The translations under genes were made by a program, and so were the position numbers. Positions 1-64,000 of a stretch of 64,000 nucleotides of DNA are shown piece by piece. The notes below the pieces were generated by a model. It saw only the letters and a program-made list of their open reading frames with translations, had not been told where the DNA came from and did not search any database. Each line of letters starts with the position of its first letter. Within the stretch, counting starts at the first letter, position 1. The DNA is from Candidatus Bathyarchaeota archaeon. Lineage in GTDB: Archaea > Thermoproteota > Bathyarchaeia > 40CM-2-53-6. Location: the NCBI GenBank assembly GCA_963733055.1, contig CAVTBR010000001.1, forward strand, positions 1,376,001 to 1,440,000, in the 5' to 3' direction.

Positions 1-29
1 TCGGAAACCTTAGCCACTTCAACTTCCAT
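1..29 (-). CDS. 5' end of a gene running off the window (MEVEVAKVS..., possibly a Rieske-type ferredoxin)
   Basis: ATG at 29, divergent from the HxlR gene; the N-terminus resembles small Rieske ferredoxins, but only 9 codons are visible. Confidence 0.35.
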
Positions 30-42
30 ATGCATTACCTCA

Positions 43-114
43 CTTGACTTTAGTAAGCTACTGTAGTAAGGTAAGTATATTAACCTACCACTAACCCTAA
101 GGTAACTAGGTTAC
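43..114. promoter_or_regulatory. Divergent promoter region with candidate HxlR-family operator half-sites
   Basis: Inverted repeat GTAAC-TAG-GTTAC at 102-114 and repeated GTAAG half-sites between two divergent genes. Confidence 0.3.
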
Positions 115-121
115 GACAAAA

Positions 122-502
122 ATGCCAGCCCACTTGAAACTGAGAACAATAGATCCGGACGCCGACCATTGCCCCGCCGTCGGTGCAATAAAGGCGATCG
201 TTACAGAGTCAAGGCTCTTAGTGGTTAGGCATCTGTTTACAGGACCGAAACGTTTCAACGAACTCGTGCGGGTATCTGGAATAAATTCGAAGACATTGGC
301 TGCGACGTTGAAGTTCCTGGAAGAAAAACAAGTCATACAGCGAGAGGTTCTCAGTACTAGGCCGTTTACAGTTGAGTACTCGCTCACTGCCTCGGGCCAA
401 GAACTCAAACCAGTACTCGAAGGCTTAGGTAATTGGGGCAGCCGATGGTTGCCCGAGTTCAAGGGCAAGGCCACCGTTCAGCCCTTAATACACAAACCAT
501 GA
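122..502 (+). CDS. HxlR/DUF24 family winged-helix transcriptional regulator
   Basis: CP motif near the N-terminus, GPKRFNEL, INSKTLAATLKFLE, VEYSLTASGQEL. Confidence 0.9.
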   Translation: MPAHLKLRTIDPDADHCPAVGAIKAIVTESRLLVVRHLFTGPKRFNELVRVSGINSKTLAATLKFLEEKQVIQREVLSTRPFTVEYSLTASGQELKPVLEGLGNWGSRWLPEFKGKATVQPLIHKP

Positions 503-635
503 GAGGCAATGGCGGTAGCCATCTAACACTCAAGGAATGGCTAAACATTAAGGCGCGATCATCATTAGGTATAGTGTGTTGGATTATGGTGAAGAAATCG
601 TTCAAGGGCTCGTATCATAGTTCAGAAGGAAAGTT

Positions 636-1262
636 ATGACTAGTGGACCGATTCGTGATCAGGTGAAAGATCCTCTTCTTACACCCAAGAACTCAGCTCT
701 AATCATCATCGACTACCAGCCCGTCCAAGTGAATTCGATCGAGTCGATGGACCGTAAACTTCTCGTCGAGAACATTGTCCACATCGCGAGGATAGCGAAA
801 ACGTATGAATTACCGACTGTACTTTCAACTGTGAACGTGAAGACTGGCGTCAACAAACCCACGATACGCGAGTTGCAAGAAGTGTTTCCTGGGATCGAGC
901 CGCTGGATCGCACGGCGATCAATGCATGGGAAGACGTGGAATTCGTCAAGGCTGTTAAGGCGACGGGCCGCAAGAAGCTCATCATGGCCGCGCTGTGGAC
1001 GGAGGCATGTCTGACTTTTCCATCACTCGACGCGATTCGTGAGGGTTACGAAGTTTACCCAATCGTGGACGCGGTCGGCGGCACCTCGGTGGAAGCGCAT
1101 CGGGCGGGTCTTGAGCGAATCGTTCAAGCAGGCGCGAAGCCCGTTAGCTGGGTGCAATTAATCTGTGAGCTTCAACACAACTGGGGGCGCAAAGAAACCG
1201 TGCCGCCATTCGTGGATATTCTGTTTCGCTCACGAGGCATAGAACCCGGCCACGAGGAATAG
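636..1262 (+). CDS. Isochorismatase-family cysteine hydrolase (YcaC-like)
   Basis: IIIDYQP, RTAINAWED, LWTEACL motifs. Confidence 0.9.
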   Translation: MTSGPIRDQVKDPLLTPKNSALIIIDYQPVQVNSIESMDRKLLVENIVHIARIAKTYELPTVLSTVNVKTGVNKPTIRELQEVFPGIEPLDRTAINAWEDVEFVKAVKATGRKKLIMAALWTEACLTFPSLDAIREGYEVYPIVDAVGGTSVEAHRAGLERIVQAGAKPVSWVQLICELQHNWGRKETVPPFVDILFRSRGIEPGHEE

Positions 1263-1269
1263 AAATCCT

Positions 1270-2226
1270 GTGCCTAAGCAGATACTCGGCATACACCATG
1301 TCACAGCCATCGCTGGGGAACCGCAGAAGAACATCGATTTCTACGCGGGCTTTCTAGGGCTTCGACTGATCAAGCTAACCGTAAACTACGACGACCCAGA
1401 AACCTACCACCTGTACTACGGCGATGAAAACGGCAACCCCGGCACGATTCTCACATTCTTCCCATGGCCCGGCGCTCCAGAGGGGAGAAAGGGAGCAGGA
1501 CAGCTTACAACCACGTCTTTCTCGATACCTCAGGCGAGCGTGGGTTTCTGGAGCGAGCGTCTAAAGCAGCGCGGAATAAGCTTCGAAGGACCAGTTGATC
1601 GTTTCGAGGAACAGGTAATTTCTTTCTCAGATCCCGACGATTTGAAACTCGAACTGGTCGCACAAGAAGGAGCGGAGAGTAGGAGTGGTTGGAAACACGG
1701 ACCGGTACCGCAAGAGCATGCGATTCGGGGCTTCTTCGGCGTCACACTCTCCGAGGGGGGTTACGAGAGAACCGCGTCCCTCCTAACCGAAATAATGGGG
1801 TTCCGCCTCACGAAGGAGAATGGAAACCGCTTCAGGTACGAGGCCGGGAACGGCGGACCGGGCGCGATGGTTGATGTCCTCTGCCAGCCGGACGCGCCAA
1901 CGGGGCTCGTGAGTGTGGGAACCGTGCACCACGTGGCATGGCGTACCCCAAACGACGAACAGCAGAAAGAATGGAGAAGTGAGCTAGTTAAAGCTCGAAT
2001 GAACGTTACGCCCATAATAGATCGCAAATACTTCCACTCAATCTATTTCCGGGAGCCGGGAGGTGTTCTGTTCGAGATAGCAACAGACCCACCCGGCTTC
2101 ACTGTCGACGAAAGATTGGAAGAGCTAGGAACTAAACTCGTACTGCCACCCTGGCTAGAGCCACTCAGAGCACACCTCAATCAAGTACTTCCCAAGGTCA
2201 AATTGCCAAGCACACCCCAAGCCTGA
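1270..2226 (+). CDS. Ring-cleaving dioxygenase, two-domain VOC fold (MhqO/MhqA-like)
   Basis: GIHHVTAIA, TVNYDDPETYHLYYGD, GTVHHVAWR, DRKYFHSIYFREPGGVLFEIATD. Confidence 0.92.
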   Translation: MPKQILGIHHVTAIAGEPQKNIDFYAGFLGLRLIKLTVNYDDPETYHLYYGDENGNPGTILTFFPWPGAPEGRKGAGQLTTTSFSIPQASVGFWSERLKQRGISFEGPVDRFEEQVISFSDPDDLKLELVAQEGAESRSGWKHGPVPQEHAIRGFFGVTLSEGGYERTASLLTEIMGFRLTKENGNRFRYEAGNGGPGAMVDVLCQPDAPTGLVSVGTVHHVAWRTPNDEQQKEWRSELVKARMNVTPIIDRKYFHSIYFREPGGVLFEIATDPPGFTVDERLEELGTKLVLPPWLEPLRAHLNQVLPKVKLPSTPQA

Positions 2227-2249
2227 GGTCGCTGTGAAGGTCAGGAGAA

Positions 2250-2885
2250 ATGAAACAGTCAGCACCTGATCTGAACTTCGTTCATCGCTTCGAACCCGGC
2301 AACCGTAGGGACCTCACGCTGCTTCTCCTCCACGGCACAGGGGGCAACGAAGACGATCTCGTCCCATTGGGCAAGACCCTCGCCCCCGGAGCTACGGTGC
2401 TCAGCCCGCGAGGGAAGGTGCTGGAAAACGGCATGCCCAGGTTCTTTCGGCGATTGAGCGAGGGCATATTCGACATTGAAGATCTGAAGTTCCGCTCCAA
2501 GGAACTCGCAGATTTTGTGAAGAACGCCTCGGCCAAGTACGGGTTCGACATGAATTCAGTCGTATTGGTTGGATATTCGAACGGCGCGAATATCGCCGCG
2601 AGCATGCTGCTACTGGGATCCATTCTTCCCGCCGGGGCGGTATTGTTCCGCGCCATGGTACCACTCATACCCGACCAGTTGCCCAACTTGCACAAAATTG
2701 TCGTCTTCATCTCTGCGGGAACATCCGACCCGATTGTCCCGAGAGAGGAGGTTCAGAGGCTTGCTAAACTGCTTGGGGACGCCCGAGCAGAGGTGACGCT
2801 CAACTGGGAGAACACTACGCATGCATTGACCGGGGAAGAAATGAAGAAGGCTGCGAGCTGGTTGCTCCAGAACTTCAGAAGTTGA
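2250..2885 (+). CDS. Alpha/beta hydrolase, carboxylesterase (MhqD-like)
   Basis: LLHGTGGNE, RFFRR, GYSNGANIA nucleophile elbow, catalytic Asp (SDPIV) and His. Confidence 0.9.
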   Translation: MKQSAPDLNFVHRFEPGNRRDLTLLLLHGTGGNEDDLVPLGKTLAPGATVLSPRGKVLENGMPRFFRRLSEGIFDIEDLKFRSKELADFVKNASAKYGFDMNSVVLVGYSNGANIAASMLLLGSILPAGAVLFRAMVPLIPDQLPNLHKIVVFISAGTSDPIVPREEVQRLAKLLGDARAEVTLNWENTTHALTGEEMKKAASWLLQNFRS

Positions 2886-2892
2886 TACATGA

Positions 2893-4020
2893 ATGCAAGC
2901 CAATCCTCTCTGGCCAGTCGGCATTCGGTTTCCAGTCCTCGACGAGGACCTCAAAGTCGACATCGCAATCGTTGGAGCTGGAATTGCAGGTATTTCATGC
3001 GGCTTTCACTTGCAGAACGCGGGTTACCGGGTCGCCGTCATTGAGAAAGAAGAAGTTGGGTCGGCTGCTACGGGCGCAAGCTCTGGGATCCTGTACTACG
3101 GTTCGGGTGGCAATTTCGTAGAGGCTGTGCAACGGTATGGGAAGGATGACGCGACCACGCTTTGGAAGGAAACGGAGAAGACAATCAACAATCTCGTCGC
3201 ATTAATAGAAAAACATCGAATACCATGTGGGTTCCGACACACCGGCGCGATCATGGTTGCAAAAAACAAGCAGGAGGAAACCCGAATTGAGAAGGAGCAC
3301 ACAGCGCTTCGAGACATCGGGATACAGACCCAACAATACTCCAGCGATGAGATTCAGAAATCATTTACGGGGACAAAATTCACTTCGGGGCTCTCATTTG
3401 ATATCTGTTGCGTGATTCACCCCGCGCAGTTCGTTGCAGAATTGGCGAGGAAGTTCAACGTACCAGTCTACGAAAAATCGCCAATGCTGAAATTCACCGA
3501 AGAGCCGGATGGCGTAACGCTCGAGTCATCTAAGGCTCGAATACGATGCGACCGCCTAGTGCTTGCGACGGATCTTGAACCATTCTATGGTTTGGAGAAG
3601 CACTTCGAGCAGGAAACCACCGTCGTTCTAGCCAGCCCTGAGATGGCGGCTACCAAGCAGATTTGGCCTCAAGACAAAGTGATCTGGACCATGGAAGACA
3701 AATACGACATACTGTACCCGTTGGGACAGCGTCTAGCTTTGGAACTGTATCGCGCACGAAATATCAAACAGAAACTAGCACAATACTATAGCGGAATAAA
3801 ATTCGAAGTTCAGTACCGCTGGGGAGAGTCTTGGTCGAAGACTACAGACTTACTCCCCATCGCGGGTCCATTGACCGATCGCGTTTACGCGGCCGTTGCC
3901 ATGGGCGACGAAGGAATCGTTATGGGATTCACGATTGGCGCGAGAATGCCGATGGCATTCGAGAGTCGCGATGACCCCATTTTGAGGATGACGGCTCCAA
4001 ACCGCTTCCCTCATTCATGA
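2893..4020 (+). CDS. FAD-dependent oxidoreductase (DAO/PuuB-like family)
   Basis: IVGAGIAG dinucleotide-binding motif, GSAATGASSG, IHPAQF, DLLPIAG. Confidence 0.85.
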   Translation: MQANPLWPVGIRFPVLDEDLKVDIAIVGAGIAGISCGFHLQNAGYRVAVIEKEEVGSAATGASSGILYYGSGGNFVEAVQRYGKDDATTLWKETEKTINNLVALIEKHRIPCGFRHTGAIMVAKNKQEETRIEKEHTALRDIGIQTQQYSSDEIQKSFTGTKFTSGLSFDICCVIHPAQFVAELARKFNVPVYEKSPMLKFTEEPDGVTLESSKARIRCDRLVLATDLEPFYGLEKHFEQETTVVLASPEMAATKQIWPQDKVIWTMEDKYDILYPLGQRLALELYRARNIKQKLAQYYSGIKFEVQYRWGESWSKTTDLLPIAGPLTDRVYAAVAMGDEGIVMGFTIGARMPMAFESRDDPILRMTAPNRFPHS

Positions 4021-4044
4021 GTATTCGTTCAGTCTGATTCGGTT

Positions 4045-4075
4045 TGTGTGCGGGTCTAGTGGCTCGCACACACAC
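4045..4075. repeat. (GT)n/(CA)n palindromic intergenic repeat
   Basis: TGTGTGCGGG-N8-CTCGCACACA hairpin; related copies at 5165, about 5240, 6074 and 6735. Confidence 0.55.
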
Positions 4076-4147
4076 TCTTAGACCGTACGACGCTTCAAAT
4101 CCGAATCCACAACATATTGAAATATATGGCACCGAAAAAAGTTCGGG

Positions 4148-4453
4148 ATGAAAACCTACGAGGTTCGGATCAATTCTCGCTCTGACCTTTCGCACGCCGA
4201 AGATGTAGTGGAAGAGTGTTGCCGAAAAGCAGGATTGAAAATAACGATAAAGAGGACCTTGCGTTCTTACCCCCACAGCATCCACTGGCACTTCAGGAAA
4301 CTAGGGGAATTGCGCGGCACACTGGAATTTACTCTTTGGAAAGAAAAACGCAAGGCCTGGTTCTCTGTGCATGACAATAGGAAAGCGGTATGGGTCGATG
4401 GTCTCATCGATTCGCTGAGAAAATCGATTGAATCGAAGATCACGGCGTCATAA
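4148..4453 (+). CDS. Hypothetical protein
   Basis: 101-aa ATG-initiated ORF filling the gap between neighbours; no family recognised. Confidence 0.65.
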   Translation: MKTYEVRINSRSDLSHAEDVVEECCRKAGLKITIKRTLRSYPHSIHWHFRKLGELRGTLEFTLWKEKRKAWFSVHDNRKAVWVDGLIDSLRKSIESKITAS

Positions 4454-4499
4454 TTTGAACCCTCGTGGCGGTCGTTCATAAAGTGCGTGTTGGGTTAGT

Positions 4500-4543
4500 T
4501 GGTGCGCCCGCCGGGATTCGGACTCGAGTCGTTGGCTTGGAGG
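4500..4543 (-). pseudogene. Degenerate 3' half of a tRNA (probably Gly-TCC), likely an att-site remnant
   Basis: Minus strand CCTCCAAGCCAACGACTCGAGTCCGAATCCCGGCGGGCGCACCA gives a decayed anticodon loop, T-arm, acceptor 3' strand and CCA; no 5' half present. Confidence 0.7.
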
Positions 4544-4667
4544 TCATTGGGTGCGGGCTACAATTCAATACAATCTGAGAAATGGGAATCAGTCTAGTGA
4601 ATGAGTAGGCTGGTTTATTGTGTACGTTCCAGGTCCGGTGGAGCCGCTGCAGGAGTGATCGGTTGCA

Positions 4668-5078
4668 TTGCCGGCAAAGTTCAGTAACACTGGGATAAAT
4701 GTCTCCGACTTTGAGAAGTCGATCGCTTTCTACCGAAAAGTGTTAGGCATGAAGCTAATCTTCAAAGAAAGCATTAAGGAAACCGGAGGACGCGTCGCAT
4801 GGCTAAAGTCAAAAGGCTCCAGCCAAATCCTCGTACTGAATTGGTATCCAAGAAAATACAAGCATGGAGCTAGAACCGGACTTGACTTTCTCGCCTTCAA
4901 AGTTCACGACGCAATCCGCGAATATGAAAGACTGTCGAGAGATCACCGAGGAGCCCTAGCCCCCTTCCGGGAAGGAAACATGATGCTTGCCTACGTTAAG
5001 GACCCGAACGGAAACTGGATAGAACTAGGGTCGAAGCTCAGAAAGAACAGGCGTCGAAAGCACCGCCCCTCTTCATAG
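4668..5078 (+). CDS. VOC/glyoxalase family protein
   Basis: NVSDFEKSIAFYRKVLGM and YVKDPNGNWIEL motifs. Confidence 0.88.
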   Translation: MPAKFSNTGINVSDFEKSIAFYRKVLGMKLIFKESIKETGGRVAWLKSKGSSQILVLNWYPRKYKHGARTGLDFLAFKVHDAIREYERLSRDHRGALAPFREGNMMLAYVKDPNGNWIELGSKLRKNRRRKHRPSS

Positions 5079-5164
5079 CGAGGTTTGAATGACGGTACGC
5101 ATCACAGCCGAACAACACGCCCCCGATACGATCCGTGTTAAACGCGGATTTTTTTTGGAGGGAT

Positions 5165-6088
5165 TGGTGCGCACACACATACTTTTCAAACGACGAACGT
5201 CGGTGATTCAAATCCTGTCGCCCGCTAGACCGTGCGCGTACACACACATAGAGGAACCGAAAACCACAACTTGACCCAGTTCGTATCCTAATCCGTGCCT
5301 ATGCTATGCCTCGACTTCCATTAATCGAAGACTTAACTACGGAACCTATTCCTGCTGGTTCGAATATTCTTGTTGAATTTGACCCTGCCTCCCAATGGTA
5401 CAACGCGTCCCTAACAATAGCCGCCGGTTGGATAAGGAGTGGAGGCGTATCTAGTTACAACACCTATGACCACGCTCCTGAAAGAGTAAGATTACAGCTC
5501 AATAACCTTGGACTCGATGTCGAGGCATTAGAAAGCGACGAGAAACTGAGAATCATAGACTGGTACATGATACAGCTAGGTCAGAAGTCGAGAGAGAAAT
5601 ACGCTACGCCAGTGACATCGCTGAAACTTGCGGAGCTGAGCATACTACAATCGAGAGGGTTGATGGGAAGTAAAGGCACACTTTTCCCTGGAACAGCGTG
5701 GCGCCTAGGCCCTGATGTACTTAGAATCATTGACGATGACCTGGTTATTGCAAGGTTCAACGACGAGAAGAACTTCGTTGACTTCTGGCGCTCACGGGAA
5801 ATTCCGAGTGCGCCATCAACAAATTCGACGACCATTTTCGGCGCAGTTAAAGGAGTCTTTTCTGACTTCCTTTACAGATCTTTGGAAGCTTCAGTTGACG
5901 CCATTCTAGATTTCAAACTCGAAGAAGAAGGCAGTACTACCAGAGACCTTATGCGAATCAGGAGCATGCGAAACGTACACTTCGACCGGGAATGGCATGA
6001 ACTTAAGATAGGCGAGAACTTCGAAGTCACCCTAGAGAAGTAATCCTGAAAAGTCGTCGTTCGTCGTGTCAACTGTGTGTGCGCACCA
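5165..6088. repeat. Perfect 15-bp inverted repeat pair flanking the RAD55-like gene
   Basis: TGGTGCGCACACACA (5165-5179) is the reverse complement of 6074-6088; ACGACGAACG (5190-5199) also matches 6058-6067. Confidence 0.65.
5306..6043 (+). CDS. RAD55/KaiC-like RecA-fold protein with degenerate Walker A
   Basis: IPAGSNILVE, KLRIIDWY, LEASVDAILDF, RIRSMR are typical of archaeal RAD55-like domains; no GKT. Confidence 0.8.
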   Translation: MPRLPLIEDLTTEPIPAGSNILVEFDPASQWYNASLTIAAGWIRSGGVSSYNTYDHAPERVRLQLNNLGLDVEALESDEKLRIIDWYMIQLGQKSREKYATPVTSLKLAELSILQSRGLMGSKGTLFPGTAWRLGPDVLRIIDDDLVIARFNDEKNFVDFWRSREIPSAPSTNSTTIFGAVKGVFSDFLYRSLEASVDAILDFKLEEEGSTTRDLMRIRSMRNVHFDREWHELKIGENFEVTLEK

Positions 6089-6151
6089 TTGATCCCACAC
6101 ACACAAAAGGAAATAACGAACGGTTCGATGCTCACGATTGTGGATTGAACT

Positions 6152-6709
6152 CTACTTTGCTTTCGCTACTGTCCAGAAGTCCACCCACTCGGTAATTGGG
6201 GGATCGATGTCGATTTGCCAGAGTAATGCGTTGAGTTCCCCTCTATGCTGGAGTTCTTCCCCCACCAGCTGCCAAAGCATGTCTCGCATCGTTATCTTAA
6301 TCGTCCATCTCTTGCCCTTGGGGTCGACTTCGTGCCAGACAACGGCTTTTGCAAGGTCTTTTGTTGAGAGTTTCTGCAGGAATCTATTGACAAAGGAGTC
6401 GATCTTGTGCTCCTCTTGTTCTATCTCGTCGAGTCTGAGACCTGTGCCTCCAATCCTCTTCCTTTCACGGACTTTGTCTGTGTAGACGTAGAGAAACCAC
6501 CATCGATAGGCATCTAGTACGTGGGTGAAGATATCGAGGATTGAAGGGAATGATGCGCCCCGATCTTTTGTGAGCTCCGCCTCTGGCAGCTTAGAGATGA
6601 CTTGGAAGTATCTCTTTCGTACAGTGGAGTTGTAATGATACCATTCGCGTATGAGATTGAGTTCGTTTCTGTTGGATCTTCGCATCTTGCCCTCTGCCAT
6701 TAGTTTCAT
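6152..6709 (-). CDS. DinB/YfiT family protein
   Basis: ASFPSILDIFTHVL and EELQHRGEL...IDPP motifs. Confidence 0.88.
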   Translation of the reverse strand: MKLMAEGKMRRSNRNELNLIREWYHYNSTVRKRYFQVISKLPEAELTKDRGASFPSILDIFTHVLDAYRWWFLYVYTDKVRERKRIGGTGLRLDEIEQEEHKIDSFVNRFLQKLSTKDLAKAVVWHEVDPKGKRWTIKITMRDMLWQLVGEELQHRGELNALLWQIDIDPPITEWVDFWTVAKAK

Positions 6710-6752
6710 CTCCCCTTCTCTGCTAGTCGCTTTGGTGTGTGTGGGCGATCAC

Positions 6753-8183
6753 TCAATCATCGTGCTTCATTGCGTGTTGTAGTTGGTGGCGGTATTGGGC
6801 TGGTGTCATGAACGCTTCGCAAGCGCGCTGAACGACCTCGCTGAGCGCAGGGTGTATGTGCATTGCGTCTAGAAGTGGGCGTGCGCTTTGCTCGGGGGTA
6901 TACATGAGGTTTATGATCTCTTGGATCAGAACTGAAGATTGTGGTCCAATTATGTGGGCGCCGATTATTCTGAGGCTATCCTTTTCAACTAACACCTTCG
7001 CGAAGTAATTCTTCACAGCCATCGCTTCCCCCTTAGCCGTATCCTCGTAACGCTCGAAACCGATCAGAATATTCTCCTCGCCGAATTTCTCAATTGCCTC
7101 CTTTTCTCTGAGTCCCACGCTAGCAATCTCGGGGTCTGAAAAGACAGCGTGCGGGACAGCGTGATAGTCGACAGGAACTTTCTGTTTGAGCACAGCGTTG
7201 TAGTAAACCACGGTGACCTCGTAGTTGGCCTTGTGCTTGAACAGATACTTTCCATTCGCATCGCCGAATCCCCACACATTTGGCGACGAAGTCTCAAGAA
7301 ACTCGTTGACCACAACCCAACCGTGGGTGTCGGTTTTGATTCCCGCACGTTCAGGATGAAGAATGTCGGTTGTGGGTCCTCGTCCTGCGGCGACCATGAT
7401 CTCATCCACCAAAAGACTTGTACTCTTCCCAGTCTGCCGATTTATGGAAACAATCTTCTTCTTACCCTCGGCACGCGTCGCTTCCAGGACCTCGTAACCC
7501 GTCAAGATCGTAGCCCGCTGACCAAGTTCCTGCGTCGCTAAGGCAGCTATCTCGGGTTCCTCTTGAGGGAGAAATTGCGTGTTCCTACCGATTATCGTGA
7601 CCTTCGAGCCCATCGCCGAGAAAAAGTGTCCGTACTCTGCGGCTATGTACCCCCCACCAACAATCGCCAAACTCTCCGGCAGCTTCGTCAGGTAAAGTAT
7701 CGAGTCGCTTGTGTGGTAACCCACCTCCTTCAATCCTTTGATTGGTGGGATGGTTGCCTTCGAACCTATCGAGAGAAGAATCATATTCGATTTAATCGTC
7801 TCATTTTCGACTTTCAGCGTGTAGGGTGCAGTGAATTCAGCTGGGGCGTGGAAGTAGTCGAGGTTCGGTGAACTTGAGAGACCCTCTCTAATCGAATCGA
7901 TGTCATGGTCGATTATCGTCCGCATCCGTTTCATGACCTTCTCAAAACTGACTTTCTTGAGGTCAACCTCGATTCCGAAAACCCCCGCATTTTGGATCGT
8001 CCGAACAACTTCTGCTGGGTACAGCAAGATTTTCGAGGGAATGCAACCCCGTGTTAAGCATATGCCGCCCGGTTCGTCCTTGTCGATAATGGCCGCCTTG
8101 ATGTTCGGGTTCCTTTGCATCATGTCATTTACAACGTAGATTCCTGACCCCGTCCCAATCGCGATGACGTCGTATTCCTTCAA
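6753..8183 (-). CDS. Flavoprotein disulfide reductase (dihydrolipoamide dehydrogenase/mycothione reductase-like)
   Basis: GGICLTRGCIPSK redox disulfide, GGGYIAAE, HIHPALSE. Confidence 0.92.
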   Translation of the reverse strand: MKEYDVIAIGTGSGIYVVNDMMQRNPNIKAAIIDKDEPGGICLTRGCIPSKILLYPAEVVRTIQNAGVFGIEVDLKKVSFEKVMKRMRTIIDHDIDSIREGLSSSPNLDYFHAPAEFTAPYTLKVENETIKSNMILLSIGSKATIPPIKGLKEVGYHTSDSILYLTKLPESLAIVGGGYIAAEYGHFFSAMGSKVTIIGRNTQFLPQEEPEIAALATQELGQRATILTGYEVLEATRAEGKKKIVSINRQTGKSTSLLVDEIMVAAGRGPTTDILHPERAGIKTDTHGWVVVNEFLETSSPNVWGFGDANGKYLFKHKANYEVTVVYYNAVLKQKVPVDYHAVPHAVFSDPEIASVGLREKEAIEKFGEENILIGFERYEDTAKGEAMAVKNYFAKVLVEKDSLRIIGAHIIGPQSSVLIQEIINLMYTPEQSARPLLDAMHIHPALSEVVQRACEAFMTPAQYRHQLQHAMKHDD

Positions 8184-8305
8184 CTGCTTATCATCATGGG
8201 AAGCGCTTGGCCGACTGATAATCGCTTTGGACTATGAGTATCAGGCTTGAAACGTGCTTCGATGCTAAACGCTTAATCAAAACCCCATCTCTTCCTTGAA
8301 ATGTC

Positions 8306-9076
8306 ATGTCAACCGAAACACGTGTTACGCGTAATTTCTTCGATGCTTCACGCATATGGGCGACTGAAAGCGGGGGGAAGATTGAGGACTTTTCCGGAGT
8401 GAGGTGCATCAGAAGCCCCATCCCACACGCCGACTTCAACTGTGCCATGGTATGGGATAAGGCCGGGCTGCGACCCGAAACTCTGGAGAGGGTAAGGACC
8501 TTCTTTGAAGGACAAAGGTCTGAATGGGAGATCGTTGCGCCCCCATCTGTTGGGGAAGAATTCTACGAGGTACCTCGGCGCATCTCCGTCACGCGGTTTT
8601 TGAGGGAGCCTGAGATGATTTTGCATAAGGAATCAGCCACTCTCCGACCTCCGCCTTCGGACTTGGAAATTCACCGAGTTCATGATCTGAGCGAACGCCT
8701 TTCTTGGGAGCGGACTGCAGCTCTCGGCTTCCAGATGCCTGACCCAAAATTCTTCGATCAGTTAGCAACCCCTCAGAGCCTTGCAATAGAAGGGTTGACG
8801 TACTACTTGGGAATCTGTGCTAGTAAACCGGTAGCAACCGCAATTCTGTATGAATCCGAGAATGTTGCGGGAATTTACGGTGTGAGCACCATCCCAGAAT
8901 TCAGGGGTAGAGGTTTCGGTGCAGCTATGACTGCGTTTGCGGTGATGGATGGATTTCAAAGGGAGTGTGATCTCTCGTCTTTGCAGGCGGGACCCATGGG
9001 ATTTCCGGTGTATCTGAAAATGGGGTTTCGTCACATTCTAGATTACCTGGTCTGGGTCGTTTCCCCTCGAGCGTAA
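8306..9076 (+). CDS. GNAT family N-acetyltransferase
   Basis: VSTIPEFRGRGFG acetyl-CoA motif, VYLKMGF. Confidence 0.88.
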   Translation: MSTETRVTRNFFDASRIWATESGGKIEDFSGVRCIRSPIPHADFNCAMVWDKAGLRPETLERVRTFFEGQRSEWEIVAPPSVGEEFYEVPRRISVTRFLREPEMILHKESATLRPPPSDLEIHRVHDLSERLSWERTAALGFQMPDPKFFDQLATPQSLAIEGLTYYLGICASKPVATAILYESENVAGIYGVSTIPEFRGRGFGAAMTAFAVMDGFQRECDLSSLQAGPMGFPVYLKMGFRHILDYLVWVVSPRA

Positions 9077-9152
9077 TACCACTTCGGCCCGATGTTCGGC
9101 CAAACCCACAAGAGATATTTCGTATAATCCTGACTATCGATTGTGGTGACGC

Positions 9153-9788
9153 GTGATGAGCGAGGGCGATCTTTCTACTGCCGGGTTAGGGAAGGGTAGG
9201 ATCGAGGCTCTTAGTGACGGTATCTTCGCTACCGTCATGACCGTCCTAGTGCTCAGCCTCAGCGTCCCAGTGGTTTCAGGGGCCCCACGGCCGTCGGAAC
9301 TCATGAGCGACTTAGTATCATTGTTGCCCAATATTGCTGGGTATATTGTTAGTTTCGTGGTGATCGGCGTATACTGGGTGGGACACCACGCCCTCTTCCA
9401 TTTCGTGAAGCGGACCAACCGTTTCCTACTTTGGTTGAATATGATGTTCCTGCTCTGCGTGGGGTTCATCCCATTCTCAACCGCTTTGATTGGAAGGTAT
9501 CCGTTCCTGCAAATTCCTGTAATGATCTATGGCGGGAATCTGATCGCCGCGGGTCTCGCACTCTACACTACATCTTGGTATTGTATGAAGAACCGTCGGA
9601 TGGTCGACAAGGACCTACCGGAGCACGTTGTGAAGTTAGGAGGCAGGCGGATCCTAGTAGGGCCCATTGTCTACGCGGTAGCGGTGCTTCTCTCATTCGT
9701 GGATACGAGAATTAGTCTCGCCCTTTACGCCATCACGCCGATCTACTATATCCTACCTGGAAAAATCGATGTACACTTGTCTCGCTAA
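9153..9788 (+). CDS. TMEM175 family potassium channel (DUF1211)
   Basis: RIEALSDGIFATVMTVLVL signature, YWVGHH, FIPFST, multiple TM helices. Confidence 0.9.
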   Translation: MMSEGDLSTAGLGKGRIEALSDGIFATVMTVLVLSLSVPVVSGAPRPSELMSDLVSLLPNIAGYIVSFVVIGVYWVGHHALFHFVKRTNRFLLWLNMMFLLCVGFIPFSTALIGRYPFLQIPVMIYGGNLIAAGLALYTTSWYCMKNRRMVDKDLPEHVVKLGGRRILVGPIVYAVAVLLSFVDTRISLALYAITPIYYILPGKIDVHLSR

Positions 9789-9975
9789 CCCCTGCCCCTT
9801 ACTGGTTCTTCCTCTCCCTAACTCGACGACTTACGCTCTGAGGAATCGGCCTGCACGCGCAGTTCTTTTGATGGGCTAGGTGCCAATTGATTCGTTGTTC
9901 CATGCTTGGTTTCTTGGGCATCCGATGTTTTTGATGCCAAGTCCGGTTGATTGTCGTATTCCTTCCCCCGAAGAG

Positions 9976-11310
9976 CTACTCGGAGCTTTCGACCTCGTCA
10001 CCAATCGCTGAGGTCATCGAAGCGGCAAGAGCTAACCACAATGCTGCCGCAATGAAAGTCGCATAGTATCCAACGTAGAAGGATAGTAGACCGGAGATGA
10101 ACGATCCGACCATCGTTGCCTGCCCTACGACCGCGCTGTAAACACCCAACGCCGATCCTTGGTTTGTCTTGCCTAAAGTGTTGAAGACCATCACGTTCGA
10201 GGCCGCGTAGTAGTACGCGTAGGCTATGCCGGCGCCAAGCGGGTACAGAATTAATGCGGCGCTCAGGTATGGTAATCCGACCAAGTACAAGACAGCGATA
10301 GCGAAACCTGCGTAACTGATTGCTCTAAGCAAAAGACCCTGAACAGCTGTGCGCCTAATCCCCGTTACCCGGATCCGTTTACCTAGGTAACTGAACGCGA
10401 GAGTTTGCACAAATATGCCAACTAACGAAACCGAGAACACCTCGCTCTTGGATACTCTCGCCGCAAAGAGTGACGGAACGAGTGAGGTGTTGAAGAGTCC
10501 GCTGGCAAAGTAGAATGCGCCGATTGAGAGGTAGATGAGGGCGGGTTCCCTCGTCAACCCGAACTTTACACCGCGAAATATCCGGCGGAAGTCCATCAGT
10601 TTCGGGATTTTCAAAAACAGCATCGGTATTGCTAGGATCAGTTGATAGAAGCTCTGACTAACCATCACAATCATTGAACGTTCGAATACGGTGACAGGTT
10701 CCTTGATCATCTGTACCGAGAGCCCGGCCGAAACCAACGACAGCGCGCCGAGGGCTATGACGAGCAAGTGGAAGGGGAGAAAGTCAGCCCAGCCTACGCT
10801 TAGTAGCAGGCCCATGGTGACGCCTACGCTTGTAATCATTGAGAAACGCGCGAACGCTGATGCCCAACTAGCTTTGGGTTGGGTTTCCATTATGAGCAGG
10901 TTAAGTGGTGTGGCAAATGCTGATGAGAGAAATGAGAAAGCGGAATACACAACTATGATTCCGTAAACCGATCGGACGAAGATAAATGAAAACAGGATTC
11001 CAGCTATGAGAACATAACTCCAAACCACCAGGGCCTTTCTCGTATGGATTCGGTCTGTTACGAAACCCCAGAAGATCGCGGCTGGTATGCTGGCGGCGGC
11101 GAAGAGAGTCGAAGCCACACCAATATCCAGCACTGAACCGTGCAATTCAAGAATGTAGAGTTGGGCGAAAGTGCTTACCGGGCCTATGGCCATGTTAATC
11201 GGCAGGATCGAGTAGATCCAATTTCCGGAACGCGCTCTACTTGCGGACTCCAACTGCCATCCCTGTTCCGATTCACAACTCGACGGCCAAGCTGGGACGA
11301 GACACTGCAA
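9976..11310 (-). CDS. MFS transporter
   Basis: About 12 hydrophobic helices; WGFVTDRIHTRK motif A variant; true start probably downstream of the ORF start. Confidence 0.85.
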   Translation of the reverse strand: MQCLVPAWPSSCESEQGWQLESASRARSGNWIYSILPINMAIGPVSTFAQLYILELHGSVLDIGVASTLFAAASIPAAIFWGFVTDRIHTRKALVVWSYVLIAGILFSFIFVRSVYGIIVVYSAFSFLSSAFATPLNLLIMETQPKASWASAFARFSMITSVGVTMGLLLSVGWADFLPFHLLVIALGALSLVSAGLSVQMIKEPVTVFERSMIVMVSQSFYQLILAIPMLFLKIPKLMDFRRIFRGVKFGLTREPALIYLSIGAFYFASGLFNTSLVPSLFAARVSKSEVFSVSLVGIFVQTLAFSYLGKRIRVTGIRRTAVQGLLLRAISYAGFAIAVLYLVGLPYLSAALILYPLGAGIAYAYYYAASNVMVFNTLGKTNQGSALGVYSAVVGQATMVGSFISGLLSFYVGYYATFIAAALWLALAASMTSAIGDEVESSE

Positions 11311-11429
11311 CTAATGAATATGAACCTTCGATTTAGTCAAAGAAATAGAAAGTACACGTTGCCTCGTTGCCGAATTTACCTGCTTCGGCGCGGGTGTGAA
11401 GCTAGGTTCCAACCGTAGCCGAGTCTTTC

Positions 11430-11909
11430 CTACGATATGTAGTAGGCGAGATAAATAGTCAAAGCGATTGGGATCGTTGCAAAATACCACGTGGGCACCA
11501 TAACTCCGAATAGGTTCACTAACCCGAGAAATGAATCCTCGCCACCCGTAATCCAAAGGCCTGCCAACGGATCGGTGCTCATCGGAGCGAAAAGTCTCAA
11601 CGTGTAATACACCGCGTCATAAATCGTGACCGCACAGAGAAAATTCGCCAAGGATATTGCAAGTCTTCTGTTCAGTCGCGACAGGTCCTCTCGGTGCAGA
11701 AGGAGATTATCGAGAATCGGTAGAAATGTTACTAATGCTATCGCGGGGAACAGTGGAAATAGGACGTATGGTGGCATGCCAAGTACTGTGCTGTGTCCGA
11801 TCTCCCTGTACGGAACTCCGTCAAGTGTTACATAGTAATATTCGAAGTACGCGAGCAGGAAGGCGAGAGCCGAAGAGAGCACGAGGCTTACAGGCATTTC
11901 TTTCCGCAT
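11430..11909 (-). CDS. Hypothetical multi-pass membrane protein
   Basis: ATG overlaps the TGA of the upstream gene (TGATG); about 4 hydrophobic segments. Confidence 0.7.
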   Translation of the reverse strand: MRKEMPVSLVLSSALAFLLAYFEYYYVTLDGVPYREIGHSTVLGMPPYVLFPLFPAIALVTFLPILDNLLLHREDLSRLNRRLAISLANFLCAVTIYDAVYYTLRLFAPMSTDPLAGLWITGGEDSFLGLVNLFGVMVPTWYFATIPIALTIYLAYYIS

Positions 11910-13750
11910 CAATCGTGTCCTCCAAAGATCTTCCTTGCAAACGGGTACGATGTGCATGTTGCGACGGCGGTAATGGAGAGGCCCCAGATAAACGACAACT
12001 GCCCAAGCCCAATGTTCGGTTGCCCGAATCCAACAACTATAGTGTTCACATCTTGCAGGAGAGGAGGCAGCATGATGTAGTTCCCCTTGAATACTGGCCA
12101 CTGTTTACCGTTTACCTGCACCCAACTGATCGGACTCTCCCCTGCAACTCTGATGGTTAGTTCGTTCTCGGTGAACCGGCCTAGGTTGATGGTAATCTGA
12201 GAACCGATGGAAACATTATAATGTGCATAGCTGATCGCCCGCGCCGATTCGAATCGCCCAATCGCATCGATCGTCGGTGTCCATGGTTGGGTGTGTTGCA
12301 GAATGTAATGGAGTGTATCTGAGCCGATAGTATATTCCAAGTCATCATAAAGGTGGTCGTACTGGAGAAGTATCCCGTTAATGCTGAGTAGCTGATTCAC
12401 GTTTGCCTTTATCCAATTCTCGTATTCCATCGTGACGCCTAGCGGTATGTAGCTGAGGGTTTCAGGAATTAGCACGAGCGCGGGTTGAGTGCTGTTCGGG
12501 GGATACCAAATGTCGAAGAAGGGGCTGTTCGGGTCCGCGAACAGGTACTTGAAACCCAGCGTGGTAATCGCCGTCATCGTATCGCTATCGGAGGCATAGT
12601 GGGGGGCTTCAAAGGTAAGCAGCTTCGTATTGAGTGTCTTCTCGATCTCATTCTTGCCTAATGAAATTCGCTGAAACTGCTCGCTATAGCTCATCCAGGT
12701 CCCGTTCACCAGAAACTCGGTTTCGACTCCTGTCTGAGCAGATCCAAATTGGTGAGTGTATCCGTGCTCCGCAATCGTTCCACCACCTACGATTACAGCG
12801 TGAAGCCAATCACGCAAAGGCGACGCGGAATCGGCGTTTAGGGGAATCTCGATTTGTTTGGGTGGGTTCACGTATACCGGAATGAGCGCCACCGCAAGAG
12901 GAACGTTGTTTGCTCTGAACTCTTGGAGGAAATTGTTTGCTCTTGTAAGCCAGGCATAATCGGTGTGTAAGGGGTCGACGTCCTCTATTCTCTCGATGAA
13001 TACGGAATCCAAGTTACGTGGATATGGCCGCAGCATGACGCTAGGGGCTCCAGAAAGAAGGTTAGTTATCACTGAGACCAGAATCGCCGGCCGCGACCAC
13101 GGCAAATTCGCATCGGCCTTCCACCAATCAGAGACATCATATGCGAAGAAATACGAACTGGCTCCTGAACCTCTTTGGAAGTGTGTCTCCGAAGGGAAGA
13201 GATTCTGAGATGAGTTGCCACGGAAGTAGCCTTCTGCCGAGGCGCCCACTAATTCAACCTGTGACACGTTTTCCTGAAAGACTCCGGTGTTTGTTGTCAA
13301 TTGAGAAGAAGTAGATACTACTCCCATATTCTGAGCAGAGTCTTCAGATACGAAGTGTACCCCGAACAGTAGCTCCAAAGTTCGTTCACTCATCGCATCA
13401 ACATCTGGTCCAATGTACACAAGACCGCCGTTGTACGACGTCAACGCCGCGATGGCCCCCTGCCCTTGTTCTGTAAGTTGACGAAAGCCGGAGTCGTAGA
13501 TTATGATTAACGTGTACTTTGTGAAATCTGAGCTCTGGTTTCCTTTGAGAATGTCATACGGGTATCCAAGTTGGCGCAGTAAATCGCTTAAGTGAACAAC
13601 GTTTGTTCCTAGTCCTTCATTCTCGACCACTCCGACTCTGAACGAATGGGACGGTGTTTGGGCCTGTGCGTACGCGAAAAATGAAGAGGCGGGCGCAAGA
13701 GCGAAGAGCACCAACAGTAGCGCTAAGAAGGTTGTTGCTCTCGCCTTCAA
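11909..13750 (-). CDS. Secreted, membrane-anchored polysaccharide deacetylase-like protein (DUF2334/NodB fold)
   Basis: Signal peptide, RIEDVDP, EHGYTHQ, FEAPHY motifs, C-terminal TM helix. Confidence 0.8.
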   Translation of the reverse strand: MKARATTFLALLLVLFALAPASSFFAYAQAQTPSHSFRVGVVENEGLGTNVVHLSDLLRQLGYPYDILKGNQSSDFTKYTLIIIYDSGFRQLTEQGQGAIAALTSYNGGLVYIGPDVDAMSERTLELLFGVHFVSEDSAQNMGVVSTSSQLTTNTGVFQENVSQVELVGASAEGYFRGNSSQNLFPSETHFQRGSGASSYFFAYDVSDWWKADANLPWSRPAILVSVITNLLSGAPSVMLRPYPRNLDSVFIERIEDVDPLHTDYAWLTRANNFLQEFRANNVPLAVALIPVYVNPPKQIEIPLNADSASPLRDWLHAVIVGGGTIAEHGYTHQFGSAQTGVETEFLVNGTWMSYSEQFQRISLGKNEIEKTLNTKLLTFEAPHYASDSDTMTAITTLGFKYLFADPNSPFFDIWYPPNSTQPALVLIPETLSYIPLGVTMEYENWIKANVNQLLSINGILLQYDHLYDDLEYTIGSDTLHYILQHTQPWTPTIDAIGRFESARAISYAHYNVSIGSQITINLGRFTENELTIRVAGESPISWVQVNGKQWPVFKGNYIMLPPLLQDVNTIVVGFGQPNIGLGQLSFIWGLSITAVATCTSYPFARKIFGGHD

Positions 13751-13757
13751 GGAGTTT

Positions 13758-15200
13758 TCAGCTCTCTGATATGATCGCGGGGATCTCCGAGGGTTTCTCC
13801 TTTTCGGCGACTCTCGCCGTCTGAACCCATTTCGGCTTGTCTCTCATCAAAACGTGGGTTACAGCTCTCAGGCAGCACGGTATCCAGTGGTACGTGTACG
13901 CCGACGTTACGATTAGTAGTGGAACAAATCCTCTCTTCGACAGCCAGGGAGATCGTCTGGTATCACCCGCCTTCTTGTCCTCCCTGATGCTCATCATGAG
14001 GCCATACGTCATTAGAGGAAAGAAACTGACGCCGTTTGCGATCATGAAGTACATTGGAAACGGATTGTATGTGGTTATCAAAGCCGCGACCCCGAGCAGT
14101 GAGATCACCCAAGTTACTAGCATGACGGGTGGAATGATTATGAATGATATGTAGTAGGCGATGTCCACTTTCTTGATCAGTTTTACTTTCGATGACACAA
14201 TGGATCCGGTCAGCACATATTCCTGAAGCGCTTGGTAAGTTCCCCATGCCCATCGTGTCCGCTGCTTGTACAGGGCACCCCAACTATCAACCCCTTGTTG
14301 CTCCACGTGGGTTGTGGAAAGGAATTCGTTCTCCCAACCTTTGAGTAGAAGCCTCGTGCCTATGTCTAGGTCTTCCGTAAGCGCTCCTCTCTTCCACCAT
14401 TCCCCATTCTCTAGGATAATGGACTCCAGAGCAGTGCTTCGAATAAACTGACCATTTCCGCCAAGCGCTACTGCGCCTTTGAATATATTTCTGACAAACT
14501 GTGTGACCCGGGCAAAGGTTGAGAACTCCACTTCTTGAAGTAGACCTAAGAAATTGTCGTACCTATTGCCGATCCTGACAAGTGTCTGAACGGCCCCGAC
14601 TTCCGCTTTGGTGAACTGAAATGAGGTCTTCTTCAGCATATCTTCTTTGGGTCGTCCGTCTGCGTCGAAAACTCCTATTACCCAATCGTTTCCGGTGTGT
14701 TGACCTCTCTGAAGGAGATACTTGTATGCCGTGTTTAGGGCTTGGCTCTTTCCGTGGCCAGACTCTTCGGGAGGGATCGTTAGAATACCGAGGTTAGGGA
14801 ACTCATTTTGTAAGTTGACCGCAATGTGCCTGGTATGGTCTGTGCTTCCGTCGTCGACCAGTAGTACTTCGAAAAGTTCCTTTGGATAGTCGAGTGTTAG
14901 AATCTTCCTGAGTGTTCTCTCTATGACTGATTCCTCATTTCTGGCTGGAACCATTATGCTGAAGTAGTGACTGGTCGATTCCTTTTCCACTTTCAACCTT
15001 CTTCGGTCATGAACGGCCACTACGGATATCAGGGTCAGGTTGTATAGGGTGCAGAATACGAAGAAGAATATTGTCAGTAAGGTAGTGTCTATACCCGGAT
15101 TAGCCGACGTGGCCGCATGCGTGATGAGTATTGGACCCAGCAAGGTGAGAAAGAATAGGAGTAGGGCGAGGCCTAAACCGACCGCGACGAATCCCGCCAA
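13758..15200 (-). CDS. Processive GT2 glycosyltransferase (cellulose synthase/IcaA-like)
   Basis: VPARNEE, DDGSTD, FDAD, TEDLD, QRTRW (QxxRW) plus TM helices. Confidence 0.92.
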   Translation of the reverse strand: MAGFVAVGLGLALLLFFLTLLGPILITHAATSANPGIDTTLLTIFFFVFCTLYNLTLISVVAVHDRRRLKVEKESTSHYFSIMVPARNEESVIERTLRKILTLDYPKELFEVLLVDDGSTDHTRHIAVNLQNEFPNLGILTIPPEESGHGKSQALNTAYKYLLQRGQHTGNDWVIGVFDADGRPKEDMLKKTSFQFTKAEVGAVQTLVRIGNRYDNFLGLLQEVEFSTFARVTQFVRNIFKGAVALGGNGQFIRSTALESIILENGEWWKRGALTEDLDIGTRLLLKGWENEFLSTTHVEQQGVDSWGALYKQRTRWAWGTYQALQEYVLTGSIVSSKVKLIKKVDIAYYISFIIIPPVMLVTWVISLLGVAALITTYNPFPMYFMIANGVSFFPLMTYGLMMSIREDKKAGDTRRSPWLSKRGFVPLLIVTSAYTYHWIPCCLRAVTHVLMRDKPKWVQTARVAEKEKPSEIPAIISES

Positions 15201-15211
15201 GTTCTATAACC

Positions 15212-16414
15212 TCAAGAGATTCCCAGGATGGGAATTGGGCTAAGTTGTCCTGCGGATTCTAAGATGTCAGCCACATAGCTCGTGATTCTGCTGCCCGCCA
15301 ACCCGTCTCCAAAGGGAGACATTGACGGTAGCCTTTCCGGGTTGTCCAACCCCTCATTTACGCAGCGTAGGATGTTGTCTCTTCGAGTGCCAGCCAATTC
15401 TGCAAAGCCCGAATCCACGGCTTCTGGTCTCTCCGTTGAGGTCCGCATAACTACGACGCGCTTGCGAATTTCCGGGGCTGTCGCTTCCTCTTGCAATCCG
15501 CCCGAGTCCGTCAGCACAAGCGAACAATTTTTCATTAGAACCAATAGGTCATAGTACCCTACGGGCGGCAGCAGTTGGATGTTTTGACTCTCCAACAGCT
15601 TGTCCAGCAAGCCGGCTCGTTTGAGGCGTTCGACTGTCCGTGGGTGGACGGGGAATACTATTGGAAGGGGCGAGTCGAGGAAGGCACCGACGAATTCTTT
15701 CAGGACGTTCGGGTCGTCGACATTCTCTGCCCTGTGCGCCGTTGCTAATATGAACTCACTGAAGCGTAACTGCTCTAGAATAAGCGAGTTGGCTTCTGCT
15801 ATTGGGAGGTTACGCATTATGGCATCGATGACTGTATTTCCAGTGAGCCGCTTGATTCCCGGAGCCTTTTCGGCGACTACGTTTCTCAAGGCAGTTTCGG
15901 TTGGGGCGAAAAGATAGTTTGAGGAATGGTCAACCATCCTCCTATTGTGCTCCTCGGGCATTCTCCAATCGTAACTCCTCAAGCCCGATTCTACGTGGCC
16001 GACTGGGATTCCCTCTTTGAGAGCTGCAATGGTGGCTGCCAGAGTCGTGTTAGTGTCGCCTTGGACAAGAACGAGCGACGGCGTGAGCTGTCTCAGGGCT
16101 GCGGCTACTCCCATTATGATTTGCCCGGTCAAGTCGGCCGGATTGTTCGCTCTATCATTGAGTTCGTATTCGGGCTTTGGATAACCTAGATCCTTGATGA
16201 ATGATCCTGAGAGTTCTTGATCGTAGTGCTGCCCGGTGTTTATGAAACTGAAAGGAGTGCGGCGCCGTTCGAGGGACTGGACGATGGGTGCCATCTTGAC
16301 CAGTTCGGGCCGTGTTCCTGCTATGATTGTGGCTGAGTTCAAAACTGGACCTCGGCCGGTCATCTCGCTGGCACGGTATATCAGTGTATTGTTACAGGTA
16401 CAGTGGCGTTCCAT
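15212..16414 (-). CDS. wecB: UDP-N-acetylglucosamine 2-epimerase (non-hydrolysing)
   Basis: GTRPE, TGQHYD, QGDTNT, HVESGLRS, PEEHNR, TDSGGLQEE, ERPE; start may be 16363. Confidence 0.95.
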   Translation of the reverse strand: MERHCTCNNTLIYRASEMTGRGPVLNSATIIAGTRPELVKMAPIVQSLERRRTPFSFINTGQHYDQELSGSFIKDLGYPKPEYELNDRANNPADLTGQIIMGVAAALRQLTPSLVLVQGDTNTTLAATIAALKEGIPVGHVESGLRSYDWRMPEEHNRRMVDHSSNYLFAPTETALRNVVAEKAPGIKRLTGNTVIDAIMRNLPIAEANSLILEQLRFSEFILATAHRAENVDDPNVLKEFVGAFLDSPLPIVFPVHPRTVERLKRAGLLDKLLESQNIQLLPPVGYYDLLVLMKNCSLVLTDSGGLQEEATAPEIRKRVVVMRTSTERPEAVDSGFAELAGTRRDNILRCVNEGLDNPERLPSMSPFGDGLAGSRITSYVADILESAGQLSPIPILGIS

Positions 16415-16921
16415 CGTTCACATTATGGTAGACGATTCGCATGATGAAAGGAGTATGTTCCTCCATCCTTTCTACTGTAAAGAGACATCTACCTTCTCCA
16501 CAAAATATCATGAGTTATTCAAGCCGGCAACGAACTGTAGCGGCTAGTTATCTCTCGAATCGATATGGAACACATATCCCCTCCACATACTCGCAACCAT
16601 ACTCTTTTTGTGGCAACTATGGGACGGACTCATTCGAGGTCCGACAATTTCGCAACAAAACTAGGCCGCTCGAGAGTTGAAGAAGTTGCTTGCCAATCTT
16701 GTGGATCACGATTACGGTCGAGGCTTCGAAGCGAACTCAGTGAAGACAAGCTAGCATTCTTGGGTCTAGCAAACGTAAAATATCAATTCAGCCTTTTTGC
16801 GAGAGGGTTCTACTTCCCTCCCCAGTGCGCATGGGAGGAAAAATCAAAACTGCTACGGTCTGTTGAAGCAACATCGCCTCGATCAACATCGAGTCCCAAG
16901 AACCTCAATCCAGCCTCGCTC

Positions 16922-18013
16922 ATGTTGGAAGACGGGACCGTTTTCAGCGGCTATTCTTTCGGCGCACTAAAATCCGCCACAGGGGAAGCCGTCTTCTCAA
17001 CCTCAATGGTCGGCTACCCCGAAGCCCTAACCGACCCTTCATACCGTGGACAGATACTCTGCCTCACCTACCCACTTGTAGGCAACTACGGCGTCCCAAG
17101 TTTTGAAACCGTTGCCGACAATTTACCCGTCTTCTTTGAATCCAACGGAATCCAAACTCGCGGACTCATCGTGCATGAAGCCTGCGAACATCCAAGCCAC
17201 TATCAAAGCGTCCGCACACTTGACCAATGGCTTCGGGACGAGAGGATTCCGGGGATATTCGGCATTGACACTAGAAGACTGGCCAGGGTTCTTCGTGAGA
17301 GGGGCGTGATGCGTGCTGCTATCGCGCCCGGGGACAAAGTCAACGCTGTTGATTTGACGGAGATACCGGACCCAAATGAAACCGATCTCGTCAAGGAAGT
17401 GTCCGTTCGCGAGCCTGTAGTGTATCATCCGGAAAGCAAGGAGACGATTGTGCTCTTGGATTGCGGCACAAAACTGAGCATAATCAGGAATTTACTCAAG
17501 CGCGACGTATCAGTTGAACGCGTCCCTTACGATACTCCCGCCGACTCAATCATCGAGCATGATCCGATCGGCGTCGTTGTGAGCAATGGACCGGGTGACC
17601 CTAAGATATGCAAGCAAACAATTCAAACCCTGCGCGATCTCACGGAATCGGAGATCCCCACGCTTGGTATCTGCCTCGGTAACCAGCTAATCGCGCTGGC
17701 GTCTGGAGCCGACACTTACAAGATGAAATACGGGCATCGGTCACAAAATCAACCCGTACTGGATCTTGACACCGGCCGATGCTATATCACCACCCAGAAT
17801 CACGGGTTTGCAGTCGACCGCGCGGCTTTGGAGAAGGCCGGCCTCGAAGTCTGGTTTGTGAACGCAAACGATCGATCAGTTGAGGGATTGAGGGATCCAA
17901 AGCGACCATGTTGGGCTGTACAATGGCATCCTGAAGCATGTCCCGGACCGACGGATACGGAGTTCATCTTCGATTTCTTCCTAAAGGAGGCACGCAAACA
18001 TGCCACGGCATGA
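16922..18013 (+). CDS. carA: Carbamoyl-phosphate synthase small subunit
   Basis: LEDGT, GYPEALTDPSYRGQ, SNGPGDP, GICLGNQ, QWHPE; the frame is open to 16565 but homology starts near 16900. Confidence 0.95.
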   Translation: MLEDGTVFSGYSFGALKSATGEAVFSTSMVGYPEALTDPSYRGQILCLTYPLVGNYGVPSFETVADNLPVFFESNGIQTRGLIVHEACEHPSHYQSVRTLDQWLRDERIPGIFGIDTRRLARVLRERGVMRAAIAPGDKVNAVDLTEIPDPNETDLVKEVSVREPVVYHPESKETIVLLDCGTKLSIIRNLLKRDVSVERVPYDTPADSIIEHDPIGVVVSNGPGDPKICKQTIQTLRDLTESEIPTLGICLGNQLIALASGADTYKMKYGHRSQNQPVLDLDTGRCYITTQNHGFAVDRAALEKAGLEVWFVNANDRSVEGLRDPKRPCWAVQWHPEACPGPTDTEFIFDFFLKEARKHATA

Positions 18014-21000
18014 TTGGATTCGGAAGACACTCGTTCTCGGGAGCGGTGCGATCAAGATTGGCGAAGCGGCCGAGTTCGACTACAGTGGCTCCCAATGTTT
18101 GAAAGCACTTCGCGAAGAAGAAATTGAAACAGTCCTCGTCAATCCTAACATTGCCACAATTCAAACGGACCCAAAGCCCGGAACCAGAGTCTACCTTCTA
18201 CCCGTCACGCCGGAATATGTGGAGAGGGTGATTCAGAAGGAGAAGCCTGACAGCATACTGCTAAGCTTCGGCGGGCAGACGGCGCTAAACTGCGGAGTCG
18301 AACTCGCCAAGCGGGGCATCCTAGAAAAGTACGGAGTGCGAGTCCTGGGCACACCGATTCAAACGATTCGCGATACGGAGGACCGGGAACTCTTCAAACA
18401 AGCTATGCTTCGATCCTCGACACCCATCCCAAGAAGCGCCACCGCCGACTCTGTCGCCAAATGCCTAGCTGAGGCCAGCAAGATTGGCTATCCGGTGATA
18501 CTCAGAGTCGCTTATGCTCTGGGCGGGAAGGGTTCGGCGGTTGTATGGAATGAAGAAGAGATGAAGAAAGCTGCCGAGCCAGCGCTCGCACAGAGCATCA
18601 TCAAACAGGTGCTAGTGGAGGAATTCCTCTACCACTGGAAGGAGATTGAGTATGAGGTTGTGAGGGACAGCGCGGACAATTGCATTACCGTCTGCAATAT
18701 GGAAAACTTTGATCCGATGGGCATTCACACGGGAGATTCCATCGTGGTCGCACCTTCTCAGACACTCACGAACCGCGAATATCACCTGCTTCGTTCAGCT
18801 TCAATCAAAGCTATTCGAAGCCTAGGGGTGGTAGGGGAATGTAACATCCAGTGGGCCCTTGACCCCGACAGCGATGCCATCAGGGCTATCGAGGTCAACG
18901 CTCGAATGTCCCGAAGTTCAGCCCTTGCAAGCAAAGCCACAGGCTACCCCCTCGCCTACATCGCAACCAAACTCGCGATAGGATACACGCTGCCTGAATT
19001 ATGGAATAAGATCACAAACGTTACCACAGCTTGCTTCGAACCCGCGCTCGACTACGTTGTCGTCAAGATACCGAGATGGGATCTCGCCAAGTTCCGAAGG
19101 GTTGACCCACACCTCGGCCCACAAATGAAGTCCGTAGGAGAGGTGATGGGTATTGGAAGGTGCTTCGAGGAAGCAATCCAAAAGGCCGTTAGAATGCTCG
19201 ACGTCGGAAAACTCGGAATAGCATGCTACAACGAAAATGCTGACTATTCGAAGGATGAGATACGTGAGCGCCTCAGTCGACCAGCCGATGAACGACTCTT
19301 AGTTATCGTAAACGCACTCAAGAACGGTTTCAGTATCGAAGAGATCCGTGAACTCACCGGAATTGACCCATGGTTCCTGAACAAAATTCTCAACATAATG
19401 GAAACCGAAGACGAGTTGAGGGCTAGTTCACTCGAGAACGAGCATGGGGCTCAACTTGTTAGGCGTGCGAAGGTGCTCGGCTTCTCTGACGTGCAAGTTG
19501 CAAACTGTTTGAATTCAGACGAGTTTACCGTGCGGGAATATCGCATCAAGAACAGCATAAACCCAGTCGTCAAACAAATCGACACGCTTGCCGCAGAATG
19601 GCCAGCCAGGACAAACTACCTCTACCTCACATACGGAGGGGAGGATGACGAGATTGAATTTCAGCTAAGAAAGAAAGCCATCGTTCTAGGCGCCGGCGTC
19701 TTCAGAATCGGTTCAAGTGTCGAATTTGACTGGAGTGCCGTCACAGCAATACAGGCGCTTAAAGAGAATGGCATCGAAGAAACAATAATGATCAACTGCA
19801 ACCCCGAAACCGTCTCCACCGACTACGACAGCTGCGACAAACTGTATTTCGAGGAAATAACCCTCGAACACGTCCTAGACATATACGAGAAAGAGATGCC
19901 TGAAGGGGTCTTAGTCAGCGTTGGTGGTCAAATCGCCAACAACCTCGCACCCAAGCTAGCAAAACACGGCGTGCGAATCTTAGGGTCAGGCAGCCGGACG
20001 ATAGATCGAGCCGAAGACCGTGCAAAGTTCAGCAGCCTCCTGGATCGGCTCGGAATCCCTCAACCCAGTTGGAAAAAGGCTACCACGGTACTGGCTTGCA
20101 AGAGATTCGCAAAGGAATTTGGATACCCCGTCATAGTCAGGCCCAGCTACGTTCTCTCCGGCTCCGCCATGAGAATCGCCGACGATGAGAAACAGCTCGA
20201 GGCCTACCTGCAGCTCGCTGCTAGCGTATCACCGGAACATCCCGTCGTCATCTCAAAGTTCGTTTCAGATGCGCGAGAGGTTGAGGTTGATGGAGTCTGT
20301 GATGGAACGAACGTTCTGCTCAGCCCCGTCATGGAGCATATCGAAAACGCGGGGATCCACAGCGGGGACGCGACAATTAGCATACCCGCGAAAACGCTAC
20401 TGCCTAACATCGTAGACAAGGTCTATGATTACAGCCAGAAAATTGCCGAAGGCCTAGGAATCCGCGGCCCATTCAACATTCAGTATCTCGCGAAAGGCGA
20501 CACGGTCTATGTGATCGAATGTAATGCGAGGGCATCAAGATCAATGCCCTACGTCAGTAAATCAACCGGAACGAACCTAATCCGAGAAGCCGTCCCGCTA
20601 ATGCTCGGCAAGAAGAAACTCGCCAACTCTACTGGAATCGCTAAGGCAGGGTTCCAATACTATAGCGTAAAAGTGCCACAGTTCAGCTTCGTACGGTTGA
20701 CCGGAGCGGATCCGGTTACGGGTGTGGAGATGATGAGCACGGGAGAGGTGGCATGTATCGGCAGGAACTTTCCGGACGCGTTAACAAAGGCACTAGAGTC
20801 AAGCGAAATCTCACTTCCAAAGAGCGGCGGCGTGTTGATAACGGTGGGAGGGGCGGAGTTGAAAAACCGCATCCTTCCTCTCTCCATTGCGCTCGCATCA
20901 TTAGGCTTCGAGCTTTACGCGACCGAGCACACCGCCATGACATTGCACGAGGCTGGGCTTAGGAAAGTCACTTCTTTACACAAAGTTGGTGAACCCAAGG

Positions 21001-21296
21001 AGAAACCAAACATCTTAGATTACTTGCTTGAGGGTAAGATCAAACTTGTCATCAACATACCGAGCAACAGTGAAGGTGTGCTTAACGAAGGCATCCGAGA
21101 GGACGAATATGCGATTCGGCGTTTGGCCGTAGAACATAACATTCCCGTCGTAACAACGTTCGAGCTTGCGACCGCTATAGTTGAGGCATTGCAGTATTCG
21201 AAGTTCCAAGAACCTGAAGTCTTAGCCTTGACCGACTATGTTAACGAGAGCGTGACCAAAGATCGCGCGAAGACCGCAGTTCTTGGAATGACTTGA
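18000..21296 (+). CDS. carB: Carbamoyl-phosphate synthase large subunit
   Basis: GSGAIKIGEAAEFDYSGSQ, two ATP-grasp halves, NCNPETVSTD, C-terminal MGS domain. Confidence 0.97.
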   Translation: MPRHDWIRKTLVLGSGAIKIGEAAEFDYSGSQCLKALREEEIETVLVNPNIATIQTDPKPGTRVYLLPVTPEYVERVIQKEKPDSILLSFGGQTALNCGVELAKRGILEKYGVRVLGTPIQTIRDTEDRELFKQAMLRSSTPIPRSATADSVAKCLAEASKIGYPVILRVAYALGGKGSAVVWNEEEMKKAAEPALAQSIIKQVLVEEFLYHWKEIEYEVVRDSADNCITVCNMENFDPMGIHTGDSIVVAPSQTLTNREYHLLRSASIKAIRSLGVVGECNIQWALDPDSDAIRAIEVNARMSRSSALASKATGYPLAYIATKLAIGYTLPELWNKITNVTTACFEPALDYVVVKIPRWDLAKFRRVDPHLGPQMKSVGEVMGIGRCFEEAIQKAVRMLDVGKLGIACYNENADYSKDEIRERLSRPADERLLVIVNALKNGFSIEEIRELTGIDPWFLNKILNIMETEDELRASSLENEHGAQLVRRAKVLGFSDVQVANCLNSDEFTVREYRIKNSINPVVKQIDTLAAEWPARTNYLYLTYGGEDDEIEFQLRKKAIVLGAGVFRIGSSVEFDWSAVTAIQALKENGIEETIMINCNPETVSTDYDSCDKLYFEEITLEHVLDIYEKEMPEGVLVSVGGQIANNLAPKLAKHGVRILGSGSRTIDRAEDRAKFSSLLDRLGIPQPSWKKATTVLACKRFAKEFGYPVIVRPSYVLSGSAMRIADDEKQLEAYLQLAASVSPEHPVVISKFVSDAREVEVDGVCDGTNVLLSPVMEHIENAGIHSGDATISIPAKTLLPNIVDKVYDYSQKIAEGLGIRGPFNIQYLAKGDTVYVIECNARASRSMPYVSKSTGTNLIREAVPLMLGKKKLANSTGIAKAGFQYYSVKVPQFSFVRLTGADPVTGVEMMSTGEVACIGRNFPDALTKALESSEISLPKSGGVLITVGGAELKNRILPLSIALASLGFELYATEHTAMTLHEAGLRKVTSLHKVGEPKEKPNILDYLLEGKIKLVINIPSNSEGVLNEGIREDEYAIRRLAVEHNIPVVTTFELATAIVEALQYSKFQEPEVLALTDYVNESVTKDRAKTAVLGMT

Positions 21297-21306
21297 GTGA
21301 GCTTCG

Positions 21307-22464
21307 TCAGCTAGTTTCATTTTTCTTCCATTCCTCCGCTAATCGCACACGTTTGGAGGATGGAGGATGAGTATAGAAGAATAGTTCAACGAGTCGGCTC
21401 GGTGAGTCAACGGAGAGGCTCATGTCAGCGAGTCGCCTCTCTGATGATGCTTGGGCTTCAGAGTCATTAGCTGCCTTGAGTGCGAACTCATCCGCTTTGC
21501 GCTCCACGATTCGAGACAACCAGTTAGTCAGAGGTTGAAGTACGAAGCCAACTCCTATCAAGGCTGCGAAGACTATCGGAACGCCCGCCGGGTCCAGGAT
21601 ACTGGGTAAGCCGTGGGTGGCTACCGCGGATTTGAGTACATAGTCGGCAACGTAGAACGGTGGAATAACGGCGAGGCCTGAGACTAGCGCCTCTTTCCAA
21701 ATATCTTTGTTCACGTAATGCCCAAGCTCGTGCGCCACAACTGTGGTGATTTCTCGGTGTGTGAAATTATTCAGGAGGGTATCGAAGAGTACTATGGATC
21801 TGCTTTTTCCAACGCCTGAGAAGAACGCGTTTGCTCTTATCGACCTCCGACTCTCATCTGCTACGAGCACACGGTCGACGTTATGAGCTCCAAATTTCTT
21901 GCTCATTTGGAGTAAGCTCTCTTTCAAGTCCATGTCAGAGAGGGGACTGACTTTGTAGAAGATTGGTAGGATAACAAACGGAAGGATGATGGAGAGTAGG
22001 ATGGAGAAGATGGCAAAGATTGCGGCTGCAGCAATCCACCATAGCTGTAGGTTTCCGATTAGGTAGTAGAGAACCGACCCCGCCAATATTCCGAAAACCA
22101 GTTCGACTCCGAGCCCCTTCAACTCATCAACAACCCAACCTTGTAGATTCTGAGTTGACAACTTGAACCTGTGATCTATGATGTATCCCGAGTAGAAGGA
22201 AAGCGGCATTGCTATGAGCTGAAGCATGATGAAAAAGAAGAGAAGATACAACCATAGAGAGATCCAGTAAGAGCCGGTCACAGAATTCAGCCACCCGCTC
22301 AGTAGATACGAGCCACCGGTCAAGAATAGGATAGCACAGAACGCGAGCGAAAATAGAGCGCCGTTTACTAAGTCTAGTATCAGTTTTACACTTTCATAAT
22401 TCTTTGCAATGGACCGCTTCGTTGCGTCGTATTGGTAATTCTCTTGAGGTTCTGTCCTTTGCAA
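21307..22464 (-). CDS. M48 family zinc metalloprotease (Ste24/CAAX protease-like)
   Basis: ANAFFSG, HELGH, ERKADEFA, YTHPP and N-terminal TM helices. Confidence 0.92.
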   Translation of the reverse strand: MQRTEPQENYQYDATKRSIAKNYESVKLILDLVNGALFSLAFCAILFLTGGSYLLSGWLNSVTGSYWISLWLYLLFFFIMLQLIAMPLSFYSGYIIDHRFKLSTQNLQGWVVDELKGLGVELVFGILAGSVLYYLIGNLQLWWIAAAAIFAIFSILLSIILPFVILPIFYKVSPLSDMDLKESLLQMSKKFGAHNVDRVLVADESRRSIRANAFFSGVGKSRSIVLFDTLLNNFTHREITTVVAHELGHYVNKDIWKEALVSGLAVIPPFYVADYVLKSAVATHGLPSILDPAGVPIVFAALIGVGFVLQPLTNWLSRIVERKADEFALKAANDSEAQASSERRLADMSLSVDSPSRLVELFFYTHPPSSKRVRLAEEWKKNETS

Positions 22465-22566
22465 CTGGGTCCACCTTGTGATTTGATGAGAAGCCAGGAG
22501 GGAGCCTATCGTACATAAATGCAGGCCTCTAAGCCCGAGAAAATCAGGAGCGTGCCGTTGTTAGGT

Positions 22567-22647
22567 TTATCCTGTCTGGGCGTGACCGCCAGGAGGAGGC
22601 TTCTCTACTTTCTTCTTTGGCTTACGGACCATCTTAGGGTTGCCCAT
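22567..22647 (-). CDS. Candidate 26-aa basic small protein MGNPKMVRKPKKKVEKPPPGGHAQTG
   Basis: Read manually; below the ORF-track cutoff; TATA-like TTTTTTATG about 30-40 nt upstream. Confidence 0.35.
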   Translation of the reverse strand: MGNPKMVRKPKKKVEKPPPGGHAQTG

Positions 22648-22757
22648 TCTAATCTATCAGTACATTGTGACAGAGCACATAAAAAACGAATTGGCCTTCA
22701 TGAGCTGGATGGGGGTGGGCTTGGGGCAGGCTCTGGCACCTGAGGATGAGTGTGGAA

Positions 22758-23225
22758 CTATGGAGTGGTTGGCGTGGGGGTGAATGTGTATTCTTGTGCG
22801 GGTTGATTTCCGCTCGAAATCGTGTAAGTTATCTTCAGCTTGACATCGTCCTTCATCATTGCGTGCACAGGACAGTACTTCTCCTGCGACAACCGTATGG
22901 CTCGTTCCACAGCATCCTTTCTTAACTCAGGGCCGGAAAGAGAGTATCTCATGTCGATACTCTCGTAATACCTCGGATCTTCGTCGCGCCGAACACCGCT
23001 GACGGCCATATCGAATTTGTCCACCTTCTGACGTTGCCTATCCAAGATCCACTGTACGTCCATCGCGGTGCAGCCCGCTAGCGCAACCAGGAAGAGTTCC
23101 ATCGGCTTGAATGCTTGTCCCATCTCATCAGAAGAGTCTAGTTGAATTGTCCGGCCGTCCACTTTCACGTTGAACTTCAATGCTTCAGAATGATGGAGTT
23201 CCGCTGAGACTTGATCGCTTGTCAC
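22758..23225 (-). CDS. OsmC/YhfA family protein
   Basis: PMELFLVALAGCTAMDV and LSQEKYCPV two-Cys motifs. Confidence 0.92.
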   Translation of the reverse strand: MTSDQVSAELHHSEALKFNVKVDGRTIQLDSSDEMGQAFKPMELFLVALAGCTAMDVQWILDRQRQKVDKFDMAVSGVRRDEDPRYYESIDMRYSLSGPELRKDAVERAIRLSQEKYCPVHAMMKDDVKLKITYTISSGNQPAQEYTFTPTPTTP

Positions 23226-23309
23226 GGCTTATCTACGTTGCATGTTTCCACGACGTAGGCTTTTATTCCTCGCTATCGTTGATTCGGCGCTACCAGAGAG
23301 AGTTGTTTC

Positions 23310-23810
23310 TTGAAAGGCGATGATCTGGAAAGGTTTAGCGTTTACCGCTTCTACATAGACTACCCGCCAGTCTGTCGATTCGAATTCAACCCGAAGACCC
23401 GCCGCGAAAAAGGGGACATAGTCATACACTTCCCGGATAAGCAGAAGGTATTTCTCTCTTGGGGAGACCTCGCGGTCGTGAAGAAGAAATTCCAAACCGC
23501 CAACGAGTTTGCCGCCCATAGCATCAAATCAATGGCGAAGAGCCGCAACGTATCAAAGACGGATAAGATGGAGGAGAAAACGCTACGCGTCAGTGGGCAC
23601 GAGGCGTTCTATAACAAGGTGCGATTTCACGAAACCCCCATGGGGATCTTTGCCAGGGGCAAAGGAGTCGCTCGCGTGACCTGCTCCGTCCACCTCTTCT
23701 GCGAACAATCCTCACATTACTTCGTTATCTACGCGCTCCTCACACCTAGCGCCCCCGAAGATTTCCCCGAACTATTCCTAACCATGGTGGACTCGTTCCA
23801 CTGCCACTAA
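23310..23810 (+). CDS. Hypothetical protein
   Basis: 166-aa ORF divergent from osmC; no family recognised. Confidence 0.65.
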   Translation: MKGDDLERFSVYRFYIDYPPVCRFEFNPKTRREKGDIVIHFPDKQKVFLSWGDLAVVKKKFQTANEFAAHSIKSMAKSRNVSKTDKMEEKTLRVSGHEAFYNKVRFHETPMGIFARGKGVARVTCSVHLFCEQSSHYFVIYALLTPSAPEDFPELFLTMVDSFHCH

Positions 23811-24090
23811 GCCTTCAGCGAATTAGTACGCGATCAAACTCGGGCCGGATGATTTGGTAGAGGCAGTTTGGTAAGCTAGAACAGTGGTTGGGTTAGCATC
23901 AAATGAACTTATTAGGCCCAGCAGACGTAACTTACATGTAGGGCGCCTTCCGGCTGAATAGGCGTCGATCGCGTTCGGGTCGTATTTAGCGGAGCCTTTA
24001 GCTCGCTCTGAAACTTTATTAGCGTGGCTCCGAATGTTTGCTGGGAAAGTTTCTGAAGCTCCGGGTCCGGGCGGAATGAACCTTTTCTCC

Positions 24091-24363
24091 GTGGAGAAAT
24101 CCTCGTTTGAAGAAGAAAGAAGAAAAAGAGAGATCATACAATATTTTGCGCACCAATTCGTCCCCAAACATGAACTGCTTTCAAAGAAGGATGCGGAGGA
24201 ATTGATGCACGAGTTCCATATTCGTCCTCATCAACTCCCATACATCAAGACCAACGACCCCGCGGCGGAGACGCTTGGTGCAAAGATGGGAGACATTCTC
24301 CGAATAACGCGCAAGAGCGCTACAGCCGGGGAAGTTATCGTTTACCGTTACGTTGTCGATTAA
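24091..24363 (+). CDS. rpoH: RNA polymerase subunit H (Rpo5)
   Basis: HQFVPKHELL, QLPYIKTNDP, RKSATAGEVIVYRYV; start uncertain (frame open from 24034). Confidence 0.95.
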   Translation: MEKSSFEEERRKREIIQYFAHQFVPKHELLSKKDAEELMHEFHIRPHQLPYIKTNDPAAETLGAKMGDILRITRKSATAGEVIVYRYVVD

Positions 24364-24372
24364 GGTGGAATT

Positions 24373-27300
24373 TTGTCACAACAAGCAACCGCAACCGTGA
24401 GCCCTGCGATCTGGGAGCTGATCAAGCACTTCCTAGACGAGAAGGGGCTGGTCAGACAGCATGTCGACTCCTACAACGAGTTTATTGAAAGTGGCTTGCA
24501 AGCCATAGTCGACGAAACCGGCGAGATACCGATTGAGATTGAAGACTACCCGCTGAAAATCAAGCTCGGCAAAATAGAAATCGGAACACCCCGCGTAACC
24601 GAAGTAGACGGATCCGAACGCCAAATCTTTCCAACAGAAGCTAGGATACGGAACCTAACCTACGCCGCCCCACTCCACGTGGAAATGACCCCTATAATCG
24701 GGGAGAGGGAAGGGCAAACAGAGATCGTTTACATCGGCGACTTTCCAGTCATGCTTCGCTCCAAGATCTGCCCCCTGTCACGCATGACCGCCGAGGAACT
24801 CATCAGCATAGGAGAGGACCCGATCGATCCAGGTGGATATTTCATAGTCAACGGCGCCGAGCGAGTCGTGGTCGCGCTCGAAGACCTCGCCGCCAACAGG
24901 ATTCTGGTCGACAAAGAACAGACCGGCGTTCATCCAACCTACAAGGCGAAAATCTTCTCAACGACCGTAGGCTTCAGGGCACGCACAGAAGTGACGCTGA
25001 AGACTGATGGAGCCATTTACATAACAATGCCAGGCGTACCCTCAGACGTCCCCCTAGTCGTCATGATGAAGGCGCTCGGGTACGAAGAGGACGCGAAGAT
25101 CGCTGAAATGATTTCCAGCGACGAGCTACTACAAAACCAACTCGCCAACACATTCGAGAAGTCAGTCGGCGTAGTAACCCAAAGGGACGCGTTACTGTAC
25201 ATTGGTAACAGACTGGCACCAGGCCAGGTTGAAGAGTACAGGCTCAAGAAGGCTGAGGCATCGGTAGATAGAAACTTCTTACCCCACATAGGCCGCAACC
25301 CCGAAGAGAGGAAAGAGAAAGCCGCTTGCCTCGCCGAGGTTGGCGTTAGAGTTATTGAGCTTAAGCTCGGTATGCGTGAACCCGACGACAAGGACCATTA
25401 CGCTAACAAGAGGCTGAAGCTCGCAGGGTCTCTCCTCGCCGAACTCTTTCGAATTTCATTCAGAAACCTAATTCGCGACCTCAAGTACCAACTCAAGCGA
25501 ATAACGATCCGCAGACACGCTGAACTCTCAATCAGTAACGCAATTCGGCCGGGAATTATTACCGAACGCATTCAGCATGCCATCGCAACCGGCAATTGGG
25601 TCCGCGGACGTGTCGGAGTAACTCAACTTCTTGACAGGACTAACTATTCTTCAACGCTCAGCCATTTACGCAGGCTTCAATCGCCACTTAGCAGGAGCCA
25701 GCCGAACCTCGAAGCCCGCGACCTTCACCCAACCCACTGGGGACGGCTATGCCCAAGCGAAACCCCTGAAGGGTCGAACTGCGGCTTAGTCAAGAACCTA
25801 GCTTTGAGCGCGGTCATCTCCGTTGGAGTTGATTCGCGGGAATTCGTTTCCAAGCTGCGGCGGATGGGTGTGGTTGGTGTTGATGAAGCTGATGGCAAAC
25901 TCCGTGCGGCGGGAGCGAAAGTCTTCGTTGACGGGTTGATTGCTGGTTATGTTCGTGAAGCGGACAAGATGGCGCAAGAACTCATTCGATTGCGGCGCAC
26001 CGGCGAGATCAGCTCCGAGGTTAACATAGCGTTCACCTTGCCCCAAGTTGAGAATGGAAGATCTGAGCTGTACGTTAACTGCGACCAGGGCCGTGTGCGG
26101 CGTCCCGCAATAGTTATTGAAAACTCGAAACCAAAACTCACCCGTGAACAGGTTGAAGCGATTCAACGGGGTGAGATGCGGTGGAGTGACCTAATCGAAC
26201 GAGGCGTTGTCGAATACTTGGACGCGGAGGAGGAAGAGAACGCGCTTATCGCGCCGTCCCCAAGCCGCATCAATGAAAAGACAACGCACGTTGAAATTGC
26301 CCCATATACAATCCTCGGAATCGCCGCCTCCCTAATCCCCTACCCAGAACACAACCAATCCCCACGCAATGCCTACGAATCCGCCATGGCCAAGCAGGCA
26401 CTAGGCGTGTACGCGGTCAACTACGCGAACCGAACCGACTCGCGAGCCCACATCCTACACTATCCACAAGTCCCCGTAGTTCGAACCAAACCCATGGACA
26501 TCATAAAATATGATACCAGGCCCGCCGGCCAAAACTGCGTCCTCGCGGTCCTGTGCTACCAAGGATACAACATGGAAGACGCGATCATAATTAACAAATC
26601 ATCCGTCGACCACGGCCTCTTCAGATCCAGCTTCTACCGAGTCTACGAAGGCGAATGCAGACAATATCTCGGAGGTCTTCGCGACAAGTTCGAAGTACCC
26701 GAGGCAGGAATACGCGGCTACCGCGGCGACCGATATTACCGGCTTCTTGAAGAGGATGGAGTCATCTCGGTCGAGTCGGAAGTTACTGGTAACAGCGTTC
26801 TGATTGGGCGGACCAGCCCACCAAGATTTCTCGAAGAATATCGTGAATTCGAAGTTAAAGGCCCCACGAAACGGGATTCATCCGTAGGAATGCGTCCCTC
26901 AGAGGAAGGAATCATTGACGCCGTCTTTCTCAGCGAATCGATCGAAGGCAACCGCCTCGTCAAAGTCAGGGTCCGAGACACGCGAATACCCGAGCTCGGG
27001 GACAAGTTCGCTTCCAGGCACGGACAGAAAGGCGTCATCGGCACTTTGATTCCGCAAGAGAACATGCCGTTCACAGAACAGGGAATCGTCCCCGACGTCA
27101 TCATCAACCCTCACGCAATCCCATCACGCATGACCATCGGCCAATTCGTTGAAGCGGTTGCGGGCAAGGTAGCAAGTTTGCGCGGCGAACCGGTAGACGG
27201 AACCGCATTCAGTAACGAAGGGCCGGGAGTTTTGCGCGAGTCATTACTTGAGCTCGGCTTCCAGCACAGCGGACGGGAAGTAATGTACAACGGGGTAGAC

Positions 27301-27735
27301 GGAAGAAAACTGGTAGCTGACATTTTCATCGGCGTCGTCTACTACCAGAAACTCCACCACATGGTAGCAGACAAAATGCACGCACGGGCCCGCGGCCAAG
27401 TTCAGATGCTAACCCGCCAACCAACCGAAGGGCGCGCAAGGGGCGGGGGTCTGAGGTTCGGCGAAATGGAGCGCGACTGCCTCATCGGCCACGGCGCATC
27501 GGCGCTATTGAGAGATAGGCTGCTCGAGGAGTCGGACAAGTACATGGTAATGGTCTGCGAAACCTGCGGCCTACTCGCGTACCACGACGTGAAACAGAAC
27601 AAGTACATCTGCCGAATCGATGGGGACAAAGCTGTAGTCTCGCCAGTTCAACTCTCATACGCATTCAAACTTCTATTACAAGAACTGATGGCGCTGGGAA
27701 TCGCGCCGCGACTAGAAGTTTCGGAGCGCGCATAA
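24373..27735 (+). CDS. rpoB: RNA polymerase subunit B (Rpo2, unsplit)
   Basis: GGYFIVNGAE, ETPEGSNCGLVKNL, GDKFASRHGQKG, RFGEMERDC in a single 1120-aa ORF. Confidence 0.98.
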   Translation: MSQQATATVSPAIWELIKHFLDEKGLVRQHVDSYNEFIESGLQAIVDETGEIPIEIEDYPLKIKLGKIEIGTPRVTEVDGSERQIFPTEARIRNLTYAAPLHVEMTPIIGEREGQTEIVYIGDFPVMLRSKICPLSRMTAEELISIGEDPIDPGGYFIVNGAERVVVALEDLAANRILVDKEQTGVHPTYKAKIFSTTVGFRARTEVTLKTDGAIYITMPGVPSDVPLVVMMKALGYEEDAKIAEMISSDELLQNQLANTFEKSVGVVTQRDALLYIGNRLAPGQVEEYRLKKAEASVDRNFLPHIGRNPEERKEKAACLAEVGVRVIELKLGMREPDDKDHYANKRLKLAGSLLAELFRISFRNLIRDLKYQLKRITIRRHAELSISNAIRPGIITERIQHAIATGNWVRGRVGVTQLLDRTNYSSTLSHLRRLQSPLSRSQPNLEARDLHPTHWGRLCPSETPEGSNCGLVKNLALSAVISVGVDSREFVSKLRRMGVVGVDEADGKLRAAGAKVFVDGLIAGYVREADKMAQELIRLRRTGEISSEVNIAFTLPQVENGRSELYVNCDQGRVRRPAIVIENSKPKLTREQVEAIQRGEMRWSDLIERGVVEYLDAEEEENALIAPSPSRINEKTTHVEIAPYTILGIAASLIPYPEHNQSPRNAYESAMAKQALGVYAVNYANRTDSRAHILHYPQVPVVRTKPMDIIKYDTRPAGQNCVLAVLCYQGYNMEDAIIINKSSVDHGLFRSSFYRVYEGECRQYLGGLRDKFEVPEAGIRGYRGDRYYRLLEEDGVISVESEVTGNSVLIGRTSPPRFLEEYREFEVKGPTKRDSSVGMRPSEEGIIDAVFLSESIEGNRLVKVRVRDTRIPELGDKFASRHGQKGVIGTLIPQENMPFTEQGIVPDVIINPHAIPSRMTIGQFVEAVAGKVASLRGEPVDGTAFSNEGPGVLRESLLELGFQHSGREVMYNGVDGRKLVADIFIGVVYYQKLHHMVADKMHARARGQVQMLTRQPTEGRARGGGLRFGEMERDCLIGHGASALLRDRLLEESDKYMVMVCETCGLLAYHDVKQNKYICRIDGDKAVVSPVQLSYAFKLLLQELMALGIAPRLEVSERA

Positions 27736-27736
27736 A

Positions 27737-30700
27737 ATGGCAATAGCGGAAGAAGCGACTAAAGTAATCGGCAGCATACACTTCACCCTCATCTCCCCAA
27801 GCGACATCAGGAAACTATCAGCGGTAGAAATTCAGACGGCAGACACCTACGATGAAGACGGCGTCCCAATCGTATCCGGGTTGATGGATGGGCGACTGGG
27901 AACTCTGGAACCTCGCCAGAAATGCAAGACCTGCGGCAACACCGCATCCGCCTGCCCAGGACACTTTGGCCACATCGAACTCGCCGAACCCGTAGTTCAC
28001 GTAGCCTTCGCAAAGCTACTTCACAAACTTCTACAAGTAACATGCCGAAATTGCGGCCGCGTCCTCCTCTCCCGGAAAAGATCAAAGCGTACAACGAACG
28101 AATGCAGCGAGAGCAGAGGCAACTGGACGAGATCCCTCACACATTCTACGAAGCCGTCATTAAAGATGCGAAGAAGAGCCAGGAATGTCCACACTGCGGC
28201 GCAAGACAAAACCCGATCGAACACGCCAAACCCACTACATTCCACGAAATGGTAGAAGGCGGCGCAGCGAGGCTCAACCCAAGCCAGATCAGAGAACGCC
28301 TTGAACGCATCCCCGACGACGACCTAAGACTAGTCGGAATGGAACCAACCGCAGCACGCCCCGAGTGGATGATCCTTCAAGTTCTCCCAGTCCCAGCCGT
28401 AACCGTCCGGCCGTCAATCACACTCGAATCCGGCATCAGATCCGAAGACGACCTCACCCACAAACTCGTTGACATAATCCGAATCAACCAAAAGTTGAAA
28501 GAAGCATTAGAGTCCGGCGTACCGGTCAACATAATTCAGGAACTCCACGAACTCCTGCAATACCACGTAACCACCTACTTCGATAACGAAGTCTCAGGCC
28601 TACCCCCAGCCCGCCACAGATCAGGCCGCACCCTGAAAACCCTGAGCCAGCGGCTCAAGGGCAAGGAGGGCAGGTTCAGGGGCAACCTCTCAGGAAAACG
28701 CGTCGACTTCTCAGCGAGGACCGTCATCTCCCCCGACCCCAACATCGACATAAACGAAGTCGGCGTCCCACTCGACGTGGCTCAACGCCTCACAATCCCT
28801 GAACGAGTAACCCCCTGGAACATAGAAGAACTCAAGCAGTTGATCAGAAACGGCCCTGACCAATACCCGGGCGCTCTGTACATCGTTAGGCCCGACGGGC
28901 GAAGAGTGCGACTAGAATTCGTAACCGAACGAGAAGGCCTAGCCGACGGGATTCAGGCGGGCTTCATTGTTGAGCGGCACATCAGGGACGGAGACATCGT
29001 CCTCTTCAACCGCCAACCATCCCTCCACCGAATGTCCATAATGGCCCACACCGTGAAAGTACTCCCATACAAGACCTTCAGACTCAACCCATGCGTCTGC
29101 CCACCATACAACGCAGACTTCGACGGAGACGAAATGAACCTCCACGTACCACAGGGCGAAGAAGCCAGAACCGAAGCAAAACTGCTCATGCAAGTGCAAG
29201 ACCAGATCCTGTCCCCACGCTACGGCGGACCAATCATCGGTGCGAAAACCGACCTTCTCACCGCAGCCTACCTCCTAACCAGAAAGTCAACGTTTCTCGA
29301 CAAAGATGAAGTTGGAAAACTGTGTGTCGCCGCAGGCTTCCGCGGCGAGCTACCGCCTCCGGAAATCAAACGCCCAACTGAGCTGTGGAGTGGAAAGCAA
29401 ATCTTCAGTCTCTTCCTTCCCGAAGGTTTCAGCTTCGTGGCCAAATCAAGCATGGTCACTCAGGAAGATGGCGCTTCGGTTGTCGTTAGGGATGGGGAGC
29501 TGGTTGAAGGGGTCATTGACAAGAATACGATCGGTGCAGAACGCTCCGAAACGCTCTTTCACCGCATCGTCAAGGACAGCGGCTCCGAGCCAGGCCGCAT
29601 CTTTCTGAACGGGCTCATCAAACTACTGGACCGTTTCATAACCCTCAGAGGGTTCACGTACGGAATCGACGAGCTTGACCTCTCAGAGAGCGTCCGGGAC
29701 AAGATAGCCAAGTCCATCAAACGAGCCGAAGAACGTGTTCAAGAGCTCATAGCTCACTACAAGAAAGGAACCCTCGACCGACTACCGGGACGGTCAATGG
29801 AAGAGTCACTAGAACTTCGCATCATGGACGAACTCTCCAAAGCACGCGACCAAGCCGGGGAACTGGCTGAGCAATACCTGAAAACAGAAACCGACAACGC
29901 AGGTGTTATCATGACCAAGACCGGTGCTCGCGGGTCGATGCTGAACATCGCCCAGATGGTTGCAAGTGTGGGACAGCAATCTATTCGCGGCCAACGAATT
30001 AGGCGAGGGTACCGGGATCGTGCCTTATCCTTCTTCGAGAGGGGAGACGTAGGCGCGGAAGCACGCGGTTTCGTTTACAATGCATACCAAGACGGCCTCA
30101 CCCCAGTCGAATTCTTCTTCCACTCCATGGGAGGACGGGAAGGCCTCGTAGACACAGCCGTCCGAACACAACAGAGCGGCTACATGCAAAGACGCCTAAT
30201 CAACGCCCTCGAACATATCCGCGTAGAATACGACGGCACCGTACGCGACTCGAGGGGAGACATTATACAATTCCGCTACGGCGAAGACGGAGTCGACACA
30301 GCAAAAAGCGACCACGGCAAAGCCGTCAACACGGAACGCCTGGTCGAGCGCGTCGAACTCACGGCCGAGAAAGGAGCTAAAGCTAGCAAGCCTTACGTCG
30401 AGAAGAAAGTTTCCGACGTAAGAAAAGACCTCACTCCAAGCCTCACGGCCCAACTCAAGTCTAGTTTGCTGGAACGTAAGCTAACCAAGAAGGGCGTCGA
30501 TGCGGCTGTTAAGGAGGCGGTTAAGAACTACCGCAAATCCATGATTGAACCAGGTGAAGCCGCCGGCATCGTCTCAGCCCAATCCATCGGCGAACCAGGC
30601 ACACAGATGACACTAAGAACATTCCACTTCGCAGGCGTCAGGGAACAAAACGTCACTCTCGGACTCCCACGCCTAATCGAGATCGTGGACGCAAGAAAAA

Positions 30701-31548
30701 TCCCATCCACACCCATGATGGTCGTCTTCCTAGACAAGAAACACCGAACTAGCCGCGAAAAGGCTCAGGAGGTCGCGACCAACATCACTCACACGACTTT
30801 GGGTGATATCGCTTCAAGCCTCGAATCCGACATCACCAAGATGCGAATAGTGGTTACGTTAAACAATGAAGCGATGAGAGAGCGAGAGGTAAATCTCAAG
30901 GACATCAAGGAAGCAGTGACACCGGGTGGTTGCAAGGTCGAAGTCGAAAGGAACACGGTGCACATAACGCCCCAGGAAATGGAGATCGCACAATTCAACC
31001 GCCTAGTTCTCCGCCTCCCACTCATGCACGTGAAAGGCATCCCACAAGTGAAACGAGCACTCGTCATGGAAGAGAAAACCGCAGACAAAAGCGAGTGGGT
31101 AATCAGAACCGAAGGTTCCAACCTAGAACTAACGCTTGAAACAGAAGGCGTAGACCCCGCCCGAACCACAACAAACAACATGCATGAAGTAGCCGAAGTA
31201 CTCGGAATCGAAGCGGCAAGAAACGTCATCATGAAAGAAGCCACGGCGGTACTCAAGGAACAGGGGTTGGACGTAGACGTACGCCACGTAATGCTCGTAG
31301 CCGACGCCATGACAGCCTCGGGAGAAGTTTTGCAGGTAGGAAGACATGGGGTCAGCGGCGAGAAAGCAAGCACCCTAGCCAAAGCAGCATTCGAGATCAC
31401 CATCCCAACCATAGTTGACGCAGCAATCAAGGGAACACGCGACACACTCCGAGGCGTTGCGGAAAATGTTATAGTAGGACAACAAGTGCCCATGGGAACA
31501 GGCCTCATCGAAGTCTACATGGCAATGCCAGAGAAGGGCAAGAAGTAA
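27737..31548 (+). CDS. rpoA: RNA polymerase largest subunit (Rpo1, A' and A'' fused); apparent 1-nt deletion near 28071-28073
   Basis: CPGHFGHIEL in the first frame; NADFDGDEMN, YGEDG, QSIGEPGTQMTLRTFH and ENVIVGQ in the second; adding one C to the CCC run restores RVLLSPEKIKAY. Confidence 0.95.
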
Positions 31549-31862
31549 TGCAATCCTCAAAGATAGACGTGAACAAACAACTCCAGATAGTCGTAAGATC
31601 CGGCAAAGTCGCGTTAGGCATCAAGGAAGCCCTAGACGCGGCACGATTCGCAAAAGCCAAACTCCTGATCCTAGCCTCCAACTGCCCTTCTCGAAACAGG
31701 ATGGAGATCGTTAACTACGCGAAACAGTCGGGGGTTCCAATCTTCGAATACCCAGGAACAAGCGTAGACCTGGGTGGCGCGTGCCTGAAACGCTTCGTCG
31801 TAGCCGCGCTAACCATAAAGGAACCTGGAGACTCTGAGATACTCAAACTAGCCGAGCGCTAA
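31548..31862 (+). CDS. rpl30e: Large ribosomal subunit protein eL30
   Basis: SGKVALG, KLLILASNCP, GTSVDLGGAC, PGDSEIL; canonical position after rpoA. Confidence 0.95.
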   Translation: MQSSKIDVNKQLQIVVRSGKVALGIKEALDAARFAKAKLLILASNCPSRNRMEIVNYAKQSGVPIFEYPGTSVDLGGACLKRFVVAALTIKEPGDSEILKLAER

Positions 31863-31865
31863 CCC

Positions 31866-32303
31866 ATGGCCACGTCAGGAATAAAGCTCACCGGCGAAAC
31901 AATGCGGCTGATCGCACTCTTCGAAAACATAACCGGCGCGACAGCCAACGACTGCATAGTTGACACCGAAGGCGACAGGATAATTTTCATGGCGAAGCAA
32001 GGCGAGATGGGCTTAGCGATTGGGAAAGGCGGAAAGAACATCAACATGCTTCGCAAAATGACCGGAAAGCCAATTGAAGTCGTCGAATTCTCCGACAATG
32101 TCGAAGGCCTAATCCGAAACTGCCTATCCCCAGCTAAAGTAAAGGAAGTCCGAATAACCGAACGACCCGACAAGAAGATCGTGGTTGTCGAAGTGGAACC
32201 GAAGGACAAGGCGCTAGCGATAGGTAAGAACGGTCGGACGATCGACAAAACCCGCATGCTAGCAAAACGGTACTACCAAATCGACCACGTACAAGTCACT
32301 TAA
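31866..32303 (+). CDS. nusA: Archaeal NusA (two KH domains)
   Basis: AIGKGGKNI and AIGKNGRTI KH motifs; canonical position. Confidence 0.95.
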   Translation: MATSGIKLTGETMRLIALFENITGATANDCIVDTEGDRIIFMAKQGEMGLAIGKGGKNINMLRKMTGKPIEVVEFSDNVEGLIRNCLSPAKVKEVRITERPDKKIVVVEVEPKDKALAIGKNGRTIDKTRMLAKRYYQIDHVQVT

Positions 32304-32612
32304 CCAATCAAAGCCGTAGCGCAGGCCTCAGGCGACCGACCAGCGCGCCGATCGCAGAGAGTGATAGAGCGCGTAACGATGGCGTTTGGGAAATTTCCGA
32401 ACGAACTGTTAGCTAGTTAGTTTTGTCTGCCGATTCGATTGTAGCGGCCGTACCAGGTGACCGTTCCCTTAGTCCAATAAACGGGTGGTTTGGGTTTTGG
32501 TTTTGATCGCATTTTCTGCATTTTTCTTCTGACTCCTTTCGCTCCCGCCAGCGCTATTGGCGCACCCATACGGCGAATTGGTGTTATCTGTACTTAAGTG
32601 ATGGGTCGGGGT

Positions 32613-32888
32613 TCATTTACGGCGTTTTGGAGGGGGGGTTACCTTAGTTTCCGGAGCCGGGGGGTGTGCAATGATGACCTCGCCGCGGGAAGTGATGGAC
32701 GCGACAAATTGCTCTTTTCCGCCTTCTTCCGTAACGAACATCCCTGCCACGCTCCATGTACCATTAGCGTCAGGGCCTTTCGCTTCCTCGTCCATTGTGA
32801 TTGAAACTATTTTTCCATGGCGCGACCTCGTACCGACAACGTACTTTCTCGCCATGCTTTTCGCGTCATCCGCGGATGCTATTCTCAA
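32613..32888 (-). CDS. Hypothetical protein
   Basis: 91-aa ORF with protein-like composition. Confidence 0.55.
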   Translation of the reverse strand: MRIASADDAKSMARKYVVGTRSRHGKIVSITMDEEAKGPDANGTWSVAGMFVTEEGGKEQFVASITSRGEVIIAHPPAPETKVTPPPKRRK

Positions 32889-33117
32889 TCCACATCAAAT
32901 CCAAGGGTGTCGAGGTCGCTTATCTGACTCTACCGGTCGTCTCTCCACTTCGTTTACGTCGGAATAGGTTAGAGGATGGCATAACAAAGGATTCTGCGGT
33001 GCATTGATATTCAAGGCTTATCCTCCGGCTCATTTATTGAGGAAGAAATGTGTTATTCTGCGGCGGTGAGAGTGTTTGAAGAGTAGTTACTGGTATTGGC
33101 GACGTACCGCCGAATCC

Positions 33118-33216
33118 TCAGCGAAGGAAGTAGCCGACCGCCGCGAACAGGCCAATCGCGATGAAGCCTATAACAATAATCGTAGCAGGAATCGGAGGTA
33201 GTCCGTGGCCCGCCAT
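33118..33216 (-). CDS. Candidate 32-aa single-TM peptide MAGHGLPPIPATIIVIGFIAIGLFAAVGYFLR
   Basis: Read manually; clean hydrophobic helix ending in a basic residue. Confidence 0.35.
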   Translation of the reverse strand: MAGHGLPPIPATIIVIGFIAIGLFAAVGYFLR

Positions 33217-33559
33217 TCTTTTTCCCGTTCGAACACCTAGCGACAGTTCGGGTTACGGCGGATATGGACATGATCCGCCGGGAACAGGTACATGTCCTGC
33301 AAACGGCCCAGTCTTCTGCCATCGAAGTTTTTGGGTTCAACATTGAACATCTGGCTGTACCTTATTACGGGCTGTGCGGTTACTGATTGTTGAAGGCTAT
33401 TCTTGAGATGCCGCTTCGGAACTGTCAGAATTGTGGTGACCTAATCTTTTCCGAGGGGCCTCATACAGGAAGCTATCTATGTGTCAGATGCCACAGGTTG
33501 GAAACCGCCAAGAAAATGGGTTTCAGGTTTGATTAAATGATGCCTCCCGCTCAAAGCTT

Positions 33560-34663
33560 GTGCCGAACCTGAAAACGCTCCTCATAGAATGCCTCACCCC
33601 CAAAAGTAAACCTCGAACCGACGAAATGAGTGACATCGCGAAAGCGGCTGGATACAACGTCGTCGGGGAAGTAATACAACATCGCGAGGCCGTCGACGGC
33701 GCATATTGCGTTGGTGCAGGAAAACTCGACGAGATCTCCAAGCGCGTCGGAAAAGACTCAATCGAAGCCCTGATTTTTACCCGCCAGCTATCTGCCGGCC
33801 AACTGTTTCGCATTAAAAAGAAAGTCGGCGAGGAAATCCGCGTTCTCGACAGAAACCTACTCATCTTGGAAGTGTTCGAAAAACGCGCTACGACAACAGA
33901 GTCCAAACTCCAGATCGCACTAGCTAAGCTGCGCTACACGTTTTCCTGGGGCAGAGAATCAATCAGGATGCGTGGATTTGCAAGTGAGCAGATGGGGCGG
34001 GGTGGGCCTGGACAATACCCTTACGAAGTCTACGAGGCAATGTCCCGCAAACGCATAAGCAAGATCGAGCGGGAACTCAAAGAGGCAAGGTCGAAACACA
34101 GGAGCCTTCGCGAAGAAAGAGGAAGGGCCGGCTTCCGAACAGTAGCTTTGACGGGCTATACTCAAAGCGGGAAAACCACACTATTCAACAAAATCGCCTC
34201 AGAATCAAAAGAAACGGGAATGGGACCCTTTACGACGCTATCCACGCTCGCCCGAAAGGTCTCGACGGCTTCGAAAGATGTATCGACGAAGTCGTTCATC
34301 CTCATAGACTCCATTGGATTCATCGAGGACCTCAACCCAATTCTACTGAATGCGTTCCACACAACGCTCAACGAACTAGCAAATTCAGACCTAATCCTTC
34401 TTTTCGTAGACGGCAGTGAGGATATCCAAACCTCAAAGCGAAAACTTGAAGCCTCGCATGAGGCCATCGAGAAAGAAATCGCTGGCGTTCCAATTCTAAT
34501 CTGCATCAATAAAATGGATATCGCGCCGCGTGAACATCTGGACAAAGTGAGCGAGGAAACCCGCAAGGTATTCGGCGCGGCGGAAATAGTGGAGATTAGC
34601 TCCAAGACTGGGGAAAATGTGCCTAATCTGCTGTGGAAGATTGCGGAAAGACTCAGCGCGTAA
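33560..34663 (+). CDS. hflX: GTPase HflX
   Basis: GAGKLDEI, DRNLLILEVFEKRA, GYTQSGKTT (G1), DSIGF (G3), NKMD (G4). Confidence 0.92.
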   Translation: MPNLKTLLIECLTPKSKPRTDEMSDIAKAAGYNVVGEVIQHREAVDGAYCVGAGKLDEISKRVGKDSIEALIFTRQLSAGQLFRIKKKVGEEIRVLDRNLLILEVFEKRATTTESKLQIALAKLRYTFSWGRESIRMRGFASEQMGRGGPGQYPYEVYEAMSRKRISKIERELKEARSKHRSLREERGRAGFRTVALTGYTQSGKTTLFNKIASESKETGMGPFTTLSTLARKVSTASKDVSTKSFILIDSIGFIEDLNPILLNAFHTTLNELANSDLILLFVDGSEDIQTSKRKLEASHEAIEKEIAGVPILICINKMDIAPREHLDKVSEETRKVFGAAEIVEISSKTGENVPNLLWKIAERLSA

Positions 34664-34680
34664 TTTTTAGACGGAATTTC

Positions 34681-35061
34681 TTAGTGTTGTTGAAGTGGTA
34701 ATTCGAAGTAGTGCCGTTTTCCTTTGTTGTCCTCTTCGTAATCGTACTTCTTCATTGTTCGGCGATCAATGTAGAGGCCGGAGCCGAGGTGGTCTATTTG
34801 CATACCTTTGATCCGGGCCGTAAGTGAATCCATTATGTCCACGTAATTCCTGCCCTCAGTCGGTTTCCACTCAAGAACAGCCGTCGGCTCGCTCATTGTA
34901 ACAATTTTAACAAAAGCGCGAGGAGAACGGATTTCGGTATGACCCCCGATACATGCAAATGTCTTCGAGTCTAGGAATTCGCGAAACTTCTCGTAGTTTC
35001 CCGTGAAATCAAATTCGGTTCCGCACTTTTGACAGGTACACAGAAAAACGCGCATTGACAT
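34681..35061 (-). CDS. Hypothetical protein with N-terminal zinc-ribbon-like motif
   Basis: CQKCG...CIGGH. Confidence 0.6.
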   Translation of the reverse strand: MSMRVFLCTCQKCGTEFDFTGNYEKFREFLDSKTFACIGGHTEIRSPRAFVKIVTMSEPTAVLEWKPTEGRNYVDIMDSLTARIKGMQIDHLGSGLYIDRRTMKKYDYEEDNKGKRHYFELPLQQH

Positions 35062-35162
35062 AGGATACAATAGACATCGCCGCTTATAGAGCATGCCTAG
35101 TGTTTCGATGGTGGGACGCGCTCGTAACGTTGCTGGAGGTCTCACATGGGTAATGGCGTGTA

Positions 35163-36713
35163 TTATTCGCCGAATTTGACGCCTTGGGCGTGGGGAAGCT
35201 TGTCGCTCCAATTGATTGTGGTTGTTTGGCGGCGCATGTATTGTTTCCACGCATCAGATCCAGACTCTCGACCCCCACCCGTATCCTTCTCCCCTCCAAA
35301 AGCGCCGCCTATCTCGGCACCTGAGGTGCCAATGTTAACATTGGCTATGCCGCAGTCACTTCCGATGGCTGAAAGAAACTTCTCCGCCTTCGATACGGAC
35401 TCGGTGAATATTGCGGAGGAGAGTCCTTGTGGAACTTCGTTGTGCAGTTGGATGGCGTCGTCGATTGTGTCGTAGGGCATCACGTACAAAATCGGCGCGA
35501 ATGTTTCTTCACACACCAACGCAGTATTCCCTGGAACTCTCACAATTGCGGGCGTTACGTAGAACCCGGCCCTATCGAGTTTCTTCCCACCAACCACAAT
35601 TTTGCCGCCCTGCTTCGGAAGCGCCTCAAGCACATTCATCATCGCCTTCACCGCTTCCTCCTCAACCAAGGGTCCCATCAACGTTTCAGGTTGAAGCGGG
35701 TCGCCAATGCGCACTTGCTCGTAGGCCTTCACAAGCCGCGTGGTTAGTTCTTCAATGATTTTCTTTTGAGCGATAATCCTTCTTGTCGTCGTGCAACGCT
35801 GGCCTGCGGTGCCTACTGCGCCGAACAGGATTGCTCTAATGGCCAATTCGAGGTTGGCGTCTTCGGCGACGATTATTCCGTTATTTCCTCCAAGCTCCAG
35901 GATGGTTCGTCCCAGCTTCTTCGCGGCTGCTTCGGCAACCCTCAGGCCCATCGTGGTTGAGCCGGTCGAGGAGATTAGTGGGATTCTCTTGTCGTTGATC
36001 ATGCGTTCGCCGATCGTCGACCCTTTCCCTATCACGATCGTGAATATCCCGGTTAGATCGTGGCGCTTCATGATTCGGTTGACTAGGTGCTGGACTGCTA
36101 TGGCGCAGAGGGGTGTTTTGGAGGAGGGTTTCCATACCATCGTGTCCCCGCAGACGGCGGCGATCATAGAGTTCCAAGACCAGACCGCGACGGGGAAGTT
36201 GAACGCCGTAATTACTCCAACCACGCCGAGTGGATGCCATTGCTCATACATCCTGTGCATCGGGCGCTCTGATTGCATCGTCAGCCCATACAGCTGACGG
36301 GACAGGCCGACCGCGAAGTCGGCTATATCAACGGCCTCCTGCACCTCACCCACTCCTTCGGCAACGATCTTTCCCATCTCTAAAGTAACCAGCTTTCCGA
36401 GCGGTTCCTTGAACTTCCTCAGCTCGTCACCAATCTCGCGAACAATTTGGCCACGAACGGGCGCCGGGGTCATGCGCCAGTTCAGAAAACTTTCCTGGGC
36501 GACTTTGACGACATGTTCGTAATCACTTTCGGACGCGAGTGCGACTCTCGCTATCACTGAACCGTCGATCGGGGTTAGAACGGGTAGAAGTTCACGGCCT
36601 TCGACGCTGCTCCAGTCGTCTGGACCAGTGCATGCGCCAGAGTTTGTGTCTTGGATGCCTAACTGTCGCAGAAACGGGAACCTATCTTGGTTTGAGACTA
36701 GAGCCGTCTTCAT
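35163..36713 (-). CDS. Aldehyde dehydrogenase, ALDH7 (alpha-aminoadipic semialdehyde/P6C dehydrogenase-like)
   Basis: ITAFNFPVAVWSWN, LELGGNN, GTAGQRCTT, EETFAPIL, GGEKDTGGGRESGSDAWKQYMRR. Confidence 0.93.
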   Translation of the reverse strand: MKTALVSNQDRFPFLRQLGIQDTNSGACTGPDDWSSVEGRELLPVLTPIDGSVIARVALASESDYEHVVKVAQESFLNWRMTPAPVRGQIVREIGDELRKFKEPLGKLVTLEMGKIVAEGVGEVQEAVDIADFAVGLSRQLYGLTMQSERPMHRMYEQWHPLGVVGVITAFNFPVAVWSWNSMIAAVCGDTMVWKPSSKTPLCAIAVQHLVNRIMKRHDLTGIFTIVIGKGSTIGERMINDKRIPLISSTGSTTMGLRVAEAAAKKLGRTILELGGNNGIIVAEDANLELAIRAILFGAVGTAGQRCTTTRRIIAQKKIIEELTTRLVKAYEQVRIGDPLQPETLMGPLVEEEAVKAMMNVLEALPKQGGKIVVGGKKLDRAGFYVTPAIVRVPGNTALVCEETFAPILYVMPYDTIDDAIQLHNEVPQGLSSAIFTESVSKAEKFLSAIGSDCGIANVNIGTSGAEIGGAFGGEKDTGGGRESGSDAWKQYMRRQTTTINWSDKLPHAQGVKFGE

Positions 36714-36826
36714 GATCAGCCAGACTCCTGTACCGGGACATTGCGCCCGGCTTTATCCTTGCCTCCCAGTTACACCGCCGAGTAAGCTGGTCGCTGACAC
36801 GTGCGGTTATGTTTTCTTCTCATGCC

Positions 36827-37105
36827 CTATTCAGGGGGGACTTCGATGTCGCTTTCCTTACCCCCGGTTCCACCACATGCCTCACACACCAATCTGCCTC
36901 CACCGAAGCATTCGTTGCACTTTATGGAAACGACGCCGCTACCGTTGCAAATATCGCACTCAACCACACCCTTCTCGGTAGTCAGCTTTCCCGTGCCTTT
37001 ACATTCGTCACATTTAGTGGGGACGGAACCGGTGCCCTTGCATTTTCCGCAACTAACTTCGCCCGTACCATTACATGTCGTGCATACCAAAATGGAAAAC
37101 CTCAT
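36827..37105 (-). CDS. Stand-alone DnaJ-type Cys-rich zinc-finger protein
   Basis: Six CxxCxGxG repeats in 92 aa. Confidence 0.8.
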   Translation of the reverse strand: MRFSILVCTTCNGTGEVSCGKCKGTGSVPTKCDECKGTGKLTTEKGVVECDICNGSGVVSIKCNECFGGGRLVCEACGGTGGKESDIEVPPE

Positions 37106-37348
37106 TCTGACTTAAACGGTCAGTAGGCTTACAGGAGCTAAGCAGTCAATGCTTTTGAATCTTACGCCGATCTACCGTATAGAGTTCAGCGGCGGATAGA
37201 GGATAGCTTCCAGCACAGCAATATGCGAACGCCGCGCCGGAGTTTCTAATCACTAATCTTGTATCTCAATTTTGTCGACGCTTAACCGTACCGAGGAGCC
37301 GTAGCTTTAGGGGTAAACACGAGGGTTAGACGAGACGAATCATGCCTG

Positions 37349-37645
37349 CTACCCGCCGGCGACGGCCGCTATGACGAGGAATGGTTCCTCGCCGTTTTGG
37401 ACGGCCTTCGGTAGGGGTGCCTCAGGCGCCTCGTTTGACAGGTCCTCTTGGCAAGCGTAGAACCGCAAGAAATCTCGGCGTTTTTGTGTTGCGTAGTCGC
37501 GGATCGTTCCGCGGAGCGTGGGATAGTTGGCCTCGAGGGCATCAATTACTGAGCGTTGGGTAGCTTGGCCTTTGGTCTCGATATTTACCTCGCCTTCGAT
37601 GTGTGCCAGTACCCGGAGGTGTGGGGGAAGGAGAACTCTGATCAT
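37349..37645 (-). CDS. MoaD/ThiS family ubiquitin-like protein
   Basis: Beta-grasp pattern (IDALEANYP), C-terminal AVAGG; start overlaps the upstream stop (ATGA). Confidence 0.88.
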
Positions 37646-38829
37646 GGAATTGTTTGTGCCTCGACGGAGACTACGGGTGGTAGGTCGCGGACGATTGGGT
37701 TCCAACTATCCCCGTCATCTGTGGAGCTGTAAACTTGGCCTCCGGTGGTCCCAAAATACACACCGCAAGGGTCGAGGGTGTCGACGGACATCGCGTCCCG
37801 TAGTATGTCAACGTAGCAGTCGCGTTGCGGGAGGCCTTTAGTGAGTGCTTCCCATTCGTTTCCTCCTTTTCGACTGCGGTAGACTCGGAGTTTCCCCTCG
37901 GGCGGGTAATGCTCCCCATCGCTCTTGATGGGGACGACGTAGATCGTCTCCGGATCATGCGCGTTAACTGCGATCGGAAATCCAAAATCGCTTGGCAAGT
38001 TGCCGCTCACTTCCTGCCAGGATTCGCCTGCATCAATGCTCCGCATCACATCCCAATGCTTCTGCATGTAGAGTACATTGGGTCGTGAGGGGTGTATGGC
38101 AATTTTATGCACACAATGGCCTACCTCCGCGTCCGGCTTGGGAATGGTTTTCGAGATTAAGCCGCGGTTGATAGGTTTCCATGATGCTCCCGCGTCATCG
38201 CTCCGAAATGCTCCGGCGGCAGAGATTGCTGTGTATATTCTTCTCGGGTTTGTAGGGTCTAGAATGATTGTGTGCAAACACATGCCGCCGGCACCTGGTG
38301 CCCATTGGGAACCGGAGGGGTGGCCTCGGAGGCCGGGGAGTTCATGCCATGTCTTTCCCCCGTCCATTGTCCGGAAGAGCGCGGCATCCTCAACTCCAGC
38401 ATAGACCGTGTCCGGATCGGTCAGCGACGGTTCGAGATGCCAGACGCGCTTGAATTCCCACGGGTGCTGTGTGCCATCGTACCATTGGTGTGTCGTGAGT
38501 GGTTTTCCGGTGGTTGGGGAAGTGTCATACGTGAACTTGTTGCTTTCCGTAAGTGGAAACCCCTGCTCGTTCTTGGTTGGTTCCCCAGGCTTCAACCCTG
38601 GTTGATGCCAAGTTTCCCCTCCGTCATCGGATCGCTGGATGATTTGACCAAAGAAACCGCTACTCTGGGACGCGTAGATGCGGTTCGGGTCGGCGGGGGA
38701 TCCTTTCATGTGGTAGATCTCCCAACCGCCAAACTGCGGGCCTTTCACGTCCCACCGTTCACGTTTCTCGTCTGATGTCAGGATGAAGGCGCCTTTTCGG
38801 GTACCGGCCAGAACTCTTACGCGACTCAA
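37642..38829 (-). CDS. BNR/Asp-box repeat beta-propeller protein
   Basis: Multiple SxDxGxxW repeats ([40 protein letters not shown]). Confidence 0.9.
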
Positions 38830-39278
38830 CTGAAATCACACCTGCGAGCTTCAACCCCAAATGTTTTGCAGGGCTCGTAAATAAAGTCAAAGGGTTCCCT
38901 TAATAGGAAATGTTTTGGCCCCTACTTCAGCTACCACCGGATTCGGCGTTCCTTCTTCGCAACGACGAGGACCACTTGATTTCGTAGGGTGCTCGTTTCA
39001 CGTCAGTTGCAAGGCAATTGCCATGTAAGTTGCAAATTAGTACGATTCGCGTGGGCGAGAATCAGTTCTTTCTTGTCTACGACCAAGGGACCGTAAAGGA
39101 GGAAGGCCCTTTTTGTACTCACGGAGAGCCCGTCATGTGCTTACTCGAAGATGGAATCGATGGTGTGTGGCTGTTTTGTGTTAGCGTGGTCCGCCCGGGC
39201 TAAGCGCGGGTGAGTGCAAGCGTGTGCTAGGAGCACGGGACATTGCGTTAACAGTTTACAGGAACCCTTGGTTACGGG

Positions 39279-39836
39279 TTGGTCCGTCATTTGCAATGTG
39301 GGTGTCCTCGCGGAATGAAGAGGAACACGGTTACGTGGTTAAGCCTGTTTTCATGTTTCGTTGCAGTCTGCTTCCTGTTGAATCCCGCCCTCTCGAGTGA
39401 GTCCGTCGCGTTGCCTGTAGTTATGAATGATCAGGGTTTTGTGATCACAATCACGGACTACTATGTCAGCTCCGCGAATACGATTGTTATGGTTGGGACC
39501 GTGATGTCGCCGCAGGCGATGGTATTGAAGTCGTTAACTGGCTTAGCGTTCATTAACGGGATGGCCGTGGGTCGGGGCACATTAGACGAATCTCCGCTGC
39601 AACTGATGCCTGGAGTGCCCACTCCCGTGTCGGCAACGGTTACAACCAATTTCAACATCTACTATGCGCTTTGGTTCGGGCAAATTAGGGTAGGAGATGG
39701 TAGAATAGTTCCGTTCCGTTATGAATCCACGCCGATCACCGTCATACTCACCGGTCAACTGTGCGCTCTGCCGGCCGGTGACAATTGTTTCCCTTGGCCT
39801 GACTTCAACCAGACAAGCACACTGCAGCTACTCTGA
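39279..39836 (+). CDS. Hypothetical secreted beta-rich protein
   Basis: Signal-peptide-like MKRNTVTWLSLF... followed by a beta-strand-rich body. Confidence 0.6.
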   Translation: MVRHLQCGCPRGMKRNTVTWLSLFSCFVAVCFLLNPALSSESVALPVVMNDQGFVITITDYYVSSANTIVMVGTVMSPQAMVLKSLTGLAFINGMAVGRGTLDESPLQLMPGVPTPVSATVTTNFNIYYALWFGQIRVGDGRIVPFRYESTPITVILTGQLCALPAGDNCFPWPDFNQTSTLQLL

Positions 39837-39838
39837 AG

Positions 39839-40328
39839 TCAAGAAGGTTGGTGCTGAAATACTTCCGCGAATTCACCGCTGGTTAACTCTTTCAATTCTT
39901 TCGGGTTGATTCCGAAGACAGTGTTGGGCGTTCCGGCCGCCAGCGTACACCACCTCGAAACGCATGAGGCTAGGGTCCAAAATCGTTCTCAATTGACTGT
40001 GGTGAGCTACTGGTGGGACGCCGCCTACGGGGAAACCTGTCACCTGTTTCACCGTCTTCGCGTCTGCAATCTGCATCTCCCTCTTTCCCACGTGCTTGGC
40101 TAGCTTTTCCGTGTCGACTCGGTTCGGTCCGCTCGCGATGACCAAGATCGGTTGTTTGTCATCTGCGATGAAGACGAGTGATTTGGCGATTTGTGCGACC
40201 TCGCATCCGATCGCCGCAGCAGCCAACTCGGAGGTTCGGGTAGACTCATCGAACGTGACTATCTCGACCTCAACGCCACGGGAACTCATGAACTCCTTAA
40301 CACGCAAAGTATTATCGTTCATTGCCAT
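39839..40328 (-). CDS. YbaK/EbsC aminoacyl-tRNA deacylase family; apparent 1-nt insertion near 39940
   Basis: QIAKSLVF, TGFPVGGVPPVAH; removing one G restores YAAAGTPNTVF and a stop at 39839. Confidence 0.88.
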
Positions 40329-40470
40329 TCTCGCACCTTCTCCTATGCGACTATTCCTCTGCGCGTCCCGATACGCACGCTCAACAGAGAACTCTTCTGT
40401 TTGTAGAAAAATATGAGTGGGCCTGACTCGAGCCAGGCCTCTCGTTTGAGGTAATTCCCTAAACGGGTCT

Positions 40471-41079
40471 CTAGTGCTTTACTTTGGAGAAGCGCTGGTC
40501 AACATCAGACCAATTCACGACGTCCCACCACTTGTCGACGTAAGCGCCTCTGTCGTTTTTGTACTGGAGATAGTACGCATGTTCCCAGACGTCAATTCCT
40601 AGGAGGATTGGGAGTTGGGCGAGGTGCATGAAGTTCTGTTTCTCGATCTGAGTGAGGACGAGTTGGTCGGTGGTGTTGTCGTAGAGAAGTAAGGCCCAGC
40701 CTGAGCCTTCTACCGCTTTGGCCGCGTCGCCGAATTGTTGTTTGAATTTGTCGAAGCCGCCGAAGTCTGTTTTGATCTTGTCGCCGACCGCGCCGCCTGG
40801 TGTCCCTCCGCCTTTGCCTGGTGAGGCCATGTTGGGCCAGAAGATGCTGTGAAGGATGTGGCCTCCAAAGTGGAAGCTGTAATCCCTCAGGACTGCCTTG
40901 ATGTCAATCTGGGCTTCGCCTTTGCGGGCCTTGTCGAGTTTGTCCAGTGCGGCGTTCGCACCGTTGACGTAAGCTGCATGGTGCTTGTCATGATGAAGCG
41001 TCATTATTTCCTGTGAAATCACTGGTTCGAGCGCATTGGGTTTGTAGGGTAATTCCGGAAGAGTGTATTTATTTGGCAT
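40471..41079 (-). CDS. sod: Fe/Mn superoxide dismutase
   Basis: LHHDKHHAAYV, GGHILHSIFW, GSGWA, DVWEHAYY. Confidence 0.97.
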   Translation of the reverse strand: MPNKYTLPELPYKPNALEPVISQEIMTLHHDKHHAAYVNGANAALDKLDKARKGEAQIDIKAVLRDYSFHFGGHILHSIFWPNMASPGKGGGTPGGAVGDKIKTDFGGFDKFKQQFGDAAKAVEGSGWALLLYDNTTDQLVLTQIEKQNFMHLAQLPILLGIDVWEHAYYLQYKNDRGAYVDKWWDVVNWSDVDQRFSKVKH

Positions 41080-41161
41080 AAACCCAGCCAGTCTGCGGCA
41101 AGAAACATAAACCTTTCACCGAACAGGAATAGGCTTGCCCGATGCGTTAGCCGTTCGTAGT

Positions 41162-41569
41162 TTAGACGAGCTGCTTGACTTCTTCTGTGATAGCCTGTCC
41201 GAGGTGTCCGTATACCGCCAGTTTTAGGACTTTCAAGCCAAGTAGGGCGCATTTTATTCGTGTCGGGCCGGGGTCGATGCCTAGAAATTCCAGAACATTT
41301 GGCTTACCCATCGCCTTGACTTCGTCCAGCGTCTTTCCCTTGACAACTTCGGTAAGCATCGAGGCTGAGGCTTGGCTGATCGCGCACCCCTTCCCCTTGA
41401 AACGTATGTCATCAATCTTGTTATCCTTGATCTTCAGCTGCATTTCAATTATGTCGCCGCAGAGTGGGTTCGAGTCCTTAGCCCGCACGTCGGGTTCGGG
41501 TAGGTCGCCGAAGTTGCGCGGGTTCCTGTAGTAGTCTAGGATAATGTCCTTGTAGATGTCAGAACTCAT
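41162..41569 (-). CDS. sufU: Fe-S cluster scaffold/sulfur acceptor, SufU/IscU family
   Basis: NPLCGD, GCAISQASAS, RIKCALL. Confidence 0.92.
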   Translation of the reverse strand: MSSDIYKDIILDYYRNPRNFGDLPEPDVRAKDSNPLCGDIIEMQLKIKDNKIDDIRFKGKGCAISQASASMLTEVVKGKTLDEVKAMGKPNVLEFLGIDPGPTRIKCALLGLKVLKLAVYGHLGQAITEEVKQLV

Positions 41570-42814
41570 CGCGCAAATAGCTTCCTAGCTTTCTCCAAAG
41601 CGTCAATGAACACGTCAACCTCTTCCTTCATATTGTAGATATAGAAACTTGCCCTTGAAGTGGCGGGTAGTTCCAGGAATTCCATTAGGGGTTGCGCGCA
41701 GTGGTGGCCGGACCTGATGGCTACGCCCTCCTCATCGAGGATTGAAGCCAGATCGTGGGGGTGTATGTCTCCTAAATTGAATGAGACTACTCCCACCCTG
41801 CGTTCAACATCCATGGGCCCGTAAATCGTTAGGCCTTCGACCCGCTTCATTCGTTCAAGTGCGTAGCTAGTGATCTCCTTTTCGTAGTCGTGGACATTTC
41901 GCATTCCGATTCCGCAGAAGGTAGTCGACCGCGGCCCCTAGTCCGATGGCCCCTGAGACGTTCGGCGTCCCCGCTTCATACTTGTAGGGCAGGTCCTTCC
42001 ATAATGCGCCGGTCGTATGCACCTCTCGTATCATCTCGCCCCCACCAAGAAATGGGGGCATCTTCTCAAGTTGCTCACTCTTTCCGTAAAGAACTCCAAT
42101 CCCCGTAGGCCCGAGCATCTTATGGCCCGAAAACGCTGCGAAGTCACAGTCGATCTCTCTCACGTCAACGGTCATGTGGGGTACCGATTGGGCGGCATCG
42201 ATCAAGAACATAGCACCGTAGCGGTGAGCTACGCGCCCAATGTCCTTGACCGGGTTTATTGTCCCAAGCACGTTCGACGCATGCGTCACGCAGACGAGCT
42301 TCGTCTTCTCATCAATCAGTTCTTGAACTTCATCCTCGCGAAGTTCGCCGTTTTCATCGATCTTCACGAACTCAATCTTAGCATCCTTCTCCTCCGCCAG
42401 CAACTGCCATGGAACGATGTTGCTGTGATGTTCCATTATGGTTAGAACGATCTTATCCCCACTCCGAATATTTGCTCGACCCCAGGAATAGGCTACGAGG
42501 TTTATCGCTTCGGTCGCATTTCGCGTGAATATGATCTCCTGGGTTCCCTTGGCGTTGACAAACTTAGCAACCTTCTCCCTCGCCTCCTCATGAGCAAGCG
42601 TTGCCTCTTCCGCTAGTTTGTGGATACCGCGGTGAATGTTCGCATTGTACTCCCGATAATACCTGACAATCGCATCAATCACAACTTGCGGTTTCTGCGA
42701 AGTGGCCGCATTATCAAAATACACAAGCGGCTTATCGTTAACCTGCCGTTTCAGTACTGGGAAATCCTCACGGATTCTTGCGGCATTGATAGTCGCGAGT
42801 TTTTCGACCAACAT
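41566..42814 (-). CDS. sufS: Cysteine desulfurase SufS; apparent frameshift near 41910
   Basis: YFDNAATSQKP, SGHKMLGPTG, EAGTPN in the upstream frame; RSGHHCAQP in the downstream frame. Confidence 0.93.
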
Positions 42815-42892
42815 TCAGGCCTGCGGATTTGCGGTGGAGAGATTATTCGGCTTCGATCTGATATAAGCTCATCAACCGGTACCCAGCATGGA

Positions 42893-43201
42893 TTAAACTT
42901 GAACGTATACGCTTGTCCCTTCCACCTTCAACCCATACGTCTTTAGAGGCACGGTGGCCGGTGCGTTTTGCACCTCTCCCGTTGTTACATCAAAGCGCGA
43001 GAGATGGAGGGGACAGGTTACCACGGAGCCGATTAGGAAACCGGTGGAGAGGTCCGCTGTCTCATGTGTACATACTCTGTCAGTGGCGAATAATTTCCCA
43101 TCCACATTAACGATCATAATCTTCTTGTCGCCCAGATCCACGGCATGCATTGACCCTGGCGGTACGTCGGAAAGTTCACATGCCTTCACATAGCCATTCA
43201 A
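42893..43201 (-). CDS. Rieske-type [2Fe-2S] ferredoxin
   Basis: CTH...CPLH...FDVTTG. Confidence 0.92.
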   Translation of the reverse strand: MNGYVKACELSDVPPGSMHAVDLGDKKIMIVNVDGKLFATDRVCTHETADLSTGFLIGSVVTCPLHLSRFDVTTGEVQNAPATVPLKTYGLKVEGTSVYVQV

Positions 43202-43220
43202 ACTAGACAGCCCGCTCTAG

Positions 43221-44042
43221 TCAGAGTCGCCTGCACGGAATGTCTGCGGTATTGCGAGATTGTTGGAGAACAGGGATCGTCTCTCTCGCCTTCGCTATCA
43301 AGTCGTTATCAATTTCATAGCGTCCCATTCGGTTTCCGTATCCTAAATCGAGCACCTTAACTCCGAACGGGTTGGCTACGATGCTTCTACCAACGAAATT
43401 CTCATTGGCGTTTCCAACCCCGACTACGAAGCTTGTATTCTCGGCGGCGCGTGCCATCAGGTAGGTTTGCCATTGCTCCTCCTTTAGTGGGCCGCGGAAC
43501 CAAGCGGCTGGAACTACTATTACCGTCGCGCCGGACATAGCCTCTTTCTTCACGAGTTCGGGAAAGCGAAGGTCGTAGCAAGTAATGACGCCGAATGTAG
43601 TATTGCCGACATTGGCGAGAATCAATTCCGATCCTGACGCGAAAAAGTCTGACTCCTTAAAGCCGAACACGTCGAACAAGTGGATCTTCCTATAGCCGCC
43701 CAATACCTTTCCGCGGTCAATGATGACCGCCGTGTTGAATATCGATGCGCTTGCCTTCTCAAAGGTCGGCAACACGACAGCGACTTGGTTTTCCTTACTC
43801 TTCTCCGCGACGCTCTTGACGAATTCTCCATCTAACGGTTCGGCAAGGTCGGCTACGTAGTTTCGGGTTAGGGTTCCCTTCGGGTAACCCATACTGTATT
43901 CCGGGAAGACCACTAAATCGCAATCTTTCCCAATTTCCTCAAGAGAACGAATTACGTGAGCGAGGTTCTCGGTCTTCGAAGACGTTACCTCCAGCTGTAC
44001 GAGCCCGACTCTAAGCGATCGCGTACCCACGAGTAGCACCAA
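43221..44042 (-). CDS. Carbon-nitrogen hydrolase (nitrilase superfamily, Nit1-like)
   Basis: FPE, YRKIHLFD, CYDLRFPE catalytic triad, ARAAEN. Confidence 0.92.
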   Translation of the reverse strand: MVLLVGTRSLRVGLVQLEVTSSKTENLAHVIRSLEEIGKDCDLVVFPEYSMGYPKGTLTRNYVADLAEPLDGEFVKSVAEKSKENQVAVVLPTFEKASASIFNTAVIIDRGKVLGGYRKIHLFDVFGFKESDFFASGSELILANVGNTTFGVITCYDLRFPELVKKEAMSGATVIVVPAAWFRGPLKEEQWQTYLMARAAENTSFVVGVGNANENFVGRSIVANPFGVKVLDLGYGNRMGRYEIDNDLIAKARETIPVLQQSRNTADIPCRRL

Positions 44043-44367
44043 GAGCGCATTAGCTGATTAATCCGCATAAGTCTTTAACTCAATCAACTCGCTTGCACCA
44101 GATTCTACCTTCGCTTGTCTGGACGTGACGGGTAATCGGTTAACTGGTTGGGTATCAAGAATCGACGGTCAAGAGCCGGTCTGGAGAACCGGCTCCAGCA
44201 TCATATGATCGAATCCTCTCGCTCTCACAAAGCAATGCTATGACGGCTCCAGTAATCGCGTCGGAATGAGGTTCGGTTCCGAAATCCGCGAATCACACGT
44301 AACCAGAGTCGCTCGCCCAACCATTGCCACACCTAAAATGTTTGCTTCAACAAGAGATCGATTCGGC

Positions 44368-45510
44368 TTATTTCAAGTCAGTGACGCTTTCGCTCATTTT
44401 GGGTAGAAAGAGAGCTAGGAAGCCTCCGATAAGCGCGAATCCCGCGACGATCTCGAACGCGTGGGTTAAACCGAGACTATCAGCTAACGCTCCGAAGCCC
44501 AGGGCGGCTATGCCTCCGATTCCCACGTAAAAGCCGAGCATGAACCCCGAAACGGCTCCAATGTTGCTTGGGGCGGCCTCTGAAGCCATCACCACAATCA
44601 CTGACCAGCTGGCGTACAATACGGCGCCGGACAGGGCTAGGAGAATTAGCGATGTGACTCCGTTCGTTAGAAGAAAACCGTAGAACATTATCGCGCCGAG
44701 CAGGAGGGAGACTACTATTATTGGCTTCCTACCGACACGGTCAGAAAGGTAACCGCCTCCAAGTTGCCCCAGTACCCCCACCCCAAGCCAGACCGACGCA
44801 ATCGTAGTTGCTAGCAGGAGCGAGTCACCTCGTACCACAAAGTACAGTGGAAGGAAAGTGACCACGGTTTGCAGAGTTACGGAGCGAAGGGCAGTAATGC
44901 TAGCTAGTAGGCTCAGCATCCGCCTATCCGCAGGAGACCGCTGCCTCAAACTCTTCTCTTCAACCTTCCTAGGGTTGATCTTCGCTTTGAAGAGAACAAA
45001 TGCAACTACCAAACCAACCGGAAGCAATAGCACCATCCCCCGCAGACCGAACGCAGTGCCCAATGCGCCGGCGACGAAGGGGCCGAGAAAGAAGCCGGTG
45101 TTTCCCGCTGAGAGAAAGATGCCCATGTCCTTACCCCGCGATGAGCTGCCCGACTTCACGACAGCTGAAAACGCTGGAGGGTGGAACGACGCCGTCCCGA
45201 GCCCGGCGGATCCAACGAAAAATAGCAGCAGGACGTAGCTTGAAGAAAAACCGAGCAAGCTCATACCTACGCAGTTCAATGCCAACCCCGCCTCCATGAG
45301 CCATGCGATGTGAGAGCGGTCGAACCAGTGACCGAACAGGGGCTGCATTATGGAGGAGGTGACGTTGAAGACCATCGCGACAACCCCCGCGAGCAGATAC
45401 GAGAGACCGAACAGGCTAGTGATTATTGGTAGCAGGCCCGAGAGGCTGTTGGAGAAGAGATCATTAACTCCATGACCCAACGCCAATAGGGATGAAGTTG
45501 AAAGTTTCAA
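44368..45510 (-). CDS. MFS transporter (Fsr-like)
   Basis: GHGVND, QPLFGHWFDR, FHPPA, GGYLSDRVGRK. Confidence 0.9.
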   Translation of the reverse strand: MKLSTSSLLALGHGVNDLFSNSLSGLLPIITSLFGLSYLLAGVVAMVFNVTSSIMQPLFGHWFDRSHIAWLMEAGLALNCVGMSLLGFSSSYVLLLFFVGSAGLGTASFHPPAFSAVVKSGSSSRGKDMGIFLSAGNTGFFLGPFVAGALGTAFGLRGMVLLLPVGLVVAFVLFKAKINPRKVEEKSLRQRSPADRRMLSLLASITALRSVTLQTVVTFLPLYFVVRGDSLLLATTIASVWLGVGVLGQLGGGYLSDRVGRKPIIVVSLLLGAIMFYGFLLTNGVTSLILLALSGAVLYASWSVIVVMASEAAPSNIGAVSGFMLGFYVGIGGIAALGFGALADSLGLTHAFEIVAGFALIGGFLALFLPKMSESVTDLK

Positions 45511-45649
45511 GACTCTAAACCTACGACCTGAATCGCGAACCGTAAACCGTTACCGGGAAGTGAAGCTTGCAACTCACCAGCAGATATAAGTGGCGAGGTC
45601 CAGCAGACCTGCTGAACGACCAGATCAAGACAACGCTCACGGGTTAGCC

Positions 45650-45980
45650 ATGCGAAAAGTGCTCTTTGTTTGTACAGCAAATCTCCAGCGTAGCCCGACG
45701 GGCGAGAAAATCCTTCCAAGGCTGGAAAGGAGTTTGGGAAGCAAAATCTGCTGGAATTACACCAGAATCTTCAGGAAAGCTGTTGACGCAGGAGCTTGTG
45801 GATTGGGCTGATCTAATCTTAGTCATGGAATCGATCCACGGCGACTACATACGCTCGCACTTTCAATGCAACCAAGACAAGATACGCACCCTGAACATAC
45901 CGGATAGATACTTCCGGGACGACCCCGAACTCATAGCTGTACTACGGAAGAAGGTCCCACCACTTCTAGACGAAATCTAA
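45650..45980 (+). CDS. Low-molecular-weight protein tyrosine phosphatase-like protein; apparent 1-nt insertion near 45712
   Basis: VLFVCTANLQRS P-loop in one frame; SAG, WADLILVME, LNIPD in the next. Confidence 0.85.
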
Positions 45981-46012
45981 CGCCCGACGATGATTTATCA
46001 TTCTTTGTAGGG

Positions 46013-46489
46013 TCAAGTGGATCGAATTGTCAACGCGTAGCGATAGAAGACCTCATCACGCTTGTACCCCAATTTCTCGTATAACTTCTGGGCGGTGAAG
46101 TTGTCCGTAGCTGTCTCGAGGAGAAGAGCATCGGCGTCTGTTTCCTCCGCGAGCTGACGTGCACGATTCATTAAAGCCTCACCGACTCCTTGGCGGCGGG
46201 CTTCGGGAACCACGAAGAGATCGGACAGTATCCATTGCCGCCGAAGGGTTAGGGATGAGAAAGTTGGGTATAGATGCACCAAACCCACCAGTTTCCCCTG
46301 TCGCTCGCCGTCCGAGATAGCCAAGAAAAGCACAGACTCATTATTCTTTAGCCGTCGCTTCAAGAAGGTACGGGCACCTTTCGGGTCAGGTTTTTTCTTG
46401 TAAAACTGTCTATAAGCATCAAAGAGGGGAGCGGCCAGTGGTGAGAGTCTCGCGTTTGCTTTAATGATTCTCAGGTTTTCGTTGGGCAT
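46013..46489 (-). CDS. GNAT family N-acetyltransferase
   Basis: FDAYRQFY, LYPTFSS, DLFVVPEARRQGVG, AQKLYEKLGY. Confidence 0.9.
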   Translation of the reverse strand: MPNENLRIIKANARLSPLAAPLFDAYRQFYKKKPDPKGARTFLKRRLKNNESVLFLAISDGERQGKLVGLVHLYPTFSSLTLRRQWILSDLFVVPEARRQGVGEALMNRARQLAEETDADALLLETATDNFTAQKLYEKLGYKRDEVFYRYALTIRST

Positions 46490-46624
46490 GGACTGGTCTA
46501 GGGGGTTGGAGATAGAAAAGGTCACACTTCGGAAGTTGTCATCAACCATTTTTGGTGCGTTCGGGTTGGTCTGAGTGTTTCTGGTCTGCAGTAAGGAATA
46601 AGGCAGATGCGGAGTCATGCTAGG

Positions 46625-46819
46625 TTAGTTTAGTTCCGGATGCTTCTTCGTGTATCGGCAACCGCAGACTGCACATCGCTGAAATCTTGAGTGAAATTGC
46701 AGCAAATGATGACAAACATCACAGCACGATTCTCGATGAACCGTCCAATGATGCTCATGCAGCTGACCGTTTGAAGGAAATACCTTAACGGGTTCGCACA
46801 GCTTACAATAGTGGCTCAT
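46625..46819 (-). CDS. Small Cys/His-rich putative zinc-finger protein
   Basis: CxxC...HxxxxH C2H2-like motif, then CDVC and CAVC. Confidence 0.5.
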   Translation of the reverse strand: MSHYCKLCEPVKVFPSNGQLHEHHWTVHRESCCDVCHHLLQFHSRFQRCAVCGCRYTKKHPELN

Positions 46820-46864
46820 TGAGTGACTACAACATGCAATACACGTCGTTACGGGGTCAAGGGT

Positions 46865-47146
46865 TTAAGTTTCGTAATGACAAACCGGCCAGTCCGGACA
46901 CCTGTAACCCTCATAGTGACGACAAGAATCACAAACGGAACAATCAGTGCACTCATACCTTTGAATTTCAGACTCGCCAACTCCCAGCACGTCTAACAGT
47001 TCAATTGCACCGCAACGCCAGCACTCAACCTGTTCTATACCCAACGGTCTTTCCCTCGAACCCATAGGCAGTATTCTTGAACGTTGATGGTATTCGTTTT
47101 CAGTGCTTACCGAGAGCGATAACCACCTATATCGTTTCAAGTCCAA
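46865..47146 (-). CDS. Small Cys-rich hypothetical protein
   Basis: CWRC, CTDC, CDSC motifs; likely start at the internal MGSRE. Confidence 0.4.
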   Translation of the reverse strand: MDLKRYRWLSLSVSTENEYHQRSRILPMGSRERPLGIEQVECWRCGAIELLDVLGVGESEIQRYECTDCSVCDSCRHYEGYRCPDWPVCHYET

Positions 47147-47387
47147 TTAGCCGCCCTTTGCCTTTTGGGATGCTAGGGGTGCTTCATGACGAGAATGATA
47201 CGCGCAAACAGAAAGCAAATGGTACGGTCGCTTGATGTCTAGGGATATTTGGCTTTGGCATCGATCTATTTCTTCCTCGGTTACTATTCAGGTATGCGCA
47301 TAGCGTTAACAGTATGAAGCCTCTTGATTGGACGAATCAGCAGGTATGCGTTCAATGATCGAACTGCTGCCGGGTGAAGTCACAGCG

Positions 47388-47501
47388 TTAAGACTGGTGT
47401 TCATCCAGAGCAAAATGGTGCGGGGGAGGGGATTCGAACCCCTGAACTGAAGCGTCCTTCGGGCGCCCCTGCGGGACAGATTCTTTGCTAATTTCTGCCA
47501 T
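47388..47501 (-). CDS. intN: N-terminal fragment of the partitioned integrase
   Basis: GGTGA RBS and ATG at 47501; MAEISKESVPQGRPKDAS runs into the att core as VQGFESPPPHHF, the same frame used by intC at the other att. Confidence 0.75.
   Translation of the reverse strand: MAEISKESVPQGRPKDASVQGFESPPPHHFALDEHQS
47411..47447 (+). repeat. att direct repeat (copy of the tRNA-Leu 3' end)
   Basis: CAAAATGGTGCGGGGGAGGGGATTCGAACCCCTGAAC is identical to 52500-52536 (37 bp). Confidence 0.95.
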
Positions 47502-47508
47502 TGTGTTG

Positions 47509-47814
47509 TCACCGCTTTTTGCCGAAGAAAAATTGTTTATCGTATTGCGGTTCAATGTCTGGATATTTTTCCTTGTAGAAATCTAGACAAGATTTCATAA
47601 CGGCTTCTTTTGAATTTGGAGTCTGCGCTTTTTTCCCCATACTATTCATGCGGCCCACCTGATAGTGGGCCCTGAACATGTTCTGTTGAATATCGCCTCG
47701 TGGGATGTGTTTGAGTTCCTCACGAACTGTTTCTCTCATTCTCGTCAACTTTTCTTGAGCTTCGAACATGGGCTTCCATTCCTTAATGTAGGTATGTATG
47801 TGGGTATGTACCAT
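47509..47814 (-). CDS. Hypothetical protein immediately upstream of intN
   Basis: 101-aa ORF whose TGA overlaps the GGTGA RBS of intN. Confidence 0.6.
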   Translation of the reverse strand: MVHTHIHTYIKEWKPMFEAQEKLTRMRETVREELKHIPRGDIQQNMFRAHYQVGRMNSMGKKAQTPNSKEAVMKSCLDFYKEKYPDIEPQYDKQFFFGKKR

Positions 47815-47926
47815 TTAAGGATTCCGTCGGGGGTCGCTAATACCCTGTAGGAGAGCCCAATTGTAATCGAGTGGACCTCTCTTCTTGATTTCAATGACAA
47901 TGTTTCGAAACCCAATTGAAAAATAA

Positions 47927-48556
47927 GTGAGGTTACCGATAGGGCAACTAGCGAATTCCTTGGACTGTATATTTCATCAAAACATGGTCATTTGGCGACA
48001 TGGGGCAGTCTGGAACGGTTTCGGTGTCTTCGGTCAAGGACGGAGGGGTAAGACAACAGTGACTTTCGAGTTTGCGCTTCAACTTCTGAAAAACGATATG
48101 CTTGATTTTAGAATATTTGACGACAACTTTCTTCTTTTCAATTCTATCATGAAACGCCCCTCAACGAGTCCCTACGGAGATTGGGGATGCGACCGAGTAG
48201 GAAGGATTACTGACTTTGAGCGGGAAGCCCGAACTAAGGGTAAGAAACTTACTGACTTCAAGCCAATAGACCAACCACAATACCCTGTGAACGACGCAAC
48301 GATATGGTTCTTGTCTCCCAGACTTGACCTACAAGAGGTTGTGCGGAATCCCTGCGGGTTTGATGCGTTCCTCGAATTGTTGGCAGCGAACCATCCCTGT
48401 CATAATGAAGAATGGCAGCCAACTTCGGAGAAACTACTTCCAAGCTTCAACGCTAGCTGGCGATATGAGCAGGTCTACTTGCAGACTTCAATTGAGATGC
48501 TAACTCTAGCTGCAAGAATGGCTTACCAAACAGTTTTTGGTAGCTCTAAAAGCTAA
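47927..48556 (+). CDS. HPr kinase-like P-loop protein
   Basis: HG...GQGRRGKTT Walker A followed by a hydrophobic strand and DD, the HprK/PEPCK arrangement. Confidence 0.6.
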   Translation: MRLPIGQLANSLDCIFHQNMVIWRHGAVWNGFGVFGQGRRGKTTVTFEFALQLLKNDMLDFRIFDDNFLLFNSIMKRPSTSPYGDWGCDRVGRITDFEREARTKGKKLTDFKPIDQPQYPVNDATIWFLSPRLDLQEVVRNPCGFDAFLELLAANHPCHNEEWQPTSEKLLPSFNASWRYEQVYLQTSIEMLTLAARMAYQTVFGSSKS

Positions 48557-48631
48557 ACATAGAGGTTGTCATGGGTTAGGTAAGGTTTCTAAGAAATTTT
48601 GGATTTAACGGAGAATTATAGGTTAGGTATT

Positions 48632-48649
48632 TTGGGCCTTTCGGCCCAA
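48632..48649. repeat. Conserved hairpin TTGGGCC-TTTC-GGCCCAA, 5 nt after a stop codon
   Basis: Perfect 7-bp stem; homologous to copies at 49248, 50715 and 51672. Confidence 0.7.
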
Positions 48650-48654
48650 CGGGT

Positions 48655-49158
48655 TTAGGTGTAGTCGTTTCGAGTTCTGCGTCTGATTACGCCGTACCCG
48701 ATTATCATGAGGATTGCCAGGACCGCTAACCCGAATGGGTATTCAGCGATTGGAGTTGAACTGACAGTGAGGTTTTCGCAGGGACTAAAGGGAGTCGCAG
48801 GTCCAGAATAGGTTCCGTCTTGGTCGAAGGCGCTATACGTGCCCTGAGAGAGTGTGGTTGATGTACTGTAGGAGCCTGCGCTGTTAGCTGTTGTCGTAAG
48901 GATTTTCAAGACGGTTGGAGAAGCGCATGATGATGGACCGTTAATGATGTCTATGATTATGGTATCTCCAGAAGTTAATGGTGGTGTGACTTGGCCAGAG
49001 AATGTTATAGTCTGTCCAGAGAGTGCAGGGTTGGGCGAAATATTAAGCGTAATTGTAGCGACAGGAGCGTATACGGGTGAAAGGAAAGTTGCTCCCATAA
49101 CTGTAAGCACCAGAATTGAAACCACCGCAACTCCAATCAACCTTAATCTCTGAACCAT
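48655..49158 (-). CDS. Ig-like surface protein with PEF-CTERM-like anchor
   Basis: Signal peptide, ISPNP...GQTITFSG Ig-like strand, C-terminal PIAEYP + TM + RRRTR. Confidence 0.8.
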   Translation of the reverse strand: MVQRLRLIGVAVVSILVLTVMGATFLSPVYAPVATITLNISPNPALSGQTITFSGQVTPPLTSGDTIIIDIINGPSSCASPTVLKILTTTANSAGSYSTSTTLSQGTYSAFDQDGTYSGPATPFSPCENLTVSSTPIAEYPFGLAVLAILMIIGYGVIRRRTRNDYT

Positions 49159-49238
49159 AAGCTCCCCAAACCACTCAACAGTGTGAGGAAGTCATATCTA
49201 TTTAACGTAACGTGTCGAGAAGCCTTATCGTGAATGTC

Positions 49239-49266
49239 CTGGAACGATTGGGCCTCGACGGCCCAA
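49239..49266. repeat. Conserved hairpin CTGGAA..TTGGGCC-TCGAC-GGCCCAA, 5 nt after a stop codon
   Basis: Perfect 7-bp stem plus CTGGAA flank shared with the other copies. Confidence 0.7.
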
Positions 49267-49271
49267 CGAAG

Positions 49272-50135
49272 TTAATGGATGTTATTTCTGGTTCGACGTC
49301 TAACTAAACCGTACCCGACTATCATGAGGATTGCTAGGATTGGTAGCCCAAGCGGATACTCAGGTATGGAAGAAGTAGGGTTGAGGGCTATACCAGCCTC
49401 AACCCACCCAGTATAGAACGTGCTGAAGAGGGTCGCTGGAAAATTTGTTGGAGAAGATACAGGGTCGGAATACTCGGCATTTGAAGGGTAGCCCGTTATA
49501 TGGAGGGGAGGAGGGGGCTGGGGGGAGAGCGTAAACCCAGCTCCAGGTGTTAACCCAGTTAGAGCCGAGCAGTTACAACCTGCTATAATTCCAAGTAGAA
49601 ACGCCCCAGGCTGGAAGCTGACCATAGTGGATGTGGAGACCGAATTACCACTCCCCACTCCACCGGTGGCCGTCGCCGCCCCGGTGGTCGTCACACCAGC
49701 CACCTCATAAACATAGACAGCGTCTTCGGCAGCACATATACCCCCGCAAGAAGGCGACGGGGGAGGTATGCTAAACTTCGCTGTAACTGTATCTGCTCCG
49801 CTCGAAGAAAGAGTAGCGATGTAAATCGCCGCATTCGCATCTTCCCCACCAGTCATCGATGCTGCTAAACTAAAAGACGAACTCAAGGTGTCAGTGATAG
49901 AAGTGACCGTGTCCTTCCATGCTACGCCTACGATTAACACGTCTCCGCTTGCAACGCTGCTTAAGGCAACCGTGACCACAGGACTTGGGGTAGGAGGATT
50001 AAAGAACGCATTACCGTTAAAGTTGAACTGAACGAGGGTGGCTGCGGCGTGAACAGGCAGCGGCGCCAAGACGAACAGAGACATGAACATAACTACCAGT
50101 ACGCCAAACCCAGCGGTTCTACGCATCACGAACAC
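49272..50135 (-). CDS. Ser/Thr/Gly-rich surface protein with PEF-CTERM-like anchor
   Basis: Signal peptide ending PVHA, beta-rich body, IPEYP + TM + RRRTR. Confidence 0.8.
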   Translation of the reverse strand: MFVMRRTAGFGVLVVMFMSLFVLAPLPVHAAATLVQFNFNGNAFFNPPTPSPVVTVALSSVASGDVLIVGVAWKDTVTSITDTLSSSFSLAASMTGGEDANAAIYIATLSSSGADTVTAKFSIPPPSPSCGGICAAEDAVYVYEVAGVTTTGAATATGGVGSGNSVSTSTMVSFQPGAFLLGIIAGCNCSALTGLTPGAGFTLSPQPPPPLHITGYPSNAEYSDPVSSPTNFPATLFSTFYTGWVEAGIALNPTSSIPEYPLGLPILAILMIVGYGLVRRRTRNNIH

Positions 50136-50284
50136 GAACCCAAGCGTAGGAGTCTGTTCCTGAAGATAATAAGACTGCTATAGTTTTCGACTGACTTGAG
50201 AAATGGGGCAGGAGTGTTCCCTTAACAAGGCGAACTTGACCATGACGTCATCAAGAATCTAATAGAATAAAGAAAAGAAAATTA

Positions 50285-50301
50285 GGGCGATTATCTCGCC
50301 C
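50285..50301 (-). terminator. GGGCGA-N5-TCGCCC hairpin followed on the minus strand by TTTTCTTTTCTTT
   Basis: Stem-loop plus pyrimidine tract; variant of the element hairpin family. Confidence 0.45.
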
Positions 50302-50704
50302 AAGGTTAGTAGCCTTACGCTACAAATTTCCTCTTGTCTAACGTTCTTGTCGTGCTCGATAGATTGGGCCTGGGAGGGTTAGACCAGGTGAACCGGCCCA
50401 ACGACGCCTCCTGCACAATATACCTACGGCCACCAGAGTCAACGTTCAAAATTACTGAACAGCCTAACCCCCCGTGCGCCTGCGCCTTGTTTTCTGGTCG
50501 CCTACGTAGGGGTGAATACGTTGCTAACATCCCCATCTAGAACACGTCGCTAAACAACTCCACTAACTCATCGTTAACAGAGCCCTAGGAGAGTCAACTG
50601 CCAGAAATACTGAATATCACAGGATACTAGACGGTAGCATTTTTCATCTCACCAACAGTTTTCACCACCCACCGTTACCCTCATGAGTTCATGTCGAAGA
50701 AAAG

Positions 50705-50730
50705 CTGGAAAGTTTGGGCCTAGCGGCCCA
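50705..50730. repeat. Conserved hairpin CTGGAA..TGGGCC-TAGC-GGCCCA, 10 nt after a stop codon
   Basis: 6-bp stem; CTGGAA and GTTAATGGAT flanks shared with the 49239 copy. Confidence 0.7.
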
Positions 50731-50740
50731 GCGTCAGTCG

Positions 50741-51589
50741 TTAATGGATTCCGAATAGGCCTCTTCTTGAAAGACGCTTCTTGGATAGTCTTGTTGCAGC
50801 AACAACTCCCACCAGGGAGCTCAGAATAACGGCAGTGTCGGAATCAAATTCTGGAAGGACCTGCTGTTTGAAAATCATCGGAAGATATGCGGAACCATTT
50901 AAGAAAGAGGTTCCATCGAAACCACCAATCCCGGCGGCGAATCCTATTTTATCTTCAATTGCGTTTTTCAACAATATTTCGTTCTTGTATTTGAATTCAA
51001 ACTGCAGATGGTCACTTGCATTAATTGGGGATGGACCGAGGAAACTAACCCAATCATAATCCTGTCCCTTAGTAAACAGTTTGAAAAATGGCGTTCCGGG
51101 TAACTGAACTTTTCCAGTAAGGTCGGTACTTTCTTCAATCCAACTGCTAAGGGATGGGCTCAGTGTTAGATTGTAAACTCCGTCAGCTCCACCCTCAAAA
51201 CTTCCAACGTTTTTTGTGTCAAATTCAAGCCCTATTAATGGAAGGTCACCAAACTTTGAATTGGGAATATCAACTGCTTGATAGGTAAATTTTGCATCTC
51301 GCTTAGTTCGAAAATGAAAAATAGGCTGAATCTGTTGATTCCATACCATAGAAGGAATTGACTGATAATCCTTCGAATCAGAGTACCATTCGTCCTTCTG
51401 AACCTGACCATCAAAAGTAACTGGGACTCGAAGCTGACCAACGTCGATTTCTGTAATTGCTGGCGATTGTCCAAGCACGTTCGGAAGCTTTGAAAACAGA
51501 AACATGCCACCCCCCGCAAAAGCCAGTTTCGATAGAGCCCGAAACGTCTCTCTTCGAGAATAGTCCATAAACTGAGATTCGATAATCAC
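50741..51589 (-). CDS. Tat-exported surface protein (CBM9/DOMON-like) with PEF-CTERM-like anchor
   Basis: SRRETF twin-arginine signal, PVTFDG...DEW motif, VLPEF + TM + basic tail. Confidence 0.72.
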   Translation of the reverse strand: MIIESQFMDYSRRETFRALSKLAFAGGGMFLFSKLPNVLGQSPAITEIDVGQLRVPVTFDGQVQKDEWYSDSKDYQSIPSMVWNQQIQPIFHFRTKRDAKFTYQAVDIPNSKFGDLPLIGLEFDTKNVGSFEGGADGVYNLTLSPSLSSWIEESTDLTGKVQLPGTPFFKLFTKGQDYDWVSFLGPSPINASDHLQFEFKYKNEILLKNAIEDKIGFAAGIGGFDGTSFLNGSAYLPMIFKQQVLPEFDSDTAVILSSLVGVVAATRLSKKRLSRRGLFGIH

Positions 51590-51651
51590 TACTTATGGTT
51601 TAGCGAACAATATACCGGCAGCATACCGTCCAATCGCCTAACGGTGGATAG

Positions 51652-52638
<987 letters not shown>

Positions 52639-52690
52639 AAACAAGCCACTCCGAATATCAACCCAATAGATTAGCGTAACGCCAGTTCGG

Positions 52691-53467
52691 TTAGAGGATT
52701 ACGAAGAAGAAAAACACGATAACCAATAGGATTCTGTAGACGCCGAAAGGAATGAAGTTATGCTTTTTGACGTAACCTAGGAATAGTTTGATTGCAGGTA
52801 TGGCGACGAGGAAGGAAGCGACGAATCCAACGAGCAGCAGATCAACTTGGCCGGACGAGAATTCGTTGTAGGACATTAGCAGATCAAAACCCGAAGCCGC
52901 TGCCATAGTTGGTACTGCGAGAAGGAAAGAGAATAGGACGATCGTTTGACGCTTCATACCCAACGCCAAACCACCCATAATCGTGGGTGCTGACCTGGAA
53001 ACGCCGGGTATCACGGACACCGCTTGAAACAGGCCAATGAGGAGGCAGTCTCGGTATGGAATCTTGGATATGTCATCGACCTTTGCACGTTCCTTGTACC
53101 GCCACTCGAACAAAATAATGAATACGCCGCCCAAAAGTAAGGCCCACAAGACGATTTGTTCGTTCCCGAAGAGCACGTCTTTGAATAGCCTGTAGATCAG
53201 CAGCCCCACTATGCCCGTTGGAATGAACGCGACCAACAAGCGCTTGAGAACTTCGACATCAAGAAAATACCTCCAATAAAGTACCACCACCGCTAAAATT
53301 GACCCAAACTCGAGAGCGAGCTCGAAACTTTTGACAAATGGTGTCTGGGCGATGTTCAGCAGAACCGCGGCAAGTATCGTGTGGCCTGTTGACGAAACGG
53401 GTAGGAACTCGGTCAGCCCCTCAACTACCGCTAGTATAATCGCGTCAAACAAGTCCAAACTAGACAC
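52691..53467 (-). CDS. uppP: Undecaprenyl-diphosphate phosphatase (BacA family)
   Basis: VEGLTEFLPVSSTGH and PGVSRS motifs. Confidence 0.93.
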   Translation of the reverse strand: MSSLDLFDAIILAVVEGLTEFLPVSSTGHTILAAVLLNIAQTPFVKSFELALEFGSILAVVVLYWRYFLDVEVLKRLLVAFIPTGIVGLLIYRLFKDVLFGNEQIVLWALLLGGVFIILFEWRYKERAKVDDISKIPYRDCLLIGLFQAVSVIPGVSRSAPTIMGGLALGMKRQTIVLFSFLLAVPTMAAASGFDLLMSYNEFSSGQVDLLLVGFVASFLVAIPAIKLFLGYVKKHNFIPFGVYRILLVIVFFFFVIL

Positions 53468-53578
53468 GACGTTTCTTAGAGATTCTCGTCGTGAACCATT
53501 TGACGGTAGATTAGCATTACGGTTCCCGAGGCGTCAATTCAGGGAATCGTTTTTCAAGGATGGATCACACGAAGCAAC

Positions 53579-54217
53579 GTGACAAAGTTGACAATTAACA
53601 TCGACAAACATTCGGCACTAGTCGTCGTCGACATCCAGAACGATTTCTGCCCAGGCGGGGCCCTCGCCGTCACAGATGGCGACAAGGTAGTTCCCGTCCT
53701 CAACAAATACATCCAACTATTCCGAAACGCAGACGCGCCAATCATCTACACTCGGGATTGGCATCCACCTGACCATAGCTCATTCAAGTCGCAAGGCGGA
53801 CAGTGGCCACCGCACTGCGTTCAAGGTAGCGAGGGCGCGAAATTTCGCTCAGATCTTCTTCCCCCCACAGAAGGAGAGATTATTTCCAAGGCGGATCGAA
53901 ATGATGAAGCGTATTCATTTTTCAAGGGCACGGATCTAGCGCATCGGCTGAAGCGGCTGAAGCTCCGGCTTGGATTGAGAGGTGGAATCAGGGCCCTCTT
54001 TGTTGGAGGGCTCGCGACAGATTACTGTGTTAGGGAGACGGTTTTGGACGTGTTGAAGCTCGGCTTTCAGGTTTACTACTTAGACGATGCTTCGAGAGGG
54101 GTGAATGTGAAACCTGAAGATTCGAAACTTGCGGTGCAGGATATGATTTCGAAAGGGGCAACGCAAGTTACTTTAGCAGACCTATCCTCCGATTCGTCTC
54201 AGCCGGGGAAGAAGTAG
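53579..54217 (+). CDS. pncA: Nicotinamidase/pyrazinamidase
   Basis: VDIQNDFCPGGALAV, DWHPPDHSSF, WPPHCVQG, GLATDYCV. Confidence 0.93.
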   Translation: MTKLTINIDKHSALVVVDIQNDFCPGGALAVTDGDKVVPVLNKYIQLFRNADAPIIYTRDWHPPDHSSFKSQGGQWPPHCVQGSEGAKFRSDLLPPTEGEIISKADRNDEAYSFFKGTDLAHRLKRLKLRLGLRGGIRALFVGGLATDYCVRETVLDVLKLGFQVYYLDDASRGVNVKPEDSKLAVQDMISKGATQVTLADLSSDSSQPGKK

Positions 54218-54525
54218 GGCAGGCTTTGGGAAGGAGGTGGCGCAGCGCCTCCAGGTTCTGCATAGTGCGTTTTCGCCTCAATCTTGACGATCCGGACTAG
54301 ATGATGCTCCGTTAGGACCCTGTATTGGTCCGAGAAACCGAGTTGATGTAATGCGTGTTTTACATGAAGCTTGACGTCCTTTACACCGCAGCTTCTGCCG
54401 TTAACTGTGTCGGGAATGAGGAGCATCTTCCCTTTCACCTGGACTTCCGTCTTCAATCTCTTGCCTAGAATTTCCGCGATATCCTTACCGACCTTTTTGA
54501 GGTCGCCCAAATCGACCTCTACCAT
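54199..54525 (-). CDS. Small basic protein, possible eL22 (L22e)-like ribosomal protein
   Basis: Size and pattern (VKLHVKHALHQLGFSDQYRV) resemble the eL22 C-terminal helix-strand; recalled similarity only. Confidence 0.5.
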   Translation of the reverse strand: MVEVDLGDLKKVGKDIAEILGKRLKTEVQVKGKMLLIPDTVNGRSCGVKDVKLHVKHALHQLGFSDQYRVLTEHHLVRIVKIEAKTHYAEPGGAAPPPSQSLPYFFPG

Positions 54526-54655
54526 GAACCATTGCCCAGAACTAGCGTCTCATTATGCTCTTTTACACGTTACTCTTCGCAAACCAAGCAGGGTCCCGCA
54601 AAAAAACGGGTGAATCCATGCCAACCTTTGGGGTCGGGTTTAGGGTTCTGATCCT

Positions 54656-54802
54656 CTAGAGAGGCAGGCGGACGATCTGTCCGCATCCTTCACACCTGAG
54701 AAATTCGTAGAGGTCATTCCTGAAAAGGAACCGGATCTTCTTGGGGTGCGTGCACATCTTTACGACATCGAACTTTTTCAAATCATTCACCAAACTAACC
54801 AT
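54656..54802 (-). CDS. Small zinc-ribbon-like hypothetical protein
   Basis: CTH...CEGCG in 48 aa. Confidence 0.45.
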   Translation of the reverse strand: MVSLVNDLKKFDVVKMCTHPKKIRFLFRNDLYEFLRCEGCGQIVRLPL

Positions 54803-55065
54803 ACAGCTCCGTTGACGATATTCTGGAGACGTGTGTGAAAGTGTTCGACTTGAGAGAGAATTTAGCAGAATGCGACAACTTGAGTCGATGGTTAGTGCAT
54901 GTTTAGGGTTAGTCCAACCATGTGGGTTTCTTCGAGGGTCTCGGAAATGCTTCATAGATGTCAAGGATTGACCGTAGGCGTCCTTGCTTAGGTTGCTAGC
55001 TTAGGGTGACAAAATGAATGCGAAAGTATTGAGCAAGTACTCACGATAACCTTGCCTACACCTAC

Positions 55066-55968
55066 CTATTCTCCACGCACTGGGTTGCGGAGGGTTCCGA
55101 TTCGGCTTATGGTTCCCTCGAGACTGTCTCCGTCTTTAAGGTAAGGGCCGCCGGTAAACGCTGCAACTCCTTCGGGGGTTCCGGTTGAGATTATGTCGCC
55201 CGGCGTTAGAGTCATGCCTTTCGAAGCGTATTCAATTATTGAGTCAATACGGAAGACCATCTCTCCGGTAGTCGATTGCTGCCTCGTTTTCCCGTTGACC
55301 GCGAGAGAGATTTCCAGGTTGTGAGGGTCGGGTATTTCGTCGGCGGTTACCAGCCATGGTCCTAGGGGGAATGAGGAGTCAAGCCCTTTCCCCTTTACCC
55401 AATTCAACCCAAGGGTGGTAGTTCCGTCCGGTTGGCGGGTGGAGAATTGCCAGTCCCTGAAGCTAATATCGTTTGAGATCGTGTAGCCCGCAACGTAACT
55501 CATCGCGTCCTTCTTGGGAATGTTCTTGCCCACTTTACCTATGATAACCGCGAGTTCAACCTCCCAATCGGCTTTCTGAGAAACGCTCGGAATTAGAATC
55601 GGATCGCCTGGTCCGATTAGGCAGTTTCTGAATTTCGTAAAGAGATACGGTTCCGTCGGGGAAGTCTCCTTCGATTCCTTACCATGGGAATAATAATTAA
55701 TGGCCATGAGAAGGATCTTCTCCGGGTTAAGGATCGGGCTGCGGAGCCTCACCGATGCAACAGGTAACCCCTCCACTTTCTCGGTAAAATCGTCCCAGCC
55801 AATCAGCGAAGAAAGCCCACCGCTCGCGAGAAGCGAGTCGATGGTAATTATTTCACTGAGGTCGGGCACCTGCAACTTCTTGGCAACTTCCTGCAAGTCG
55901 AAAATGCGATCGCCTTGAACTAATCCGACCCGAGTTAAGTTGTCTCTAACGTAGTGCGCAAGTTTCAA
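55066..55968 (-). CDS. Fumarylacetoacetate hydrolase family protein
   Basis: NYYSH, DWEVELAVIIGK, NDISFRD, KG.D...PLGP, PGDIISTGTPEG. Confidence 0.93.
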   Translation of the reverse strand: MKLAHYVRDNLTRVGLVQGDRIFDLQEVAKKLQVPDLSEIITIDSLLASGGLSSLIGWDDFTEKVEGLPVASVRLRSPILNPEKILLMAINYYSHGKESKETSPTEPYLFTKFRNCLIGPGDPILIPSVSQKADWEVELAVIIGKVGKNIPKKDAMSYVAGYTISNDISFRDWQFSTRQPDGTTTLGLNWVKGKGLDSSFPLGPWLVTADEIPDPHNLEISLAVNGKTRQQSTTGEMVFRIDSIIEYASKGMTLTPGDIISTGTPEGVAAFTGGPYLKDGDSLEGTISRIGTLRNPVRGE

Positions 55969-56324
55969 GTTAATTCATCCACTCAAGGACCCGATCGAGC
56001 TGAATCTGTCGGATTTGGGACAGGCAATTAAGTGTGTGGTTTGCTGAATTAGAAATTCGGGAAATTCGGCGCTTACTCTCCGCACTGTCTTTTCTCCAAC
56101 CAGCCTTAACTACGTGAACGACACAAACATTCTCCGATTGGGAGGCTACTCCCTTGACTCGACGAAAGCTGAAAGGAAAGCTCCGAACGAATAGGCAACA
56201 TGAGCAACCCATCCCGCCGCCGCAAGAAACCGTAGCGTGAACGCGAACTAAGCGCAGCTGTCTGCAGGGCTGGCAATCTTAATATCCGCTCGGCCGCTTA
56301 CCGCGCTTAGCTAGCTACGCGTGA

Positions 56325-56882
56325 TTGTTCTTGGAGCAGACTTTGATCCTTGTGGACAACAATGACAGGATACTGGGGTATGCCCCACGAACGATCTGCC
56401 ATACAGGAAAGGGAAAACGACATAGGGCCTTTGTGGTTGCACTATACAACAGCACAGGCGAGCTGCTTCTGCAACGAAGAAAACATGATTTATTCTCAAA
56501 TAGGTGGGACCTAACCGGCGCAAGCCACCCCTTACGATTGACGTCGAGGAATGAGTCCTATTCGGAAGCCGCCGCCCGTTGCGTGAGACGAGAGTTCGGA
56601 GTCGGTGGGATATCGTTCAGAAAGATTGGCGCATTCAACTACTTCGACCAACAGGGAAGGAAGTGTGAAAACGAACACTGCGCACTAATAGTTGGCAAAT
56701 ACGATGGCAAAGTGAAACCAAATCCAAAAGTTGCTTACGGGTACAAGTGGACCCCGCTCCGTGAAACCTTGAAGGAGATCCGCAAGAATCCGGAGGCATT
56801 CGTCATGTGGGCAAGGCTAGGTGCTAAGGTCCTTCGAAACAATAATCTTGGCAAGCGTCTCCTGACGACGAAGCAGAATTAA
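56325..56882 (+). CDS. idi: Type 1 isopentenyl-diphosphate isomerase-like Nudix protein
   Basis: CH...HRAF, LLLQRR, W...ASHP, CENEHC, YKW. Confidence 0.75.
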   Translation: MFLEQTLILVDNNDRILGYAPRTICHTGKGKRHRAFVVALYNSTGELLLQRRKHDLFSNRWDLTGASHPLRLTSRNESYSEAAARCVRREFGVGGISFRKIGAFNYFDQQGRKCENEHCALIVGKYDGKVKPNPKVAYGYKWTPLRETLKEIRKNPEAFVMWARLGAKVLRNNNLGKRLLTTKQN

Positions 56883-56951
56883 CTTACTTCTTTCCCGTTT
56901 TTCAAGGCAATAGGCATTTATTCTCTCAACAAGCTTGCATCAACGATTCCA

Positions 56952-57239
56952 ATGGTCCTCGTAGAAGATTTGTTTAACGTCGGCACAGGAGCAATCATTC
57001 TCGTCCTGGTCGTTCTTGCAAACTTTTACCAGTTCCGGGTGAGACGCCGCTTTAGCGGGGTAATTGGAAAGATAATGTTTTGGTATTCCATGGGCCTCGG
57101 TTCAATGTTAGCCGCGACGATATTCTACTGGATCGCATTCCCTCTTCGAATGGACCTCCTCACCATAAACCTTGCCGGCCGCGTATTCGACATCGCGGCC
57201 ATCGCATGCTTCTTGAAGGGTGCGATGGTCATACGGTGA
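56952..57239 (+). CDS. Small 3-TM hypothetical membrane protein
   Basis: Three hydrophobic segments in 95 aa. Confidence 0.6.
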   Translation: MVLVEDLFNVGTGAIILVLVVLANFYQFRVRRRFSGVIGKIMFWYSMGLGSMLAATIFYWIAFPLRMDLLTINLAGRVFDIAAIACFLKGAMVIR

Positions 57240-57272
57240 ACCATCACGGCACAACAGGTTACGATTGATGAG

Positions 57273-57830
57273 GTGGTGCAGCTAGGCCTCGTCGGCCTTC
57301 CTTCAAATTACTTGATCATGGTGACCAGCCCACCGGAGGACTATGTGGGGACTATACTCTCGGTCCTCCGACACGTCGTGACTCCGGAAACGATAGGAGT
57401 TTACATTTCCGTGAACAAACCATACTTCTCTTTAACGGAGATAATGCAGGCACAAGAAATTCCAACTCAAAACATGTACTTTATCGATTGCGCATCTGGC
57501 CTGATGGGGAAGGAACCCCAAGAGCTTGAAAAGACCTACATCCTCAGCGGCCCAACAAATCTCACTGAACTCAGCATCACCCTCTCAACGCTGCTATCTT
57601 CCGACAAGCTGAAGGGCAAAGAGTCACAGACTATTCTATTCCTAGACTCAATCTCCACATTTCTGATCTATAATGACGCTAACGTAGTCGCGAGATTCCT
57701 CCACACAATCGCGGGACGAGTGCGAACACACAACATCCGAGGCGTATTCTTCTCACTCCACGACGACATAACAAAAGGTGCGATAGCGAGCACAGTACAA
57801 TTTCACGACAAAGTCCTACGTATCGACTAA
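57273..57830 (+). CDS. KaiC/RecA-fold-like protein without Walker A
   Basis: GVYISVNKP, FIDC, PTNLTELSI, LFLDSISTFLIYN. Confidence 0.7.
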   Translation: MVQLGLVGLPSNYLIMVTSPPEDYVGTILSVLRHVVTPETIGVYISVNKPYFSLTEIMQAQEIPTQNMYFIDCASGLMGKEPQELEKTYILSGPTNLTELSITLSTLLSSDKLKGKESQTILFLDSISTFLIYNDANVVARFLHTIAGRVRTHNIRGVFFSLHDDITKGAIASTVQFHDKVLRID

Positions 57831-58011
57831 CCCAGCACTCCGAGTAACACCTCTCCACCAAGAGTGGAACTTCGAAGCTGAAGCTCCGCGAGCTACATTC
57901 CATCCTATCATCGTTTCGACTTGGTTGACGCCGCTGGAGTTTAGCCGCCGAGTAAATTCAGTAGTGAAAATTACCAAGTGTCCTAGGCAAGGTTTATTGA
58001 CTGATGGGTAA

Positions 58012-59845
58012 GTGGTTGCGGAAAAAGTCTGGTCAGATATGCAGTATAAGTGGACAGTGCTCACAAACACGACAATGGGTATCGTGCTTGCCTCAGTGGA
58101 CATTAACATCCTCATCATAGCACTGCCCGCTATCTTCCGCGGAATCAATCTGGACCCGCTGTCGCCCGGCGCATTCGACTACTTGCTGTGGATTATCTTC
58201 GGTTATGATGTCGTAACGGCCACTTTGCTCGTTACGTTCGGTCGGCTTTCAGATATGTTCGGACGTGTTCGATTGTATAATATGGGGTTCGCAATCTACA
58301 CATTCGGTTCAATTCTGCTTTATTTGGTTCCGGATAAGGGGCAGATGGGGGCGCTTGAATTACTCACCTTCCGCCTCGTTCAAGGGGTCGGAGGCGCGTT
58401 GATATTTTCAAACAGTGCAGCTCTGATAACTGACGCATTCCCAACAGCTGAACGTGGAAGGGCACTTGGAATCAATCAAGTAGCGGTACTCGTTGGAAGC
58501 CTTCTCGGCCTGGTTCTTGGTGGAGTGTTGGCCGTCTATGATTGGCGCTATGTCTTCCTGATCAGCGTACCCTTCGGACTCTTTGGAACAGGCTGGTCTT
58601 ACTTGAGGTTACGCGAACTTGCTGTGATCAAGAAAGGACAGAAAATCGATGTTTGGGGAAACATAACGTTCGCCGCAGGCCTCACAATCCTCCTGGTTGG
58701 AATGACTTATGGGCTGTTGCCCTTCGGGAATTCTGCGATGGGATGGGGCAACCCCTTCGTAATTAGTTGCCTAGGCTTGGGTACTGGTCTGCTGATCATA
58801 TTTCCGTACGTCGAGAGCCGAGTTGAAGACCCGATGTTTAGGATGGAGTTCTTCAGGAACCGTGGGTTCACTGCCGGAAGCCTTGCTGCATTCATCGCCT
58901 CCCTCTCAAGAGGCGGAGTTATGCTGATGCTCGTAATTCTTTTGCAAGCTGTTTGGCTGCCGCTTCATGGGTTCAGTTACCAGGACACACCATTCTGGGC
59001 CGGAATTTACATGGTGCCAATGAGCCTCGGTTTCGTTTCCGCGGGTCCGGTTAGTGGATGGATGTCGGATAAGAAAGGAGCTCGAGGACTAGCTTCGGGT
59101 GGAATGTTCTTCCTGTGTGCGATTTTCTTATTCCTGTCGATGCTCCCATACGACTTTGCGTATCCAACATTCGCTGGTTCCCTGTACGTTATGGGGATCG
59201 CCTTCGGAATGTTTGCTTCACCAAACACATCATCAATAATGGGGACCGTCCCGCCTGAACGACGGAGCTCGGCGGCGGGTATGCTCTTCACATTGCAGAA
59301 CACGGGCGGTACCGTGGGCCTAACAGTACTGTTCACGGAAGTCGTGGTCGCGCTAAGTGGAACGCTTCCGAAAGCCATGTCCGCGGCGGTAACGGCAGCT
59401 GGCGCTCCGCAACTCGGCCCACTCCTCGCGGGAATCCCACCCACAATCGCACTCTTCGCAGCATTCTTAGGATACAACCCAATGCAAACAATAATCTCGC
59501 AGACTCCCAGGCAGCTCCAGCGCCCATCTAAGTTCACAAGCTATCTCAACAATCACGTCGGCGACTTGGTTCCCGAACGCCATCGCTGAATCATTCATTG
59601 GAGCGCTCCATACAGCATTCTACTTCAACGCTGGTTTGGCCATCGTTGCGGCACTAGCTTCCCTCATGCGCGGGAAGAAACTGGCCCACGAGCATCAAGG
59701 AAACCTGCATCAAGTGAACACACCCATTAGGACCAGGACGAGGCACGTCACAAGCCCGCTCAGCGGTTCTCATGATAAACGTCAAGCGACGAAGACCTCT
59801 CGCCGCTCAAATAGTCCCGTGCACGGGAAGAATTTAGCGATCTAA
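58012..59845 (+). CDS. MFS transporter (DHA2/EmrB-like); apparent 1-nt insertion near 59503
   Basis: GRLSDMFGR, FRLVQGVGG, ERGRALG, ALFAAFLGYNP; removing one A joins it to TWFPNAI...SLMRGKK ending at 59845. Confidence 0.9.
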
Positions 59846-59880
59846 AGTTCCAGAACTTACCCGCTGAAATCAGTGGGATT

Positions 59881-60900
59881 CTACTGGGAATGCTGAGGTT
59901 CCTGGGTTTGTGGCGGCACGTAATTTGCCGCGTAAGGGTTGACCGATTGAGTCTTCTTCGGCCGACCGCTACGCTGACCCAGAGCGAGCGCGGCAACCGC
60001 GATTATGCCGAAAGCAATTACGAGGTAGGTCAGGTAACGGTTGGTTGAGTTTGCGCTGTTGAGTTGAGAGGTTAGGTTCGAATTGTCGGAGCTTGCCTGT
60101 GAAATTGATCCTTGAGCGTTTTGGAGGTTATTTTGAAGTTGTTGGTTTTGTTGATTTTGTTGATTTACTTGCTGTTGCAAATTCTGAATTTGTGCTTGCT
60201 GTTGGCTCAGTTGTTGTTGCTGGGCTTGATATTGTGAGAGGAGCGAGGTGTATTCTGGTGTTGTTGCGTTAACATATGAGAGGGGCGAGATTCCGGTGTA
60301 TGTTAGCGTCACGTAGGAATATTGTGGGTATGAGTAGGAGTTGTAGTTAGGGTAGTATGAGCATTGGTTGTCGTAGGAATATGATGGGTATGAGCTGCAA
60401 TCGTAATAATTCCCGTAGTAATTAGAGGAGTAAGAGTATGAGTTAACGTAGCCGTATTTTACGGATTCAGTGAATGTGGCAAAAAGCGATGTTCTCGGCA
60501 TTCCTTGTGGAAGGGAGATCGGGATATTGCTAGTGAAGCTATTGCCAGAGGAAACACTCTGAGCGCCGACGATGGTAGCCGACGCTAACTGGTGAAGGGT
60601 ATTGCCGTCGACGTAGTAAACGTAGGCGGTCAGGCCGTAGAGGGTAACGGAGGATTTGGCCGTTGCCACAATCTGGATTTGAGTGTTCGTGCCCGGTAAA
60701 ACAACGGACGGATATTGTACCTGAATGGTGAAGTCTTGTAGACTAACGGATGCGTTAATCTGCGTCGAATTGGCATGCGCAGGTCGCGCAATCACCATCA
60801 TAACCACTACTGCGAGAGTTAACGATAGAGAGAGAATCGGAGCACGTTTACGCCACAAACTACCGAACATGGGCTGCACTATAGATCGCAGATACTTCAT
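59881..60900 (-). CDS. Membrane-anchored surface protein with Tyr/Ser/Asn-rich segment and Gln-rich coiled coil
   Basis: Signal peptide (PAHA), beta-rich domain, YSYSSNYYGNYY region, QQQ heptads, C-terminal TM helix. Confidence 0.8.
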   Translation of the reverse strand: MKYLRSIVQPMFGSLWRKRAPILSLSLTLAVVVMMVIARPAHANSTQINASVSLQDFTIQVQYPSVVLPGTNTQIQIVATAKSSVTLYGLTAYVYYVDGNTLHQLASATIVGAQSVSSGNSFTSNIPISLPQGMPRTSLFATFTESVKYGYVNSYSYSSNYYGNYYDCSSYPSYSYDNQCSYYPNYNSYSYPQYSYVTLTYTGISPLSYVNATTPEYTSLLSQYQAQQQQLSQQQAQIQNLQQQVNQQNQQNQQLQNNLQNAQGSISQASSDNSNLTSQLNSANSTNRYLTYLVIAFGIIAVAALALGQRSGRPKKTQSVNPYAANYVPPQTQEPQHSQ

Positions 60901-61028
60901 TCGGGCTCTTATTACTAAGGAGAAGATGTGTCTCCCTATACTAAGTCGTTGATTCGACCAGAATTTGCATACCCAAAATTTGAGAGACAGTCACAAAATG
61001 GATGGAGACAGTCTAATTCGTGGTAAGG

Positions 61029-61646
61029 TCATGGGTTCGAGGTTGTCGGGAAGGCTATGCCTTGGAAGATTCCGTGTCCGTGGCACTTCAACACTTGGGT
61101 CAAGTCTTCAAGTTGTTGCTCCTTCAACCATTCCTGGCAATCATAAGCGCAGATTGCTGACAACGGAATATTGAACCGTATTCCAGCCAATCGCTCATAT
61201 TCGAGTATGCCAGCGCGGTCCGTGTATTTTGTCAGCATCCCTGTAATATCGAGTATTCTCAGCCCGACAAAGCCAGACCGACGTCTATCCTCGATAAGAC
61301 TTGCTGCATACTCTAGCGCACGTTTAGTGTTTACTTGACCTCGATGGAGGTAGAAGTCCTCTATCTCAATCTGAGCAATCTGTCCAGGTTTCGTAATGGA
61401 GCTTTCCTCTATGCTCGGCGATTCGAGAAGCTGGTTATAGATTTGAGAAGGGCCGACGAAGAGAGTTGCTTCATTTGCTTCCACTCCTCCATTGAAATAT
61501 GCTGCGAAAACCCTAGCGAGAGTATTAGTGTCATCATAGAAGAGGACGGCGTGATCCCCAAGGGATAAACGCCGCACGTACCCCTCGACATCCGCTGATG
61601 CCAGTTTACTCACCAACACCTGCTTTCGTTGCGATCCTGATCGCAT
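61029..61646 (-). CDS. Stand-alone MEDS sensory domain protein
   Basis: GDHAVLFYD, GFVGLRI, LEYE, AICAYD, H motif. Confidence 0.82.
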   Translation of the reverse strand: MRSGSQRKQVLVSKLASADVEGYVRRLSLGDHAVLFYDDTNTLARVFAAYFNGGVEANEATLFVGPSQIYNQLLESPSIEESSITKPGQIAQIEIEDFYLHRGQVNTKRALEYAASLIEDRRRSGFVGLRILDITGMLTKYTDRAGILEYERLAGIRFNIPLSAICAYDCQEWLKEQQLEDLTQVLKCHGHGIFQGIAFPTTSNP

Positions 61647-61743
61647 CGGAGTGAACGGACCTTTGTTTCATTAGAAGTTTTCAGCTTATTGAACCGACTT
61701 GTATCGGTGAATATAACAATTGAAATCTTGATATAAAATAGAT

Positions 61744-61903
61744 TGGTGCTCCGGGCGGGACTTCCGTGGCACTTAGGTGCCATTTCGAACCCGCGATCAC
61801 TGACTTTCCCTGCCCTTTAGGCTCGAAAGGCCAGTATGCTCTCGGTCTCGCTAATAGCTAGCTAACCGGGCTACACTCGGCAGACATTGGCTTCCACCGG
61901 AGC
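61744..61903 (-). tRNA. tRNA-Glu(TTC) with four introns, CCA encoded
   Basis: Exons 61894-61903, 61863-61875, 61824-61840, 61784-61805 and 61744-61760 join into a 79-nt cloverleaf; each intron has a 4-bp central helix with 3-nt bulges. Confidence 0.9.
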
Positions 61904-62076
61904 ACTAAGCACTCGGAGCGTCCTTTCGTTTGGGGGTCGTCTCAATTAACGCTTTTCCGGCAGAACGCCGCGGGACAATAAGAGGGACTGTCAGGGATGG
62001 CGATGCCGTATTTGGATTTTAGCTGCTGCTCCCAAGCCCCATACAGAGTTCGAAGTCTCTCTTGACCGCTCTCCAA

Positions 62077-63306
62077 TCAATTTGCACTCGCATCGATACC
62101 ATCTGAACCGGCGTTGCGAAGCTCGTTGACCTGTGAGCCCGCAAGGCCGGGTCCCCCTATTAGAATCGCCGACAGGGCGATCAGTGGAAGCACCCCGGTG
62201 ATGGGGAAGATGAGCCCCGCTATTCCGCTTCCGGCCGGAGAGGCGGCCTGCATGAGAGTGCGTAGCAGCGCAAAAGTCCTACCACGTAACTCGGAGGGGA
62301 TTATTCTCATTCTCAGGGTCTGCGCCCAGGCGGTCAGCGGAGCGCTCAGGAATCCAAGCGAGGCTAACGCAATGCCGACAATCCATGCCTGTGCGCCTGC
62401 GAAGATTAGGAGGAGCGAGACTCCCGAAAGCGACTGAGCTGTAATAATGAGCTTGCCGATGGACCGTTGAGTCGAAAAGTGTCCAGCCACAGCTGCACCC
62501 GCAACTTCTCCGATGGCCATCGAGCCGAGAAGAATGCCGTAGAGCTCGGGTCCCCCCGCAAGTACAGTCTTCGTTAGAACCGGGAGCCAAAGCGAGAGAA
62601 CACCTGCTCCTAGGTTGAAGAACATAAACATGAGAGTGGTCGAGAGCAGAATCTTGTTCGATGAGAGGAGCATGAAGGCATCTTTCAAGGTCGAGGCGTG
62701 AGTCGGTATTGAATTCTGCTCAGCCTTCGATCGCAGTCGGAAGCTTGCAAGAGCGATTACGAGAGCAGCGTAGGAAATGGCATCGACGACCATAACGTTC
62801 GGGGCGCCGAAGCCCACTATGATGAGGCCGGCAAGGGGAGGCCCCACGACCCCGCTAAGAGTGAACGTGATTGTTTCCAGGGAGTTTGCAGTCGTAAGTT
62901 GGCTTTCTTCCACCAGGTCGGGGATAATTGATGGCGCCCCCGCTAGCGTGATCATGTAGAAGAAACCGTAGACGAGGGCCACCACGTAAACTTCCCATAA
63001 CGCGAACACCCCTAAGGCGTAAAGGAGAGGGACCGCTGCAATCGTTGCGCCTCGAATGACGTTGTCTACTATCATCACCTTACGGCGGTCGAACTTATCG
63101 AGCAGAGAACCCGCGACCATCCCCCCGACGACCACCGGGGCGGTGTAGCAGACGAGCATGAGGGCAACGGCACCAGGTGAACCTGTGTATGAGTACACCA
63201 GCCATACTAGGGCAACCCTTGTCATCGCGTCCCCGACGTACGAGAACGTAGAGCCTAGCCAGAAGTTGCGGTAAGGGACGTTCTTGAATGCGCTTAGATA
63301 TGACAC
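62077..63306 (-). CDS. MFS transporter (macrolide efflux/DHA3-like)
   Basis: YRNFWLG, GSLLDKFDRRKVM, ELRGR, about 12 TM helices. Confidence 0.9.
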   Translation of the reverse strand: MSYLSAFKNVPYRNFWLGSTFSYVGDAMTRVALVWLVYSYTGSPGAVALMLVCYTAPVVVGGMVAGSLLDKFDRRKVMIVDNVIRGATIAAVPLLYALGVFALWEVYVVALVYGFFYMITLAGAPSIIPDLVEESQLTTANSLETITFTLSGVVGPPLAGLIIVGFGAPNVMVVDAISYAALVIALASFRLRSKAEQNSIPTHASTLKDAFMLLSSNKILLSTTLMFMFFNLGAGVLSLWLPVLTKTVLAGGPELYGILLGSMAIGEVAGAAVAGHFSTQRSIGKLIITAQSLSGVSLLLIFAGAQAWIVGIALASLGFLSAPLTAWAQTLRMRIIPSELRGRTFALLRTLMQAASPAGSGIAGLIFPITGVLPLIALSAILIGGPGLAGSQVNELRNAGSDGIDASAN

Positions 63307-63368
63307 GGCTCCCAGTGGAGGTCCGAAAATTATTATAATTGTGTAACTGGTCAGCGTAACAACCGGAT

Positions 63369-64000
63369 TTGTCTGAGCTCATCAGCGGCAAACGAGAATT
63401 CGTGACGAATCTTTGCAGGTCGCTAGACCTGACCAAGTATGAATCGTCCGCATACGTCGCTCTGTTGACGAAGGAGGAAATCTCTCCAAGCGAATTGGCG
63501 AAAGCCAGTGGGGTTCCTCGGTCCAGAGCGTATGACGTGTTGAGGACGCTTGTGAGGAAGGGCCTGGCGACCGAGCGCTTGCAGAAGCCTTTGCGATATG
63601 CGGCTGTGGATCCGAGGATCGGACTGTATTCGCTTTCGGCCCAAATTGAAGAGGATGCGAAGAGCAATTTCGCGAAAAAACGTGCTGTAGTTGGTGTCCT
63701 CACGGACGAACTGGGGACGATTTACGAGAACTTCAGATACATGACCGGGAGCGAGCAAAAAGTATCCGTTGGGACTACGTCCTCATGGAAGCAGCTTGAG
63801 TCCCTGAAGGCGCAGACCCAGAATGAGTATGTCGGGGTGTCGCTTTCGGCGACAGTTCCACCTTACAGCATATTTGCCCAAGAGGAAAAGATGCTGGAGC
63901 GTGGAATTAAGATGAAGCTGATAAGGCCGTTTCCGGCGGAGATCCGACGAAGGCACATCGATTGGTACCTTCGTCTAATGAGAAAGGGATTCGAAATCAG
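63369..64000 (+). CDS. TrmB family transcriptional regulator (truncated by the window end)
   Basis: Read manually from TTG at 63369: LDLTKYESSAYVALL...ELAKASGVPRSRAYDVLRTLVRKGL. Confidence 0.88.
   Translation, partial: MSELISGKREFVTNLCRSLDLTKYESSAYVALLTKEEISPSELAKASGVPRSRAYDVLRTLVRKGLATERLQKPLRYAAVDPRIGLYSLSAQIEEDAKSNFAKKRAVVGVLTDELGTIYENFRYMTGSEQKVSVGTTSSWKQLESLKAQTQNEYVGVSLSATVPPYSIFAQEEKMLERGIKMKLIRPFPAEIRRRHIDWYLRLMRKGFEI

Follow-up and report, generated by a model that had tools for sequence, protein, structure and literature searches.

Introduction

The closest described counterparts of the locus reported here are found among the tRNA genes of Thermoproteales and Asgard archaea and in the nuclear genome of a red alga. 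Two reviews, in their accessible text, place the maximum at three introns per tRNA gene (PMC8450103, PMC4033280). For Asgard archaea a preprint of October 2026 reports, in the portion available, "up to five in a single gene" (bioRxiv 10.64898/2026.10.13.758758), and 228 introns are given for three Asgard genomes in the accessible part of PMC11291895. The first-pass annotation of the DNA considered here had given a ceiling of three introns; this agrees with the accessible text of both reviews, but as a present limit it is outdated by the figure in the available preprint text. On the side of processing, (alpha-beta)2 endonucleases are described as cutting relaxed motifs in the accessible part of PMC5829648, and for tRNA-Ile(UAU) of Cyanidioschyzon merolae the order of splicing is reported to correlate with BHB stability (PMC3728597, available portion). 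A literature search for tRNA introns of Bathyarchaeia, or for four-intron tRNAs, returned nothing for Bathyarchaeia.

Here we describe a tRNA-Glu(UUC) gene from a Candidatus Bathyarchaeota archaeon, located in a stretch of 64,000 nucleotides that was analysed as a whole and is called the window below. It is interrupted by four introns, more than the limit of three given in the reviews, and the same number is reached at 18 of 61 distinct orthologous loci. It is also preceded by a short copy of its own acceptor 5′ strand, a candidate accessory element of splicing, and the evidence for this role and for the alternatives to it is considered in the second part of the Results.

Results

Structure of the tRNA-Glu(UUC) locus

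The gene and its parts are arranged on the minus strand as follows.

61744..61903, minus strand: tRNA-Glu(UUC) gene, from mature nucleotide 1 to the encoded CCA; 160 nt, made up of 79 nt of exon and 81 nt of intron
61894..61903, minus strand: exon 1, tRNA positions 1-10; joined to exon 2 in relatives without intron 1 (L005, L008 and others)
61876..61893, minus strand: intron 1, 18 nt, at 10/11; bulges GGA and AGT, h′ of 2 bp, relaxed HBh′ motif
61863..61875, minus strand: exon 2, positions 11-20b
61841..61862, minus strand: intron 2, 22 nt, in the D-loop at 20b/21; relaxed HBh′ motif
61824..61840, minus strand: exon 3, positions 21-37, holding the anticodon TTC
61806..61823, minus strand: intron 3, 18 nt, at the canonical position 37/38; strict hBHBh′ motif
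61784..61805, minus strand: exon 4, positions 38-59
61761..61783, minus strand: intron 4, 23 nt, in the T-loop at 59/60; strict hBHBh′ motif, inner stem of 6 bp
61744..61760, minus strand: exon 5, positions 60-76, with CCA encoded at 61744-61746
61735..61738, minus strand: run of T just 3′ of the CCA, a possible terminator judging from its sequence

Introns make up 81 of the 160 nt (50.6%), and the exons that they separate are 10, 13, 17, 22 and 17 nt long. Splicing in silico gives a 79-nt product which ARAGORN reads as tRNA-Glu(ttc). Its cloverleaf is complete, the D-loop has three extra residues and CCA is encoded; all 21 stem pairs form and all 10 scored conserved positions are occupied as expected. 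The first-pass annotation had proposed a tRNA-Glu(TTC) gene with four introns, just over half of it intron, and every coordinate, length, helix and bulge that it gave was reproduced, with ARAGORN naming the spliced product. The five exons are colinear within the 160 nt, an arrangement that is neither that of a split nor that of a permuted tRNA gene. The gene and its four introns are supported by their structure, by the null model, by comparison with relatives and by the processing enzymes that the genome encodes, and we consider it very probable that the locus is a real tRNA-Glu(UUC) gene interrupted by four BHB introns. A search of sequencing runs for the locus listed 18 DNA metagenomes and none of RNA.

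Detection by intron-aware search and by standard finders

The locus was searched for with a SPLITS-like finder, in which BHB candidates (a 4-bp helix with two 3-nt bulges, cut after the second bulge base) are collected and a cloverleaf is then threaded through them. Applied to the window, the finder returned the same four introns as its top match, with 21/21 pairs, 10/10 conserved positions and CCA. In a strict-BHB search of the whole genome the locus reached the maximum score of 33, tied with four obvious tRNAs, whereas the null, consisting of the reversed (not complemented) genome on five of six contig-strands, gave a best score of 31, at a single locus that needed five long jumps, and no locus scored 32 or higher. 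A chance origin of the four-intron cloverleaf is excluded.

Spurious cloverleaves do arise elsewhere in the genome once four or five long jumps are allowed, and for this reason the comparative evidence matters. The same behavior of the finder is what speaks for regarding the locus as a decaying pseudogene, or as a cloverleaf produced by the freedom to make four deletions, but this reading has next to no probability: the maximum score is attained here with short introns and was never approached as closely as 32 in the null, the exons are conserved over 61 distinct loci while the introns diverge, and the gene is the only one found for tRNA-Glu(UUC) in a genome in which GAA is the commoner Glu codon.

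Standard annotation had been expected to miss the gene, and it does. The unspliced locus is passed over by ARAGORN both by default and with -i, and the Rfam tRNA model fails to report it at the gathering threshold, at E<=10 on a 451-nt region, and in a scan of the whole genome with RF00005.

Splicing motifs and their energetics

At every junction the central helix is paired 4/4 and carries one 3-nt bulge on each side, in the register that gives the cloverleaf. H, h′ and h measure 4, 2 and 1 bp for introns 1 and 2, 4, 4 and 7 for intron 3, and 4, 6 and 5 for intron 4; strict flanking helices, with h and h′ of at least 2 bp, are present at introns 3 and 4, and introns 1 and 2 have an h′ of 2 bp and an h of 1 bp. 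Intron 3 is built on the anticodon stem and intron 4 on the T stem, the central helix of intron 2 joins CGGT of the D-loop to ACCG of the intron, and that of intron 1 pairs nucleotides 5-8 with the intron. The calculated energies of the BHBs are +2.6, +3.0, -10.1 and -18.7 kcal/mol for introns 1 to 4, respectively. For intron 4 the BHB is the local minimum-energy fold; at intron 1 the 5′ bulge is instead taken up, in the local minimum, into an unbroken helix of 7 bp, and as drawn both this BHB and that of intron 2 are thermodynamically unfavorable.

It had been proposed in the first-pass annotation that four introns imply ordered refolding and splicing. The topology of the precursor does not require this, since the four BHBs share no nucleotides and can coexist. 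A related possibility is that introns 1 and/or 2 are cut as bulge-helix-loop structures, maybe after the other introns are gone or factors are bound, in the order 4, 3, then 1 and 2. The energies fall in just this sequence (-18.7, -10.1, then +2.6 and +3.0), the fold predicted with the leader places the 3′ splice site of intron 1 in a junction loop and not in a bulge, and in Cyanidioschyzon BHB stability tracked the order of splicing, according to the available text of PMC3728597. We nonetheless judge this possibility to fall somewhat short of probable, given that the four motifs coexist with no nucleotide in common and that nearest-neighbor models penalize the 3-nt bulges which the enzyme stabilizes.

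Intron gain and loss among orthologues

Orthologues were assembled by BLAST of the precursor against 60 related genomes and by a gapped exon pattern searched for in one genome per species (86 stretches). Introns were counted after over-split long canonical introns and spurious calls past the 3′ end had been merged or filtered, and a mis-decoded locus (L015) was left out. In this sample, which consists mostly of MAGs named 'Candidatus Bathyarchaeia/Bathyarchaeota archaeon' and carries the bias of the exon pattern with which it was gathered, the 61 distinct Bathyarchaeia-type Glu(UUC) loci contain no intron in 2 cases, one in 3, two in 16, three in 22, four in 17 and an apparent five in 1; the few records from Nitrososphaerales, Nitrosocaldus and Korarchaeum have 0-1 intron. 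The call of five introns (L098) proved to be over-split, the locus having four. With it included, four introns are present at 18 of the 61 distinct loci, at 13 of which every junction has the support of the BHB rule.

Seven intron positions are used in the Glu(UUC) family (10/11, 20b/21, 34/35, 37/38, 53/54, 59/60 and 70/71), and the four-intron loci draw four combinations from them: 10/11, 20b/21, 37/38 and 59/60, as in the window; 10/11, 34/35, 53/54 and 59/60; 20b/21, 34/35, 53/54 and 59/60; and 10/11, 20b/21, 37/38 and 70/71. Each intron of the window is absent, exactly at the predicted junction, from some relative. One locus is without intron 2 (L009), another without intron 1 (L005) and a third without introns 1 and 4 (L013), while L031 has intron 1 only and L108 has none. 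Within the genus, 19 genomes could be decoded at this locus; four introns occur in 5 of them (G000, G021, G001, G020, G022), three in 10 and two in 4, and the same four introns as in the window are found in G021, G001 and G020. The exons of the same-genus loci differ from the mature sequence of the window at 2-5 of 79 positions, and the introns vary freely in sequence and length.

Helices that lie wholly within the introns covary. Among the 39 distinct introns at 59/60, each of the first three h′ pairs is present in 37-39 and is made by 3-5 types of base pair. All four pairs of H form in each of the 11 distinct orthologous introns at 10/11, as do h′ pairs 1-2, and H is likewise complete in all 35 distinct introns at 20b/21; these central-helix statistics are partly circular, because the junctions were selected beforehand for at least three central pairs.

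Other intron-bearing tRNA genes

Intron-rich tRNA genes are common in this genome. Only 13 hits of RF00005 pass the cut-off in the entire assembly, which is 96% complete. The strict finder recovers ~10 tRNAs and relaxed, end-anchored searching brings this to ~28, with ~18 expected tRNAs undecoded and some decodes doubtful; on this rough basis 2 of the 28 decoded genes have no intron, 5 have one, 12 have two, 6 have three and 3 have four, or ~59 introns in all and ~2.1 per gene. The four-intron genes are those for Glu-UUC, Gln-CUG and Pro-GGG. The Pro(GGG) gene (G000:C3:546744-546926, minus strand, with introns of 30, 21, 21 and 32 nt) devotes 104 of its 183 nt to introns, and the Gln(CUG) gene (G000:C3:209273-209429, plus strand) has introns of 19, 26, 19 and 17 nt; ARAGORN confirms the spliced product of both. 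A tRNA-Cys gene at first decoded with four introns was reduced to three, as compact relatives show a single ~32-nt intron at 8/9.

The window itself contains a second intron-split tRNA gene at 52505-52638 on the minus strand. It is class II, with the anticodon loop CTTAGGA (Leu-UAG), a perfect T-arm and CCA. Read by eye, it contains two non-canonical introns: the D-arm is interrupted by ~26 nt, and the anticodon stem, near 29/30, by 19 nt. Rfam gives a partial match only, at 18.9 bits.

The Glu(CUC) gene of the same genome (G000:C3:664775-664892, minus strand) has two introns only, at 10/11 and 59/60. Within the genus 13 of 17 copies of Glu(CUC) (L151-L158, L161-L164, L166) have four introns at the same positions as Glu(UUC) of the window. 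The positions common to the two isoacceptors suggest that the introns are older than the isoacceptor split, or that copying has occurred between the genes.

Need for the gene and enzymes for its processing

The first-pass annotation had asked for a check that the genome contains no intron-free tRNA-Glu(TTC) gene. Neither short-word BLAST of the mature sequence nor the finders revealed a credible second Glu(UUC) gene in the 96% complete genome, in whose missing DNA an intron-free copy could still lie, and in the BLAST search the exons match this locus only, with partial matches to the Glu(CUC) paralogue. An exact 15-nt copy of the Glu 3′ exon at G000:C1:1303468-1303482 (plus strand), comprising the T-stem and the acceptor 3′ strand, was rejected as a tRNA for want of a T-loop, CCA or 5′ acceptor strand nearby; it may be a chance match or the remnant of an integration site. 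GAA accounts for 55.7% of Glu codons in 971 long ORFs, at 31 per 1000 codons.

Two proteins with the PF01974 endonuclease domain are encoded in the genome. The first, of 185 aa (L001:1474-2031, minus strand), resembles the catalytic EndA alpha subunit, matching the subunits of Aeropyrum pernix and Sulfolobus tokodaii (3.6e-39 and 1.3e-38; 3P1Z_B at 3.6e-39, also 2CV8 and 3AJV_B) in an alignment that is ungapped across the Tyr/His/Lys region. The second, of 188 aa (L002:1474-2040, minus strand), is a divergent, beta-like paralogue without the His segment. The pair fits the (alpha-beta)2 type as judged from sequence. RtcB ligase (576.8 bits) and RNase P RNA (176 bits) are encoded as well, and the host thus appears equipped with a predicted endonuclease capable of acting on relaxed motifs and with the ligase to follow it.

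In the pathway that we envisage, a precursor of ~176 nt would be transcribed and would then pass through ordinary archaeal maturation. A heteromeric endonuclease of the (alpha-beta)2 type would cut after the second base of each 3-nt bulge in the four BHBs (10/11, 20b/21, 37/38 and 59/60), RtcB would ligate the five exons, and RNase P would take off the leader, CCA being already encoded.

An upstream copy of the acceptor 5′ strand

Use of nucleotides 5-8 by the intron-1 helix sets this helix in competition with the acceptor stem. The competition, recognized in the first-pass annotation, does exist, and a leader element that had gone unseen settles it in the thermodynamic model. Two features lie upstream of the gene.

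61913..61919, minus strand: leader copy of the acceptor 5′ strand, GCTCCGA, at -16 to -10; may serve as a decoy that occupies the 3′ acceptor strand
61944..61949, minus strand: TATA-like box TTAATT, at -46 to -41; kept in same-genus genes with intron 1 (L003, L004, L006, L009; also L106)

The copy in the window differs from the real strand at position 7, with A instead of G. Among the related genomes, which are not independent, so that 2x2 tables of copy against intron overstate the support, copy and early intron occur together in three gene families: GCTCCGR is present in the leader of all 12 Glu(UUC) genes with the 10/11 intron (10 of them at -16/-17, the others at -19 and -33) and of 1 of 48 without it, at -51; an exact copy is present in 16/16 Glu(CUC) genes with an early intron, at -15 to -18, and in 1/6 without (L165, in which the intron has been lost; L019 has a copy with one mismatch); and for Cys(GCA), which has a different acceptor, GCCGGGG, an exact copy of that strand stands at -11 to -13 in 18/18 genes with an 8/9 intron, with diverged flanks, and in 0/2 without. 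No exact copy was found in the leader of any of the 23 genes of the window's own genome that have no early intron. Its Gly(CCC) gene, a doubtful decode, has an intron after nt 8 and no leader copy.

The predicted folds change accordingly when the leader is included. With ViennaRNA the probability of the intron-1 helix rises from 0.12 without leader to 0.93 with the native leader for Glu-UUC, and from 0.001 to 0.99 for Glu-CUC. The 3′ strand pairs with the real 5′ strand at a probability of 0.95 (Glu-UUC) and 1.00 (Glu-CUC) in the absence of a leader, and with the copy at 0.82 and 1.00, respectively, in its presence. Shuffled leaders matched the native helix probability in 1 of 100 cases for Glu-UUC and 2 of 100 for Glu-CUC, their mean still being 0.35-0.49. 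For Cys the strand switch is likewise predicted (0.89), but the assumed central helix has zero probability with or without the leader.

The TATA-like boxes would place the start of transcription at or just before the leader copy. Two promoter classes are seen within the one genus among the Glu(UUC) genes (L003-L022): those with intron 1 have a AAAGCGTTAATTGA-like box ~41-49 nt upstream, and those without it have AAAGAACTTAAAG ~28-40 nt upstream, with flanks that are otherwise unrelated. This division suggests that whole loci were replaced, as opposed to simple loss of the intron.

These observations are consistent with a model in which the transcript would start with the 7-nt copy of the acceptor 5′ strand, the copy would pair with the 3′ acceptor strand in the precursor, and the real 5′ strand would thereby become available for the intron-1 helix; once splicing is complete, this strand would displace the copy and RNase P would then cut. 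The leader copy would in this way be a dedicated cis-acting decoy that keeps the 3′ acceptor strand occupied and thereby allows the folding and excision of an intron at 8/9-10/11. On the predicted folds and the pattern of occurrence we put this model at about even, or slightly better. No mention of a leader copy of the acceptor strand was found in the available text of the 2026 Asgard preprint, in that of PMC3218864, or in a full-text literature search, and the chances are evenly balanced that the decoy would constitute an accessory element of archaeal tRNA splicing not previously described.

The copy may, on the other hand, be a mere evolutionary scar with no role in processing, such as would remain if part of the 5′ region was duplicated when the 8/9-10/11 intron originated. 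Such an origin would explain why L165 retains the copy though its intron is lost, and duplicated pieces containing the acceptor palindrome CCGG would look alike and pair in any case; the wholly different upstream regions of same-genus genes with and without intron 1 also fit replacement of whole loci better than selection on a 7-mer. What makes a scar rather unlikely in our view is the precision of the element. The 7-mer is exact in 18/18 Cys loci and in 17/17 Glu(CUC) loci of the genus, where the adjoining spacer and upstream sequences differ in both sequence and length, and it lies at a near-fixed distance in Glu(CUC), in 10/12 Glu(UUC) and in Cys. It follows the acceptor sequence across two unrelated acceptors, and it shifts the predicted fold in the useful direction.

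A different assignment of the same nucleotides would make the upstream copy the true exon 1 and turn the spacer and second copy into a fifth mini-intron at ~7/8, leaving five introns and almost no leader. Where the repeats are exact, the mature sequence is identical whichever of the two strands serves as exon 1, and the predicted start of transcription at or near the copy would suit this assignment, as would the Cys genes, in which, at 18/18 loci, a register using all 7 nt pairs CCGG with CCGG as a 4/4 central helix and adds 2-5 bp of outer helix. For the Glu genes it failed the BHB test and was rejected: no register yields four central pairs and a flank, the host's own Glu-UUC and Glu-CUC genes reach at most 3/4 pairs with no usable flank, and a canonical motif occurs in 0/26 Glu relatives. 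The A at position 7 of the window's copy would further put an A-C mismatch into the acceptor stem, and RNase P RNA is present. We regard a fifth intron as very improbable. In Cys (L121-L139; in the host G000:C3:162492-162637, minus strand) the copy and the real strand are direct repeats 11-13 nt apart whose CCGG cores can pair with each other in a BHB-like manner at 18/18 loci, and for Cys only a 12-nt mini-intron at 7/8 is an alternative reading.

Discussion

Neither ARAGORN nor the Rfam tRNA model sees the only detectable gene for the GAA-reading tRNA, and just 13 tRNA hits are returned by Rfam for the genome as a whole; it follows that the tRNA counts of Bathyarchaeia MAGs, and the quality labels that depend on them, are too low. 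With their very intron-rich tRNA genes, Bathyarchaeia take a place beside the Thermoproteales and some of the Asgard families. The Glu(UUC) family, with 0-4 introns distributed over seven positions and 2-4 within a single genus, is good material for the study of intron gain and loss.

If the leader copy does act as a decoy, it would provide a simple rule by which a splicing motif can be made from bases of the acceptor stem without losing to the acceptor stem. It would also explain the persistence of introns at sites where splicing motif and acceptor stem compete. The high confidence given to the gene and its four introns does not extend to the decoy model, which we place near even; for the count of introns precedents exist.

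Among the described systems, the Thermoproteales (Pyrobaculum, Thermofilum, Caldivirga) are alike, in the accessible text of PMC4033280 and PMC8450103, in having short introns spliced by protein enzymes at canonical and non-canonical positions (D-arm, 37/38, 59/60), with BHB or relaxed HBh′ motifs and a broad-specificity endonuclease of the heterotetramer type. They differ in having a maximum of three introns and an average of 0.84 per gene (1.54 in P. calidifontis) according to the same portions, compared with four introns and ~2.1 per gene in the 28 decoded genes here. The available text of these reviews mentions no leader copy of the acceptor strand, and the present host belongs to mesophilic Bathyarchaeia of soil or peat. 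The nuclear tRNA-Ile(UAU) gene of C. merolae (PMC3728597, available portion) is similar in the placing of its introns, which interrupt the D-arm, position 37/38 and the T-loop and each form a BHB; it is the gene of a eukaryotic red alga, has three introns, and its processing was verified by RT-PCR, whereas the present gene is known from its sequence.

A further likeness is to Asgard Atabeyarchaeia and Freyarchaeia, in which, in the accessible parts of PMC11291895 and bioRxiv 10.64898/2026.10.13.758758, most tRNA genes are interrupted, many of them by non-canonical introns that annotators overlook. Per gene, 2.2 intervening sequences are given for the focal families there, near the rough ~2.1 found here, and with up to five introns in one gene, as stated in the available preprint text, the number at the present locus is matched or exceeded. 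The Asgard archaea belong to another phylum, the present host being a member of the Thermoproteota, class Bathyarchaeia, and the preprint, as far as its available text extends, describes no copy of the acceptor strand. In sum, an intron count of four is not unique to this locus, and it is the leader decoy that is possibly the new part.
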